Shown here piece by piece: positions 1-64,000 of a DNA stretch of 64,000 nucleotides. Where the stretch lies: positions 186,001-250,000 of the forward strand of contig NW_013657675.1 in assembly GCF_000142905.1 (NCBI RefSeq), given 5' to 3'. The translations under genes were made by a program, and so were the position numbers. Below the pieces are notes generated by a model. That model saw only the letters and a list, made by a program, of their open reading frames with translations. It was not told the DNA's origin and ran no database searches. The stretch is from Thecamonas trahens ATCC 50062. Taxonomy: Eukaryota; Protista; Apusomonadida. The first letter of the stretch is position 1; each line of letters opens with the position of its first letter.

Positions 1-1761
1 CCCGAGACGCAGGCTGTTGTCACCGCGACCTTTATGTCGCTTATCGACACGGTCGAGTCGCTGGAGATTGCGGCGTCGTCCATTGGGGCTTCCCTCACCG
101 CCCCGCAGACGCTTTCGGCGCTGGTGACGTACGCCTCGACTCCCGAGACGCTTGCTTCGGGCTTTGACGCCCTCCTTCGAGTTCTTGCCCTTGCCGCCGA
201 CGCGCAGGTGAAGAAGCACATGGCGCGCGGCGGCGGCGGCGACGACGTCGGCGTCGTTGGCGCCCATGGCTACCCGTTCCCGCCGGGCGTGTTTGCCTCG
301 CTCGCCGCGGCCTCGGCGCCGCCGATGGACGACATGGCGGGCGCCATGGGTGGCATGGTCGACTCGCCGGTCCCGGTCGAGAAGAAGCTCGGGACACAGT
401 GGAAGACATTGCGCGCAGCTTCGGCTCTCGGCGAGATCGAGGAGCTTGTGGCCATGGCTGTTCCGCTCGTCCCACTTCTTGTGGAGGACATTCGCCGCGC
501 CACCTCGACCTCGGAGCCGCTGGAGACTGCGTACTCGGCCACGCTCCCGCGCCGCGTCACCCTCGAGGCCATGCACCGTATCTCGGTCTTGGTCACCCTT
601 GTCCAGATCAACTCGCCCGCTATCGATCAGGCGCTTGTCGACCTTGACGTTGTCTCGCTCCTTCTCGACCTCTTTGTCGCCTCGCCCTCGAACAACGTCC
701 TCCACACCGCCGTCACCAACTTTGTCCTCGGCATCCTCCGCAAGTATCCGGGCTCGTTCGCCCTCCCGGCCTCGGCCACCCACGCCGTCGACGTCGGCCG
801 CAGTGGCGCCACCGTCGCCGACGCTACCGCTACGCTTGCGGCCGCTGAGGCCTACTCGGACGCCGCCGTCCCGGCCGTCGTCGCCGCCCTCCACGCTGCA
901 CTCGGGCCCGACGGCGCTGACCTGCCCGGCAAGCTTCTCGCCAAGTCGGCGGAGAACGCCGAGGCTGTCGCCTCACCCAAGGGCTTCCGCCTCCCCTCGA
1001 TGGGCCACGTGTGCATTCTCGGCAACGCGCTCAACGCCTCGCCGTTCTTTGGCCCGCTCCTTGCCGACTCGGGCCCGTGGGCCGCCTTTGTCTCTGCAGA
1101 GCTCTCCACCTTTAACGAGCTCAACACCAAGCCCATGGGCGCCGAGCTCACCGGCCCGCTGGCCTCGGACCCGCGCTACCACATGGGCGGCTCCGACGGC
1201 TCGGGCGGCCCGGGTGACTTGGGCGGCAACGCAGGGAACGCCGGCTCGGGCGGAGGCTCAGGCGAGATGCTCACCTCCATCGAGGACCTGCAGAACATCC
1301 TCTCGCAGCTCCTCGGGCCGGGCGCCGACCAGGCTCTCGCCGGCTTTGGCCAGGGCTCGGCCACCTTTGATGATGATGACGACGACATTGCCTTTGGCGC
1401 CGCCGTCGACGACGACGATGGCGAGTACGACGACGGCAACCCGTTTGCCGACGGTGACTTTCAGTTTGGTCAGGTGAGCATTCCTGACGAGTTTGACCCG
1501 GCCGAGGCCGTCGCTGACTCGGCTTCGACCGGCATCGTCATCCAGGACGGCGTCTCGCTCTCGGACGAAGACGAGGTCCCCTCCAGCGAACACGACAACT
1601 TTGTCGACGATGACGCCGACGCCGCCGCCCTCCTCGAAGCCGACGACGATGTCTCGGACGATGACGACAATGCCACGCCTGCTGCCGACGCCGACGCCGC
1701 GCCTGCCGCCAACGCCAGCGCTGAGGATGCCGTGGCCGATGGCGAGGCGTCACAGGCTTAG
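1..1761 (+). CDS. SIT4-associated (SAPS)/PP6 regulatory subunit, 5'-truncated
   Basis: Frame is open from base 1. Motifs LLDLF..SNNVLHTAV and RLPSMGHVCILGNAL match SAPS NNFLH and R.GYMGHL..I.N. Long acidic C-terminal tail. Confidence 0.8.
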   Translation, partial: PETQAVVTATFMSLIDTVESLEIAASSIGASLTAPQTLSALVTYASTPETLASGFDALLRVLALAADAQVKKHMARGGGGDDVGVVGAHGYPFPPGVFASLAAASAPPMDDMAGAMGGMVDSPVPVEKKLGTQWKTLRAASALGEIEELVAMAVPLVPLLVEDIRRATSTSEPLETAYSATLPRRVTLEAMHRISVLVTLVQINSPAIDQALVDLDVVSLLLDLFVASPSNNVLHTAVTNFVLGILRKYPGSFALPASATHAVDVGRSGATVADATATLAAAEAYSDAAVPAVVAALHAALGPDGADLPGKLLAKSAENAEAVASPKGFRLPSMGHVCILGNALNASPFFGPLLADSGPWAAFVSAELSTFNELNTKPMGAELTGPLASDPRYHMGGSDGSGGPGDLGGNAGNAGSGGGSGEMLTSIEDLQNILSQLLGPGADQALAGFGQGSATFDDDDDDIAFGAAVDDDDGEYDDGNPFADGDFQFGQVSIPDEFDPAEAVADSASTGIVIQDGVSLSDEDEVPSSEHDNFVDDDADAAALLEADDDVSDDDDNATPAADADAAPAANASAEDAVADGEASQA

Positions 1762-1889
1762 ACGAGCCCAAGCACAGTCCTCGAACCACCATCGATCCCC
1801 TATCGATTATCTACAACGTTGCCGCAGTACTGTAACACGCCCCCCCCCCTCCCTCCGTCCCCGACCCATACTCCTCCCCACACTAACTC

Positions 1890-3215
1890 ATGCTTCGCAA
1901 CCTCGTCCCGCGTCTCGCCACTACCGCCGCTACCGCGTCAAGGACCGCAGCAGCTGCCACAGCCCGTCAGGCCTCGTCGACGCCGGCTGACAGCGACCCG
2001 GTCATCGTGTCGACGGCCCGGACGGCCGTGGGCACCTTTGGCGGCTCGCTGGCATCGCTCACGGCGCCGCAGCTGGGTGCGGCAGCGGCGTCGGCTGCTC
2101 TTGCTCGCGCTGGCCTCTCGCTCACTCCGGCCGACGAGAAAAATCCGGTGACACAGGTCGCCTCGGAGCCGTTTGCCATCGACGAGACCTACTTTGGCAA
2201 CGTGCTGCAGGCCAACGTCGGCCAGGCGCCGGCCAAGCAGGTCGTCATCGGCGCCGGCCTCGGTGTCGGCGTCCCGTCGACGACGGTCAACAAGGTCTGC
2301 GCCTCGGGCCTTAAGGCTGTCATGCTCGGCGCCCAGGCTATCCGCCTCGGCGAGGCCAACTTTGTCCTTGCCGGTGGCATGGAGTCCATGTCGCAGGCCC
2401 CGTTCTACCTCCCGGACTCGCGCTGGGGCTCGCGCTACGGCCACTCCAAGGCTCTTGACGGCATTGCCCGCGACGGGCTCTCCGACGCTTACGACGGCTC
2501 CATGATGGGCGTCTGCGCCGAGGCGTGCGCTACTGAGCATGGCATCTCGCGCGCCGCCCAGGACGAGTACGCCACCCTTTCGTACCAGCGCGCTCGCGAG
2601 GCCGCCGCAGCCGGCCTCTTTGACCAGGAAATCGCGCCCGTCACCGTCAAGTCGCGCCGCGGTGAGTCGGTCGTCGACGAGGACGAGGAGCCCGCAGGCA
2701 TGGCCCTCGACAAGCTCTCTTCGCTCCGTACCGTCTTTAAGAAGGACGGCACTGTCACCGCGGGCAACGCCTCCAAGATTAACGACGGCGCTTCGGCCCT
2801 CGTCATCGCCTCGTACGGCGCCGCAAAGGCTGCAGGCCTCACCCCCATCGCCCGCATCCTTGGCATGGGCGACGCCTCCATGGAGCCCATCAAGTTTACC
2901 GACGCTCCTACTCCGGCCATCGAGCGCGCCTGCGCTCGCGCCGGCGTCGCCGTCTCCGACATCGACTACTTTGAGATCAACGAGGCCTTTGCCGTCGTTG
3001 CCCTCTGCAACGCTCGCCTCCTCGGCATCGACGTCGAGTCGCAGCTCAACGTCAACGGCGGCGCCGTCGCTCTCGGCCACCCCATCGGCTCCTCCGGTTC
3101 GCGCATCCTCGTCACCCTCGCCTCCATTCTGCAGCAGCGCGACGCCTCGCTCGGCGTCGCTGCCATTTGCAACGGCGGCGGTGGCGCGTCTGCTGTTGTC
3201 ATTGAGCGCATGTAA
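1890..3215 (+). CDS. ACAT1: Acetyl-CoA acetyltransferase (thiolase II), mitochondrial
   Basis: Catalytic motifs NKVCASG, NEAF, GHPIG and CNGGGGA. Arg/Ala/Thr-rich acid-free presequence MLRNLVPRLATTAATASR. Confidence 0.95.
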   Translation: MLRNLVPRLATTAATASRTAAAATARQASSTPADSDPVIVSTARTAVGTFGGSLASLTAPQLGAAAASAALARAGLSLTPADEKNPVTQVASEPFAIDETYFGNVLQANVGQAPAKQVVIGAGLGVGVPSTTVNKVCASGLKAVMLGAQAIRLGEANFVLAGGMESMSQAPFYLPDSRWGSRYGHSKALDGIARDGLSDAYDGSMMGVCAEACATEHGISRAAQDEYATLSYQRAREAAAAGLFDQEIAPVTVKSRRGESVVDEDEEPAGMALDKLSSLRTVFKKDGTVTAGNASKINDGASALVIASYGAAKAAGLTPIARILGMGDASMEPIKFTDAPTPAIERACARAGVAVSDIDYFEINEAFAVVALCNARLLGIDVESQLNVNGGAVALGHPIGSSGSRILVTLASILQQRDASLGVAAICNGGGGASAVVIERM

Positions 3216-4067
3216 GTGCCCCAACATGGCCGCTCTCCTGCCCGCCTCGTGGCTCGGGCCTGCGGGGAGAGTAGCCCTGCTCATGCCCTCATGCCCACTG
3301 TTTCCGGGATGGAACAACCTGACGTTACACGCCCCCCCTTCCCCCTCCTCGTCCTTCCCTCCCTCCCTCCCCCCCCCCCCCCCCCCCCCCCCCCTCCCCC
3401 CCTTTCCCTCTGCCTTCCTCACCCCACCCCTCTTCCGCCTCCACCACCGCCCACGCCCAATTTCGCCCCCACCACGTGGTCGGTTGCTGCATCGCTTAGC
3501 GCCGCTGCACCCGCTCCACCACTCTCCCTCACTCGCCACCTCCCCCAGCGTGCCCTCGCCACCTCCACCACACCACAACCCGGTTCTACCCCAGTACGCA
3601 TCCCCTCCCCGTCTCCCCTTCCCCCTCCTCCCCCCTTCCCCCTCTCCCCTCCCCCCCCCCCCCCCCCCTCCCTCCCTACGGCTGACCGGCTGCCACCACC
3701 ACATTTGGTGAATTCAGGGCTCCGGTGAAAATTGGGGTATCTGCCGGCAGAGCTCTCCAAACACGGCTGACCAAGGCCAAGTATCTCGCTCTTGTCTGTA
3801 CGCTGGCTTACGACACATCACCACGCATATCACTTACTCTCAGTGCTCGCCCTCCCCCCCCCCCCTCCCGTGCTTGCTCCTGTTCTCCTCGATCTTCTCT
3901 TGTCGTCTCTTACTGCAGTTGTGGTCGATTGGTGCCAGTAAGCCCGCCTGAGGAGTCAAGCTTGGTTTTGCCGGAGCCGCGCGGAGAAACGGCATATTTT
4001 TACAAAGGTCGGACAAGCCAAGCTACCGGTTTCAGCCGTATTCGATTCACCTGCATCAGGGCGCAGT

Positions 4068-4703
4068 ATGAACGACGATGAGATCCGCGAGCTGAATGCT
4101 CGGGTCGAGCGGGCGCTGGAGGACTTTGATTTGGAGAGCATGACCGAGGAGGAGGCGCAGCAAGTCCGCCGACGGGTCCATCACCGATCGGTGGAGAAGC
4201 AACGGCGCGACGGGATCAAGCTCCGGCTGGCACGGCTGACCGAGCTTGTGCCATCACTCTCGATGGCGCGGTCGACAAAGAAGACAAACGTGCTGCAAGA
4301 AACGATCAAGTACATGACCATGCTTCGCCGCTCGGTGGCCGAGCTGGAGACCCAGATGACGCCCGAGGCCGACCCCAAATGGAGCGCGGCCGCCCTCTCC
4401 GCCCTCGACGAACAGCTCGCCGAGGAGGAACGCATCATCGCCCGTGTCCAGGCCCGGATCAACGCCATCAAGGCGCAGCGCGTCACCCGCGACCAGCCGC
4501 CACCGGCTTCCACACCGGCGCCTGCACGAGCTGTCGACACCACGCCTGCGCCGTCATCATCCGACGAGAGCCTTAATGCCTCGTCGACACATTCCTCGTC
4601 GGCATCCCGCGTCACCCGGCGGACCCGCACGGCCTCGGCCGATGACTCACCCACGGATCCGTCGGCGACTGGCCGCACACGCCGGACCCGCCGTCGGACC
4701 TGA
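4068..4703 (+). CDS. bHLH(-ZIP) transcription factor, Myc/Max/Mlx-like group B
   Basis: RRVHHRSVEKQRRDGIKLRLARLTELVP...KKTNVLQETIKYMTMLRR carries the H-E-R basic triad and is followed by a coiled coil. Confidence 0.85.
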   Translation: MNDDEIRELNARVERALEDFDLESMTEEEAQQVRRRVHHRSVEKQRRDGIKLRLARLTELVPSLSMARSTKKTNVLQETIKYMTMLRRSVAELETQMTPEADPKWSAAALSALDEQLAEEERIIARVQARINAIKAQRVTRDQPPPASTPAPARAVDTTPAPSSSDESLNASSTHSSSASRVTRRTRTASADDSPTDPSATGRTRRTRRRT

Positions 4704-4750
4704 GTGCCAGCGGCGGAACATAAATGCAAAGCTCTGCAGCTGTGCTCGTG

Positions 4751-5875
4751 TCACGCCCGCCGCCTGCTTCCACGCTTGCTTCCGCGCCGCCGCCCGCTCC
4801 GCACGGGCGCCCCATACTTGGAGCCCGGCTGGGTCGTGCCCTTGACGTGCCGCCGGTTGGCGCCAGCGCCAAGCCCCCCACCCCCCGAGCCCGAGTCGGA
4901 CGCCTCGCCAGGCGCCTTCTTGCTCGCCCGCCGCTTACTTGCTGCCGCTGCTGCTGACGCGGCGGCGGAGCTCCCACGCGAAGGCTTGCTCCCACGTGTC
5001 GACTTGCCGCCGCGGATGGGCGGCTTGCGCGGGCGGCGGGTCGACGACGAGCCGGCGGCGCCCGCTGCAACCGGTGCCGAAGCGTCGGCGGCACCGTCGG
5101 GCAGTGGCGACCGCGAGCGGGCAGGCGGCGACGAGCCAGTCTCGCCATACACCTCGGCCCCTGTTCCTGCTTTGCGCGCATGCGATGAGTCGAACCGTGT
5201 CCTCACGTACCGCTCCTTGGAGCAGATCGACTCGTGCTTGCCAAGCCGATCGCGAACAAACTTGCGGCCACACGACGAGCACGGAATAAGCTCCAGCGAC
5301 TCGGCAAGGCACGCCGCGTCGACATCGTACTCGGCGTACGACTGCATTGGTTTGACCAGCCGCGCTTCCTTCAGATGGTACGGATCGACGCCAGCTATGA
5401 CCGTCTCGGACGACCGCGAGAACTCGGGCCGGTCCGTCCTGCCGTACCTGGCCGCACTCGCCCTAGCCGCGCCGACCGCCTCCTGCACCGCTGCTCCCTC
5501 AACCGACTTGACCCTTCTCAGCTGTCTCAACTGCGGCGAGTTTGATCGTGACCGCGCCGCCGGCGAGACCGACCGCTTCCGTGTGCCCGCGCCACCGTCG
5601 CCGGCCTCCCACGGCAACCGCGAGACGATGGGCTTCCGTGGCGCGCGCGACGGTGAGAGCGCACGCGACGGCGAGAGTGCGCGCGACGGCGAGAGCGTTC
5701 GAGTCGGCTGCTGCTGCTGCTGTGGCTGCCGTTGTTGTTGGTGGTGGTCCGGTGCGAGTCTGTGGCTCGGTGGTGATGCCGAGGTTGCGGCTGTTGCTGA
5801 TGCGGCGGTCCGTTGCTGACCCCTGGCTGCGCCCGTCCGGCGAGCCGAGCCTGTACCGGCCACCCGGGTCGCCAT
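4751..5875 (-). CDS. C2HC zinc-finger protein (ZC2HC1-like)
   Basis: LIPCSSCGRKFVRDRLGKHESIC followed by RTRFDSSHARKAGT. ATG at 5875 chosen because the upstream ORF runs through a (CA)n repeat. Confidence 0.8.
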   Translation of the reverse strand: MATRVAGTGSARRTGAARGQQRTAASATAATSASPPSHRLAPDHHQQQRQPQQQQQPTRTLSPSRALSPSRALSPSRAPRKPIVSRLPWEAGDGGAGTRKRSVSPAARSRSNSPQLRQLRRVKSVEGAAVQEAVGAARASAARYGRTDRPEFSRSSETVIAGVDPYHLKEARLVKPMQSYAEYDVDAACLAESLELIPCSSCGRKFVRDRLGKHESICSKERYVRTRFDSSHARKAGTGAEVYGETGSSPPARSRSPLPDGAADASAPVAAGAAGSSSTRRPRKPPIRGGKSTRGSKPSRGSSAAASAAAAASKRRASKKAPGEASDSGSGGGGLGAGANRRHVKGTTQPGSKYGAPVRSGRRRGSKRGSRRRA

Positions 5876-5927
5876 GGCCGACGTGTGGGGGATGGCGGGG
5901 TGAATGAGTGTGTATGCGTACGCACGT

Positions 5928-5965
5928 GTGTATGTGTATATGTATGTGTGTGTGTGTGTGTGTGT
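5928..5965. repeat. (TG/TA)n microsatellite
   Basis: gtgtgtatgtgtatatgtatgtgtgtgtgtgtg seen directly. Confidence 0.9.
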
Positions 5966-6210
5966 AAGGGAAGAGGGGATGCGTGTGTTCGGGGAGGAGT
6001 GTGGCTTGGGAAGCATATGCTTGGCGGCTGGGCGAACGCGGTCCCACGGCTGACCGGTGTTCGGCTGTTGGTTGCAGGGCGGCCCGGGCGAGGCGGCGGG
6101 GGGGAAGGGGGGGGGGGGGGGGGGGGGCGGGCGACGCCAGCTTGAGCGCGCTGCAGGTGCTTGATATCATTGCTGAAAGGCGACAAAGAGGGGTAGATAG
6201 GGGAGGGAGT

Positions 6211-7146
6211 TCATTGGACAAGGCAGGGATGGGACATGCGCCAGGCCTTCATGGAGACGATGGCGCGGTAGTGAGAGACGGCGGCAATGACAACGCAGAC
6301 GTGGAAGAACTGGTGAGAGTGGCCAAAGATATCGAACCATCCGGGGCGGAGACGCTCCGGGAGGCGTAGGCCGTAGACAAGCGCACCGCCGACGTAGAGC
6401 AGGCCCATGAGGGCGTGCGATCCGACGGCGAAAGCGTCGTAGATGTGGTCCCAGTCGTAGATAAACGCAGTGTGGATGGCGGGGAGGAGGCCAGAGCAGC
6501 CCATGGAGAGAAAGAGGAGCATGCGGACCATGCGCCACTCGGGTGTAGCAAACTTCTCCATCAGCGAGACAACGACACAGCCCGCGCCAAAGACGCAGAT
6601 CATAGACATGTACATGATCTGCAGGCCCGGGCGACAGAAGAAAACATGGTAGATGGAGGGGAAGAACGAGCCGGCAATCATCAGAGCAATGCCGGTGTAG
6701 TCGAGCCGCGAGAAGAGCGAGTGCGCCGACGGCGAGTGGCAGAAGACGAGGTGGAAGAGGGTGGAGAAGAGGAGCATCGCGAGAGTGCCGGTGAAGAAGA
6801 CCACTAAGCTGAGACCCTGCAAGAACGAGCCGTCGGTGATCCAACCCGAGGCGATGCCGTAGACGAGTAGCGCAGCAAAGATGACAAGCCCAACCAGGTG
6901 GGTGTACACGTTGCACGTCTCGTTGTGGACGTAGAGGAGCGACTCGAAGCACTTGACAAACGACTTGAGCGGAGGCCGATAGCCAGATCGGATGTACTCG
7001 TTGTCACGGAGCCAAGCCGGAAGCCGCGCGTACGACAGTAGCTGGACTCCAAACTTGCTTGCCGCATACTCTTCCACCCATCCTGGCTTGTGCTCGGCCG
7101 GCCGACTCTGAACTGCGGGTGCTGGCGCTGCCACGTCAGGCGCCAT
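6211..7146 (-). CDS. PAQR family/adiponectin-receptor-like 7TM protein
   Basis: LPAWLRDNEYIRSGYR, HNETCNVYTH, STLFH..CHS, SRLDYTGI, PERLRPGWFDIFGHSHQFFH. Confidence 0.95.
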   Translation of the reverse strand: MAPDVAAPAPAVQSRPAEHKPGWVEEYAASKFGVQLLSYARLPAWLRDNEYIRSGYRPPLKSFVKCFESLLYVHNETCNVYTHLVGLVIFAALLVYGIASGWITDGSFLQGLSLVVFFTGTLAMLLFSTLFHLVFCHSPSAHSLFSRLDYTGIALMIAGSFFPSIYHVFFCRPGLQIMYMSMICVFGAGCVVVSLMEKFATPEWRMVRMLLFLSMGCSGLLPAIHTAFIYDWDHIYDAFAVGSHALMGLLYVGGALVYGLRLPERLRPGWFDIFGHSHQFFHVCVVIAAVSHYRAIVSMKAWRMSHPCLVQ

Positions 7147-7221
7147 GCGGGTGAGGGGCGGGACGGGGGGTTGGGGGTTGGGGGGTGGGGGTGGGGGTGT
7201 TGATGAGAGGGTGTGAGGAGT

Positions 7222-7222
7222 G

Positions 7223-7253
<31 letters not shown>

Positions 7254-7295
7254 CGAGCGAGTGTGTGTGTGTGTGTGTGTGTTTGTGTGCGTGTG
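7222..7295. repeat. (GA)n + (GT)n microsatellite
   Basis: Seen directly, upstream of the PAQR start. Confidence 0.9.
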
Positions 7296-7408
7296 GACAG
7301 GGAGGGAGGCGGAGGGGGGAGGAGGAGTGGTGACGTGGGAAGGGAAGTGGGCAATGTGACATTCTTTGTGATTGGGCGCGCAATATTGGGCGGGCAGCTC
7401 TGCTGCTA

Positions 7409-7469
7409 ACTCGCTATCCCGCCGCTATCTCGCTATCCCGCCGCCATCTCGCTATCCCGCCGCCATCCC
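7409..7469. repeat. 19-bp tandem repeat x3 (CTCGCTATCCCGCCGCYAT)
   Basis: Three near-identical consecutive units. Confidence 0.85.
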
Positions 7470-7558
7470 GACAGCCCGCCGACTCGCCATCAGCCACCCG
7501 ATGTGATCTCTGTTAAGAAAGCGTCAGGGGGAAGACTAGTGGACATGGTCGTGGGAGA

Positions 7559-10500
7559 TTAGCCAAGTCGCGCAGGGCCGTCAACGGCACCCTCGCCAAG
7601 TTCCAAGATGGGCGGACGTGGGGCAGACGAGGCGGTCTCAGTGCCGGGCGGGACAGGGGCATCAAGGCCGACGCCGTAGAGGTAGCGCTTGGGGATGAAA
7701 AAGGTGATGCCGAGGTCGGCGGCAACCTCGCGGCAGAATAGGATGAGGTTGGAGAGCGGAGCCTTGTACATAAAGTAGCCGCGCCACGAGATGGACTTGA
7801 GGCCGACCCAAAAGGCGACGATGGTCTCCGAGGCCGGCGAGATGCGCTCGACAAAGAGGGCGTAGTCGTCGAGATCCCACGGTGCATCGTCGTTGGCGAG
7901 CCAGTCCTGGACCCGGGCCCGAAAGGCCTCGAGTTGCTCTGCAGTGAGCGTGTTCTCAAAGTGAAAGTACATCTCGGTGTAAAAGTTGCGCGACTTGGTG
8001 TGCTGCTCCACGCCGGCGTCGAGCACCGCTGTGTTGCGCAGCGTCCACCTCCGCCCGTCAAACCCGTAAAAGTCGGTGGTGAGCAGATTGATCTGGTCGA
8101 CAATGAGCCGGACCGGAATGAGGTTGGTGGCGAGCTTGACGATGTCGCCGGCATCGTATGGCCGGACCACAAAGGTGATGACGAGCGAGTCCCAGATCGA
8201 CCGCAGCGAGTTGCCAAATACAAAGGCAAACGAGAGGAGGACCGTGGAGAAGAGCCAGAACTGCTCAAACGGGACGCCATACACCCCAAAGATGATGACA
8301 AAGAACATAATGACCACGTACGCCACGTCCAGAATGCCCTCGGCCGTCTTACCGATCGAGTCGCGCGAGTACATCGCTTGCATCAGCCGCTGGCGGTCGG
8401 CCTGGTGCATGCGGATGATGGCCGCGAGGTCGGTGACCGTCACTGCCCCGCGCGCCTGCCGCCGGAACAGGACGTATGCAACACGCGCCATGTTACGGGT
8501 AGAAAAGAACGGGAAAAAGTCCTTGGCCACCAGGAAGCCACGGTTGGTCACATCGAGGTTGTCCATGATCGCCTCGGCCGCCCGCGCCGCAAACCGCCGC
8601 ATCCGCCGCCCAGATCCGGCAATCTTCCGGAATGACGAAGGCTTGGACTTGCGGAGAAAGTCGGCTCGTCGGACCATGGTTTGCCACAGCTGCGAGAACT
8701 GCTCGATGCTCGGCTCTTCGGTCGTCACTCCGTGAAGTGAGTACATGCCCTGCTGCATCGACGCAAAGTCGCGCGCCTCTGCCGCCGGGCCGGGCCTCTT
8801 CTTGACCCCGAAACTGCGCGCGCCACCGGGCTCCGCGCTCGGTGCGCTCGGCATACTCGCCATCGAGCCAGATGGCGACGCCCGCCGCTCATTAGGCACG
8901 ACCTCTGCCACGGTTTCCGGCACGCCGCGATACCGCAAGCCGTCGACGCCGCGCCCTGCACGCTGCATCCGCGCTCGCATCGGCAGGCCAAGCCGTTCGC
9001 GGCGCGCTTGCTCACGCTCCAGCCGTTGTTGCTCGGCCCGCACCTCGGCCTCCTTGGTCATCCGAATCTGATCGGCAACCGACTTGGGCCGACGCGTCCC
9101 ACGCTGCAGCGCTGTCTGCTGTCGCAGCGTCGGCATGTCGATGGCTGCCTGCGGTGGCATGGCCGAGCCAAGCTTGGCCAGCTCCACACCTGCCTCCATT
9201 AGCGCGTGCTCCGATTCATCGTCCGAGTCAGATGCACCCATCGGATCGCGAGCCCGCCGCCGCCGCGCTGTCATGTTGCCTTGTCTGCCGCCGTGCCGTA
9301 CGCCATTCTCGGACGCCAGATCAGCAGACGAGAGTTCGTCCTCGGTGCACTGCGCCGACGATGAGCTTTCGTCGACATGCTCCAGAAGCGCCCGCGGAAT
9401 CAGCAGCCGCGAAATCGTCTTCTCAGTCAGAATCGTCTGCGACAGCCGCCGCCAGTACAGCTTGCGATTGAGCTTGACAATCCATGCCTTCTTGAGCGCA
9501 ATCTGAAAGAGCTTGCCCACACCAAACACAACCGCGGCCTGGATGGTCGACTCCCACAACTCTACATGCGCCGAAGGCGTGCCGAGAATTCGCTCCCACA
9601 AGTACTGCGCGAGAATGAAGACTGCAAGATAAGCAATCCACCGCGGGTACTGGGAGATGAGCAGCGGCTGGATCATCCGTGCCAGCGCGAGGAATACCAG
9701 CGATGCGAGTGCGTACGTCACCATGTACACACACGTGGCAAGGACGATAAAGGCACCCAGCCGCCACGCACGAACACCGAGTAGCTTAAAGTCTGGTACC
9801 ACCAGCACCGCGACAAGTGTCGAGACCAAGATCGTCGCCAAAACCACCATCATCTCGCGCTGCCGGCGAAAGGCCGACCGGATCTTGCGCTGCATGGTCG
9901 GCGGCCGCACCGAAGTCGTGCCCATCGTACCATACGACGAGACTGCAGCAAGGAGGCCGTCCGCCGACGTCGTGCCCGATTCAGAGCCACTGCAATCGTC
10001 ATCGTTGTCGTCAACAGCGCCCGACTCGAGCCCGAGCGCGTTCGACTCTGAGCACGTCGGGCTGACAAGGACCGACTGTGACGGCGACGATCGGTACGAC
10101 GACTGCGACCGTGACGAGTGGCGGGGAGCAAAGCTTGGTGTCCCCGCGTGGAGGACCGAGTCTGGAAGCAGAATCGGCGTGTCGGACTCAAGCTTGTGCT
10201 GCTTCTCGCCGCGATCGTTGTGAAAGGCGACGGGGAGCGCGTCGACGCCACCGAGATCAACCGGCTGGAGGTCGACAAGCGAGTCTGCGAGTGGAACAAC
10301 AACTTGAGAGGGGAACATCTCGGCTATGAGCAAGTTGCGGTCGTGGAGCTTGGACGCCATGTCGCTGGTCGCAACGCTTACGGTCGAACCCGATCGCGCC
10401 AGCCTTGTCGAGCCGAACCCGCGCTCGCCAGGCAGATCGTCGGCCATGGTCATGACCACGTCGCCAGCGGCTGCCACATCGGCCGCACTGGCCACACCGT

Positions 10501-10765
10501 CGTCTTCGGCCTCAGTCTGGATGCGGTTGCGGATCTGCAGGAGCGGCACGACGGCGGGCATCGATGAGGCGCACGCCTCGACCTCGTCGACAAGCTCGAC
10601 CTCGCCGACCACTGGCAGCGACGTCTGTCGCGACGAGCGAAACCGGACGTCTGACGCCGTGCTCGCCGACCATGTCGACTCGCCGTCATCGATCAGGCCG
10701 CTGTGTGGGCTATGCTCGTCAGGCCGCCGATCCAGGCCTGGGCCGGCCAGCCGAATGCCATCCAT
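7559..10765 (-). CDS. MscS-like mechanosensitive channel (eukaryotic MSL/Msy type with EF-hand-like segment)
   Basis: N-terminal TM helices; DNLDVTNRGFLVAKDFFPFF EF-hand-like loop; pore region LSFAFVFGNSLRSIWDSLVITFVVRPYDAGD...VDQINLLTT. Confidence 0.9.
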   Translation of the reverse strand: MDGIRLAGPGLDRRPDEHSPHSGLIDDGESTWSASTASDVRFRSSRQTSLPVVGEVELVDEVEACASSMPAVVPLLQIRNRIQTEAEDDGVASAADVAAAGDVVMTMADDLPGERGFGSTRLARSGSTVSVATSDMASKLHDRNLLIAEMFPSQVVVPLADSLVDLQPVDLGGVDALPVAFHNDRGEKQHKLESDTPILLPDSVLHAGTPSFAPRHSSRSQSSYRSSPSQSVLVSPTCSESNALGLESGAVDDNDDDCSGSESGTTSADGLLAAVSSYGTMGTTSVRPPTMQRKIRSAFRRQREMMVVLATILVSTLVAVLVVPDFKLLGVRAWRLGAFIVLATCVYMVTYALASLVFLALARMIQPLLISQYPRWIAYLAVFILAQYLWERILGTPSAHVELWESTIQAAVVFGVGKLFQIALKKAWIVKLNRKLYWRRLSQTILTEKTISRLLIPRALLEHVDESSSSAQCTEDELSSADLASENGVRHGGRQGNMTARRRRARDPMGASDSDDESEHALMEAGVELAKLGSAMPPQAAIDMPTLRQQTALQRGTRRPKSVADQIRMTKEAEVRAEQQRLEREQARRERLGLPMRARMQRAGRGVDGLRYRGVPETVAEVVPNERRASPSGSMASMPSAPSAEPGGARSFGVKKRPGPAAEARDFASMQQGMYSLHGVTTEEPSIEQFSQLWQTMVRRADFLRKSKPSSFRKIAGSGRRMRRFAARAAEAIMDNLDVTNRGFLVAKDFFPFFSTRNMARVAYVLFRRQARGAVTVTDLAAIIRMHQADRQRLMQAMYSRDSIGKTAEGILDVAYVVIMFFVIIFGVYGVPFEQFWLFSTVLLSFAFVFGNSLRSIWDSLVITFVVRPYDAGDIVKLATNLIPVRLIVDQINLLTTDFYGFDGRRWTLRNTAVLDAGVEQHTKSRNFYTEMYFHFENTLTAEQLEAFRARVQDWLANDDAPWDLDDYALFVERISPASETIVAFWVGLKSISWRGYFMYKAPLSNLILFCREVAADLGITFFIPKRYLYGVGLDAPVPPGTETASSAPRPPILELGEGAVDGPARLG

Positions 10766-11513
10766 CCTACACTCTGCTCAACTCGTGTTGTGCCGGGCTG
10801 CGCAGCACGGCCTCGCTCCGACTGGCGTGGAAAGGGCGACGAGCCGGTGGTAGACAGATACAGGAGCGAACACGAGTTCTAGTGCCCGCGACAAGTGGTG
10901 GGCAAGAGATGCCCTTCCCCAGTGCCCGCCATCTAGGTGCGGGACAGTCACGATAGCGTCGGTGCGGAGCCTGCGGCGAGTTGCTGCCGAATGGCGCCAC
11001 CACGGCGGCTGGTCGAACCTTCGACAGATCATCGCCCACGTCATCATGACCGATGCATCTTTTCCCGGCACCTACAATGCTGTAACCACGTTGGACCCAA
11101 GTATCAACTATGTCAAGCTATCTACGTCGGGAGGACTGCCGATCATTGCCGGGCAGCGCTTGCGAGCAGCGCTTGTGAGGCAGGCCTCCTCGCTGGGCAC
11201 CCACCACACGCACGCACGCGCATCACTTTGTCTCCATCCGATCCGAGCAGCGCTCGAACCCCATCCTCACTCCCATATCCATATCCATTCTTCACCCTCC
11301 CATACACCGCACATATGCCATTCTCTGAGCCCCCCCCCCCCTCCCCCCCTCCCCACAATCACGCCCACCCCGCAATTCTGTTGACCAGCAACGCCAACCA
11401 CCCGACCACTCACAGGACCACGCAATCTCAAGTCGGGGACTCCTTCCACCCCTCCCCCCCCCCCCCCCTCCCCCCCTCCCCTCCCCCCCCGCCTCCCTCC
11501 CCCCACCTCCCTC

Positions 11514-11613
11514 NNNNNNNNNNNNNNNNNNNNNNNNNNNNNNNNNNNNNNNNNNNNNNNNNNNNNNNNNNNNNNNNNNNNNNNNNNNNNNNNNNNNNNN
11601 NNNNNNNNNNNNN
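11514..11613. other. Assembly gap (N run)
   Basis: 100 Ns flanked by poly-C. Confidence 1.
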
Positions 11614-11755
11614 CTGGGGTGCGCGCGCTCATAAAAATTTTTACAGAAAAAGAGCCCCCCCCCCCCCCCCCACAAAAACCCCCAGGGGCCCCCCCCTCCC
11701 CCCGCGCGCCGCCGCCTGCCTGGGGCAACCCCTCCATCCTCCCCGCGGGCGCAGC

Positions 11756-12996
11756 ATGGACTCGCTGCTCCACGTCCGGCTACAGGTGCGACGGACAACG
11801 AGTCTCAGCCACAACGCAGCTCGGTTCAAGGGCTTCCCCGCCAGTCCCTGCGTGTATGTTGTCGTCCGCTACTGCGACAACGCGGTGACACGGACCAACA
11901 AGCTCTCGACATCGCTCCCTGTCTGGCTCGACACGGCCTCGGCTGCCTCGGCTGCCTCGGTCTCCAAGCGCCATCCGGCCGTGGCGAGCTTCATGGCTCA
12001 TTCGACCGACGCGCCACTCGCTTTTGAGCTTGTTGCTGCCAAACGGCTGCGAAGGACGTTGTGCTCGCCCGCGCAGAGTGCGCTGTCGGCGATCTAGTTC
12101 CTGGCGCAGAGTGCTCGCTCCCGCTAGTCTCGCTCCTGCCGCCGGCTTCCAATGCTGAGTCGGCCTTGGGCGGCCCAGCCGCGAACCTCGTCGCCGACCT
12201 CATCGTCTTTGTAGTGCCATCGAATGACGCCGTCATGACCCCACTCGATGCCGAGGAGCTCGACGCCATCTCCACCACTGATCTTTTTGCCTCGGGCGCT
12301 GCCGTCCAAACCGCTCGTGCCGCCGCCCACGTTCGCATCAAGGCCTCGGCCGCCGCCGCTGCCTCGAGCTTTGACGGCAGCCCGCAGAAGCTTCCGCCCC
12401 CGCTTCGTGCCCGCCTCGATCAAGTCTTTGACATGCTTGCCGGCGGAAGCTCGTCCTTTAAGCTCAAACACGCCCTCACCTACATGCGCCACGCGTCCGC
12501 CGTCTCCTCGCTCCATGCCTCGGTGCCTGCCGAGTCTGCTGCCGCCGGCCTCATGGCCTACTTTGGCGTCCGCTCGTCGCGTGGCAAGGTCTCACGCGGC
12601 AAATGGCTAGAAGGCCTATGCAAGGCCTCCATCGGCGCCTCTATTGACGACACTGGTGTCGCAAAGGGGCTCTCGTGGTTCAATGTCTTCTTTCCACTCC
12701 CGCCACCCACCCAACCGCCGTCGGACCCCGGCCCCGACTCGGGCTCGCGAGAGCGTGCCCCGTCGTCATCATCGTCGTCGTCATCGTCGACATCGTCATC
12801 GTCGTCAGCATCATCGTCACCAGCATCATCGTCACCAGCATCATCATCGCAGGCTGGGGCAGCAGCAGCGGCTGTTGCAGCCATTCCGCATGAGCCCGAC
12901 TCCGGCTTTGCCTCGGCCTCGTCGCCGGCGCAGTCCTCGTCAGACTCGGCCTCTGCCATCTCGTCCAGTTCGGACACCTGGGAGCTCGACTCTTAG
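11756..12996 (+). CDS. C2-domain protein with degenerate EF-hand-like region; apparent one-base frameshift near 12052
   Basis: MDSLLHVRLQV...PCVYVVVRY...TRTNKLSTSLPVW...LAFELVAAKRLR continues in another frame as KDVVLARAECAVGDL, completing a C2 pattern. The gene may begin upstream, in the gap. Confidence 0.6.
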
Positions 12997-12997
12997 C

Positions 12998-15900
12998 TCA
13001 TGCCAGTGGTTGATGCCGCTTACGCTCACCAACCTCCAGCACCGACTCCTCATCCCGCCTCCGCTTCCGTTTGCGGCTTCCTTCTCCGCAGAGCCCATCC
13101 AGGCTGAGCTTGGCCAGGTCTTGCTTTCGCGACCACCGAGCGCCAAACGCTGACGGCGTCACATGCGCTGAAGGGTGATCTGCCACGCAGAGCCACACCG
13201 ACGGCCGATCGTCACTTGCGCCATCTGCTGCGCCTGCAGGCAGTGGCATCACCGTCGCCAGCGCAGCCGTTAGCGCACGCGGTCCGGCTACCGCCACGTC
13301 CGCCACAGACGGCAGCTTGGCCACCCGGTCCATCCATGCCTCCACCGCACGCGTCGGCGACTTGGCCACTGCTGCGGCGTCGAGGACCACAGAGTGCACG
13401 TACGCCGCAATCGCATCGAGCAGTACGGCTTGTTCGATGCGAGCCAGCCGAGGAGCGCCCACGCCGAGGAGCGCACTCAACCCGGCGAGAGCTGCATCCG
13501 GCGAGAGCCGTGCCCGAGGTACAGCAATGCTTGCCAGCAGCGCCCGGCTCGCGTCAGCCTCCTCACCGCCGCCTCCACTCGCTGCCGCCTCCGCCAGCGC
13601 CCTGAAATCGAGCGCGTCCACTCCAGACCCACCCACCGCCATAACGCGAGAGAGGACCGACACTGCAAGCGCATCGAGACTCAGAGCGGCATTCACCACA
13701 GCGCCCAACAGTCTCGGCTGGAGCGCGATGACCCCCAGCCCAGCTACGCTACAGCATCGAGCCACCGCCCGCCACACTTGGTCGAGCGCAGAAGAGTCTG
13801 CGACCTGGGCCACAGCAGCGACCATCGCTTCCGATGACCAGAGCCCCAGCGGATCTGCGCGTGCCGCCACAAGCTCGGCCGCAGTAGCGGCACTCTGCCC
13901 CGCAAGCTTGGCCAGGAGCTCAACGCCGCTGCCATCCCCGATTGCCGCCTCCATAAACTCAGTGCGATCGACATCGGTCTCAGATGCTGACCAGAACGCG
14001 TCACGCACAAGCGGCACGTCGAGCACCTCGCCCAGACGCGGCACACCCTTGACAAGCGCCGCCAGCTCCGTCCTCGGTACAGCTCCCAGAAGAACAGCCA
14101 GCACAGGCTCGTCGATGTCCAGCTTTGAGTCGCGGAGCGAGAGTGCTGGCGCATCACTCACGCTCACCGCATGAACCAGGCTGGCCAGCCCGAGGCCTGC
14201 CGCGAGATACACGCCATCCTTGAGCTGCGGACCGCGGCCGGGCGCAAGATTGGCCATCGCCGCCGAAAACGCGCCCGCGACTCCCTCGGTGCCAGCCTCT
14301 TCTGCCAGCCCGCCCAGGACGCCGCAGCAGAGCCCAAGACATGCACGACTGCCTTCAGCCATCGCTTCGACCACAGAAGCCACTGCGGCGCTCGGGTCGA
14401 CCCCTGTGAGCGCCGCCTCCACCTTGCCACGGGACGCCATCGCCAGTGCCGCCACCAGCTCTGGGTTCGGCCCGACGCAAGGGAGCGGGTCGCGGCTAGA
14501 GCTACTGGAGCAACGTTCGACTCCAAACGCCCGCATCAGCGCCTTGATCCACACACGGACGAATCCAGCTTCGAGCCATGGGCCCGGAGCAGCACTGCGG
14601 TCGGGCATTGGGCTCGAGATGGCCGGCAGCGCGGCTGCGCGCGCAAGCGTCGACACCACCTCGGCTGTCGGCGCCTCCACCAGCTCATGGACAACGACCG
14701 GGACCAAATTGTCGTCCGGCGCGAGGCCGGCCACCAAACTCGCCACAAGCGCACTTGGCGCAGCCGCCAGCCGGCGAGCCTCGTTCTTGCGCACAGTCAG
14801 ACTCAGAAGCTTGGCGCGGCGCTCACGATTGGCGGCCGCGATGGGGTCGGCATCAAGCGGAAAGGCCATAAGAAGGTCAGCTGGCCAAGAGTCCCAGCGC
14901 GGCGAGTCGCGCGAGAGCTGCTGCGCCGTGCACGCCCGGTCGAGCGCAGCATAGTCGAACAGCCCGCGGCTCGCAAGCACCCCATACAAAACAAGCAGCC
15001 GGTGGAGGGGCGCCGTGGAGCGAGAGTCAAAGAGCGGGCGGCCGACGGCGTGAAGGCTCTCCAGCAGTGCCACATGCAGGTGCTTCGACCGCACATCGCG
15101 CGCGCGGACAAACGACGCTAGTGCTCCTGCCACGCTGATGCACCGCGCACGCAGCGTGTCTTCGGTCGACTGCGCCGGCGTCTTGCACTCGACTAGCCAG
15201 CGGACAAGGATGCCGACAGCATCCGGGAGCGCACGGCTCTTCCCCCAAGCCAGCACGGCGTCGTCGATCCGACGCGACTGCGAAGTGAGGATTTGAGCAA
15301 GCGTTGGCGGAGGCGGCACGCTCTTGGTTAACGGCTGCGTCCCTTCCGGTTTCCCAAACAGCGTCGCGCGCGCGTTCGCCACCGGCGCGTAGGCGGCGGT
15401 GAGCGAGAGAAAGCCGTGTGTAGACTGCGCCGCCGGTGGATCAGACCCTAGCAGGGACGCATCCAGCAGCGGTGCCGGCGCATACACAAAGAGGCGACTT
15501 GCTCGCAAGACAAGGGTGTGGACAACGGCGCGGGCGGCGGTTATGGGCGAGTGTGGAGTCGGCGCGGCCCGTGCCAGATCGGCCATCCCCTTCAGCGTCG
15601 TTTGCAGCAAGAGCTGCGCGAGGTGGCTCTGTGCCACAAACTCAGGTAGAAAGACCGAGATGAGCGAGTACGCGGCGGCAAACGTGACGGACATCGAGCC
15701 TCCGGGCGGCAGGAGATACTCGATCTTGTCCGGTGCCACCGCTCCCGCGAGCGTGCCGGGGCGATCGCAGAACGCCTTGGCCGCCTCGGAGAGCGCAGCT
15801 TCGGAGGCAAGAACGGTCGACCAAATCTGGTTGAGCGAGCGGAGCCAGTAGTCGAGGCTCAGCATGCCGACCTCGGCATGGAGCGCAAGCGCGAGGTCGA

Positions 15901-16648
15901 CGGTGTACGCCCACATTTCGGTGGCATGTGGCGACGCGTCGACGCTGCCGCGGCCCGTCGCCTGTGGGGCGGCGTTCTCGGACAGCAGAGAGTTGGACTT
16001 GAGCGGCAGAGAGATGTCCTTGGCGACTTCGCCTCCAGGCTCGGAAAAGAACGACTTGATGTAGAGCGCAAGCTTTTTGGTCAGATCCAGCGAGCGGAGC
16101 GGATCGGTCGCCTGGGCGCGGGCAAAGTGGGCACGGAGGAGCCAGAGCGCACGGAGCCGCGGGACCCGCGACCGCGCGAGCGCGTAGAAGATGTTGCCCG
16201 ACTGAATGCCGCGCGGGATAAAGGTGAGCGAGGCGAGCGGGACGGTGCGTGGCGGCTGGGCGAGCCGATTCATAAACAAGACAGCGTTGGACGCTGCTGC
16301 CTTGGGCAGCGCCTCGAGTGCTGCGACAGCATCGGCCGGCTGTGTCGGCTCAACCAGCGGCGGCGGGCGGCTTGCGATGGCGGCGTCGAGCTCGGCGCGC
16401 GCCGGCCCGAGCTTGGTCGGCAGCGGGGCATCGGCGTGGCGGCAACGGATCTGCATCGAGCCGAGCCGCGGTAGCGGCGGGCGGTAGCCCTTGGCCACAT
16501 TCTCCTTGGTCACCGCACACTCGGCTGTGTCGAGTGCCAGAGGATAGACGTCGCCGTACACCGGGCCAGCCCGCCCGAACCGGAGCAGCGGGGCGTGGGC
16601 CACCGGGGCTTCCCGCCACGGGTGTGCCGCAAAGTAGTGCTTGCTCAT
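12998..16648 (-). CDS. MED12: Mediator subunit 12 (divergent)
   Basis: N-terminal GDVYP...VTKENVAKGY and FMNRLA...LASL..IPRG...FYALARSRVPRLRALWLLR match the Med12 N-terminal domain. Confidence 0.8.
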   Translation of the reverse strand: MSKHYFAAHPWREAPVAHAPLLRFGRAGPVYGDVYPLALDTAECAVTKENVAKGYRPPLPRLGSMQIRCRHADAPLPTKLGPARAELDAAIASRPPPLVEPTQPADAVAALEALPKAAASNAVLFMNRLAQPPRTVPLASLTFIPRGIQSGNIFYALARSRVPRLRALWLLRAHFARAQATDPLRSLDLTKKLALYIKSFFSEPGGEVAKDISLPLKSNSLLSENAAPQATGRGSVDASPHATEMWAYTVDLALALHAEVGMLSLDYWLRSLNQIWSTVLASEAALSEAAKAFCDRPGTLAGAVAPDKIEYLLPPGGSMSVTFAAAYSLISVFLPEFVAQSHLAQLLLQTTLKGMADLARAAPTPHSPITAARAVVHTLVLRASRLFVYAPAPLLDASLLGSDPPAAQSTHGFLSLTAAYAPVANARATLFGKPEGTQPLTKSVPPPPTLAQILTSQSRRIDDAVLAWGKSRALPDAVGILVRWLVECKTPAQSTEDTLRARCISVAGALASFVRARDVRSKHLHVALLESLHAVGRPLFDSRSTAPLHRLLVLYGVLASRGLFDYAALDRACTAQQLSRDSPRWDSWPADLLMAFPLDADPIAAANRERRAKLLSLTVRKNEARRLAAAPSALVASLVAGLAPDDNLVPVVVHELVEAPTAEVVSTLARAAALPAISSPMPDRSAAPGPWLEAGFVRVWIKALMRAFGVERCSSSSSRDPLPCVGPNPELVAALAMASRGKVEAALTGVDPSAAVASVVEAMAEGSRACLGLCCGVLGGLAEEAGTEGVAGAFSAAMANLAPGRGPQLKDGVYLAAGLGLASLVHAVSVSDAPALSLRDSKLDIDEPVLAVLLGAVPRTELAALVKGVPRLGEVLDVPLVRDAFWSASETDVDRTEFMEAAIGDGSGVELLAKLAGQSAATAAELVAARADPLGLWSSEAMVAAVAQVADSSALDQVWRAVARCCSVAGLGVIALQPRLLGAVVNAALSLDALAVSVLSRVMAVGGSGVDALDFRALAEAAASGGGGEEADASRALLASIAVPRARLSPDAALAGLSALLGVGAPRLARIEQAVLLDAIAAYVHSVVLDAAAVAKSPTRAVEAWMDRVAKLPSVADVAVAGPRALTAALATVMPLPAGAADGASDDRPSVWLCVADHPSAHVTPSAFGARWSRKQDLAKLSLDGLCGEGSRKRKRRRDEESVLEVGERKRHQPLA

Positions 16649-17132
16649 TATCCGCTAGCCACAGTGGCGAGTCGTGTGTCCTCCCGCCCCCCTCCCCTCC
16701 CTTCTTCACACCCTCGGCCACTCACCGACTGCAAAAGGGGACATCCGTCGTTCGTTTCGGCTGGCAGGCGACCGACCGAGCCGAGCCGAGCCGGGCGGAC
16801 CGAACCGAGCGGACCGAACCGAGCGGCCATTGCCCGCTGCGAAACGACCCGTGGCCAACTCCAGCCACCTCCGCCACCACCACCTCAGCCGCCCCCCGGG
16901 CAGCCGTCTACACCCCTCCTCCCCTCGCAGTTAAGATGACTCGGAGGTGCGCATAGGCATCGTCGGGGGTGTGGGAAGGGGACTTGGCAGGGTTACGTCC
17001 ACTCACTCTGTCTTTGAATCTATATACGCCGCCGACCGTGCCGCTATATGGCAGTCTGCTCCCGACTCGACAGCGCCTGGAAGGCCTGTCTAGAACTGGA
17101 CGTTTCGACCTTGACTTCGGTGCCACTAAGCG

Positions 17133-17232
17133 NNNNNNNNNNNNNNNNNNNNNNNNNNNNNNNNNNNNNNNNNNNNNNNNNNNNNNNNNNNNNNNNNNNN
17201 NNNNNNNNNNNNNNNNNNNNNNNNNNNNNNNN
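17133..17232. other. Assembly gap (N run)
   Basis: 100 Ns followed by poly-C. Confidence 1.
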
Positions 17233-17369
17233 CCCCTACCACGCCCCGGCCCCCCGGGCCCACGCCCGTCCTACCACCCCCTCCCCCTCCCCCCCCCCCC
17301 CCCCCCCCCCCTCCCCCCCCACCCACCCCACCCCACCCTACCCCTCCCCTCCCCACCTCCCTCCCTCCC

Positions 17370-18579
17370 ATGGCCTCCACCCCCACCAGCTCGTCCTCCG
17401 ACGACGGGGTCCCGGCTCACCTGTCCACAGACGCCCGCGGGCACATTGTCTCGGTTGCCCGCTGCCACACCAAAGCCCACAATGGCCGGCCGGACTCGTT
17501 CTTCGACTCGTCCCGCTTCAACGTACGTCGCACTCCTTCCTCGCCCTTCCCCTCCTTTCATCACCACCTCCTCGCTCACCTCCTCCCGCCTCCCCTCCGT
17601 CACGCTCCCCGCGTAGATCCGATGGGTCGGCACCTCGGGCGTGCTCATCAAGCACAAGGTCGGACACGGACACTTTGGCGACGTGTTTCTGGCGGCGGAA
17701 GAAGAGACCGATCGGCCATGCGTGATCAAGGTGCTGAAGCCGGTCAAGCGCGACAAGATCAACCGCGAGATCATGTTCCTTGAACACCTCAAGGGCGGCG
17801 TCAACATTGTGGAGCTGATGGCGTGCGTCAAGGTGCCCAGCTCACGGCTCAAGTGCCTCGTCTTTGAGTACATCCACTCGCCGGACTTTAAGGTCCTGTA
17901 CCCCACCTTTTCCGACCTGCAAATCCGGTACTATATGTACGAGCTCGTCCGTGGCCTCGAGTACACCCACTCGCAAGGCATCATGCACCGCGACATCAAG
18001 CCGCTCAACGTGCTCATCGACCCCAAGGAGCACAAAGTCCGGCTCATCGACTGGGGCCTTGCCGAGTTTTACTTTCCGGGTAAGCCCATCCGCAAGTGGC
18101 CCGGGACCCGGTGCTACAAGTCGCCTGAACTCCTGCTCAACTACGAGTACTACGACTACTCGGTCGACATGTGGGCGCTCGGCTGCATGTTCGGCGGCAT
18201 GATCCTGCTGAAGCACCCGCTCTTTCGCGGCCGCCACACCAACGCAAACCAGATGGCCGCTATCGTCAAGATCCTCGGCACCGCTCCGTTCCTCGCCTAC
18301 ACCGAAAAGTACAAGATCAAGCTCTCGCAGGACATCGTCGCCGAGCTCAAAAAGTCGCGCGGCAAGCCGTGGGAGACCATGATTTCCAAGAAGAACCGTC
18401 ATCTCGCCTCGCCCGAGGCTCTCGACCTTCTCACTAAGCTCTGCCTCTACGACCACCACGAGCGCATCACTGCTGCCGAGGCGCTCGAGCACCCGTACTT
18501 TGATCCTGTCCGCGACGGCATGCCCGCCGAGCTCGCCGCCTCGCTCTCTGTCGGTCCATCAGCTCCTGACCGTGCCTAG
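17370..18579 (+). CDS. Casein kinase II alpha-like kinase (divergent), two exons 17370-17522 and 17617-18579
   Basis: HRDIKPLN, CK2-specific DWGLAEFY, KVLKPVK..KI.REI, YDYSVDMW. Splicing joins a CK2-like N-terminus (SVAR....RPDSFFD) in frame. Confidence 0.9.
17523..17616 (+). other. Spliceosomal intron (94 nt, phase 0)
   Basis: GTACGT donor, C/T-rich body, CTCAC branch-like motif, CGTAG acceptor; removal restores the frame. Confidence 0.85.
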
Positions 18580-18878
18580 ATGCAATACCTCTCATGAGCA
18601 GCCGTGAACATATAGAGTCATGTTATTAAAGAGTGCAATGTGAGAATGCCCTTGCCCACCCACCCACCCACCCGCCCGCCGTGCCGGGCTCGACTCGGCA
18701 CGGCGGCCAACGGCCAGCCAGCCAGCCACACCAACGCCCACCCACCCATCACCGCCACACGCACACTCCCCAACACTCAACCGCCACTTTTGTCCACCAC
18801 CCCCCACCCCCCTCCCACCCTCGCCCGCTCTCCCCACACCACCACCTATACTCTCGTGCGGCAGACGGCCTCCGGGCG

Positions 18879-21743
18879 ATGAGCGTGGATGTGTCCGAGG
18901 CGTCGGCGCAGCTCGCGTCGGTGCTGGCGGAGATCAACGCGGCCGTGGCCGACGGCTCGCTCTCCCCCGACTTTGCCACCAAGCTCTCTGACGTCTACAC
19001 CCGCGGGCATGCTGCGCTCCTCAAGAGCTTTGCTGCCGAGCAGAGCTATCTCAAAAAGGCCAAGCGGCTCAACCTCGAGCTGGCCGAGCAAAAGGGCCCC
19101 GCCGCGGTTGCGGCGGGCGACGGCGGCGTGGGCGACGACGCCGACAACGGCGGCGATGGCACCAGCGGTGGCGACAAGGCCGAAAAGAAGGAGTCCGGCG
19201 TGGAGGCTGCCACCAGGGAGCTTTTGCAGCACAAGCTTGATCTCGACCTTGCCGAGTCCCGGATCCAGACGCTCATGCTCACCATCGAGCAGCTCGAGCT
19301 CGAGCATGCCGAGGTCAAGGCCGAGTACGAGACGCTGAGGGCGGCCGAGGTGGCCGAAGTCCGACCGGCGTTTGAGCGCGATCGCAAGGCAGTGCAAGCG
19401 CTCGAGAAAGAGGCTACTCAGCGGCGGAGCCAGATCCAGAACCTCAAGCGGACCAAAGCGCAGCTGCTGGAGGACGCGTCGGCCGCGATCAAGGCCAAGG
19501 CCTCGTACGCCTCGGTCCAGAAGCAGCTCCAGTCGGAGCTCGCCAAGCACCGTGACGAGGCTGCCAACATCGAGGCTGCCACACGGGTCTTTCGCAAGAA
19601 CATGGCCGAGCTCTCGGAAGAGGCCACACGCCGCGACGCCTCCGTCGCCAAGCTCACTGCTGAGGAGGCGCGGCTGCTGAAGGAGCTTGAGGAGGCCAAG
19701 ACCGAAGCGGCCCAGGCCAAGTTTGCTGCAGCCAACTACGCGTCGACGTACAAGGAAGTTGAGCGCGCAGTAGAGGACGTCGAGTCGGATTTGACCAAGG
19801 CCAACGCGCAAGTCCGCATTCTCGACGAGCACCTCGCCGACATGGCGCTTCATGCCAAGGAACTCTCGTTTGAGGCGACCAAGACGCACGAAAAGCTGAC
19901 CAAGCTCAAGCGGGAAAAGGCATCGACGCTCAAAGCGCTGGTGCGGGTCCAGGCTGACGTTGACTCTACCCGCGCACAGACGATGGATCTCGAGATGCAG
20001 AAGTCCGAGCTGGCATCCAAGGTCCGTGCTTTGCAGAGCTCAATGGACTCTGCCCAAAAGCAGGCAGCCAAGGCGGCGGTCGAGGTCGACTGGTACATCT
20101 ACGACTTTTTCAACGAGGAGCTGCTGGGTCAGGCCAAGGCTGCCCAGGTCAAGGCACTGTACGAGGAGAACCGCGCGCTGGAGCGCGAGCTCGCTGCACT
20201 GCACACCAAAGAGAAGAGCTTGCTCGCCGTCCAGAAGGACCTGGTGATGAAGAACGACAACTTGGCGCGGTCGTGCACCCAGCTGGCGTCGCAGCTGAAG
20301 GAGGCTGAGGTGAAAAAGGCCATGCACGCCATGGCCGTTGCTGACTTTTCAAAGTCGACGACCCAGGTGGCCAAGCGGTACAAGTACTACGAGAAGCTGT
20401 TCAACACGGTGAAGAACGAGCGTAACCGGTCGGTCAACGCCCTTCAACAGCTCCACCAGGAGGCCGCAGAGTATAAGGAGAAGCTCAAGGTGCTGGCAAA
20501 CGAGATCGAGATCCTGCGCGCCGAGATCACCGCCAAGGACAAGGAGTATGTGGCCAACAACCTCGCGTTCAAGAACGCGTGCACCCAGCTCGATGCGCTG
20601 ACCATCGAAGTCAACAAGTTTCTGTTCGAGTACAAGAAAAAGCGCGACGCCATCGACCAGCAGCTCGCCGAGGTCGAGCGGCTCAACTCGGCTATCAACT
20701 CTGCCGAGGCTGCCATGCTCAAGCTGAAGACCCAGTACGAGGCCGCTGTTGAAGACCGCAACTTTACCGGCATCCAGCTCATCGACCGCAACGACGAGCT
20801 GTGCATCCTCTACGAGAAGGCCAACTTTCAGGACCGCGTCCTCCGCACCGGAGAGCTCGAGCTTCGTGACCGCGAAGAAGAAGTCCGCCTGTACAAGCTG
20901 CAGCAAAACGAGCTCCATCGGCGCGTCCATGCCAAGCAGTCGCTTGTCTCGCGCGAGACCGAGCGGACGCTCCTTGCCGAGATCGAGCGGTCGACTGCCG
21001 AGCTCGAGGCCGAGCAAGCCAAGGTCCAGAAGCTCGCTGTCGATCTCGAGGATCCGTCGAACGAGCTTCGTTGGCGGCCGGTGCCCGGGCGCGACCCGAC
21101 CAAGAAGGAGCTCTACTCGAAGCTCAAGGAGCTCGAGGAGCGGCTGAATGCCAAGGAAGAGGCGCTGCTAGAAAAGTCGCTGGTGCTGGAGGAGATCTCG
21201 GCGCTCTCGCGCCGGCTGCGGACCAAGGCTGCCGACGGACAAGACGACACACTGGCGCTTGCCAAGCAGGTCAACGAGTTCCAAGCCCGCATCCGCACAA
21301 CGACCCGCAAGATGATGGCCACTGTTTCGGAGCTCTCGATGTACCAGGCGACGGCGATGAAGCTCAAGCAAGAGGTGGCTGAGAAAGAGGGACTTCTCGC
21401 CGAGGCCGATGAGCGCATCGAGTCCGGCCTCCCGCCCACCGCTGAAGCCGCCCGCGCCTGGTCGCAGCACCTTGCCGCCCAGCGCCGCGCTGCCCTTGCT
21501 GCAGCCGGCTCGATCGAGGGCGACGACGACATGTACCCCAATGACTGGGAACCAAAGGATGGGCCGCCGACGCGGGCCAAGCCGCGGATCAACGCCTACA
21601 TTCCGCACCACACCACCGGCCTCCTCCCCATTCCGCAGCCGTTCATGTACCCGCGGTTCGAGCCAAGTGTCACTGGCTCTTCGATGCGGCATGTCCGCGC
21701 AGCCAGCGAGAACACGCTTGCCCGCGGCGACGGCGACGAGTAA
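18879..21743 (+). CDS. CCDC146: Flagellar coiled-coil protein CCDC146/MBO2 (CFAP58-related family)
   Basis: RNFTGIQLIDRNDELCILYEKAN, LEDPSN..RWR, RKMMATVSELSMYQ, RINAYIP...LPIPQPF. Confidence 0.85.
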   Translation: MSVDVSEASAQLASVLAEINAAVADGSLSPDFATKLSDVYTRGHAALLKSFAAEQSYLKKAKRLNLELAEQKGPAAVAAGDGGVGDDADNGGDGTSGGDKAEKKESGVEAATRELLQHKLDLDLAESRIQTLMLTIEQLELEHAEVKAEYETLRAAEVAEVRPAFERDRKAVQALEKEATQRRSQIQNLKRTKAQLLEDASAAIKAKASYASVQKQLQSELAKHRDEAANIEAATRVFRKNMAELSEEATRRDASVAKLTAEEARLLKELEEAKTEAAQAKFAAANYASTYKEVERAVEDVESDLTKANAQVRILDEHLADMALHAKELSFEATKTHEKLTKLKREKASTLKALVRVQADVDSTRAQTMDLEMQKSELASKVRALQSSMDSAQKQAAKAAVEVDWYIYDFFNEELLGQAKAAQVKALYEENRALERELAALHTKEKSLLAVQKDLVMKNDNLARSCTQLASQLKEAEVKKAMHAMAVADFSKSTTQVAKRYKYYEKLFNTVKNERNRSVNALQQLHQEAAEYKEKLKVLANEIEILRAEITAKDKEYVANNLAFKNACTQLDALTIEVNKFLFEYKKKRDAIDQQLAEVERLNSAINSAEAAMLKLKTQYEAAVEDRNFTGIQLIDRNDELCILYEKANFQDRVLRTGELELRDREEEVRLYKLQQNELHRRVHAKQSLVSRETERTLLAEIERSTAELEAEQAKVQKLAVDLEDPSNELRWRPVPGRDPTKKELYSKLKELEERLNAKEEALLEKSLVLEEISALSRRLRTKAADGQDDTLALAKQVNEFQARIRTTTRKMMATVSELSMYQATAMKLKQEVAEKEGLLAEADERIESGLPPTAEAARAWSQHLAAQRRAALAAAGSIEGDDDMYPNDWEPKDGPPTRAKPRINAYIPHHTTGLLPIPQPFMYPRFEPSVTGSSMRHVRAASENTLARGDGDE

Positions 21744-21843
21744 AGTTGGCAAACGCAAATACAAGCGAGTGCTAGCCTAGCCGCCGGGCTGGCCGTTGCG
21801 AGACTGCGGCTGCTCGCCACTGCTCTTGTAACATCCGTAAAAA

Positions 21844-22858
21844 ATGGCGTCGTTCCTGCGCAAGGCAGCCAATGTGCTCGACAAGCAAACTGAAAAGTTC
21901 ATGAACGCGCTTGGCGTGAGCTCTACAGAAGCTGGTAGGCAAGCATGGTAGAGGCAGCGACACAGTGTGAGGAGAGAGCGTGTTGTAGATGGCTAGGGTG
22001 GGAAGCAACGGCCGGTGTGCGGAGCCTTTTCGCCTGTGTCACTTGCACGTGCGACTCACGTTTCATGAACGGTTTGTGTCATTCTCGCCAGGCCAAGACA
22101 AGTCGCCGGCTGGACCGGGACACAGCGTCGCCGCAATGGGCGCATGCTGCCGGGCTCCGCCCGAGGGCCCGCCGTTCTACATCGGCACGCACTCGGCACA
22201 TTGCACCGAGTGCATGGGCTCGCTTTGGCACAAGAAGCGATTCAAGTGTCGTATCTGCATGTCGTACTCGCTCTGTCACGATTGCCTCCACCTCGCGCCG
22301 CATCCGGCGGACCATACCTTTGACATGGTCGCCATGGACGATGGCGGCTCCATCCCGGTCGCCTACCCGCCTGGCCCAATGCCTGGTCAGTCTCCAGGTA
22401 CTACTCCGCCGCCATCGGCACCCGCCCAGCCCGCGCCGCCGCCGTACACGCCGCCGGTCGCACCCGCTCCGATTCCGCCAGTCACGCCCGTCCCGGTTGC
22501 GCCCGCGCCTGCGCCCGTACCTGCACCCGCACCCGCCCCTATCCCCGTACCGGCACGCGCGCCCGTGTCATCGGTCGGCATGCCCGCGGCAGACTTTGAG
22601 ACCTTCCTCAACTCGGTCAAGTCCGAGTCGTTCTCCGATGGCAAGATGGAAAAAGTGCGCATGGTCTCCAAGACCGCGCGGTTCTCGTGTGAGCAGGCAG
22701 GTCGTCTCCTTGACGCCCTTAGCTTCGACTCGGACAAGATCGACATGGCCGTCCTCCTCCATCCGACCCTTGTCGACGCCCACAACTTCTACCAGGTTCT
22801 TGACCACCTGGGCTTTGACTCGTCCAAGAACGATGTCCGCTCGCGGCTGGGCCTCTAG
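21844..22858 (+). CDS. ZZ-type zinc finger + proline linker + DUF4476-like domain; exons 21844-21934 and 22092-22858
   Basis: Exon 1 MASFLRKAANVLDKQTEKFMNALGVSSTEA joins in frame via a phase-1 intron. HCTEC...RFKCRIC.SYSLCHDC...HPADHTF is a ZZ finger. M...FETFL..VK.ESFSDGK...FSCEQ..RLL..LSFDSDK...LVDAHNF is DUF4476-like. Confidence 0.8.
21935..22091 (+). other. Spliceosomal intron (157 nt, phase 1)
   Basis: GTAGGC donor, GACTCAC branch-like motif, TTCTCGCCAG acceptor; frame is consistent. Confidence 0.75.
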
Positions 22859-22887
22859 ACGTAAACAGTTTCTCGATCCCGAAGCTC

Positions 22888-23541
22888 TCACTCCTCGCCC
22901 GAGTCCGAGAGCGAGGGTGAGATAAGATCAGGCGGGCCATCTGCAGTTGCAGGCTGCTGTCTTGCGCCGGGTGTCTCGATGGCGTTGTGCACCTTCCACG
23001 CCCGGTACGCCTCACCGGCGTCCGACGTCACCTCGTCACGCCAGCGGACCGCCTTGGGCGTCTCGGGCTCGAAGCGATGGTCTGACCTAGGTGCCGGCGG
23101 GGCCAAGCCGAGCTGCTGCTTGAGGGCATCAACGTCCGAGAGCGCAAGCACATCGCTCCACACGCCCTCGATGTCGGCCGGAAGCGGCGCGCCTGTCCCC
23201 GCCGGAGCCGGAGAGCGGGATCGGGACTTGGCGCGGACCGGGCTCGACGCCGTGCCGAGCTTCTCGAGCGCGTCCAACAGGAGCATACGGGTGTGAGCGT
23301 GGGCCTTGCGCTCATTCATCAGTGTGGTGTGGGCGTCCAGTGCTAGTGCCGTCACGCTGTCCAGCTTGGCGTGCAGCGCTGCGCCTTGGTCAGCAGCGCC
23401 GCCTTGGAGCTCGGCCACCAGCTGCTGGGTGGCGGCGTGCTCGACCCGGAGGCGAGCGTACGCAGCATTGACTCTCTCCAGATGCTGCAAGTAGCTTGTG
23501 TCGACCGTAGTGGTCGACGTGGGTGGCTCGTCGGACGCCAT
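22888..23541 (-). CDS. Hypothetical coiled-coil protein
   Basis: Helical heptad-like N-terminal half, typical codon usage, stop abuts the convergent gene. Confidence 0.6.
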   Translation of the reverse strand: MASDEPPTSTTTVDTSYLQHLERVNAAYARLRVEHAATQQLVAELQGGAADQGAALHAKLDSVTALALDAHTTLMNERKAHAHTRMLLLDALEKLGTASSPVRAKSRSRSPAPAGTGAPLPADIEGVWSDVLALSDVDALKQQLGLAPPAPRSDHRFEPETPKAVRWRDEVTSDAGEAYRAWKVHNAIETPGARQQPATADGPPDLISPSLSDSGEE

Positions 23542-23669
23542 GGATGCCGAGAAGGGGAGGCAGCGGGGAGAGGTGGAGAGCGGCGAGGCAGCACGAGCAC
23601 CGCAGACGGGTCTCGACGGAGGCAATAGGCCTGGGCACGGCATGGTGTGACACATCAGTTATTTGTTGG

Positions 23670-24950
23670 CTACTCGGCAACGGCAGCATCGGTAGCAGCA
23701 ACGGCAGCGCCATCGGCAGTATCGGCAGCGCCATCGGCAGCGCCGTCATCGGCGGCAGCCTCAGCCGAGGCTGCTTCGGCCGAGGCATCGGCAGCACTGC
23801 TATCGTCAAGGGCAAGACCGGCCATCTGGTCGGCAACATCGTCAACGTCAGCCGAGGCAGCAGCCTTGGCGGCAATGGCGAGCTCGACAACGTTCTCCGA
23901 GACGACGTCGTGATCGGGCGAGCAAGCGGCCTTGGCGACGAGCTTGGGCATGCACATACCGCAGACCGCAAGCTTGCATGTCTTGCAGTAGACATCGGGC
24001 ATGTTGTTCTCACAGACGGCGCAGTCGACAAAGTCCTCGTCATAGTCCGAGTCGCCACCGTCGGCGGCGTCAGCGGCGGCGGCTTCGGCGGCGTAGGCAG
24101 CGGCGGCGTCGAGGGCGGGCTTGACCTCGGTAGTGTAGATGTGGTGGCGGAGGTTGACGATGGTGGACGAGAACTCGCCCTCAACCTCCATCTCAACGGC
24201 GCCCTGGACGGCGGCGGCGCGGATGTCGTCGTTGGCCACTGCGTTGTCAAGGCGGAGAAGCTCGTACATCTGGGCAGTGGTGGAGGCCTGCGACAGCGGC
24301 TCGCCAACCACCATGAACATGGAGAGGCCAAACTTGAAGAGCCACTCGTAGCCCTGGACCAGGAAGTTCTCCCAGAAGGTCATGAGGGCCTCGTAGTGGA
24401 GGACCTGGATGCCGAGGCCGACAAACCACTTTTGGGTAAAGTTCTGCGGGAGCACGCCCTTCTCCATCAGGTTGCCCATCAGCGGGCCGAAGAACTGGCC
24501 GACCATGGCGCCGAGAACGCGGGCGTCGACGTTGAACTTGACGGCCTCGGCGCGCCAGTATCCGGGGATGTACCGCTCCTCCTGGTCAAAGGCGAGCACA
24601 AGCTGGGCCACCACCTCGGGCTCGAGGAACATGAGGAGGAAGCCGGCGGCGTAGGACATGCCCTGTCCGTAGTCGCCGACCTTGTGGCCAACGTGGGCGA
24701 GGACCTTAGTCAGCGCCGCCTGGCACACCTCGCCGCAGAACGCGCGCTCCACATCGCGCTCGATGATCCGAGTCACCGGTGCCTCGTCGTCAAAGGCAAA
24801 GTTCGGATCGATGGTCACGCCCGAAGAAGCGACCCAGGTCGAGGTCCGGGCGAGGGCGGCCGGCGCCGACTCGGGCGTGAGGTAGCCGTGGTTGAGGAGG
24901 AGGATAGGCGCCTCGGCCTCGTCTTCGAAGAACGTCGGATGGCGGAGCAT
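23670..24950 (-). CDS. TBC-domain RabGAP with C-terminal B-box-like zinc finger
   Basis: IERDVERAF (IxxDxxR) and YGQGMSY (YxQ) fingers; CAVC...VYCKTCKLAVCGMC...H. Confidence 0.85.
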   Translation of the reverse strand: MLRHPTFFEDEAEAPILLLNHGYLTPESAPAALARTSTWVASSGVTIDPNFAFDDEAPVTRIIERDVERAFCGEVCQAALTKVLAHVGHKVGDYGQGMSYAAGFLLMFLEPEVVAQLVLAFDQEERYIPGYWRAEAVKFNVDARVLGAMVGQFFGPLMGNLMEKGVLPQNFTQKWFVGLGIQVLHYEALMTFWENFLVQGYEWLFKFGLSMFMVVGEPLSQASTTAQMYELLRLDNAVANDDIRAAAVQGAVEMEVEGEFSSTIVNLRHHIYTTEVKPALDAAAAYAAEAAAADAADGGDSDYDEDFVDCAVCENNMPDVYCKTCKLAVCGMCMPKLVAKAACSPDHDVVSENVVELAIAAKAAASADVDDVADQMAGLALDDSSAADASAEAASAEAAADDGAADGAADTADGAAVAATDAAVAE

Positions 24951-25534
24951 GCTATGTAGGTGGGTGTAGGGGAGGGAGAAGTGTGACGGCGGTGGTGTGG
25001 GGGGCGGATGGTGTGGGTGGTGGTGGCTCGGCCGGTGAATGCGTTGTGGGTGGATCGGGCCCGGGATGGCGCGCAACGCGCTGAGCGACTCAGGCCGATT
25101 CGGTGCGGCGCTGGGCGACTCGGTGCAACTCGTTGCGGCCGTAGCCACTCCTGATGCACATACCGGATCAAGAGGTGAGCGCTTTGCTTACATCGCAGAA
25201 GGCGATTATTGCCTCTGCCTATCGCATCCCAAAAATACGTCCGAGAGCGAGTTGAGCCGTCTCCACGTTGTGCAACATGACTATGGGAGGGGGATGCCTG
25301 GAATGGAGCACTGTCATACGTCTCGGCCAAGGCACACGACAAGGCGAGTCCAACTTGAAAATGCGTTTATGGGGTCTGGTTGCTCGGACGCGTTGTTGCG
25401 CGTCTCAAAGTGAACAACACAGCGCCGGATCAAGTCCTCTCCGATCCAAAGTACGTGTTGGGCAGGGTGGCATGTCGTTGGGCATACGGTGTAGATAGAG
25501 GGGAATTGGAAAGGTGAAGGGGAGCACCGGTACC

Positions 25535-27376
25535 TTAGGGATGGCAACGCTTCGGGTCGCGCGGGAACATGGAGACCTTGCGGACGTTGTCAAGGGCAAA
25601 GAACTGGAGAACGATGCGCTCGACACCAAAGCCACCGCCGGCATGGGGCGGGGCGCCGTGCTTGAAGGCATCGACGTAGCTCTGGATGGGGGTGAGGTCG
25701 ACGCCGAGCGAGTTAGCACGCTCGACAAGCATGGCCGGGTCGTGGATACGCTGGGCACCCGAGAGGATCTCGCGGCCGCGGACAAAGATGTCGTACGAGT
25801 TGGAGACGGCGGGGTTGTCGGGCCGGCACGCGGTATAGAAGGGGCGGACGGACGACGGGTAGGCGTCGACGCAAAAGACGTCGGTGCCGTACTTCTCGCG
25901 GACCAGGCGACCGAGCTCGCGCTCGGCGGCGGTGTCGAGGTCGCCGTGGGAGCCGTCACCGAGCTCGACGCCAGCCTCGGTGAGCATGGCGATGGCCTCG
26001 GGGTAGTCCATGACGAGGATGGGGAACTTGTACGGCGAGTCGGTCTCCTGCTCGTAGCGGTAGACGAGCGGCTCGAAGGGGTACTGCTCGTTGACAGCGG
26101 CGCGGAGGTCGGCGTACTTGTCGGAGGAGAGCTCGTCAAAGACAGCGACAAGGGCATTGGTGATGGTGACGAGGACCTCATGGTAGTGCTCCTTGAAGGT
26201 GGCCTCGATGTCAGCGCCCACAAACTCGACAAGGTGGCGGTTGGTGTTCGAGTTTTCGGCGCGGAAAACCGGGCCGATCTCAAAGACCTTCTCGAGGCCG
26301 GCGCAAATGGCCATCTGCTTGTACAGCTGCGGTGACTGGGCAAGGTACGCCTTGTCGCCGAAAAAGTCGACGGTAAAGACGTCAGCGCCGCCCTCGGACG
26401 CGGTCTGGATGAGCTTGGGCGAGTTGATGCCGGTGAAGCCCTGCGAGACAAGGAAGTTCTGGAAGGCGTTGACGGCGACCGAGCGCATGCGGAAGATGCC
26501 CTGGTTGGCCCTCGTCCGCAGGTCGATCCACCGGAAGTCGAGCCGGGTGTCCTGCCCGACGTGCGCAAAGCCGCGCTCGTCGACAGTGCCGTCGGCCACG
26601 CCGGTCTCGGTGCCGTCGCCGTCACCGGCGGTGGCGGCGACCTCGGCCGACGACGACGGCGCAGACGCGTCGCGAATCTGGAACGGGAGCTCGGCAGCGG
26701 CGTTAACCACGTAGCACTTGAGGACCTGGAGCTCGACGCCTGACTTGGTCGTGTCCTTGATCTCCTCGGGCGGGATCGAGACCGTGGCCGTGACGTCGAC
26801 CAGAGACTCGTTCGAAATGGAGGCCAGGAACTTGGACATGGCCTTGTTCCCCGAGTAGTGGCACTGGATGGTGTGGATGGTGCTCCGCAGGACGATAAAC
26901 GCCCGCTTGCCCTGCCCACGCACAGTCTGCGCGTACCCGCGGACTGTCACCTCCTGCCCGTCCATCGCCGCGTCGATGTCGGCAATGTCGGTGAAGACCC
27001 GCCCGGTGAGCGACTCGGGCTCGGAGAGGATCATCTGGTACCGCCCAAAGTCGGACGACGCCACGAGCTCGGCCATGAGCCCTGTCGGGCCCTCGGCAGC
27101 GCGCGACTTGGCCTCGCGCGCCTTGCGGCGCTCCTCCTTGGCGGCGGCGCGGGCATCGCCCTTGCCCTTGCCCTTGCCCTTGCCCTTGCCCTTGCCCTTG
27201 GGCGGCGGCCATTCCTCGCCCTTGGCCAGCGCAAGCGCCTTCTTCTTCTCCAGCAGCGTGGCGATGGCCTCGGTCGCGTCCTCGCCGGCGGCCTTGAGCT
27301 CGCGGACAATGGTGCCCTGCGCCTGGACCTCGGCCTCCAGGACCTGGATCTCTGCCTCGGATGCAGTAGTTGCCAT
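25535..27376 (-). CDS. DARS1: Cytosolic aspartyl-tRNA synthetase with N-terminal WHEP domain
   Basis: OB fold, [71 protein letters not shown]. Confidence 0.95.
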
Positions 27377-28001
27377 GTCTCTGCTCTCCGTGGCCCCCGT
27401 CCGCACCATACTGTGAGTCTTTGCATGGAGCATCTTGCCTACGTGGTGGTGACGTCGGGCGAACGATCCCATCTGACAAAGTCCGAATTTGTGGTGGCCA
27501 CAGGGGAGGGGGGGGAGAGGGGGAATGGGGAAAGGGGAAAGGGAAGGCTTCCTTGGGGGTTGAGGGATGGGAAACAGTTGGTGTTGTGTGGTGTGTGTGG
27601 ATGTGAGGCGTACATTGTATGGCGAGTGGGATGTGGTGGAGTGTGACAATGAGTCTGAGTCTGCCAAGTGGTGGCTGGCTGTCTGGTGCTGCGGCTAGTG
27701 ACACTGGTTTTTACTTTGGCAGAGGGGACATTCGCAGAAATGGACAGTGTCCTGGAAAGTGGCATGCCTCCAGGCCTGCGGGGGGGAGGGGGGGGGGGGG
27801 GAGGGGGACTCATGCACGCGGCGGTGGTGGTGATGGTTGTGGTGGTGGCGGGGGTGGTGGTCGTGGTCGTCGTGGTCGTCGTGGACGTGGTCGTGGTCGT
27901 CGTGGTGGCGGAGGGCAGAACCGGTGGTGGCAGCACGAGCTGCGCCGGTGGAGGCTGACGGCGGCGGGAGCGAGATTGGACGCAAGCTGTGTGCGGCGCA
28001 G

Positions 28002-31000
28002 ATGTCTGCGGTGTTTGTGGCACGGGTGCAGGGCATTGTTGATCGGATGGGTGTCCGGCGCGGAGCGTGTGCCAAGTGCACGTGTCCGGTGTACAAGATC
28101 CCACCACGCGGGCACAAGTGCGCAGCGTGTGGTCATCGCCCGCCGAACCATGCCAACCTGGACTTGTACGAGCCCAAGGTGAGTGGCGAGAACGGCGCAG
28201 ACGGCGCCGGACGGGAGAATGCGACCGCGCTCGCGGGCGGGAGTGGGCCGAACAAGTTTGCGGCGACAAACAACGAGTCGGTGATGCGGGTGAAGCAGAT
28301 CATCAAGAACATGACCGGCGACATGCCGCATCTTGCCGGGCGGCGGCTGGTCCGCGAGGGCGTGCTCAAAAAGGTAGGCAAGCGCAAGAACGCGCGGCGG
28401 TTCTTCCTCTTTGAGGACATCCTCATCTACTCGACGGTCAACCTGCCGTACAAGTACAAGGGCTGCTGCATGCTTGAGTCTGCGTACGTCAATTCAATCG
28501 TCAAGGGTAAGAAGCAAAAGGTGACCAACATGTTCCAGCTCATCGGCGCCGAGAAGACATTCACCTTTCTGGCAGACACGTTTGAGGAGAAGGAGCTCTG
28601 GATGAGGGACATGCGCACCTGCATCACGGCGATGCTCAAGCGCAATCCGCATGCCGCCGAGAAGCGGGTCGAGGGCATTGCTCCGTCGCGGTGGGGCTTC
28701 CGGCGGCTGCGGTCCGGCTCGCAGGCACAGTCACGGCGCGGCGCAGGAGGTGGGAGCGGGAGCACCGGGAGCGGATCGGGTGCCGGTGACGATGCAGGGC
28801 ACGCCGGCTCCATCTCAGCACCGATTCCCGGCTCGGTCAAGAAGCGCGACCCGTACTCGATTCCCATCCGCAAGGCGTCGGCACGCAACGGGTATGCAGA
28901 TGCGGCCAGTGCTTCAAGTGAGAGCGAGCGGCCAAAGCGGGCGGCATCTCCGCCGCCGGCGGCGATCCCGTCGCGGGCCTCGGCCCGGGCCTCGCGGCTG
29001 AGCATGGCAGGCACCGATTCGGGCGCGTCTGGGAGCGTGAGCAAGCCGCGGGCACAGACGGTGACCAGGCAGTCGGGCGGCGAGCGCGCATCTGTGGTGC
29101 GGCCGGAGCGAGCGGCGACAACATCCGGCAAACCGGGCATCCTCCCGATACCGCGGAAGGCTGCCGTGCCAGTGCCGGTGGAAGCGGCGGCGGCAAAGCC
29201 GAACAAGCCTGTGCGGCGAGCAACGGTCCGAGTTCACACCTCGCGGCTGTTCAAGGATGCGGAGCTCTCGCCCGAAGTCCAAGAGCTGCGGCGCAAAACG
29301 CTCGAGGCGCAGCAAAAGCTGCTGAAAAAGGAGCAAGAGCGGTTGGCGGCCAAAGTGGCGTCCCGTGACGGGTCTACGCCGCCGCCAACAGTTGCAGCGC
29401 CTGTGGCGGCCAATGCGGTGTCGGCCGGCTCGGAGCCCGGCTCGATGCAGTTTGCCACGCTCGACGCGCTCATGGACGAGCTCGACTTTATGCTCCCAGC
29501 GTCGGCGCCCAAGCCGTCGCCGCTCGCGGGGCCAGCGGTAACCGGCGACAGTGGCTCGTCGGGCGAGCTCAGCTCGGACAGCGGCGACGACGAAATCTCG
29601 CTCAGCGAGTCGGGCGACGGTGAGCAACGAGCCGGCAGCGTCGACCTCTCTGCTTTTGGCACCCTCGAGCTGGATGCTTTTGGCTTTAGCGGTGGTGCTG
29701 TTCTTCAGCCTGAGCCTGTAGTGGCCGGGCCCGAGCCTCCGGCCAAGATCGAGGTTGAGGTTGATCAGGAGACCGATGTCGAGGTTAGAGTCGAGGCCGA
29801 GGTTGAGCATGAGCCCGCGCCCGGGTCGGAGGATGAGGTTGGGGCTGCACTCGAGCCGCTATCCACACCAGATCCCGAGCCTATGCCCGCGGTTGAGCTC
29901 GAGGCTGAGCCTGAGGTTGAGCCCGAGGTCGAGCCTGAGGTTGAGGTCGAGGTCGAGCCTGAGGCTGAACCCGAGGCCGAGCCCGAGGCTAAGCCCGAGA
30001 CAGAGGTTGAGCATGATCCCACGCCCGAGTCGAAGGTTGCGGTTGAGGCTGCACTCGAGCCGCTTCCCACACAAGATCCCGAGCCTATGCCCGCGGTTGA
30101 GGTCGAGGCTGAGCCTGAGGTTGGGGTCGAGGTCGAGCCTGAGGTTGAGCCCGAGGTTGAGCTCGAGGTTGAGCCCGAGGCCGAGCCTGAGGTTGAGGTC
30201 GAGGTCGAGCCTGAGGCTGAACCCGAGGCCGAGCCCGAGGCTGAGCCCGAGACAGAGGTTGAGCATGATCCCACACCCGAGTCGAAGGTTGAGGTTGAGG
30301 CTGCACTCGAGCCGCTTCCCACACAAGATCCCGGGCCTACGCCCGCGGTTGAGGTCGAGGTTGAGCCCAAGGCCGAGCCTGAGGTTGAGCCCGAGGTTGA
30401 GCTCGAGGTTGAGCCCGAGGCCGAGCCTGAAGTTGAGGTCGAGGTCGAGCCTGAGGCTGAACATGAGGCCGAGCCCGAGGCTGGACCCGAGACAGAGGTT
30501 GAGCATGATCCCACGCCCGAGTCGAAGGTTGCGGTTGAGGCTGCACTCGAGCCGCTTCCCACACCAGATCCCGAGCCTACGCCCGAGGTCGAGCCTGAGG
30601 TTGAGCCGGAAGTCGATCAGGAGACCGCGGTCGAGGGTGGGGTCGCAGTTGAGGCTGATGATGGGCTCACATCTCCGCGTGACGCCGAGGCTGAGCCGGA
30701 AGTTGAGTCGAAGGTCGAGCAGGAGCGCATACCTGAGCCCGAGGTTGGGCCCGAGGTTGAGCCTCCGCCTGACCTCGACATTGCACCAGCGTCCGTCGCA
30801 GCAGCCGTGGCTGTCGCAGCCGTCGCGACAGTTGCTGCCGCTGCAACGAGCACCCCCGCCACCAAGCCCACTCCTGCGCCCGACGCCGAGCCCACGCCCG
30901 GCGCTGAGCCTGTAGCTGACCCTCCGCCGACCTTGGCTCGCGCAAAGAAGGCCTCGGTCGAAGCTCTACCGGTTGTGCTCAAGGCAAAGGTGGTGGTCGC

Positions 31001-32333
31001 TCCTGTCGAGCGTGCCATGGTCCGCCGCCCGGACGCCGCTGTGGTGTCTATGTCGCAGCTGACTGCGTCACGGGCAGCTCCGCGGCTTTCCACAGTCGAC
31101 ATCGACGGCCTTGGTGACATCCTTGCCTCGCTCGAAAATGACTTTGTTGTCGACGACCTCGACCACGAGCCCGCCGCTGCCGCAGAGCCCGATCTCGCAC
31201 AGCATGACGACGCTTTTTCGGTCTCTACCGTCACCACCTTTGAGAAGATGGATGACTTTCTCTCATTCCTCATGGACGAGGCCGGCTCCGAGTATTCGTC
31301 CGACGACGACGACGACGACGATGATGCCGGCGACGACGCCGCATTTGATGCTCTTGACGCCCTCGCTGTTGATGATGGTGACAACGAGGACAACGACGAG
31401 TCGCCGATCCTTGCCGCTGCCCAACCTCCCGAGCCCGAACCCGAGCCCGAGCCCGTGCTCCAGTCCGAGCCGTTGCCCGAGCCCGAGCTGGAGTCTGCAG
31501 CTGACGCCCCGCGAAAGTCGTCTCTCAAGGCTGGCGCAGCAGACGCTGATGCCACCGACGCCGTCACCGACGATGATGTCGGCGTTCAGTCGAAACGGCA
31601 CACCTGGTCCGACCTCTCAATGGAAGACCGGGTCAAGGTCGTGCTCGAGCCGCTCCGTCGTAACGGCGCTGGCCGCTTTGCGCTCCCTGAAGTCCGGGTT
31701 GTGCTCATTTCGATGGGCTACTCGACGTGGGACGCGACAGCAGAAGCTACCTCACTCTGCGAGGACAACGGCATGGACGTCGCCGAGCTGACCGAGCTAA
31801 TTGTCGATCTCGTCGACTACTACGGCATTACCATGCTCTCCAAGCTCGACGCCAACATCATCTCCCATGTCAACACCGCCCACCTCGGCGACGGCAAGAC
31901 CAAGGCCAACAAGCTGACTTTTGCCGAAACGGTCGACAAGCTCGTCTACGAGATCGGGCCCGTCCACGACGGTGAGCTTGCCATCAAGGTCGGCGGTGCG
32001 CCTGTCCGCACCCAGGCCGACCTCCGCGAGTGCCATGACCTGCCCATTCACATCGACACCATTGTCGACCACCTCGAGGTCCAGTCGGTCGACGGCGAGA
32101 TCCGCCTCGACTCGATGCGCTACATCCTCCGCACTGTATTTGCCGTTCCCGACAACGAGGTCGACGCCCACCTCGACGACTTGATCGACGAGGAGGAGGA
32201 CCCGGACCACGTCTCGTACGAGGGCTTTGCCCATCTCCTGCAGTCGGTCTTTTACTACCAAGGCCCGCAGGCATTCCTCGACATCGAGTCGGTACTCATG
32301 GCCTTCTCACTTGAAGCCCACGGCCTCGAGTAG
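28002..32333 (+). CDS. Large protein: Cys/His cluster, PH domain, Glu/Pro/Val repeat tract, C-terminal EF-hand-like helices
   Basis: PH: RRLVREGVLKKV...RRFFLFEDILIY...FQLIGAEKTFTFLADTFEEKELWMRDM. N-terminal CAKCTC..KCAACGHRPPNH. Confidence 0.8.
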   Translation: MSAVFVARVQGIVDRMGVRRGACAKCTCPVYKIPPRGHKCAACGHRPPNHANLDLYEPKVSGENGADGAGRENATALAGGSGPNKFAATNNESVMRVKQIIKNMTGDMPHLAGRRLVREGVLKKVGKRKNARRFFLFEDILIYSTVNLPYKYKGCCMLESAYVNSIVKGKKQKVTNMFQLIGAEKTFTFLADTFEEKELWMRDMRTCITAMLKRNPHAAEKRVEGIAPSRWGFRRLRSGSQAQSRRGAGGGSGSTGSGSGAGDDAGHAGSISAPIPGSVKKRDPYSIPIRKASARNGYADAASASSESERPKRAASPPPAAIPSRASARASRLSMAGTDSGASGSVSKPRAQTVTRQSGGERASVVRPERAATTSGKPGILPIPRKAAVPVPVEAAAAKPNKPVRRATVRVHTSRLFKDAELSPEVQELRRKTLEAQQKLLKKEQERLAAKVASRDGSTPPPTVAAPVAANAVSAGSEPGSMQFATLDALMDELDFMLPASAPKPSPLAGPAVTGDSGSSGELSSDSGDDEISLSESGDGEQRAGSVDLSAFGTLELDAFGFSGGAVLQPEPVVAGPEPPAKIEVEVDQETDVEVRVEAEVEHEPAPGSEDEVGAALEPLSTPDPEPMPAVELEAEPEVEPEVEPEVEVEVEPEAEPEAEPEAKPETEVEHDPTPESKVAVEAALEPLPTQDPEPMPAVEVEAEPEVGVEVEPEVEPEVELEVEPEAEPEVEVEVEPEAEPEAEPEAEPETEVEHDPTPESKVEVEAALEPLPTQDPGPTPAVEVEVEPKAEPEVEPEVELEVEPEAEPEVEVEVEPEAEHEAEPEAGPETEVEHDPTPESKVAVEAALEPLPTPDPEPTPEVEPEVEPEVDQETAVEGGVAVEADDGLTSPRDAEAEPEVESKVEQERIPEPEVGPEVEPPPDLDIAPASVAAAVAVAAVATVAAAATSTPATKPTPAPDAEPTPGAEPVADPPPTLARAKKASVEALPVVLKAKVVVAPVERAMVRRPDAAVVSMSQLTASRAAPRLSTVDIDGLGDILASLENDFVVDDLDHEPAAAAEPDLAQHDDAFSVSTVTTFEKMDDFLSFLMDEAGSEYSSDDDDDDDDAGDDAAFDALDALAVDDGDNEDNDESPILAAAQPPEPEPEPEPVLQSEPLPEPELESAADAPRKSSLKAGAADADATDAVTDDDVGVQSKRHTWSDLSMEDRVKVVLEPLRRNGAGRFALPEVRVVLISMGYSTWDATAEATSLCEDNGMDVAELTELIVDLVDYYGITMLSKLDANIISHVNTAHLGDGKTKANKLTFAETVDKLVYEIGPVHDGELAIKVGGAPVRTQADLRECHDLPIHIDTIVDHLEVQSVDGEIRLDSMRYILRTVFAVPDNEVDAHLDDLIDEEEDPDHVSYEGFAHLLQSVFYYQGPQAFLDIESVLMAFSLEAHGLE
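29802..30610 (+). repeat. Coding nested tandem repeat, four units of about 204-252 bp
   Basis: GTTGAGCATGA.CCC.C anchor recurs at about 29802, 30006, 30258 and 30498, with variable numbers of GAGCC.GAG subunits. Confidence 0.9.
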
Positions 32334-32356
32334 GTTGCCTAGCAATGAACAGTGCC

Positions 32357-33703
32357 TCATTTGCGCCGCCCCGGCGATGTCGCCTTTGGCGACGCTACCA
32401 TCGTCCGCGCCGCCGAACTGGTCCTCGCCCGCCGTTGCTTCTTGCGCACATAACGCGCCTTTTTCGACTCGGCCGCTGCCTTGGCCGCCGCGTCAATTTG
32501 GTCCATCAGCCGAGTCGTCGTCGACACAAAGGCATCAAACTCATGGATGACCTGCCGCACATGCGCCGAGTACCGGGTATCCGTCGGCTCGCTCGTTCCG
32601 CCACGCCCACCGCCGGCGCCCCAAGCATCCATCTGCGACAGCGCCATCGACTGCAGCTGTGCCGCCATGATGTACTGCGCGTCAACCTCGGCCACCTCGC
32701 ACACCGTCTCAAGCACCACCACATGCATCATCTGCTCGGCCTCGGTCATCGAGTCAAAGTTGGCCGGGAGTCCCAGCGGTGGTCGCGACGTCCGCCGGAC
32801 GCCCGCCCGATACGACACCTCCGAATCGCTGTCGTAGCTGTACGATTCGAGATGTTGCGTGTTGCGATAAGCGCTCGCGCCTAGCCGCGTGGTTCCCGTC
32901 ACCATGTCATCGTCGTCAGACGATGAAGCAACGATTGGGATACGAGCTCTCTCGGCTGCCGCCGCCTCAGCTGCCGCCGCCTCAGCTGCCGCCGCCTCAG
33001 CTGCCGCCGCCTCAGCTGCCGCCGCCTCGGCTGCCGCCACCTCAGCTGCCGCTGTTGCTTCAGCTTCTGCTGCTGTCGCTTCTGCTGCTTCAGTCTCGGC
33101 CTTGGCTGCTGCTGTTTCTGCTGCCGCTGCTGCAACAGCATCACCATCGCCATCGGGCTCGATCGGAGCCGCAGGTGCGTCCGCAGATCTGACCGCGGCT
33201 GTGGTTGCGTCTTCTGCCGCAGCCGCCGCGGCCACCTCTGTCGAAGCTTCATCAGCTCCTGGCTCTCCATCTGTTGCAGCTTCTGCTTGAACAGCGCCGC
33301 CATCTGACCTGGCATCGTCGGCGCCAGGATCAACCTCGGCCTCGCCTCCTGCACCGGTCCCATCCCCAGCATTATCCTCGCCCCCAGCGTCGTCGGTCGA
33401 TGCGGCCGCCGGCAGAGATGGAGGCGAGCCGTGGCGGAGAACAAGGACATGCGACTTCTTGAGCTTGAGGGTAAAGGGGGTGACATCGTCGAGGGCTTCG
33501 ATCACGAGCTCATCCTCGCCAGCACTGCAATCTACCGGTCGGTAGAAGACGGTATATCCGTCGGGGCTGGCTATGCCGACCTTGTCAAGGAACTTGGCCT
33601 TGGCCATGGACGCCGCCAGCGGCTTGGTGTCGAGGAGGAACACCCGCTTGGCCTCCTTCACCGCCCCGTCCTCACCATGGACCTCTACCGTTAGCAGCAC
33701 CAT
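32357..33703 (-). CDS. Hypothetical protein with possible N-terminal beta-grasp domain and (EAAAA)n helix
   Basis: Long ORF with typical codon bias; 15-bp coding repeat at about 32953-33050. Confidence 0.65.
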   Translation of the reverse strand: MVLLTVEVHGEDGAVKEAKRVFLLDTKPLAASMAKAKFLDKVGIASPDGYTVFYRPVDCSAGEDELVIEALDDVTPFTLKLKKSHVLVLRHGSPPSLPAAASTDDAGGEDNAGDGTGAGGEAEVDPGADDARSDGGAVQAEAATDGEPGADEASTEVAAAAAAEDATTAAVRSADAPAAPIEPDGDGDAVAAAAAETAAAKAETEAAEATAAEAEATAAAEVAAAEAAAAEAAAAEAAAAEAAAAEAAAAERARIPIVASSSDDDDMVTGTTRLGASAYRNTQHLESYSYDSDSEVSYRAGVRRTSRPPLGLPANFDSMTEAEQMMHVVVLETVCEVAEVDAQYIMAAQLQSMALSQMDAWGAGGGRGGTSEPTDTRYSAHVRQVIHEFDAFVSTTTRLMDQIDAAAKAAAESKKARYVRKKQRRARTSSAARTMVASPKATSPGRRK

Positions 33704-33875
33704 CCTTCAATTGATAGTGGGAATGCTAGTAGTGTGGTGGTCGTGGCCCAATACTCTTGCCGCCAGTCGTCGACCTGTTCCCTCAGCACCACTGCCGCCC
33801 GCTGCCTGTCCCGCTGGCTGCCTTTCCGGCGAACGGATGAACGGACGAACGGACGGACGGACGAACGCAATCCCT

Positions 33876-33925
33876 CGCACACACACATACACACACACAC
33901 ACACATACACACACATACACACACA
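33876..33925. repeat. (CA)n microsatellite
   Basis: Seen directly. Confidence 0.9.
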
Positions 33926-33962
33926 TGGAACTTCTATCACATGCGTCATGCATGCTCGTTGA

Positions 33963-36620
33963 CTAGTTCAAGTAAGAAGAGTACGGTCCGAGGCATGCAC
34001 CCGCAGCGATGAGAACGGCAATCATCGCATCGTTGCCGGTCCCGGTTGCGTAGAGTAGCGCCTCGTGCTCGTTCGACACGTCGACGCGCGCATCGTCCGT
34101 GAGGAGCTTGACAACGGCGAGATGGTTATACTTGACCGCCCAGCGGAGTGCGTAGTGTGAGAGCGCCGACGGGTCGACTCGCTCGTCTGCAAGGAGCAGC
34201 TCAACAGTCTCGAGCCGGCCAAACCGAGCCGCCCATCGAATCGCAAAGTTGTCTGCAGTGGTGGGATCAGTCCTGGGATCGGCAAGGAGGAGGCGAAAAG
34301 CGGCAGCGTCGGGGCACCGCGCCGCCCGCCGGATTGCCCAATTGTCGTGGGCAGCCGGATCAACCCGTGGATCGGCAAGCAGAAGAGCAATAACCTCGTC
34401 CTGTCCCGTATCGGCCGCGAACCGAATGGCTTCGTTGTTGCAGGCTGCGGGATCGACGCCTGCCAGCCCAAGCAGCTTGCACACAATACCCGCCTGTCCG
34501 GCCTGGGCCGCAAGCCGTAGCGCCCAATTGTTGTCGGCCGTTGCGTCGATCCGGGCGTCGGCGAGAAGGTAGTCAAACACTTCAGTTAGACCGCACTGTG
34601 CTGCCATGCGAAACACATTCTGTTGCGATGCCGTCACATCAACCCGTGGGTCGGCCAGCAACACAAGTGCTGCTTCAACATGACCGTGCATGACGGCCTC
34701 ATCCACTGCGCGATGGTCGCCTGCGCGCGGATCGACCCGCGGATCTCCAAGAAGCAGAGCAATGACGCCAGCCGCGCCGCTGGTCGCGGCCCGAAAAAGG
34801 GCTATCGCGTTGTCAGCGGCGGGATCGACACGGGAGTCTGCCAGTAGACGTGCAGCTACGTCGGTATGGCCGTGCTCCGACGCCAGCTCCAGCGCCATGG
34901 TAGCATCAGCCGAAGACAGGCTCTCATCATCAAGCAGCAGTTCGACAAGCGACAGCAGTCCCGCAGCGGCACCGAGTCGCAGGATCTGGCCCTGGTCCTG
35001 AACACTTGCGCTCTGAGCAAGCTCGGTTGCGAGAACCTCGAGGCCAAATACAGCCGCCGCCGCCCCGAGGCACACCTGCGGCTGGAAGACATCGCGCCAA
35101 AGCACATGGCCAATCTTTGGAGGCCAGCTCACCAGCCACACAACGCCTGCCCGCGCAAGTGCCTTGACTAGCACGTGGCGATCAAGGGCTTCTTCCGCAG
35201 CAAGGTCAGCACTCAGCGCGCGCTTGAGCAGTGGTGTCGAGACGAGACCAGGGAGTTCTGATGAGCTTGTGCGCGCAAGTGCAATCCAGGCAGCTCGCCA
35301 CATGCCGCGCTCCATGCAGCTAGCGACGCCCATAGTTGCCGCAGCGTGGGCCCGGGCGTAGTACGAGCCGAGTAGCGCCGAGTGGAGAGCCCACGATGAC
35401 GATGCGAGCGCGACAATTGAAGGTGCATCGAGATACGGAAAGGCAATAGCGTGAAGGATTTCGGTCGGGAGGCGCTCGAGGAATGACAACGGTGGAAGTG
35501 GGTCGGCGCCGCGTGGCAGTGCCGCGCCCGCATTGTGAAGGAGTCGAACAATCCGTGTATGACCTGCCATGTAGGCGCGGCTCATGGCCTCTCCGTTGCG
35601 GGCAGTGGCATCGACCTGCGGGTGGGCGAGAAGAATGCCAACGGTAGTAGTGTGACCGTTGATGGAGGCTGTCACCAGCGCGGCATTGGCCATGGCGCCA
35701 GGATCGGTGCGCGGGTGCGCAAGGAGAGCGCGGACAACGTCACTGTCGCCGCGTGATGCTGCCCACGACAGAGCCGAGCTGGAGCTTCCGGGATCAATCC
35801 GCGGATCGGCTAGAAGGACGTTGACAACATCAATGTTTCCGCCCTTGGCCGCCCAGGTCAAGGCGAGACTTTCATCGAGTGATGGATCGACAAGCGGATG
35901 GTCCAGGAGCAGGCGTGTAGCCTCGAGGTGGCCGCGATATGCGGCCTCGCACAGCGCGCTGCGGCCGCGACCTGGATGAGCGCCAGGCTCTCCTAGTAGG
36001 ATCTTGAGCATGGCACAATGATTGTTTGCCGCTGCGAGCACAACAGGGTTGTTGCGAGCAGCAGCCAGCTCCACGTCGCCATCCGCGAGCAGCCGCTGGG
36101 TGACGCGGGTGAGGCCGGCCAGGGCGGCCGCCGTGAGCAGCCCTGCCTTGCCGTCCGCCGATGGCGGAAGTGTCTCCAGAAGTTCCAATGCCACGTCCTC
36201 AAGACCACAGAGGGCAGCCAGTGCGTGGATGGAGAGGACAGTCCGCGGATGCAACAAGCGCGTGTCAGCGAGTTCCGCCGCCTCGGAGACGCCAAGCGTG
36301 GCCCCACATCCGGCGATGGCATGGACGAGGGCGATCCAGTGATCATCACACGGCGCAGGCGACAAAAACACAGCAACAATGTCTGCAACGGTCGGTGGTG
36401 CAGCTCTACGCGCGAGTGCCATGCTTGCGCCCCACCAATACCCGTGTGCGATGGCGACGGAGATTCCCGCGCCGGCATGTGCGACAGCCCGGGCATACGG
36501 CGAGCCAAGGAGGGCGTCGTGTAGAGCAGAGCAAGTCGAGGCAAGGGCAACGACCGAGCGCGAGTCGAGGTACGGATGGGCGATGGCGTGGATGAGTTCG
36601 GGTGGGAGGTCTGCCAGCAT
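33963..36620 (-). CDS. Tandem (F-box + ankyrin repeats) x2 protein
   Basis: LADLPPELIHAIAHPYLDSRSVVALASTC and LERLPTEILHAIAFPYLDAPSIVALASSS, each followed by ankyrin repeats of the type LLADPRVDP.A.DN.AIR.AA..G. Confidence 0.9.
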   Translation of the reverse strand: MLADLPPELIHAIAHPYLDSRSVVALASTCSALHDALLGSPYARAVAHAGAGISVAIAHGYWWGASMALARRAAPPTVADIVAVFLSPAPCDDHWIALVHAIAGCGATLGVSEAAELADTRLLHPRTVLSIHALAALCGLEDVALELLETLPPSADGKAGLLTAAALAGLTRVTQRLLADGDVELAAARNNPVVLAAANNHCAMLKILLGEPGAHPGRGRSALCEAAYRGHLEATRLLLDHPLVDPSLDESLALTWAAKGGNIDVVNVLLADPRIDPGSSSSALSWAASRGDSDVVRALLAHPRTDPGAMANAALVTASINGHTTTVGILLAHPQVDATARNGEAMSRAYMAGHTRIVRLLHNAGAALPRGADPLPPLSFLERLPTEILHAIAFPYLDAPSIVALASSSWALHSALLGSYYARAHAAATMGVASCMERGMWRAAWIALARTSSSELPGLVSTPLLKRALSADLAAEEALDRHVLVKALARAGVVWLVSWPPKIGHVLWRDVFQPQVCLGAAAAVFGLEVLATELAQSASVQDQGQILRLGAAAGLLSLVELLLDDESLSSADATMALELASEHGHTDVAARLLADSRVDPAADNAIALFRAATSGAAGVIALLLGDPRVDPRAGDHRAVDEAVMHGHVEAALVLLADPRVDVTASQQNVFRMAAQCGLTEVFDYLLADARIDATADNNWALRLAAQAGQAGIVCKLLGLAGVDPAACNNEAIRFAADTGQDEVIALLLADPRVDPAAHDNWAIRRAARCPDAAAFRLLLADPRTDPTTADNFAIRWAARFGRLETVELLLADERVDPSALSHYALRWAVKYNHLAVVKLLTDDARVDVSNEHEALLYATGTGNDAMIAVLIAAGACLGPYSSYLN

Positions 36621-36783
36621 CGCGGCGAAGCAGTCGCAGCGACGAGAGGAAGGGGGAAGAGGGCCGGAGTGGCGAATGATGACGAATGGCGGCGAATGTC
36701 GAATGGCCACAGAGACGAGTGGCAGGGATGGCTGGACAGGCAAGTCACGGCCCGGACCACAAGGCACGGGAGCGAGGACAGGG

Positions 36784-36848
36784 CACACACTGCACACGCA
36801 CACACACACATACGCACACACACACACACACACATACACATACACACG
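36784..36848. repeat. (CA)n microsatellite in a divergent promoter region
   Basis: Seen directly. Confidence 0.9.
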
Positions 36849-36951
36849 GTCGGAAACACGGTCAGACACGGTGCACACAACTGACACGCGACTCGGCTAC
36901 CCACGACCCCCACGACAACACCCTGCCCCCGTCCCGCCCGAGCCGTTACCC

Positions 36952-37896
36952 ATGTCCGCCCACGCTGATGAGCTCGATGCGCTCCGCTCTGCTGCTGCTG
37001 ATGCTGCCTTTGCTGCTGCGCTCCATTCGGCACCGGCCATCAATGAGCTGGCGGCAAACATTGAGGTCTCGCTGGCCACGGTCGATGCCCTTGTGGCCGA
37101 GGTCGTCGCCATTGGTCACGCTGCAGAGCACCTGCTCGACCGAGGCGACACAGGCGATGTCGGCACGCTCACAGACGAGCTGGACAACTCGCTGCTGGGG
37201 TCTGTTCTCCATGGCGATGACGCACTCGTGTCATCCCGCGAATATGGCTGCTGGGGCGCAGAGCCCCACGACAGCGGCCGTGCTCTGCTCTCGTCGTCAC
37301 TGCTCTCGATCTCGCAGATCGGCGCCTCGCCGCCGCCCCCGCAGACGCCGCCTGCTGCGTCCCGGTCACCGCATGCCGCAATGACCGCACCGGCCTCACC
37401 ATATGCCCGCGCCGCCATCCACCGCGCGGTCGAGCGGCTGCACGGCTCCCCCGGCCTGCTTGTTGGATGTGAGTCTCCGCAAACTGCTGATGCCCGCCAG
37501 ACTGTAGCCGCCGAGGAGATGCTCTCGGATCATTACGCCTGGCATGTGGGCTCGCTTGATGCCGCCGCTGCTGTCGTAGACGCTGTCATCGCCGACGAAG
37601 CTGATGCCGCTGCCAATGATACATGGCGCGAGTCGGCAGCAGACAGTATTTTGCACGACGAACTCGTCGCGCTCATGCGCGAGGCGGCCGCTGAGGCCGT
37701 CGACGACGTCGCGCTCGAGGAGGACTACTCGGTCGGTTCGTCGTACTGGGGCGATGACGATGCCGATGCGGGACAAACTCCTGTTTCCGACACCGCCACC
37801 GCAGCATCCAACCCTGCCCCATTGTCCAAACCGTCCCGCGCAGCGCGCCCGACGCGCCCAGCACCGCGCCCGCCGCTCCTGCTCCCCGCCCAATGA
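36952..37896 (+). CDS. Hypothetical acidic helical protein
   Basis: ORF from MSAHADEL with coding-like composition; overlaps the 3' end of the ABC ORF. Confidence 0.55.
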   Translation: MSAHADELDALRSAAADAAFAAALHSAPAINELAANIEVSLATVDALVAEVVAIGHAAEHLLDRGDTGDVGTLTDELDNSLLGSVLHGDDALVSSREYGCWGAEPHDSGRALLSSSLLSISQIGASPPPPQTPPAASRSPHAAMTAPASPYARAAIHRAVERLHGSPGLLVGCESPQTADARQTVAAEEMLSDHYAWHVGSLDAAAAVVDAVIADEADAAANDTWRESAADSILHDELVALMREAAAEAVDDVALEEDYSVGSSYWGDDDADAGQTPVSDTATAASNPAPLSKPSRAARPTRPAPRPPLLLPAQ

Positions 37897-39932
37897 CAGC
37901 TCGGCCGCAGCTGGACCACCCCGTGAGCGAGCATGATCACACCGTCAAAGGCTGGGACAAGCTCGGGATCGTGAGTCACAGCGACCACAACAAGTCCACG
38001 CCGCGCCGCCGCTGCCAAAACCTGCGGCAGCACCCGGTCGCGCCGTTTGCCCACATCCATCTTAGACAGCGCCTCATCCAGAAGCAGCAGCTCGATATCG
38101 CGCCGCACCAGAGCTCGCGCCAGCGCCACACTTTGGGCCTGGCCACCCGACAAGTTGCTTCCGCCACTCTCGATCTCCAGCTCGAGGACGTCACCCCCGC
38201 CGCTAGGCTCTGCCAGCCCGGCAGCGTCGAGTGCGTCCCGCAGCTCGGCGTCACTGGCACCCGCCGCGAACAGCTGCAGGTTATGCCGAACGGTGCCAGC
38301 AAAGAGGAACGGCGACTGCCTCACATATCCAATCCGCGCCCGCGCCGGACCTGTCTCGCTCTCGTCGCTACTACGCCACACCACGCGACCCGCTGTCGGC
38401 TGCACCAGCCCGGCCAGTAGCCGCACCAGCGTCGACTTTCCGGCCTGGTTCGGCCCGACCACTGCGTAGCTGCGCCCAGCGCGGAGCTCGATCTCGGCGC
38501 CCACCCGAAGCTTCCATGACGCCCGATCGGGGTAGACGTACTCGATGCCGCTCGGCAGAACCACTGTGTCCAGCGGTCCGGAATCAGGTCCGGCCGCGGC
38601 ACTCGATGCCTGAGGCAGGTTGAGGATGGCATTCAGCTCCTGTTGCTCGTGCGGTGAGGCAAAGAGCAGCGACGTAAACGCCCACAGTCGGCGTAAAATC
38701 GCCAAAAGTCGATTCACGTCCGACACTGCCTGCGCGTACTCGGGATGGGCGACTCTCTTGGTCATCAGTACCCATGGCACGACCGAGAGTTCCAGCAGCG
38801 CCTCAAAGGTCGACCGCGAACAGCACGCATTGAGCACTGTGTGCGCCATCGACAGCACGCCGTAGTGCGAGACTGCGTCGTCGTTGTGGATCGCCTCTAC
38901 CGCCGCACCCATCGCCGCCACCGCCCCGGGATGCATCTGCAACTCGACCGCGCCGGCACCAGCCTCCTGAAGAAGCGCCACACCACGGGCATTGGCTGAA
39001 GCTTTGCGCCCACGACGCGCTTCCACCGCCGTGCCGAGCCGATCGCGGGCAGCGCGCAAGCAGCGCTCAAGCGCAAAGCCCAGCAATGGGTGCAGGAGCA
39101 GCATCGCGTCAAGCCGCAACAGGTTTCCCCGTGCTTCCGCTGCCCTGCCACTCCGCCGCCCACGAATCAACGCCGCAGTCTCAACCACAAGCGCATACGA
39201 GTCACCTACAATGGCGGGAAGGACCGAGGTGACCATCGATGCTGCACGGGCCAGCTGCGTCGCAGCTACCGTCAGCCGGCGCCCGAGGCCGGGCCCGCCG
39301 TCGCCCTGCAGCTTACCCACTGCGCCAGGCTCAGCCCCGAGCAAAAGTCGCAACAGATACGACCGATACCGACCACGGCTCGCTGATGCCAGCGATCGGC
39401 GCAGCGTCGAGAGGAGCGCATCAAGCAAGGCCGCCCAGAGCGCGATCCCTGCAAAAGCCAGTAGCTCGCGGCCCGTCGGACGCCCGGCGCCGGTCGCGGA
39501 ACCTCTGCTGCTTGATCCGTCCATGGCCGTCACCCGTGCCAGCAGGCCGATCCGCGCCCGCCGCACCGCATTCGCCACCGACCGCATCCGCAGCGCCGGC
39601 GGCAGCAGCCAGTCCTCCAGCAGCGGGCGGGCATAGTACAGCGCCGCTGTAGCCAGCGCCAACTGCGGCGCCGTCTGCCAGAGGTGGGCATAGAAGCCCA
39701 CTGCAGGATGTCGCCCGGCCATCACCTCCGCTACCCGCCTGTCTGCCGTCTGCTGTATGCCGCCTCGCCGCTGCCTTGTGTCCCTCTCGTACCTGTGGGT
39801 CGAGTCGAGTGGCACCACCATGGCGCCCTCGCTCGCGGGTTTGTCGACTGTGATGCCTCGCTGCCTCCCGCTGCGCCCATCGACCTCGTCTGCCCATCGC
39901 ACTCCCAGGGGCATCGTCTGTGACACTGTCAT
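37725..39932 (-). CDS. ABC half-transporter-like protein (degenerate TMD + NBD)
   Basis: Walker A GPNQAGKST, Q-loop YVRQ, LSGGQ, Walker B LLLLDEALSKMD, H-loop VTHD. Start codon uncertain. Confidence 0.85.
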   Translation of the reverse strand: MTVSQTMPLGVRWADEVDGRSGRQRGITVDKPASEGAMVVPLDSTHRYERDTRQRRGGIQQTADRRVAEVMAGRHPAVGFYAHLWQTAPQLALATAALYYARPLLEDWLLPPALRMRSVANAVRRARIGLLARVTAMDGSSSRGSATGAGRPTGRELLAFAGIALWAALLDALLSTLRRSLASASRGRYRSYLLRLLLGAEPGAVGKLQGDGGPGLGRRLTVAATQLARAASMVTSVLPAIVGDSYALVVETAALIRGRRSGRAAEARGNLLRLDAMLLLHPLLGFALERCLRAARDRLGTAVEARRGRKASANARGVALLQEAGAGAVELQMHPGAVAAMGAAVEAIHNDDAVSHYGVLSMAHTVLNACCSRSTFEALLELSVVPWVLMTKRVAHPEYAQAVSDVNRLLAILRRLWAFTSLLFASPHEQQELNAILNLPQASSAAAGPDSGPLDTVVLPSGIEYVYPDRASWKLRVGAEIELRAGRSYAVVGPNQAGKSTLVRLLAGLVQPTAGRVVWRSSDESETGPARARIGYVRQSPFLFAGTVRHNLQLFAAGASDAELRDALDAAGLAEPSGGGDVLELEIESGGSNLSGGQAQSVALARALVRRDIELLLLDEALSKMDVGKRRDRVLPQVLAAAARRGLVVVAVTHDPELVPAFDGVIMLAHGVVQLRPSCHWAGSRSGGRGAGRVGRAARDGLDNGAGLDAAVAVSETGVCPASASSSPQYDEPTE

Positions 39933-40144
39933 CGCTCGCGACAGCCGTCATGGCTCAGCTCACAGCTGAACGCACACTCGCCCTCAACGACTTTGCTATC
40001 GTCCCTACCGGCGACAACGACTCGCTGCAGTCTCGCAAGCGCATTTTGTGCAGACTTTATGATGTGGTCAGCGTTCTGGTCGTCCTCGGGCTTGCTCAGC
40101 GCGATGGTATCGATCGCACCACCACTACGATTGCTGCCAGCTGA
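39920..40144 (+). CDS. Small E2F/DP-like winged-helix ORF
   Basis: RKRILCRLYDVVSVLVVLGL resembles E2F/DP RRxYDxxNVLxxxGL. First in-frame ATG is at 39950. Confidence 0.45.
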   Translation: MTLSSLATAVMAQLTAERTLALNDFAIVPTGDNDSLQSRKRILCRLYDVVSVLVVLGLAQRDGIDRTTTTIAAS

Positions 40145-40152
40145 GGTGGCCG

Positions 40153-43100
40153 TCACAGCCGGCGCGACTGGCCTTCAGCCATCCACACGTCCGGTCGGTC
40201 CTTGTCTGGATACCGCATGCTTTTCTTGCGGGCAAGCTTGCGCAGCCGCCGAAGCCGCTTCGCATTCTCGCTCTCCTCGGGGTCGGATGATGACGATGAC
40301 GACGCGTAGGACAGATCGTCCGACGAGCCCACGTGGAGTTCGCCCTTTTCCACGCGCGCCTTGGCCGCCGCAGCCGCAATGTCTGCCATCACACTCGGTG
40401 CATCGGTGCTGGCCGCGGGTACGCCTGGTGCCAATCGTGTCGCCTTGTCGGTCGTGCCTGCCGCAGCCGCCGCGCTTGCCACGGCAGTAGCCGATGGCGC
40501 CGCCGATGGTGCAACCGGAGGCGCTGCCGGAGGTGCACGTACGCCGTGGACCGGCAGGCGCCGCCGCAGCTCTGGCAAGAGCGACATGTAGTCCACGTGT
40601 CGCACGTGTGCTGCGTTCGCCGCCGCGCCCTCCACTGCGCTCTCGTCCATCTGCAGCTCGTCCGCGTACGCATGGCAGTACTTGGAGAGGAACCGGTGCC
40701 AAAAGTGCAGCGCCGTATTCTCGTCCGGCAGGTGTGGGAGCACCCGTGAACCTTCATCATCACCTCGTACCGCTCATCGGCGTCTGCCGCCTGAGAACCC
40801 AGGTCCATCACAAGCGCGATGCATGACTGCATCGCTTGCACCTGTGCTGGTGTCATCGCCACCTCTGACGACGCCGCCGCAACAGCTGCTGCAGGCGGCA
40901 CAACAGCAGGTATAGCAGCTGGCGGGGCGACTGTTGCGCTCATAACTTCCGGCTCGGGTGTATGCTCGACAACACCGCCGCCGCCGCCAAAGTGCGCCGC
41001 GTACGCCTCGGTCTCTGCCGTGAATGCATCCAGCTCAATCCCGCTCGCCTTGCGCGTCACGACGGTCTCACTAATCGCCACGCTCCCGTTGCGCATCCGG
41101 GCATTCAGCCGCCGCATCTTCCACTGCTTCCAGTTGCGACGAATCGTCCGCACAAAGGCAAGCCAGTTCATCGCCGCTGCAGGCACAATCCACGCCAGCC
41201 AAAGGCCAGCAAGGCCAAACGAGTCAGCGCTCCACTTACCATATCCGATCTGGTGCACAAGAGCGAGTCCGGCGCATGTCGTTCCCACCTGCACGCACGC
41301 CATCGCCCACCACAGCGAGAGGCCAACCTCGTTTCGAACGTTGAGCACCTCCCACACAAACCCAACCATGTTGAGATCGCGCAGATGATTCGCTCGTGCG
41401 TGTTCCACCGCAGATGCAGTTGCCCACAAAAGGCTCTCCACGCCCGCACTGCACAGCACCGCAACCATGAACAGCGCCACAAGCGACCCAGTACCCCAGT
41501 CGCCCGGCTGCGACGGGCCGCCCATAAACATCGCCACACACAGCGGTGTCAGGTAGAGCGTCGTCGCCACGCCAAGCGCTGCGCCAACCACTACATTCAC
41601 CCGCTTCCGCGCGATGAACACTCCGCGGTTGACAGAGAATCCAAAGACGAGCACAACAACGCCGACCACCGTCGACCACACCCCGTCATACCGAATCGAG
41701 ACAAGCGCCACAGACGCCGCCCACGGGAGCAGGTACAGAAAGAGAGCGGCGGCCAACACAAAGACCACGTCGTCAACCCACTGCACGCCGAGTACGCCGC
41801 CCGCGCGACGCACAAGACCACGGTGGAACACCCACGCAAGGACGCCCACCACGACTGTGCTGAAAGCCATCACCGCAAACAGTGCCGTCACAGAGAGCCG
41901 CTCGTCTGCATGCTGCGCAACCCTGGCCGGCGCACACGCCAGCCAAACTCCGGCCCACCGCGAGAGGCTCTCCACAATAACAAGCAGCGGCTCGTTGACA
42001 AAGCTAGTCCTTCCCGCGTACAGCGCCCGCATTCCGGCAGTAATCACAAACCTCGACCAGAGCCCGGGGTCGCGGAAGTGGCCCACAACCAGCGAGCCCA
42101 CCAGCCCGGCCCATGCCACATACGACAGGGCCACAACCAGGTAGCCCAGCGGCCATCGCGACGGCGGGTCATATCCTAACCGCGGCGCCCCAGTGGTGCT
42201 GTCGCCGCTAATAACGCCCGCGTACTGGCCGCCTCGTCCGTCAACAGAAACCATCCAACCGGCCGCGGGTGACCGGCAGTGCAGCGGCGCGCTCGTCTCA
42301 ACAACTACCGCCGCAGAGGCCTGGCAGGCCTGGACCGTGTCGGAGCTGTAGCATGCAGACTGTGCCACCGCCCACGTCGCCATCGCATGTGCTGTGCACG
42401 TCGTTGCAGGCTCAAAACACGGCATCGTCGCTCCGTCCACACGATCGCTTCCGCCGCCGCCGGTTCCAATCGCTCCCGCCGCGACGTCCAGTCGGAGCTC
42501 GCGTCCCGCCGGCGCAAGCAGAACGCCTGCAGCCTCGGCCCCGACAGAAGGCGCAAGCACAAGCCCGCTCCGCTCTCCCAGCACACGGATTGTCGGAAGC
42601 TCGTTCCTGACGGGAAGCGCGTGTTCCGGGCCTACTACAACCCAGTTGAGACTTGCGTCCTCAAACACCACCTCGCGCACGTACCGCTTGCGAGGGAGCA
42701 TGCCATCGCGAAGTACAATTTCCACCGTAGGCGGTCCAGCATCTGTGCCCCGGGCTCCAATCCGCATCGTGTCTGCTGTAAGAGTCACCTCGCGGTTGAC
42801 AACCGCGTACGGGGCCTCGCCCTCGTCGACATCAACCACAAACCGAACGCGTGCCTCCAGAGTTGAGACCTCTCCATTTCCTCGGACATCCAGCCCGGGC
42901 ATACCGGCTCCGTCAATGCTTGCACCCGAAGCCAACACAAGGCTGCTCCCACTTGCTGTCGTCAGCTGGACCGAGCCCCGCAGCCTTTTGGGCGCCGCGA
43001 TCTCTGGCCACGCTTCACCAAACGCGTACTCTCCAGCAAACGCCGCAGACGATGACGTGTTGAGCTGGACGTGCGACCCGCTGACGAACAGCGGCGAGCC

Positions 43101-46100
43101 GCCGCGGATGGTTGTGGCCGTGCCAGGGCTCGTCACTACCTGCAGCGCAAACGAGTACCCAGCGTTAGTCTCAAACATCATAACACCTTCGGCCTCGACA
43201 ATCGTGCTCATCCGCACCCCGCTCCACCAGCCAGGACGGTTGTCCCGTCCGCCCAGCGGCTCCACCTCGACCTCGGCGACGGCCATTGCCCGTGCATCCA
43301 GCACCAGCGACCGCACCGTGTGACCCGAGCCCATCGATGCCACAGACACGTTGCCTGCAACAAGACGGACAACGTCGGCCTCGGACATCAGCAGCGGACC
43401 CGGGAGGCAGTTCATGAGCTGCGCCGATGTGAGCGCCCCTGGAAGCGCGTCCACAAGACGCAGCATCCAGCTCGATGCGGCACGCGCGCCCGCTCCGCTC
43501 CGCGGGCGCAGGCATCCGTGCCAAAACTCGAGCGCGGGCTCGGCACTCATGTGGCTCATCGGGAATGATGCCATCCGCGTCTGGCTCCCAACCGCCACAA
43601 ACGTCGTCGTCTCGGCTGCCGTCACGTCGCCGGAAATTGCCACGCTTGCATTCGTTACCACAACCACCGGCCCACTGTACTGCAGCGCACTACCATCCGA
43701 CGCCGCACCAGGGAACCGGACCGAGGTCCGCGCGTCGGCGCCGTGTACAAACAGCTCGGCCCCGTTCGGCGCCCCGGTCACCGTCACTTCAAGCCCTGAC
43801 GCATGTGTGAGCGGAATGTCGTCCACAGGCGTTGCGCCGACTGCGTTCAGCACCAGCCCGCTCGGTTGGTAGAGTGTCGCTGTAAAGAGACCAAAGCTGA
43901 TGCTGCCCGCTTCGGTGTTGTCAGCAAAGCGCTGGATTTTGGCCTCGGGTGGGAGCGCCGTCGCAAAGTGCATGTCACCCGCTGGAATGGTGACGGTCAC
44001 TACTCCATCCGACCGCTCCGGATAGCCGTGGACAACGCCGGTAAACGCGGCTGCTGTGTAGCTCGGCAGCGCAAACTCGACCGCATAGTTGGACGCTGTC
44101 TGCATCTGCAGCGTAACCTCGCCATTCTGCCCGCCGCCCACAACCCGCACGCACTGCTCAGGAGTGCCCTCGTACCAAAGCCGCACGCCATCCAGTCCAG
44201 TCATGTTGAGCACACTCTTGTATGCGCACCCAGCCTCTGAAATCGGGAGCAGCGGCGTCTCCGAGCCAGGCGCAGGGAGTGCCGGAGGGCCCACAGGACT
44301 TGACACGTCCAGCGGCGCGTCAAGCGAGCCGCGGCACTGGACTGGCCGGCCTGACACATGCGCTGTGTCAACAGCTGTCAGCCGCAACACCGCCAGCGAC
44401 GACGCAGCAAGCGGATTGGTCGACATCGGGGCAAAGGACCCGGGTTCGACCATCGATGGCGGTGCGAGTGAGCCGTCCACGTCGTAACACACCAGCAGTG
44501 TGTCGCCCTCGCCGTCCTCGCCGAGATCAACAGCCGAAGCGCCAGCCGCGTTCATCACGCACACCGAGTCGGCGCCCGCGCCGAGAGCCGCTGTGAGCGT
44601 GGCGCTCGGTGACGCGGCATCGCTCCACGAGACCCGGTCGTTGCCACCGCCGGTGTCGAGCGTGAGGCTGATGGTTTGCAGGCTGCGGCCGACCACCACA
44701 TCGTGTGCGTCGCCAGTAGACACCTCAAACGCAACTTGCGCTGTCGGCGCCACATTCACAGCGCATCGCGCTGTGCTGCAGTCGTCAAACGACGGCGCAC
44801 CGGGAAGCGCGCTCCGCGCAGCCTCGCACACCCACGCACTGGGCACAGAAGTCTGGATGAGTGGTTCGGGGTCGGCTGCGTACGCGTCGGCGAGCCCAAA
44901 GCTCGAGAAGCATCCGTTGTCCAGCAACAGCCGCTGCGCCGGTGCGTTCACGCCTGCCGCCGCCGTCACTCGCATCGGGAGTAGCGGCTCGGTGTTGGCC
45001 GGCGCCACCAGAATCGGAGCGGTAATGCCGCTCAGCGGCGCAGACGTCTGCAGCAGCGGTGACGTCGATCCGCTAACATCGACTCCGATCCGCAGATCAA
45101 ACGTGCCCGTCACAAGAACAGGATCCGAGTTGGCCACAATCTGCACAAAGTTGACCGGCGGGCCGACAGCAGGCCGAGGCACCGGCGGTAGCCTGATCAC
45201 CACTGACGTGCCAAGTGTACCGGCTGCAAATTCGACGTGGTACGCCGTCGATGCACCAGCAGTGCTAAAGTCCAGCTCCAGCCGCTCGATGGCCTCAAAG
45301 AACACGTTGACCGGCTGGAACGCCCGCAACGGGTCGTACAGCACAATGCCGCCCCGGTTGATGACCACATGGGTCCGTGGGCCTGCTGCCGTCAGATCGT
45401 CAAGCACCAGCGTGTCACGCTGGTCGGCCGCTAGCGACCCATACACGTACACCGTGCAGCCAAAGCTGGACACATCTCGGAGCACCGTCGTCATGTTGCC
45501 GCCGCCCTGCATCCGTACCACGTGCTGCGACGAGCCAGAGCATCCGGTCACCGTCGTCGACATCTCGGTCGACGCATCGCCGGCGAGCGTGACCTCGACT
45601 CGTGCCCCGTCGGCAGGCGACATCACCGTTGACTCGAACACTGCCCCGCCCGACGCGGTCACGTCGAGCGCCAACGTGTGCACGTTGACATGCGAGACCG
45701 AGTGGTTGCCGCCGCCGTCGGTGAGGACCAGCGAGCTTGTCGACGACGCGAGTTTGGTCACCTCGCCGGCCGCTGCCGCCACGCCCACATGCAACGTGTT
45801 GGTCACCGCCGGCGCGCCGCGGAACGCCACGTGTCCATGCACAGCCTCGAACGCAGGCAGAACAAGCCGTGTGTCGACAGGCGCGCCATTAAAGGTGGTG
45901 AACCGCGCCGGAGGAGAGTCGCTGAGCGTAAACGTGCTCTCCTGTGACGTGTCGACGCCGGAAATGGTGAGGTTGAACAAGCTGGCGGGGTAGCTGAGGG
46001 CGAGGGCGCCAAGCCCACTCACCGACTGCTCACTCACAGCCAGCGTATGTGCGCCGGTCAGTGCAATCGAGAGCTCCATCGGCGAGCCGGTCATCACCAG

Positions 46101-49100
46101 CGGATGGCCAAAGCTGGCCAGCGAGCCCGAAAGCCGCACTCGCCCGCCAGCGCCGGCCTCGAGCGTCGTCGCACACGGCAGCCCGCTCACGTCGTAGATG
46201 AGTGCCGCCAGCGGCTGGTCAATGACCACGGCGCCGCAGGTGCCAAAGGTAGCGCCCGACGCCGCGCCGGCCGCAAGCCGGTTCGCTGACAGCACCACCG
46301 TTCGCGCAGTCGACAGTGTCGCCACGTTGCCGCTCGTGGACGACGTCGTCGCCAGAAGACTTGCGTACGGCGCCAGTGGCAGTCGCACCGTCATTCCGCT
46401 CGCCGACGGCAGCGAGACCAGCTTGTTGGTAAAGCCAAGGTCAAAGACAAAGGCCGAGCCCGATGGAGGACCGTACGTCCCAATCGTCTCTACCGAGTTG
46501 ATCGGCACCGCCCGCGTCAGCAGCGAGGCGCCGGCAAGATGGTTCGCCGGCTTGAACGAGGTGACCAGCTGGATGCCGGAATCGCTCAGAGCCTCATAAA
46601 CTGCAAACTTGGGCAGGGCTTCAAGCGACATGTCGCTAGCCAGGTCCGGAGCCAAATCGTTGGCACCAGAGAGAAGGCCCATGTTGAGGGCGCCTGTCGG
46701 CGAGGCCGCCGGTGGGAGTGGGAGCGGGGCTGCCGTAACCAGCGGCCACGACCAGGTGTGCGACCACTTGGCCACGGTCTTGTAGCCAAAGAGCGCAAAG
46801 ACCTTGATTTTGGCCGTCACAAACAGCTCCAGCGAGAGCTCCTTCTCGAGCGCGTCCCACACTCCGTACGCCTTGACCATCCACGCCAGCTCGTCGACAG
46901 TGAGCCACGGCTGACCGTTGATCGACACAAACCGGAGCTTGCCCACCAGCTGGATGCCTACCGCCGCCGAACCCTTGACCACCAGCAGGTTGACCGTTGC
47001 ACCGCCGGCAATGCCGACCGACGCCTGCAGCTGCCATCGCTTCGATCCGTTGTCGTTGATGGTTTTGATGGCCACGCCGCGAGCGATGAGCCCGACGTTC
47101 TTCTGCGCTACCGCGTCGACAACTGCCGACGACATGACGGCCAAGTCGCCGACGTACACCGTCACCGACATAGGAATCGCAATGTCCACAGTCACAATTG
47201 GCACCGGCCACACCACCCACGACCAGGTCGGCGCCAGCGCAAACCGTGCAGGTGCCACATAGTATCCCACAATTGGCGTGTCGAGACCAAAGAAGATCTT
47301 GATCACGTTGTTGGCAATCGAGCCGTGGAGGAGATACAGCCGAAACCCTGATGGCGAGTCGTCGGCTGGCTGGTTCGCCGAGCCGCCCATGAGTTCCAGC
47401 AGCTCGTTGAACTCCTGGTTGACAAACGGATCGGTGACCGCCGAAATGACCTCCGGATCCGGAAGCGGTGACTTGGCAATGGTCACCAGATCACCTGGAT
47501 GCAGCGCATTGCTGTCGGCCGCCAGCATGAGGTCTGCGCCGTGGCGGAAGGACGGCAGGTGGGCAAACGGCGGTGCGTCGCCGGCAAACGGTGTCGTCGC
47601 CGCCTCGAGCATGACCTCGAGATCCTGAAGCGACATGTGCAGGTCGCACGGCCCGCCGGTGTTGGCTGAAGCCAGTGACTTGAGGCGGACCGCAATGTCG
47701 ACAATGTTGATGAACTTCTCAACAGCCTCGAGCACCCCGTCGGCAGAGCAGTCGTAGATGCCGCAGAGCTCAACGGCCATCTCAAGCGCAGAGAGCCGGC
47801 GGCCGAAAATGATGTCGGTGTACTTGATCTCGCGAACGAGGTACCCGTCGGGACCGATAAACGGCTCGAGCGGGGTCAGCACGTCGTCGGCCTGCCGAAG
47901 CACGCCGCCGACAAGATCGGTGAGGAAAGAGCCCATGCAGAGCTTCCCGTTGCTCAGCTCAAACGTCGGTGGTGCAGCAACGAACGAGCTGCCATCGCCG
48001 ACGCTTGCGGTCAGCGACCAACCGAGCGCGAGGTCCCATTCGACATGAGGCGCGAGCTTGAGCAGCGCACCCGAGCCGGGACTCTCCAGCTCGGCGTTCT
48101 CGATGAGCCTGTTGAGCAAGCCACCTAGGCCGAGTGTCGCCGGGCCGCCGAGCGTCGCACCAAGCGAGAGCGTCGCGCTGCGGAAAGCCGGCGCCACGCT
48201 CAGCTCGAGCGAGAGGCCCGACGAGCCGGGTTGTGGTGACATCTCGAAGCCGGCCACCGCCAGTTGGCCGGCAAGCGAACAGCCCGGATTGAAGACCACT
48301 GCCGCGGAGAACGAGGCCACCTCGGGCGCAGTCTCAAAGTCAAGCCGCAGGCCTCGGTCACGTGAGTACGCGAGGCCAAAGGCCAGCTGCCAGTCGAGCG
48401 CAAGATCCAGATTGCAGTCGATCTCGAGCTCGGCCAGCCCGCGGGCGCCAAGCCGGAACTTCAGCTCGTCAAAGGCAATGAGCTCGGCGTCACCAAGCAC
48501 AAACGGAAGATGCAGGTTGTCGGTGAGCTCGCCGGGTGGCAGACTCGGACACGAAACCAGAAGGTCCTCGAGAACGTCGCAGAACGCGGCGAGAACCTGC
48601 TCCCACACGAAGCGCGGGATGGCAAACGGCGGGAGGAGCCGGGCGCGGTCGTGGCGCAGATCGGTGACCACGTCGTTGATCGTGGCCACCAGCTTGCGCA
48701 GCGTGACCGGCGCCATCAGTCGCTCGCGGAGTCGTGCCACGGCGGCGTCTGCAAAGCCCGGGCCGAGGAAGCCGACGTCGAGATTGGCCTTGCCGAGGAA
48801 GATCTCGACGCGGGTGAGGAACTCACCGACGCCGTCAATCCATGCGTTGAGCAGCGCCATGACGTCCTTGGTAAAGAAGGCCTGGATGCTGAGCTCCCCA
48901 AGCGCGTCGACAATGGCGTCAACAACGCCCGAGCCGCAGTTGATACCGGCCTCGACAACCGACGCCGATGCGCGCCTGTCGAGGAAGGCCGCCAGATCCG
49001 GAACCGCCACCGCCAGAGAGCACACCACGTTCTCGTTGATGGAGAGGAGTGCGTTGAGACTGGCCGAGCCGGTAAGGCTGAGGTCAAACCTGGGGAGGAA

Positions 49101-52100
49101 GCCCGAGGCGGCGTCCGGCGGCGCAGCGACGGCGGCCAGCGCCGCGTCAGTCACGTCAATGTGGACTTCGCCGAGCCGGAGCGCCAGCGCGCCAAAGCTG
49201 AGCGTCAGCTCGCCGTCAAAGTCGACGCCGGCGGCTGTGCGGATGTACGAGCTTCCTGGCTCAACAGACACCGCCGCAGTTGCCAGATTGAGCGAAACAA
49301 CGAGCTGGTACTCGACGGTGGCGGTGGCAACAAGATCCGCAGACGCGCCTACTCCAACCGGGAGGCTTGACGACGCGCCGAGCAGTTGATCCAGATCGAG
49401 CCGCGCAGAGGTGGTTACATTGGCGGCAAAAGGTCGCCGCATAAGCGTCAGCGAAATAGTGGCGGTGTCAGTAAAGGCGCCGTGGGCACAGACGGTAAAC
49501 GCGGCGCCGTTCTGCGACGGCAGCTCGGCCAGGATCATGTCGGCGAGTGAGCAGAGAACTGTGAGCGTTAGCGGCTCTTCGAGGCTTCGAGTGCAGACTG
49601 CCAGCCGCAGGGCATCCAGCTTCGCCACCACCGAGTCAGCGCCGAGCTTGGCGAGCTTAAAGTCTGTGCCGGGTAGCCGAGCATTGGCAATGGGCGAGTC
49701 AAAGACTACGGCCGAGGCGTAGACGAGTGTGTCCATGACATCGCAGGCGGATAGCGATCCGGTCGTCAGAGCGTTGTATGCAGCGAGGGCGTCAAAGCCA
49801 CCGGTCCAGCTTGCCGTCCAATCGTAGCTGAGCGCCGCAAGTTCTGGATCAGACAGAATGAGGCCGGCGTCAACGCTCATGCGCAGGTGCAAATTCGGCA
49901 GGTCCGGGAATGAAAGGGTGAGGACCTGAAGGGCGACGTGTGTGACGTCGAGTCCGGCATCGACGTCGAGGGTCAGCGCAAAGGTGCCAAAAAGCTTTGA
50001 GGTGTCCATGACGGCATCGACGAGCGAGGCGACCGGCGTGAACGCCGGTGTGCCAGGCGCCGGGCCGGCGCCGAGATGCAGATTGACAAAGGCTGATGTC
50101 GAGCCGGTGGTGAACGACGTGATGCCCACACGCCCGGTGAGGTCGAGGAGCTCGGCGGTGAGGTTGGCGGTGAGGCCGAGCGCGAGCGATTGTGCCACCA
50201 TGCGGACTTGCGACGCCGGCACGCCTGTGCCCTCGGCGAGCGCCGGGATGGTCGACGCAGTGACCTTGAACGAGATTGGGACGTAGAGGAGCGAGTTGGC
50301 ACTGTCCTCCACCGGCGACGCCGTGAGCTTGACCTGGAACGCCGAGTCGGCGGCGACGACACCAGTGGTCGACGACAGCGCCGACGACGCGTTGTACAGC
50401 CGCGCAGAGAGCGAGGTATACGGCACCGCCGAGATCATTTCTGGCGCCGGGAGCGCGGCCGAGGCCGCGGCAGCGACTGCTGCGTAGATGGTGGCGTTAA
50501 AGTACTCGCCCGGCGGAAGAGTGATGGCCAGCAGCGCCTCCTGGTAGACTGGCGGCGCCGCGCCGCCGGGTCCGCCCTTGGCGTGGACGTTGTAGCCCAA
50601 AGTGAGGGTGGCAGTGTTGTTCGGCGCAACGACGAGCGCCTCGTTGAGCGGGCGCGGCTCGGCTTCAGAGCCAAAGTTGGTGATGAGGAGCGCAGCGCCC
50701 GAGCCGGATGGCGGCGCGCCGAGGACAGCGCCAAATCCGCCAGAGATCGCAACCTTGGCTCCGCCGGCGAGCTTGCCGGGGAGCGGCGACGAGAGTGAGA
50801 TGGCGTTGCCGAGCGTCGCAAACGAGGTCTGCATGGCAATTGGCGGATCAATCTCGTACTCAAACACAGCGTCGAGCGAGAACATGTACGCATCTAGCGT
50901 GGGCGGGTAGTACGCGGTCCAAGCTGGTGGGATGATCGAAGCGAGATCGGCGACCGGAACCGAGACCAGTCGCGGCACAAGGAGCGAGCGCGCCGACGGC
51001 GGAGAAGGACCGACGCCGCAAGGACCGAGAGGTCGATGAACGACGAGAACTGCGGGACAATGGCGGTCGAGCCAACAGTGACCTCAAACGGAGTGGCGAG
51101 CGGGAACGGCCCATCGGCGAGGCCCAGGGGATTGGCGACCACCGCAATGCGCAGCGACCGCACCAGGCCCGGCAGCCGGGCGCGAATAGTGAGTGCTGAC
51201 GGTGCGGAGATGGTGGTCGACAGCGGGTCGGCGTCATCGTCGTCGGTGTCGAGGCCAAAGACGAGGACGCGGGCAAAGGCGCCGCACTCGGGTCCGGTGA
51301 GCGCAGCGTTAAGGAGGTGCGGCCAGTCAGCCGGTGCCGTCAGCTGCCCGGCAATGGTACAGACAGTGGCGAGTGCCGGGATGTTGTTGAGCGAGATCTC
51401 GAGGGTCTGGTTGAAGACGGACGGCGGAGTGGCGAGCGCGGGCGAGGGGAGCGCGGCCAGAATTGTGGCGGTGTCTGTGGCGTCGCCTGGGCGGGCCATT
51501 CGCGCCAGGGCCAACTGCTCCATTCGCGACGGAGTGGAGAGCGCACCTACCGAGGTCCCGAGCGGCGCAAGCTCGAGGTCGAGCGTACCGCCGTCGGCAA
51601 AGAGCGAGGAGCCGAGGCGAAAGACGGTTGAAATGAGCGCGTTGAGCGCGCGCGACGGCACAAGGTCGAGTGGGACAGCAGCTGCGCCGGCGGCTGGTGA
51701 GGTCAACGAAGTGACTGAGAAGACCAGTGGCGATGGCAGGATCTCCGGATTGTGGAAGAGGTTCGGCGTGCTGAGATGCAGGGCATAGGTCTGCGGCGCC
51801 AGCGCGCCGCCAAGGAACGACTGGGTGGAGCAAGTGAGATCAAGGGTGAGCGCAGCCGCGAGCGGGTTCGGTGCTCCGAGCGAATGTGTGACCGAGAGGT
51901 GGAAGCTGCCGTCGAGGGTGAGTGCCGGCTGCATGCCGATGGTGACCGGGACCACAAAGCGCGAGACGTTGAGCGCTGCGGCAAAGTCCAGGTCGGTGAT
52001 GGTGGCGCCGGTACTGGGAGCCAAGGTGGCCGCTAGGCGCAGGTTTGCTGTGATGGGCATCGGGCCGAGCGAGGCCGAGCCAAAGACCGGGAACCACGGT

Positions 52101-54655
52101 GCCATGTTAGAGCGCAGGTGAGGCTGCAGTCGCGACGAGGCCACAAGGAGGAGCTCCAGAGTCGGCTCGGGTGTGAGCGAGAGGCCAAACGATGTCGTGA
52201 GCGTCGAGCTATCCGAGTTGATGGTGAGTGCGGCGGTGCGTGTGAGGAGCGCGGCAAGATCGAGCGAGGAGGTCGGTGCGTCGGGAAGGATGTTGGCAAG
52301 CACCTCTGTGAGGAGAGTGGCGATGTCCAGGGTGTCCGAGAGCGAGGCCGGTGAGTACGGCAGCGGATCAAGGCCGTGGAAAATCCAGGGTGAAGCTGAG
52401 GCCAGCGAAGCTGCGGCGGACGAGAGAAGCGGGCCAAAGGTCGACCGCGGCGAGGTCACCAGCGTGTCGAGGTGGGCGAGCAATGGCGAGGCGAGCGAAA
52501 GCGCGCCGCGCGGAGCGCCGAGCGCCGCCGCTGCCGAGCTTGCAAAGTTCGCCAGGGGGAGCGAGACCGTCGGCACCAGCGGCGCCGCCGACGCAGTCAG
52601 CGATGGTGGCGCGGCGAGGCCGACGTGCAGCGTGAGGGCCGGGAATAGGGTGTTCGCGTCGCCGGTGTCGAGGCTGGCCAGCTCGAGGGTGAGAGCGAGT
52701 GAGCCATCGATAGCGACAGGACCCACGTTGAGCGCCGGCTCGAGCGAAACGATGGTCGAGAGCGAGATAGCGCCCGTGGCTGAGGCCGAGGCCATGTAGC
52801 CCGCAAGCGAGGCGTCGAGGGTAGGGATACTGAGGCCCGAGGTCGAGCCTGGGACCATGTTCTCGAGGGCGGCAGCAAGCGAGGAGATGGCACTGTTGAG
52901 GGCCGAGGCTGCGGCGTCGAGGGCGGCGTCGAGGACGGCTGTCAGCTTTGGCAGCGTGGTGATGGCGGCATCGTCGAGTGTGAGGAGCGCTGAGAGAGCA
53001 AATGTAGTGCCAGAGGGGTCAAACGAGACATTGAGGGCCATCGCGTAGGGCGGCGGGACAAGGAGCGGGACCTTCGCGGCGGCGTACCATGAGATAAAGT
53101 CAAGGAGCGATCGCTCAGCCGGCAGGCTACGAGCCTCGTAACTAGCCAGGAGAGCGTCGAGTGCCGGGCCGGAGGCGGGAAAGAGTGCGTCGATGGCGGC
53201 GTCAAAGAGACGCGGCGGGGTGCGGGGCGAGGACGAGGCCGCGGCGCTGAGCGAAGCAAAGAGCGAGGTGACTGAGGCTGTAAGAGAGGGTGTGGTCGTC
53301 GTCGGGGCAGGAAGGAAGCAAGCGCGAGCCGGAGTAAAGACATTGACGACCGGCAGGGCGTGAGGCTGGCCACCGGTGGAAGGCCAGATGATGCCGGTGA
53401 GAAATCCGCGGAGGGTTGGCGGGTGCGCGTTAAGAGTGGCGTAGACGGCGACGATGTCATGGGCGACAATGAGATCGGGGAGGGCAAGCGCGTTCGGAGT
53501 TGTGGTCGCCGAGACGGCGAGGGTGACGACGGTGTCGTTGGTCGGGCAGGAGAGCGAGACCATTGTGTGGGCAGTGCCGGAGAGCGGGACGACCGAGGCG
53601 AGGCCCGTCGAGGCATTGTAGGCGATCCACATCGAGGCAACGGAGGACGACACAACGGCATCGTTGTTGAGAACAGCTGGCGAGCAGTGTGGGAAGAGGG
53701 CCGTGGCGGCGAGGTTGGAGGCGACGAGCCGCTGGAGCGGCGAGTCGCAGGCGAGGCCGGCGCAGGCAGCCTCGGCAAAGACGTAGAGACCGCGCTCACC
53801 ATAGGCGCGCTCGCCGTACCGCAGCTGCGCGTCATGGAAGAGGTCCGAGTCGGCGTCGATGAACAGGCCACGGGCGGTGAGTGACGAGTCGGCGAGGGTG
53901 GCGGCGGCACCGGTCATGCGGACGTTGACGTCGGTGAGCGGGGCGCGGAGCTGGGCTGCGAGGGCGTGAACTGCGTCGAGAACAACAGGGTCTTGGTAAG
54001 TATTGAAGAGGACAAGAGCAGGGAGGCCGTCAAAGGCGGCCGAGTCGTGGACGTAGACACCGGCATCAGGCGAGGAGGCAGAAATCGAGCCGGACCAGGG
54101 CAGGAGCGGCGGGAGCGAGGCGATGCCTGCAGCCGAGTACTCGATGTGCGGGAGGAGGAGCGAGAACGAGCCCACCATGTCGATGTTTGGGTATGCCGGC
54201 GAGGGCGCCGCGGTCGAGGCAAGCACAAAGGCCATATCGATGTGGACAGCAACAGCAAGTGCGTCAGCGGCAGTCGGCGGGACGGTGAGCGAGACCGAGA
54301 CGGTGAGCGAGCCCGAGGCGACGGCAACAGGACCCAGTGCGCCGTCCATGTCGGCGAAGAAGGCCGAGGTAGGATTGAGGGCCAGCGCCGTCGATGTGGC
54401 GGTCAGCGGGAGGGTCGGTAGGGCCGAGCAGGGGGTGGTGCCTGCGGCGGCGGAGATGAAGTCTGCCACCGAGGAGAGGACAGGACCGGAGAGCGAGTCG
54501 GGGGCAAGCGGAGCATCATAGGCAATGCGGTTGAGGAGGGTGCATGCGGTGTCTGCAGGCGGGGAGCTTGAACCATACGCGCCCAAGGTGCACAGTAGTA
54601 GGAGCAGAGTCAGCGTGGCCGTAGCTGCCCGTCCCGTGCCTGGTACCGTGGGCAT
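40153..54655 (-). CDS. Giant (~4,830 aa) signal-peptide surface protein with multi-pass C-terminal membrane domain; apparent one-base frameshifts near 51001 and 40744
   Basis: Signal peptide MPTVPGTGRAATATLTLLLLLCTLGAYG. ORFs 50894-54823, 40389-50978 and 40153-40743 join by +1-base corrections. About 8 hydrophobic helices at about 41160-42155. Confidence 0.75.
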
Positions 54656-54908
54656 GCGGGGCTTGCGGGGGAGAAGGCGTGCACGCGGGGAAGGGGGGGG
54701 TTGGAGTCGAATGGCGAATTTGGAGCGGGGCGGTGAGCGGGGAGGAAGGGGGGGGGGAGGGGGGGGGGGGGGGGAGGATTTAGGTGTGATGGAGCGCGAG
54801 TAGGTGTGCGGTGGCCATGGCAAGATCAGCGGCTAGAAAGTGGGGAGGGTAGGTGAGCGTGAGGCGCAGTGCGCGGCGCGCGATGGGGTGTGCAGGTCCA
54901 TGCTGATG

Positions 54909-55016
54909 CGGTGTACCGACCCTGGTGTGGTCTGCCGTCCTTGGTGTGGTCTGCCGTCCTTGGTGTAGTCTGCCGACCCTGGTGTAGTCTGCCGACCTTG
55001 GTGCGGCGTGCCGATC
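54909..55016. repeat. 19-bp minisatellite (GGTGTRGTCTGCCGWCCYT), four full and two degenerate units
   Basis: Seen directly, upstream of the giant gene. Confidence 0.9.
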
Positions 55017-55209
55017 AGGCAAGAGCCGATCGGATGAGCAGTCAGTCCGTCAGTCACTCAGTCCGTCAGTCAGTCGGGAGGGAAGAGGGAGGGAGCGGGC
55101 AGGCAAGGCCGAGCCGAGTCGAGCCGAGGCAAAGCGCTTGCAACGAGGCCAACAACACGACCAACAGCAGAGGCCAGAACCGAGCCCCTCGCCCATCCAC
55201 CCAGCCCAA

Positions 55210-55448
55210 CTACAAGGCACGGCCCTTGTGGACGTCGTAGGCACGGGTGGTGGGAAAGGCGAGCGGCAGGGCGTCGGCCGAGTATCCGAACCACCAGCGG
55301 AGGAGGTAGTAGGCGAGCTGGCCGCCCACGCCGAGGGCAGCACCCGGATAAAGGGCACCACGAGGTAGACCTGGACAGAGTGGAGGAGCTTCTGCACAGA
55401 GAAGAGCGAGGCAAGCTCCTTGTTGGCCTCGTACGGCTGCTCAGACAT
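55210..55448 (-). CDS. Mim1/Tom13-like small single-TM protein (one-base frameshift near 55345)
   Basis: Corrected product MSEQPYEANKELASLFSVQKLLHSVQVYLVVPFI(R/Q)GAALGVGGQLAYYLLRWWFGYSADALPLAFPTTRAYDVHKGRAL*. The shifted frame has strong C-ending codon bias. Confidence 0.6.
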
Positions 55449-55595
55449 GGCGGCACGGGTGTGTTGAGCGTGAGGTGTGGCCGTGGCGGGGAGCGGCAGG
55501 CTGGCTGACGGCGGTGCGAGTGGCGAGGAGACGGCGCAGCAGGCACACAGGCGAATCGGTACGTATACTTTTTACTCGGCTGCTCGGCTGCTCGA

Positions 55596-57860
55596 CTACT
55601 CGCCAAGTGCGCGATGGCGCTTGCGGGCGGGCTTCTGCTGAGCATCAGAAGAGGTCGACGCCGAAGAGGCCGAGGTCGTCTCCGAGAACGACGATGACGA
55701 ATCGCCCGAGCCATCACCCGAACCCTCGCCCGAGGCCGAGGCCGAGTCCGAGTCCGACGACAACTGGGCAAACGCATCCGCAGGCGGGCTGGCTGCAGGC
55801 GCAGACGAGGTTGATGACCAGTCGCCCGCGGCAAAGCCATTTGTGCCGTCGTCGTCGTCATCATCATCATCATCCTCAAAGACCATGTCGAGGATGGTCG
55901 TGCCGCTAGCTGAAGGCGCGGCAGCCGCCGGCGCTGCACGCGCCGCCGCCGGCCGCGCGTCAGGCGACCGCGGCTGGTCGTCGGGATGGAGGTGCGGGCG
56001 TGAGGTTGCGGTGAGCTCGCGGAGCTCGCGCGTGATGTGACGGCGGTAGTGCTCGCGGGCGTGGAGGATGGCCGAGTTGACCGCCGGGTCCGGGTGGTAC
56101 GCGATGACAATGTCGTCGACCTCGACGCCGTCAGCGCCCGGGTCGGCCGGCGGCGGTGTTTCACCGCGGAGCGCCTCCTCGCGCTCGGCCAGGTGAATGG
56201 CGGCCTCGCGGGTGAGAATAGCGGCGCGCGTCGGGTCCGGGGTCGAACCCGGCGCAAGAGACTGCCAGTACGGCCGGAGCTCGCGGGCGGCCTCGGTGAT
56301 GGCCTGCAGGCCGATCTCGCGCGGGCGCATGAGGCGCGGGTTAAAGGCCTCGGGCGCGTAGCCGAGAAGGACCCGGACGACCGCCTCCATCGACGCCGAG
56401 ATGGCCGTCAGGTCATACCCGCCCTCGAGGGCAACAACGACCCGGCCGCCAGCGAGTGAGGCGAGCGCGGCGGTCATGTGAGCGTAGCCAAGCGGGGTGA
56501 CGGCGCATCCGCCAAGCGGGTCTCCCTCAGCGGCGTCAAAGCCGGCCGAGATGAACACCAGGTCCGGCGAGAACTGCGAGGCGATGGGCATGACGACGCG
56601 GTGAAAGGCGGCCATGTACTCGGCGTCGCCCATGTCGCCGTCGTTCCATGCCACGTTGACGTTGTACCCGGTCCCGCGCCCCGCGCCCACATAATCGGGC
56701 TGCCCATCGGGCTGCGACGGAAAGAACGTGCCGTAGTCGTGCCGGTGAAGTGAGATGTAGAGCACGTTCTTCGACTCATAAAACATGTTCTGCGTCCCGT
56801 TGCCGTGGTGCACGTCCCAGTCGAGGATGAGGACTCGCGAGATGTGCGGGTACTCGAGCGCCTTGGCCGCCGCAACCGCAACGTTGTTGAAGAAGCAGAA
56901 ACCCATGGCGCAATTGGGCTCGGCGTGGTGGCCCGGCGGGCGAATGAGCGCAAAGCCGTTGCGAAGGTGGCCCTCGGCCACCGACTGCGTCACCTGCAGT
57001 AGCGAGCCGGCAGACGTCAGCGCCGCCGTCACCGACGCCTCGTTCATGTAGATCGAGTTGTACAGCGACGCCGCAAACATCCGCTGCCGATTCGACGCTT
57101 CCAGGAGCATGAACATGACCTCGAGGTGGTTGGCGGTGTGGACCCGTCGGAGCTCGCGCCACCGCGCTGCGCGCGCAGGCACCCGCACGCAGTGCTTCAG
57201 CAGACCCGCGCCCTTGAGCCGCTGGTAGATCTGCAGAATCCGCTGCGGCGCCTCGGGATGCGGCGCAATCGGATCAAAGTGGTCCATCATGCTCTCGTCG
57301 TACACGTACCCGGTTGGCTTGACCGGCACAGGCACATACTGCGTGTAGAGCGACGGCTGCAGGATGGCCTGCTCCGCGGCCTGGCTCGCCGCATCCGCCC
57401 TTCGCTGTGTACGCCGTCCGCTGCCATATCCATTCTCCTCTAGCATTCGCCCGGTCCCGGCGTTCTCGTCAAAGCTAAGCGCCTCGCCGAGCTTGGACAG
57501 GAACTGCGAGTTGGCCACAGAGTCGCGCTCTTCCACAAAGTCCTTCTCATCATAGCTGGCCACGGTGAGCATGCCGCCCGGCTGAACGATCGGCCCGCCG
57601 GTGCTCACGATGTCAGCGCCCGGATCCTCACCTCGGCGAAGCGACCGCAGCTGCCGCCGCTCCTGCCGGCTCAGCCCGCCGGTGACGTCGACATCGACTG
57701 CATCGTCGTCGCCGCCGCCTTCGGCACGGGCCACGAGCGACGAAGTGTCGGCTGTCTTGAGTTTGCGGCGCTTCCGCTTCCGCTTCCGCTTCCGCTTCCG
57801 CTTACCGCGCTTGCGCTTGCGTGAGTTCTGCGACGAGGAAGACGACGACGACGATGACGA

Positions 57861-57893
<33 letters not shown>

Positions 57894-58763
57894 TGATGAT
57901 GATGACGACGATGACGATGATGCCGGTGAATTGTCACCATTAAAACCAAAAGCAGCGTCGTCACGAGGCGAGTCACCCGAGTCGCCGGACGACGGCTCGG
58001 AAAAGTGGTGGTTACGCGGCGCCGAGGAGAGGCCGACCACCAGCTCGCCGTCGTTGTCATCGTCGTCGTCGCACGAGGTCAAGCTGTCGACGACCGGGTG
58101 GCGATGGCTCGCCACATCGGCCTCAAGCTCGGCATCCGGATCCGTCTCAAGCGACTCTTCTCCGGGAAGCTGGTAGAGGATGGCGCCCTCGTCGGGTGAG
58201 CCGGTGAACGAGGCCACGTCGATGATCTCCTCCTCGTCGTCCGAATCAGACTCGCTCTGGCCCATTCCGTCATCGGAAAAAGCAAGCAAGTCGTGGATCC
58301 CGATCGAGTTCTCGGCCTGCTCCACCTCTTCCTCCTCTTCGACCGCAGCCGCCGCCGCCAGCGCAACAGCCACGTACGCCGCGTCTTCATCGTCATCACC
58401 ATCACCATCATCATCATCATCATCATCCGACAACCATGCCTGCATGTGGCCGGCAGCCTTTGCCTCTTGGCCGCCACCAGTCGATCGACCGCTTCCTGCG
58501 GCAGCGTTGCCAGCCCCTGCGGGCGCCGCGGGTGCACCGGTGGAGCTTGCGCCGCCTGCAGGCGATCTGTGGGCTCTCAACGGGGAGCCATGGGCTGGGA
58601 AAGGAGGAGGAGGAGGAGGAGGAGGAGTGAGCGAGGGAAGGGTGGAGCAGTGGGGGAAAGGGGGGGGGGGGGGGAGGGGGAGGGGGGGGGGGGGGGCGGT
58701 ACTGCTGGTGTGCGGCGTGGCTGTCTCTGGTGCAGCCTCTGCATCCATCCAGCGGGTGGTCAT
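55596..58763 (-). CDS. Class II histone deacetylase (Hda1/Clr3/HDAC6-10 type) with long acidic, Ser-rich N-terminus
   Basis: HPEAPQRI, RPPGHHAE, GFCFFNNVA, DWDVHHGNGTQ, SAGFDAAEGDPLGG, LEGGY. Start uncertain: ATG 58445, or upstream across a probable C-rich intron at about 58560-58701. Confidence 0.93.
57769..57921. repeat. Coding (CGCTTC)n and (GAC/GAT)n repeats encoding poly-(KR) and poly-Ser in the HDAC
   Basis: Seen directly. Confidence 0.9.
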
Positions 58764-58827
58764 GGGCGGCAGGTAGTGGGGACGGGGTGAGGGGTGTGGG
58801 AAGAGGGCTGGACGGAGAAAGGGGTTG

Positions 58828-58927
58828 NNNNNNNNNNNNNNNNNNNNNNNNNNNNNNNNNNNNNNNNNNNNNNNNNNNNNNNNNNNNNNNNNNNNNNNNN
58901 NNNNNNNNNNNNNNNNNNNNNNNNNNN
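58828..58927. other. Assembly gap (N run)
   Basis: 100 Ns flanked by G-rich tracts. Confidence 1.
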
Positions 58928-60101
58928 GGGGTCCTCCGTGAGTCGAGTGTGTGTCGGAGGAAGCTGAGCGGGGGGGCGGGGGGGGGCTAGAGCGGGGGAA
59001 GGGGGGGGGGGACGGCTGGTGACTGGTGAATGGTGGCTGGCTGGTGACTGGTGGTGGCTGGTTGGCATGTCACTCAGTTCACTTTACGGCGCGTGGATGG
59101 GGAGGAGGGGCTAGCGGCGACGGCGCGATCGGGTCCGTCGAGAGTGCGAGTGGCGGGTTGCGCGACGGCGTCCGATGCGGTTGGCATGAAAGTGCGGATT
59201 GCGGGTCGCGGTGTGGCAGACGCTGATGTGACGGGCGGCGGTCATCCTCGGCCTTGCGGCGGGCAACGACTGCCGACGAGCGCGAGGCGCGGGCTAAGGA
59301 TGCCCGCTGTTGATGTTGTACGGCTGGATGAATCGCGGCGCAGCCCGTGCCCGATGGCGGCAAACTCGGCACGGTCCTCCTCGCCCGCGAGGATGTACAA
59401 TACCACGCGCCCGCCTGCAAACTCGCACTCGGGATACGCGGCGTGGATGGCATCGTAGACTGCCATCTCACGGCGCGCCCACATCCGCTTCCTCTGCTCG
59501 CGCGCTGCATACCCCCTGCCGACAGACCTGCCTTTGCTGTACCTGCAGATGGAAGCAGTGGCGGCAGCGCCCAATCCCAGCCCAATGCTGCTCGCACGAG
59601 GTACCGTGAATGGAGTCAGGTGCAGTCAACGAGTTGGAAAAACCACACAGTTTGGCGCGGCCGCCCGCGCGCCAAGAGCAAAGTCCCATAAATACCCAGT
59701 GCCGGGTTCATCGAGGTGTTTGCGCTGCCTACAACTCTGGACACTGTTGCCTGGGTGTCAGGGGGGGGGGGAGGGGGCGTGCAAGGGCATACATCCCATC
59801 GCCCATGCAGGAGATGCGAAGCAGACGTGCAAAGAAACACATAGTCGTGATCTTTGATTGAACACTCTCCTCCCGTCGGAAACGCGTACAGAAACCGATA
59901 GTCATCGCCGCAGCTTGTCTTTGTCATCCCACCACCAACCTATGTTGATCTCCTCGAGAAAGAGTACTGACCAGCTGAGCTCGCCTGTACCACCAAGCTA
60001 TTTAAGGTGTTGCCGCAGTGAACGGAATCGAGACGGCAGCAGGTGGCTAGGCCTTGCTTAGCCTTTTCGTTAAGCATGTTGACCCAAAATTGCAGTCCAC
60101 G

Positions 60102-60119
60102 CCCGGTCACGTGACCGGG
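60102..60119. promoter_or_regulatory. Perfect 18-bp palindrome with extended E-box (CCCGGTCACGTGACCGGG)
   Basis: Self-complementary sequence about 160 bp upstream of the Amt ATG; function inferred. Confidence 0.45.
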
Positions 60120-60279
60120 ACGGTGCCCGGCGGCGAGGTAGGGGCGCGTCACCACGGCGGCAACCGGCGACAGCTTGCAGAAGACTGCACTCTCCCTACT
60201 CCTCGCCTCCCGGTCACCGACACTACCTCCCCTCTTCCCCCTCTCCCTTCCCCGCTAGGTACAGAAGAACCCTGTCGCC

Positions 60280-61767
60280 ATGGTGGACGCGGACACGGCG
60301 ACTAAGCTCATCCAGAACTGCACGCCCAACCTCGCCGACTCGGCGTTCATGGCTTGGGCAGCGGCGCAGGTGTTTGTCATGATTCCTGCGCTGGCCATGT
60401 TTGAGGGTGGACTGGTGCGATCGAAGAACGTGCTCTCGCTCTTTGCGCAGATTTTTGTCGGCCTTGCAGTGCTCTCGGTCATGTTCTTCCTCGTGGGATT
60501 CTCGCTCATCTTTGGCGACGACAAGGGCGGCTTCATCGGCGGGCTCGACTATGTGGCGCTCAAGGGCTTTGATCCCTCGACCTGCTTTGGCCGCGTCGCC
60601 ACCCTGCCGTCGACGCTCTACGCGCTGTACGAGTGCATGTTTGCGGTCATCACGCCGCTGCTCATCACTGGCGCCTTTGCCGAGCGACTGACCTTTCGCG
60701 CGTACGTGGTCTTCATCGTGGTGTGGGAGCTGACCGTGTACTATCCGGTGGCGCACTGGATCTGGGGCGGCGGGTGGCTGATGCAGCGTGGCGCGCTGGA
60801 CTTTGCGGGCGGCATTGTGGTCCACACCACGGCTGGCGCCGCCGCGCTTGTCACTGCGGTCATGCTCGGCGCGCGCGCCGGGCACGGCGTCTCGCACGCT
60901 CTCAAGCCGCATTCGGTCCCGCTGACCATGATTGGTGGTGGCCTGCTGTGGTTTGGCTGGTTTGGCTTCAACGGCGGCTCGGCATACCGGTCCGGCGGCG
61001 ACGCAGCGTCTGCCACGCTCAACACCCACATTGCGGCGTCGGCATGCGGCGTGGTGTGGCTGCTCATCTCGTGGAAGCGCGAGGGTCGCCCGCACACCGT
61101 CGACGTTATGAACGGCATCATCGCCGGCCTTGCCGGCATCACACCTGTGGCCGGCTACTGCTCACCAGTGGCAGCGCTCGTCATTGGCATCGTCCTCGGC
61201 CTCCTCGCCGACGGCGCAGTCATCCTGCTCACCGACGTCCTGCACATCGACGATGCGCTGGAGGTCTCGGCCGTCCACGGCGCGACCGGGCTCATCGGCT
61301 CGCTGGCGACAGGCTTTGTGGCGTCGTCCACCTACTCGGATGCCGTGACCAATGAGGGCCTCTTTATCCATGGCGGAAGCGGCAAGCTGCTCGGTGAGCA
61401 GGTGCTCGCCGTTGTGGTCACGCTCGCATGGTCGGGCGTCTGGTCGTGGATCATCTTCGCCTTTATCGAAAGGGTGCTCGGTTGGGACCTGCGGGTCTCT
61501 GCTGCCGAGGAGGACGAAGGCCTCGACGTCGGCCAGCACGAGGGCCACGCATACCTCTTCTCACGACTCGCCATCTACGAGGAGGTCTTCCCAGAGGAGG
61601 AGACGCCGCCGCCGTCGATTTTCACCACCGCGCGCTCGCGCTCGCAAATGCGCCGCGACCACTACCACGGGCCGACCTCGATCTACACCTCGGTCGACAC
61701 GCCGCTGTTCTCGTCGGTCAACGGCTCGCTTCGCGACGCGTCGCGGACGCGCTCCATGCACGTGTAA
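60280..61767 (+). CDS. amt: Ammonium transporter (Amt/Mep, AmtB-like)
   Basis: MFAVITPLLITGAFAER, DFAGGIVVH, LLWFGWFGFNGGS, DDALEVSAVHG; twin-His motif intact. Confidence 0.95.
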   Translation: MVDADTATKLIQNCTPNLADSAFMAWAAAQVFVMIPALAMFEGGLVRSKNVLSLFAQIFVGLAVLSVMFFLVGFSLIFGDDKGGFIGGLDYVALKGFDPSTCFGRVATLPSTLYALYECMFAVITPLLITGAFAERLTFRAYVVFIVVWELTVYYPVAHWIWGGGWLMQRGALDFAGGIVVHTTAGAAALVTAVMLGARAGHGVSHALKPHSVPLTMIGGGLLWFGWFGFNGGSAYRSGGDAASATLNTHIAASACGVVWLLISWKREGRPHTVDVMNGIIAGLAGITPVAGYCSPVAALVIGIVLGLLADGAVILLTDVLHIDDALEVSAVHGATGLIGSLATGFVASSTYSDAVTNEGLFIHGGSGKLLGEQVLAVVVTLAWSGVWSWIIFAFIERVLGWDLRVSAAEEDEGLDVGQHEGHAYLFSRLAIYEEVFPEEETPPPSIFTTARSRSQMRRDHYHGPTSIYTSVDTPLFSSVNGSLRDASRTRSMHV

Positions 61768-61775
61768 AAGCAAAC

Positions 61776-62899
61776 TCATTGCTTGCTCTTCTTTGCCGGC
61801 GAGTCGTCGAGGTCGAGGTCGAGGTCGAGGTCCATGTCGAGGTCCGGCTTGCGGCGGCGGCGACGGCGGCGCCCGGCCGGGCCGCTGGCGCCCGAGCTCG
61901 ACACGGCGCCCGGCGTGCCCGACGACTCGTTGCCAGATTCGGCAGCGACAGCTGCGACGCCACTCGGCTTGGCCTTTGTGAGCGAGACCCGCATCGGAAC
62001 CGGCTCGTTATCGACATCGCTCGCAGCTGCGGCGACGGGCGTGGCCAGCTGACGGGCATCGACCATGCCGACCTGGCGAGCGAACGCCGGCGGGAGCGGC
62101 TTGGCAAACGCGCTCACCCGCATGTGCTCCGGCTGCGGGTTCGGCGGGCGGTGGACGCCAAATGGACTGGCGCCCTGGGTGTAGCTCATCCGCTGGACCA
62201 TGCCAAGAACGAGGTCCATGTCAAGCCCGGAACCATCACAGAGCGTATCCACCAGCGTGTCTGCGCTCCCGCCCTTGCCCACCTGCCTCACCAGCGGGCG
62301 CGCCGCCCGGTCAGGTGCGGCATCAGGCCGGGTGATGTGCGGGTGTGTGGCGTGGACCGTCTCCGTCACCGCTGGCAGTGCCGTCAGCACCTCTGCCGAC
62401 GTCGCCGCCACCATCGCCCGCGCCTTGGACGACGTCTCCCGCAGCGCCCGCTTGAGCAAATAAGCTCTCCGGACCCGTTCAACTACTCCGTGCCGCCGAC
62501 CCCCCCCCGCCCCAGTCCCAATCCCCCCGTCGCATATGACCATGTCCCAGCACCGGTATCAGCCCCCTGTAAGTCCTCCTCCTCCCCCTCCCTCCCCCCC
62601 TCCCTCCTCCTTTCCCTCCCCAACCTACCTCTCGCCACCTCGGTCTGCAGCGCAGCATCTGTTCGTAGGATGTCGGTGACGAGGGCCAGCATGGCCTCGT
62701 CCGTTGGTGTTGGCCCAATGCCCTCAGCGGCGGCACGGAGAGCGGCAAAGTAGCCATTGAGGGCAGCGGCGAGGGCAGCTAGCGCTGCACGGGCTGCGCG
62801 GGTGCTGCTCCCACCGCCACCCATATCGCCTCCTGCCCGACTGCCCTCGCTTGCGCCCACCACTGCCACCCCCACGCCACTTGCCTCTGTCTGCGACAT
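61776..62899 (-). CDS. MED4: Mediator subunit 4-like; exons 62899-62629 and 62482-61776
   Basis: Coiled N-terminus, then LVLGMVQRMSYTQGASP...RPPNPQPEHMRVSAF resembling Med4 L..YA.RIS.T..AP...P.P....MR. Phase-1 intron joins the two ORFs in frame. Confidence 0.7.
62483..62628 (-). other. Spliceosomal intron (146 nt, phase 1, purine-rich)
   Basis: GTAGGT donor and GAGTAG acceptor; removal gives ...TEVAR-V-ERVRR in frame. Confidence 0.7.
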
Positions 62900-62969
62900 G
62901 CCCTCCCGTCACAAGTCGAGTGTCCGTCACCGCGCCGCCGCCGCCACCGCCACCGCCACCGCCACCGCG

Positions 62970-64000
62970 CTACGCTCTCTCTCCGTCGCATGCCATGCGC
63001 GATACACATCGCATCACATCCTGCCATTTACTACCCCTCGGCAGTAAAGTAGTGGGCCGTGCCCGAGTCCGAGTCGGACGCTGACCAGTCTGACGACGTC
63101 TTGCCATGCCGGCTGGCGCTATGCCGGCTGGTCGCCCGCCGACGCCGGCTGGTCCGACGTCCGCTGGTCCGACGCCGACTGGTGCGATGCGAGCTAGCTG
63201 CCTCGCCCTCACGCCGCCGCCGCTTTTCTTGCGGCTGGCTCGCGGCGATCCTGGGAGCGAGGCGGTAACGGGAGCAGCGAGGTCTGCGGACCGAGTGCGC
63301 GAGGCCGACGTCGCCGATACCGGACGGTCACTGCAGCGACGGCGGTGCGGGCGACTGGCGGACTTCACCTCGGGCTCGTACTTCATCTCAGGTTCGGACT
63401 CAGATACGAGCCTAGCCAGAGCGGCGTCGTCGCTCGCACGGGTGTCGCCCGCCTCGTTGTACGGCTCGTTGGCGCGCCAGGCCTCGATGGCGGTAAACGA
63501 AGCCTCGATGCCGGCGGAGAAAGGGACAAAATCACGGTGGAGATCGGCGGTGCCGCCGAGCTCGTGCGGGAGCTGCGAGGCGAGGATGTGCTCTTGTAGC
63601 TCGGCCTGGTAGTTGTCGGTGAGAAAATGGACCTTGGCGCGGGTGGAGGCGTCAAGGAATGGCTTGGCGAGAGCCCAGAGGACCTTGAAGACCCGGCCGG
63701 CGTTGATGATGTATGCCGCGCCGAGGCGCTCGGGGTAGATGGCCTGCAGCGAGAGAAAGCCCTTTGCGCCTGCACGATCGAGGTTGGACCATCCAAAGTC
63801 AGCATAGTCTGCAATCATAGTGACCTGCTGGACCGGGGCACCCGGATAGAGCTCGTGCCGCTCGGCGTACTCCATCATGAACATGTTGGTCGCCATGTAC
63901 TGATCGAGCGGCGAGATGGAGCTTTTGTGACGCTTGTTGACAAACCAGGAGACAACCCGCCCGGCCTTATCGCGCCCGAGGGGATGGACCTTGTCTGTGG
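62970..64000 (-). CDS. CRAL-TRIO/Sec14 lipid-binding protein, 5'-truncated
   Basis: GRDKAGRVV, IADYADFGWSNLD, QAIYPERLGAAYIINA, LWALAKPFLDASTRAKVHF, LPHELGG. Confidence 0.92.
   Translation of the reverse strand, partial: TDKVHPLGRDKAGRVVSWFVNKRHKSSISPLDQYMATNMFMMEYAERHELYPGAPVQQVTMIADYADFGWSNLDRAGAKGFLSLQAIYPERLGAAYIINAGRVFKVLWALAKPFLDASTRAKVHFLTDNYQAELQEHILASQLPHELGGTADLHRDFVPFSAGIEASFTAIEAWRANEPYNEAGDTRASDDAALARLVSESEPEMKYEPEVKSASRPHRRRCSDRPVSATSASRTRSADLAAPVTASLPGSPRASRKKSGGGVRARQLARIAPVGVGPADVGPAGVGGRPAGIAPAGMARRRQTGQRPTRTRARPTTLLPRGSKWQDVMRCVSRMACDGERA

What the first reader, a model, noticed from the sequence alone, without database searches (positions are those of the whole stretch)
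40153..54655. Giant chimeric surface receptor: bacterial RTX/adhesin-like ectodomain on a multi-pass membrane domain
Seen: signal peptide, more than 4,000 aa of beta-rich ectodomain with no evident introns, degenerate Gly/Asp RTX-like turns (LDTGGGNDRV, LGAGADSV, LGEDGEGDTL at about 44490-44670), about 8 TM helices and a cytosolic tail. From recollection, the ordered blocks LDWQLAFGL, GSFLTDLVGGVLRQADDVLTPLEPFI, IFFGLDTPIVGY, GGATVNLLVVKG...LTVDEL and GALNMG (about 48400-46680) resemble giant Ca-binding RTX-related proteins of Planctomycetes and Cyanobacteria. Inference: a horizontally acquired adhesin, rerouted to the ER pathway and fused to a GPCR- or TRP-like anchor, possibly for gliding, surface attachment or prey capture. 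Best candidate for an undescribed system here; frame breaks would hide it from annotation.
Basis: partly seen in the sequence, partly recalled or inferred. Interest (0 to 1): 0.85.

Follow-up and report, generated by a model that had tools for sequence, protein, structure and literature searches.

The report
Giant protist membrane protein, bacterial-type module
This is one real gene of about 4,830 codons in the gliding marine protist Thecamonas trahens, encoding a huge outward-facing protein held in the membrane by nine helices; it belongs to an undescribed family found in many crawling protists whose middle part is related to giant bacterial RTX-type surface proteins, and at least one of its two frame breaks is an assembly error.

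Summary
Window 54655..40153 (minus strand) is one gene, already public as "uncharacterized protein AMSG_01258" of Thecamonas trahens (4,798 aa). That model bridges both frame breaks with mini-introns of 74 and 32 nt. Contigs of three other sequencing runs carry one extra base at 51000, so the 5' break is a 1-base assembly deletion. The 3' break is probably the same kind of error but was not tested. The real product is about 4,834 aa.

It has a signal peptide, a 4,158-aa Cys-containing ectodomain, a Cys-rich stalk, nine hydrophobic helices and a cytosolic tail. It is not a Thecamonas-specific chimera. The whole architecture is conserved and collinear in a family without Pfam matches that includes Capsaspora, Balamuthia, Naegleria, Phalansterium, three Thecamonas paralogs and many environmental protists.

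A module of about 350 aa (o2 826-1182), and more weakly the flanking segments including the GxGxD turns, is homologous to giant (3,800 to over 10,000 aa) bacterial DUF4347/RTX proteins. On the module tree, eukaryotes form one side of a long branch, so the link is single and old.

No GPCR- or TRP-like fold could be shown. The function is inferred: a Ca2+-stiffened surface adhesion or sensing receptor. The scan reached the same conclusion on a paralog (s1-743421).

The parts
40153..54655 (-). Whole coding region of AMSG_01258, about 4,834 codons once one missing base is allowed at each of the two frame breaks. ATG at 54655-54653, stop at 40155-40153.
54572..54655 (-). Signal peptide, aa 1-28. 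A conserved Cys follows shortly after, as in other family members.
   Evidence: Sequence. N-termini of homologs show the same signal peptide plus Cys pattern.
51000..51001 (.). Site of a 1-base deletion in the assembly: + strand GG should read GGG. This creates the apparent o1/o2 frame break. The corrected reading is ...SVLLPPSARSLLVPRLVS...
   Evidence: an extra G behind 51000 in the one contig of each of runs X1, X7 and X6 that crosses the site.
50924..50997 (-). The 74-nt GT..AG 'intron' of the public gene model. It is in fact coding sequence.
   Evidence: mapping of P0096. (no joint in the contigs; the extra base restores the frame). (family profile runs through: o1 to position 1039, o2 from 1047).
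46599..49898 (-). Best-conserved core of the ectodomain (o2 aa 361-1460). It contains helical bundles, sheets of long beta hairpins and a beta-barrel-like part.
   Evidence: 87 homologs. (AlphaFold2, pLDDT 70). (no convincing solved relative, best Z 8.5).
47433..48503 (-). Module shared with giant bacterial DUF4347/RTX proteins (o2 aa about 826-1182). It holds LDWQLAFGL and GSFLTDLVGGVLRQADDVLTPLEPFIGPDG.
   Evidence: bacterial profile against this protein scores 50 bits at o2x 976-1141 (o2 about 969-1134).
44484..44726 (-). Cluster of four GxGxD-type turns spaced about 20-25 residues apart (TGGGND, GAGAD, GEDGEGD...). I infer a short Ca2+-binding beta-solenoid.
   Evidence: positions. (conserved in the family). 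(aligns to repeats of like period in the bacterial proteins). (no HemolysinCabind hit).
42276..42425 (-). Cys-rich juxtamembrane stalk (C-x2-P-x3-C ... C ... C ... C). One Cys is invariant and four are nearly invariant in the alignment.
   Evidence: alignment A5.
41151..42140 (-). Membrane domain with nine hydrophobic helices. Topology is N-terminus outside, C-terminus inside.
   Evidence: hydropathy; 11 K/R in the 40 aa after the last helix. (homologous to the family's TM domain, profile E 1.6e-7). (helical model, pLDDT 55).
40156..41150 (-). Cytosolic tail of about 330 aa. It has a basic juxtamembrane stretch, Ala/Pro-rich linkers, a helical-looking segment around the 3' frame break, an acidic Ser cluster and a basic KRLRRLRKLARKK stretch.
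   Evidence: No paralogous copy of the tail in the genome.
40720..40776 (-). 3' frame break. The shift from the o2 frame to the o3 frame must lie downstream of the TGA at 40776-40774. The public model bridges it with a 32-nt GT..AG 'intron' (40751-40720). I infer a second 1-base assembly error.
   Evidence: GC3 switches frame near 40750. Not tested with reads.

Best explanation
Shown. Window 54655..40153 (minus strand) is a single, selectively maintained gene of Thecamonas trahens (AMSG_01258). It encodes a membrane glycoprotein of about 4,834 aa. In order it has a signal peptide, a 4,158-aa Cys-containing ectodomain, a Cys-rich stalk, nine membrane helices (N-terminus out, C-terminus in) and a cytosolic tail of about 330 aa. 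The 5' frame break is a 1-base assembly deletion.

The protein belongs to an undescribed family without Pfam matches, typically 3,800-4,900 aa. The architecture is conserved end to end in Apusomonadida, Filasterea and Amoebozoa and in many environmental protists. The Heterolobosea (Naegleria) models match the ectodomain but show no TM domain. The middle of the ectodomain shares ancestry with the central part of giant bacterial DUF4347/RTX surface proteins: strongly over about 350 aa here, more weakly and collinearly over family-profile positions about 1400-3100. The link is a single old one, not a recent capture by Thecamonas.

Inferred. The 3' break is a second 1-base assembly error.

I infer that the protein travels through the ER to the cell surface. 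There the long ectodomain, stiffened by disulfides and by a short Ca2+-binding GxGxD solenoid, would bind substrate or prey surfaces as its bacterial relatives do. The nine-helix domain and tail would couple that contact to the cell interior for adhesion, gliding or crawling, or prey capture.

My confidences: about 0.9 for identity, gene structure and family; about 0.85 for the bacterial relationship; about 0.4 for the surface adhesion or sensing role.
For: One gene:
- An extra G at 51000 is present in X1, X7 and X6, in the one contig of each that crosses the site.
- The family profile is collinear: o1 matches positions 3-1039 (E 4.8e-49) and o2 matches positions 1047-3730.
- The Balamuthia homolog aligns across the junction.
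- The public model AMSG_01258 uses the same start and stop.

Selection: 12 of 18 differences from environmental strains are synonymous in the proposed frames.

Family:
- 87 representatives were found among 1.8 billion proteins.
- The named ones are Balamuthia, Naegleria x2, Capsaspora, Thecamonas and Phalansterium.
- Unnamed ones sit beside eukaryotic genes such as RabGAP, IF4E, Dynamin, Mito_carr, SRP54 and Filamin.
- The signal peptide plus C-terminal multi-TM architecture recurs.
- The TM domain is homologous by profile.
- There are three paralogs in the same genome.

Bacterial link:
- P0077 has HemolysinCabind at E 7e-11.
- P0097 comes from a gammaproteobacterial MAG.
- Shared motifs are visible in the alignment.
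- 14 bacterial loci carry the module, within ORFs of 3,800 to over 7,400 aa.
- Two scanned proteins have DUF4347, RTX repeats and Cadherin_4.
- The family profile scores 67-88 bits on them in collinear pieces.
- The bacterial profile scores 50 bits on this protein.
- The GxGxD repeats align.
- The tree separates eukaryotes from bacteria with 99% SH-aLRT support.

Topology: 45 Cys and 18 sequons lie in the ectodomain, there are nine helices, and the post-TM segment is basic.
Against: - No localisation, binding or expression data exist. RNA support is limited to a few metatranscriptome contigs, which could be DNA carry-over.
- Neither the core nor the TM domain has a recognisable solved fold. 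The best core match is Z 8.5 to small beta-barrels, which is within the noise range, and the TM model has pLDDT 55.
- The first GGxGDD motif cluster of the family is degenerate in this paralog.
- Ca2+ binding is inferred from motifs alone.
- The function of the shared bacterial module is itself unknown.
- The 3' frame break was not verified.
- The direction of the bacterium-eukaryote transfer cannot be read from an unrooted two-group tree.
Confidence: 0.55

Rival explanations
1. One reading: a bacterial adhesin recently acquired by horizontal transfer in the Thecamonas lineage, rerouted to the ER and newly fused to a GPCR- or TRP-like anchor.
For: A real bacterial-type module and RTX-like turns are present.
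Against: - The complete architecture, including the TM domain, is shared with Capsaspora, Balamuthia, Phalansterium and many protist contigs.
- All 28 eukaryotic modules lie on one side of a branch of length 1.8.
- Identity to bacteria is only about 23-27%.
- The N-terminal 1,300 or so and C-terminal 1,000 or so profile positions have no bacterial match.
- No GPCR or TRP signature was found.
Confidence: 0.03
2. Three separate genes, or a decaying pseudogene, with the frame breaks real.
For: Two frame shifts are present in the assembly. The paralogs on C55 and C27 also show one break each.
Against: - The 5' break disappears in three other runs.
- The family profile runs straight through it.
- 12 of 18 polymorphisms are synonymous.
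- The out-of-frame continuations are Arg/Cys-rich junk, whereas the shifted frames read like protein.
- GC3 switches frame at about 40750.
Confidence: 0.04
3. Same gene and family, but a different job. Either a protein of the endomembrane, phagosome or lysosome lumen, or a protein whose nine-helix domain is a channel or transporter gated by the ectodomain (analogous to polycystin-1), rather than a plasma-membrane adhesion receptor.
For: A signal peptide plus a multi-pass anchor does not specify the final compartment. The TM domain is conserved in the family. Weak, non-significant profile hits to K+ channel pore regions were seen (E 0.02). The family occurs in phagotrophs.
Against: Nothing direct. 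The closest relatives of the central module are bacterial cell-surface giants. No channel or transporter family is detected.
Confidence: 0.25
4. The shared module moved from eukaryotes to bacteria, or both inherited it independently of any adhesin role, so the 'bacterial adhesin origin' is the wrong way round.
For: - The tree is unrooted.
- Bacterial modules are much more alike (branches 0.4-0.9) than eukaryotic ones (1-3.6) although they come from six phyla, which fits recent spread among bacteria.
- Occurrence in bacteria is sporadic: 4 of 201 Planctomycetota.
Against: In bacteria the module sits in proteins built of typical bacterial parts (DUF4347, RTX repeats, bacterial cadherin) and the flanking segments are collinear too. 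The GxGxD repeat type is a bacterial hallmark.
Confidence: 0.13

Closest known systems
Unnamed eukaryotic family: AMSG_10070 (Thecamonas paralog), CAOG_08011 (Capsaspora), NAEGRDRAFT_52947 (Naegleria gruberi), C9374_011231 (N. lovaniensis), QOT17_000772 (Balamuthia), a Phalansterium transcript
   Same: A collinear match over nearly the whole length (profile positions 3-3730 of 4079). The signal peptide, conserved Cys pattern, core module, GxGxD cluster and Cys-rich stalk are shared by all, and the C-terminal multi-pass domain by most.
   Different: Only 20-28% identity. This paralog has a degenerate first GGxGDD cluster, a divergent TM domain and a long private cytosolic tail. All members are annotated 'hypothetical', and I found no paper citing them.
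Giant bacterial DUF4347/RTX surface proteins, for example the 6,167-aa ORF of Nitrincola lacisaponensis (L044), the 3,800-aa ORF of Thiohalophilus (L041), and ORFs in Fimbriiglobus, Nitrospina and Gaiellaceae
   Same: A homologous central module with motifs such as LDLGSF(I/L)xD(F/L)xGxxLxxxxDVLxPLxxxIGPDG, collinear weaker flanking segments, and GxGxD turns with a period of about 20 residues.
   Different: The bacterial proteins have an N-terminal DUF4347, tandem canonical RTX nonapeptides and a bacterial cadherin-like domain, and the bacterial-type fragments have very few Cys. No membrane domain was looked for in them. The protist proteins have a signal peptide, many Cys, a nine-helix anchor and none of those Pfam domains.
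RTX adhesins such as LapA and the Marinomonas ice-binding adhesin MpIBP, whose RIV domain is a Ca2+-bound beta-solenoid with a 19-residue coil (from my own knowledge, not tested here)
   Same: One GxGxD turn per coil of about 20 residues would fit such a Ca2+-bound solenoid. Both are giant extended surface proteins.
   Different: No detectable sequence or Pfam match to these proteins. The solenoid fold of the 44484-44726 segment was not modelled.
Polycystin-1 and adhesion GPCRs (analogy of architecture only)
   Same: A signal peptide, an ectodomain of several thousand residues, a juxtamembrane stalk, a multi-pass domain and a cytosolic tail.
   Different: No REJ, PLAT, PKD_channel, GAIN/GPS or 7tm_2 hit. 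There are nine predicted helices, not 7 or 11, and no fold match.

Membership tests
Canonical RTX proteins (Pfam PF00353 HemolysinCabind) | Tandem GGxGxDxUx nonapeptide repeats detected by the family model | tested here: not met
   No hit at E up to 1 in this protein or in 11 family members. There is one GG.G.D in 4,798 aa. The turns are about 20 residues apart, not 9.
Canonical RTX proteins (Pfam PF00353 HemolysinCabind) | C-terminal type I secretion signal and no membrane anchor | tested here: not met
   The protein has an N-terminal signal peptide and nine C-terminal membrane helices.
Bacterial DUF4347/RTX giant surface proteins | N-terminal DUF4347 domain | tested here: not met
   Present in L041 and L044. 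Absent here and in the protist family.
Bacterial DUF4347/RTX giant surface proteins | Central conserved module (LDLGSFISDFAGP...IGPDGFLNKRIPLLSD type) | tested here: met
   67-88 bits; 50 bits on this protein.
Protist giant multi-pass family (AMSG_10070 / CAOG_08011 type) | Collinear full-length profile match, with a signal peptide and a C-terminal multi-pass domain | tested here: met
   o1 E 4.8e-49; o2 1,076 bits; TM domain E 1.6e-7.
Adhesion GPCR / polycystin-1 / TRP | GAIN/GPS plus 7tm_2, or REJ/PLAT/PKD_channel or ion_trans domains | tested here: not met
   No Pfam hit. No PDB sequence hit. The Foldseek best hit has E 0.09 and TM 0.16 on a low-confidence model, so the fold itself remains undecided.
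CREST/ceramidase-type 7TM hydrolases | Match to PF05875 or relatives above threshold | tested here: not met
   Only 12.3 bits (E 0.11, cut-off 32.5) at o2 3016-3114. Not seen in 11 family members.

The most novel reading that the evidence does not exclude
An early eukaryote took over the central part of a giant bacterial RTX-type adhesin and welded it to a signal peptide, a new N-terminal region and a nine-helix membrane domain. This created a class of giant surface receptors, still uncharacterised, that crawling and gliding phagotrophs (apusomonads, filastereans, amoebozoans, heteroloboseans) use to grip substrates or prey. It would be a pre-metazoan adhesion system, independent of integrins and cadherins, sitting next to the animal lineage.
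Probability: 0.3. Interest if true: 0.75.

Novelty: new variant of a known kind. Interest (0 to 1): 0.55.

Why it matters
Thecamonas and Capsaspora are reference organisms for the origin of animal cell adhesion and motility. A conserved family of 4,000-5,000-aa membrane proteins with no Pfam domain, no literature and a demonstrable tie to bacterial giant adhesins is an unexplored candidate for substrate or prey contact in crawling protists. It can be tested directly in Capsaspora or Naegleria, for which genetic tools have been reported (my own knowledge, not checked here).

Practically, the public models of this gene and of its paralog AMSG_10070 contain artificial mini-introns that hide single-base assembly errors. 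The deposited protein sequences are therefore slightly wrong.

Tried and rejected
Family and sequence searches:
- Pfam on the three pieces, on two homologs and on 11 family members gave nothing.
- NCBIfam gave only low-complexity noise on the tail.
- The PDB sequence search with o2 and with profiles A5 and A7 gave nothing significant.
- Word-indexed homology searches with the TM domain gave no hit. With the module region the search returned only the gene's own public entry.

Structure:
- AlphaFold2 of the core gave pLDDT 70. Foldseek and VIA-align returned only generic long-strand or small-barrel matches (TM up to 0.13, Z up to 8.5), so I rejected them as fold assignments.
- AlphaFold2 of the TM domain with a 15-sequence alignment gave pLDDT 55. 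The Foldseek best hit had E 0.09, so I treated it as uninformative.

Alignments:
- An alignment of the TM fragment with whole proteins (A2) misplaced the fragment and was discarded.
- A1 was too large to fold.
- The search for related loci with A3 had no stretch conserved enough.

Other attempts:
- A metagenome scan for a 28-mer next to the 3' break found no contig.
- The ESM Atlas was busy on four attempts.
- Searches of the own genome found no paralog of the N-terminal 1,218 aa or of the tail.
- A real 74-nt intron was considered and rejected.
- GC3 profiles are noisy in the Ala/Pro-rich stretches and give only modest support for the 3' frame switch.
- Literature searches on accession numbers and on Thecamonas giant proteins found nothing relevant.

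Full report
**What is in the sequence.** On the minus strand three collinear ORFs run 54823..50894, 50978..40389 and 40743..40153. I call them o1, o2 and o3. The first ATG (54655) opens a classic signal peptide. It ends with nine hydrophobic segments (o2 2947-3276; window 42140-41151) followed by a very basic stretch. The part before the membrane domain is 4,158 aa with 45 Cys and 18 N-glycosylation sequons. The region is 63-67% G+C.

**Organism and annotation.**
- The assembly is a 28.7-Mb eukaryote.
- One paralog found in the same genome is AMSG_10070 of Thecamonas trahens ATCC 50062, on a contig of exactly the length of our contig C55.
- The gene itself is public as "uncharacterized protein AMSG_01258", 4,798 aa.
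- Mapping that protein back shows the same start and stop. It also shows two GT..AG mini-introns, 74 nt (50997-50924) and 32 nt (40751-40720), placed exactly at the two frame breaks.
- The gene is therefore not hidden from annotation.

**The frame breaks.** Both breaks need one extra base, or an intron of 3n+2 nt.

For the 5' break:
- Laying public runs on 49800-55300 showed one change of length: an extra G behind 51000.
- It is present in the one contig of each of three runs that crosses the site: an estuary metagenome, a marine metagenome and a 2020 run of the organism.
- No joints were seen.
- With that base, o1 reads straight into o2 (...SVLLPPSARSLLVPRLVS...).
- A profile of 11 full-length relatives matches o1 at positions 3-1039 and o2 from 1047 onward, so the "intron" is coding.

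The 3' break lies downstream of the TGA at 40776-40774. The out-of-frame continuation is Arg/Cys-rich junk, and GC3 switches to the o3 frame near 40750.

The real product is then about 4,834 aa.

Of 18 differences from the environmental strains, 12 are synonymous in these frames. This indicates purifying selection.

RNA support is weak. A few metatranscriptome contigs lie on the gene. In another species (Phalansterium) a 4,536-aa member is encoded on one Trinity transcript.

**A conserved protist family.**
- HMMER of o2 361-1460 against 1.84 billion representatives gave 87 hits, mostly 2,000-4,900 aa.
- The named ones are Balamuthia, two Naegleria species, Capsaspora, Thecamonas and Phalansterium.
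- Unnamed ones lie on contigs beside eukaryotic genes. These include a gut-protist contig from human-gut metagenomes, which is not human DNA.
- Homologs align over 2,000-2,600 aa.
- Many homologs have the same signal peptide plus Cys motif at the N-terminus, and most full-length ones have a C-terminal cluster of 7-9 hydrophobic helices. Exceptions include the two Naegleria models, which show no such cluster.
- The TM domains are very divergent, but a profile of ten of them finds ours (E 1.6e-7, collinear).
- The same genome holds three paralogs, on C55, C27 and a partial one on C63.
- Neither this protein nor 11 relatives hit any Pfam family, and I found no paper that mentions them.

The "chimera" is thus an old, family-wide architecture and not a Thecamonas invention.

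**The bacterial relationship.**
- Among the weak hits, a set with almost no Cys matches o2 about 837-1182.
- One of them (P0077) carries true RTX repeats (HemolysinCabind, E 7e-11).
- The nearest relative of another comes from a gammaproteobacterial MAG.
- The alignment shows long shared motifs. An example is ours, GSFLTDLVGGVLRQADDVLTPLEPFIGPDGYL, against bacterial LGSFISDFAGPVLEAVGDVLGPLEWLIGPDGFL.
- A scan of species genomes with the bacterial module found 14 loci. They come from Rhodospirillaceae, Fimbriiglobus (a planctomycete), Gaiellaceae and other Actinomycetota, Chloroflexota, Nitrospina, Thiohalophilus and Nitrincola.
- All but one of these loci (L042, 822 aa) sit inside open frames of 1,372 to over 7,400 aa; most run off the fetched stretch, so these are minimum sizes.
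- 4 of 201 sampled Planctomycetota have the module, in frames of up to 10,603 aa.
- Two proteins scanned whole carry N-terminal DUF4347 and RTX repeats, and one also a bacterial cadherin domain.
- The protist family profile scores 67-88 bits on these proteins. The strong match covers positions about 1957-2440. Weaker collinear matches cover about 1400-1630, 2560-2715 and 2966-3115.
- The last of these weaker matches is the GxGxD cluster, which aligns with repeats of about 20-residue period in the bacterial proteins.
- A bacterial profile scores 50 bits directly on our o2.
- On a maximum-likelihood tree of the module, 28 eukaryotic and 11 bacterial sequences are separated by one long branch (SH-aLRT 99).

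This means a single old link. The direction of transfer is not resolved. The N-terminal 1,300 or so and C-terminal 1,000 or so profile positions, including the TM domain, have no bacterial counterpart.

**Structure.**
- AlphaFold2 of the core (pLDDT 70) shows helical bundles, sheets of 15-20-residue hairpins and a barrel-like part. The GSFLTDL... motif is a long helix.
- Foldseek and VIA-align give only generic matches.
- The TM model is all-helical but of low confidence, and matches nothing significant.
- A GPCR- or TRP-like fold is therefore neither shown nor excluded.

**How it probably works.** The topology (N-terminus out, C-terminus in) and the relationship to surface giants of bacteria are shown. 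The mechanism that follows is my inference.

The protein would reach the cell surface. Its disulfide-bonded ectodomain, with a Ca2+-bound solenoid, would act as a long adhesive or sensing arm. The nine-helix domain and the tail, with its basic, acidic-Ser and helical segments, would link contact to the cell interior.

Rivals are an endomembrane or phagosomal role, or a channel-like role of the TM domain.

**Verdict.** The family is undescribed, though this scan had already met it on a paralog.

Noticed in passing
G000:C55:237210-237328 (paralog AMSG_10070; loci L011/L014): The public model of the paralog has a 119-nt 'intron' without GT..AG ends between aa 880 and 881. Its sequence encodes VPGWAAYF, homologous to the coding PPAWTAYY of our gene. 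This is probably another single-base assembly error bridged by the annotator.
   Followed up: partly
G000:C27:172292-186288 (loci L010/L013): A third paralog consists of a 4,082-aa open frame plus a 631-aa open frame holding the TM domain. The two overlap by about 140 nt, which is a frame break just before the membrane domain. The C27 and C55 copies are nearly identical in the module and at the C-terminus (phmmer 1.6e-182; tree branches 0-0.05), so the duplication or gene conversion is recent.
   Followed up: partly
G000:C63:744-5165 (locus L012): A 1,474-aa open frame matches family profile positions 1700-3045 only. It is a partial or truncated fourth copy without a detectable N-terminal part or TM domain.
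   Followed up: partly
window 54584-54951: No contig of any of the four runs lies on the stretch just upstream of and around the start codon. The tool skipped repeats at 54737-54784.
   Followed up: no
L034, L035 (Gaiellaceae and Thermoleophilia MAGs); G076, G143, G177 (Planctomycetota): The bacterial relatives are extremely large. Uninterrupted frames exceed 7,400 aa and run off both ends of 22-kb loci, and three Planctomycetota have frames of 8,712-10,603 aa.
   Followed up: partly
L018, L019 (contigs from human-gut metagenomes): A 4,277-aa family member (P0032) lies beside RabGAP-TBC, eIF4E and ELAPOR-like genes on two independent gut-metagenome contigs. I read this as an intron-poor gut protist carrying the family, not human DNA.
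   Followed up: no
window 51264-52081, run X16: One metatranscriptome contig joins 52081 to 51264 with 8 foreign letters and only about 24 letters on each side. I take it as a chance or foreign match, not a splice.
   Followed up: no
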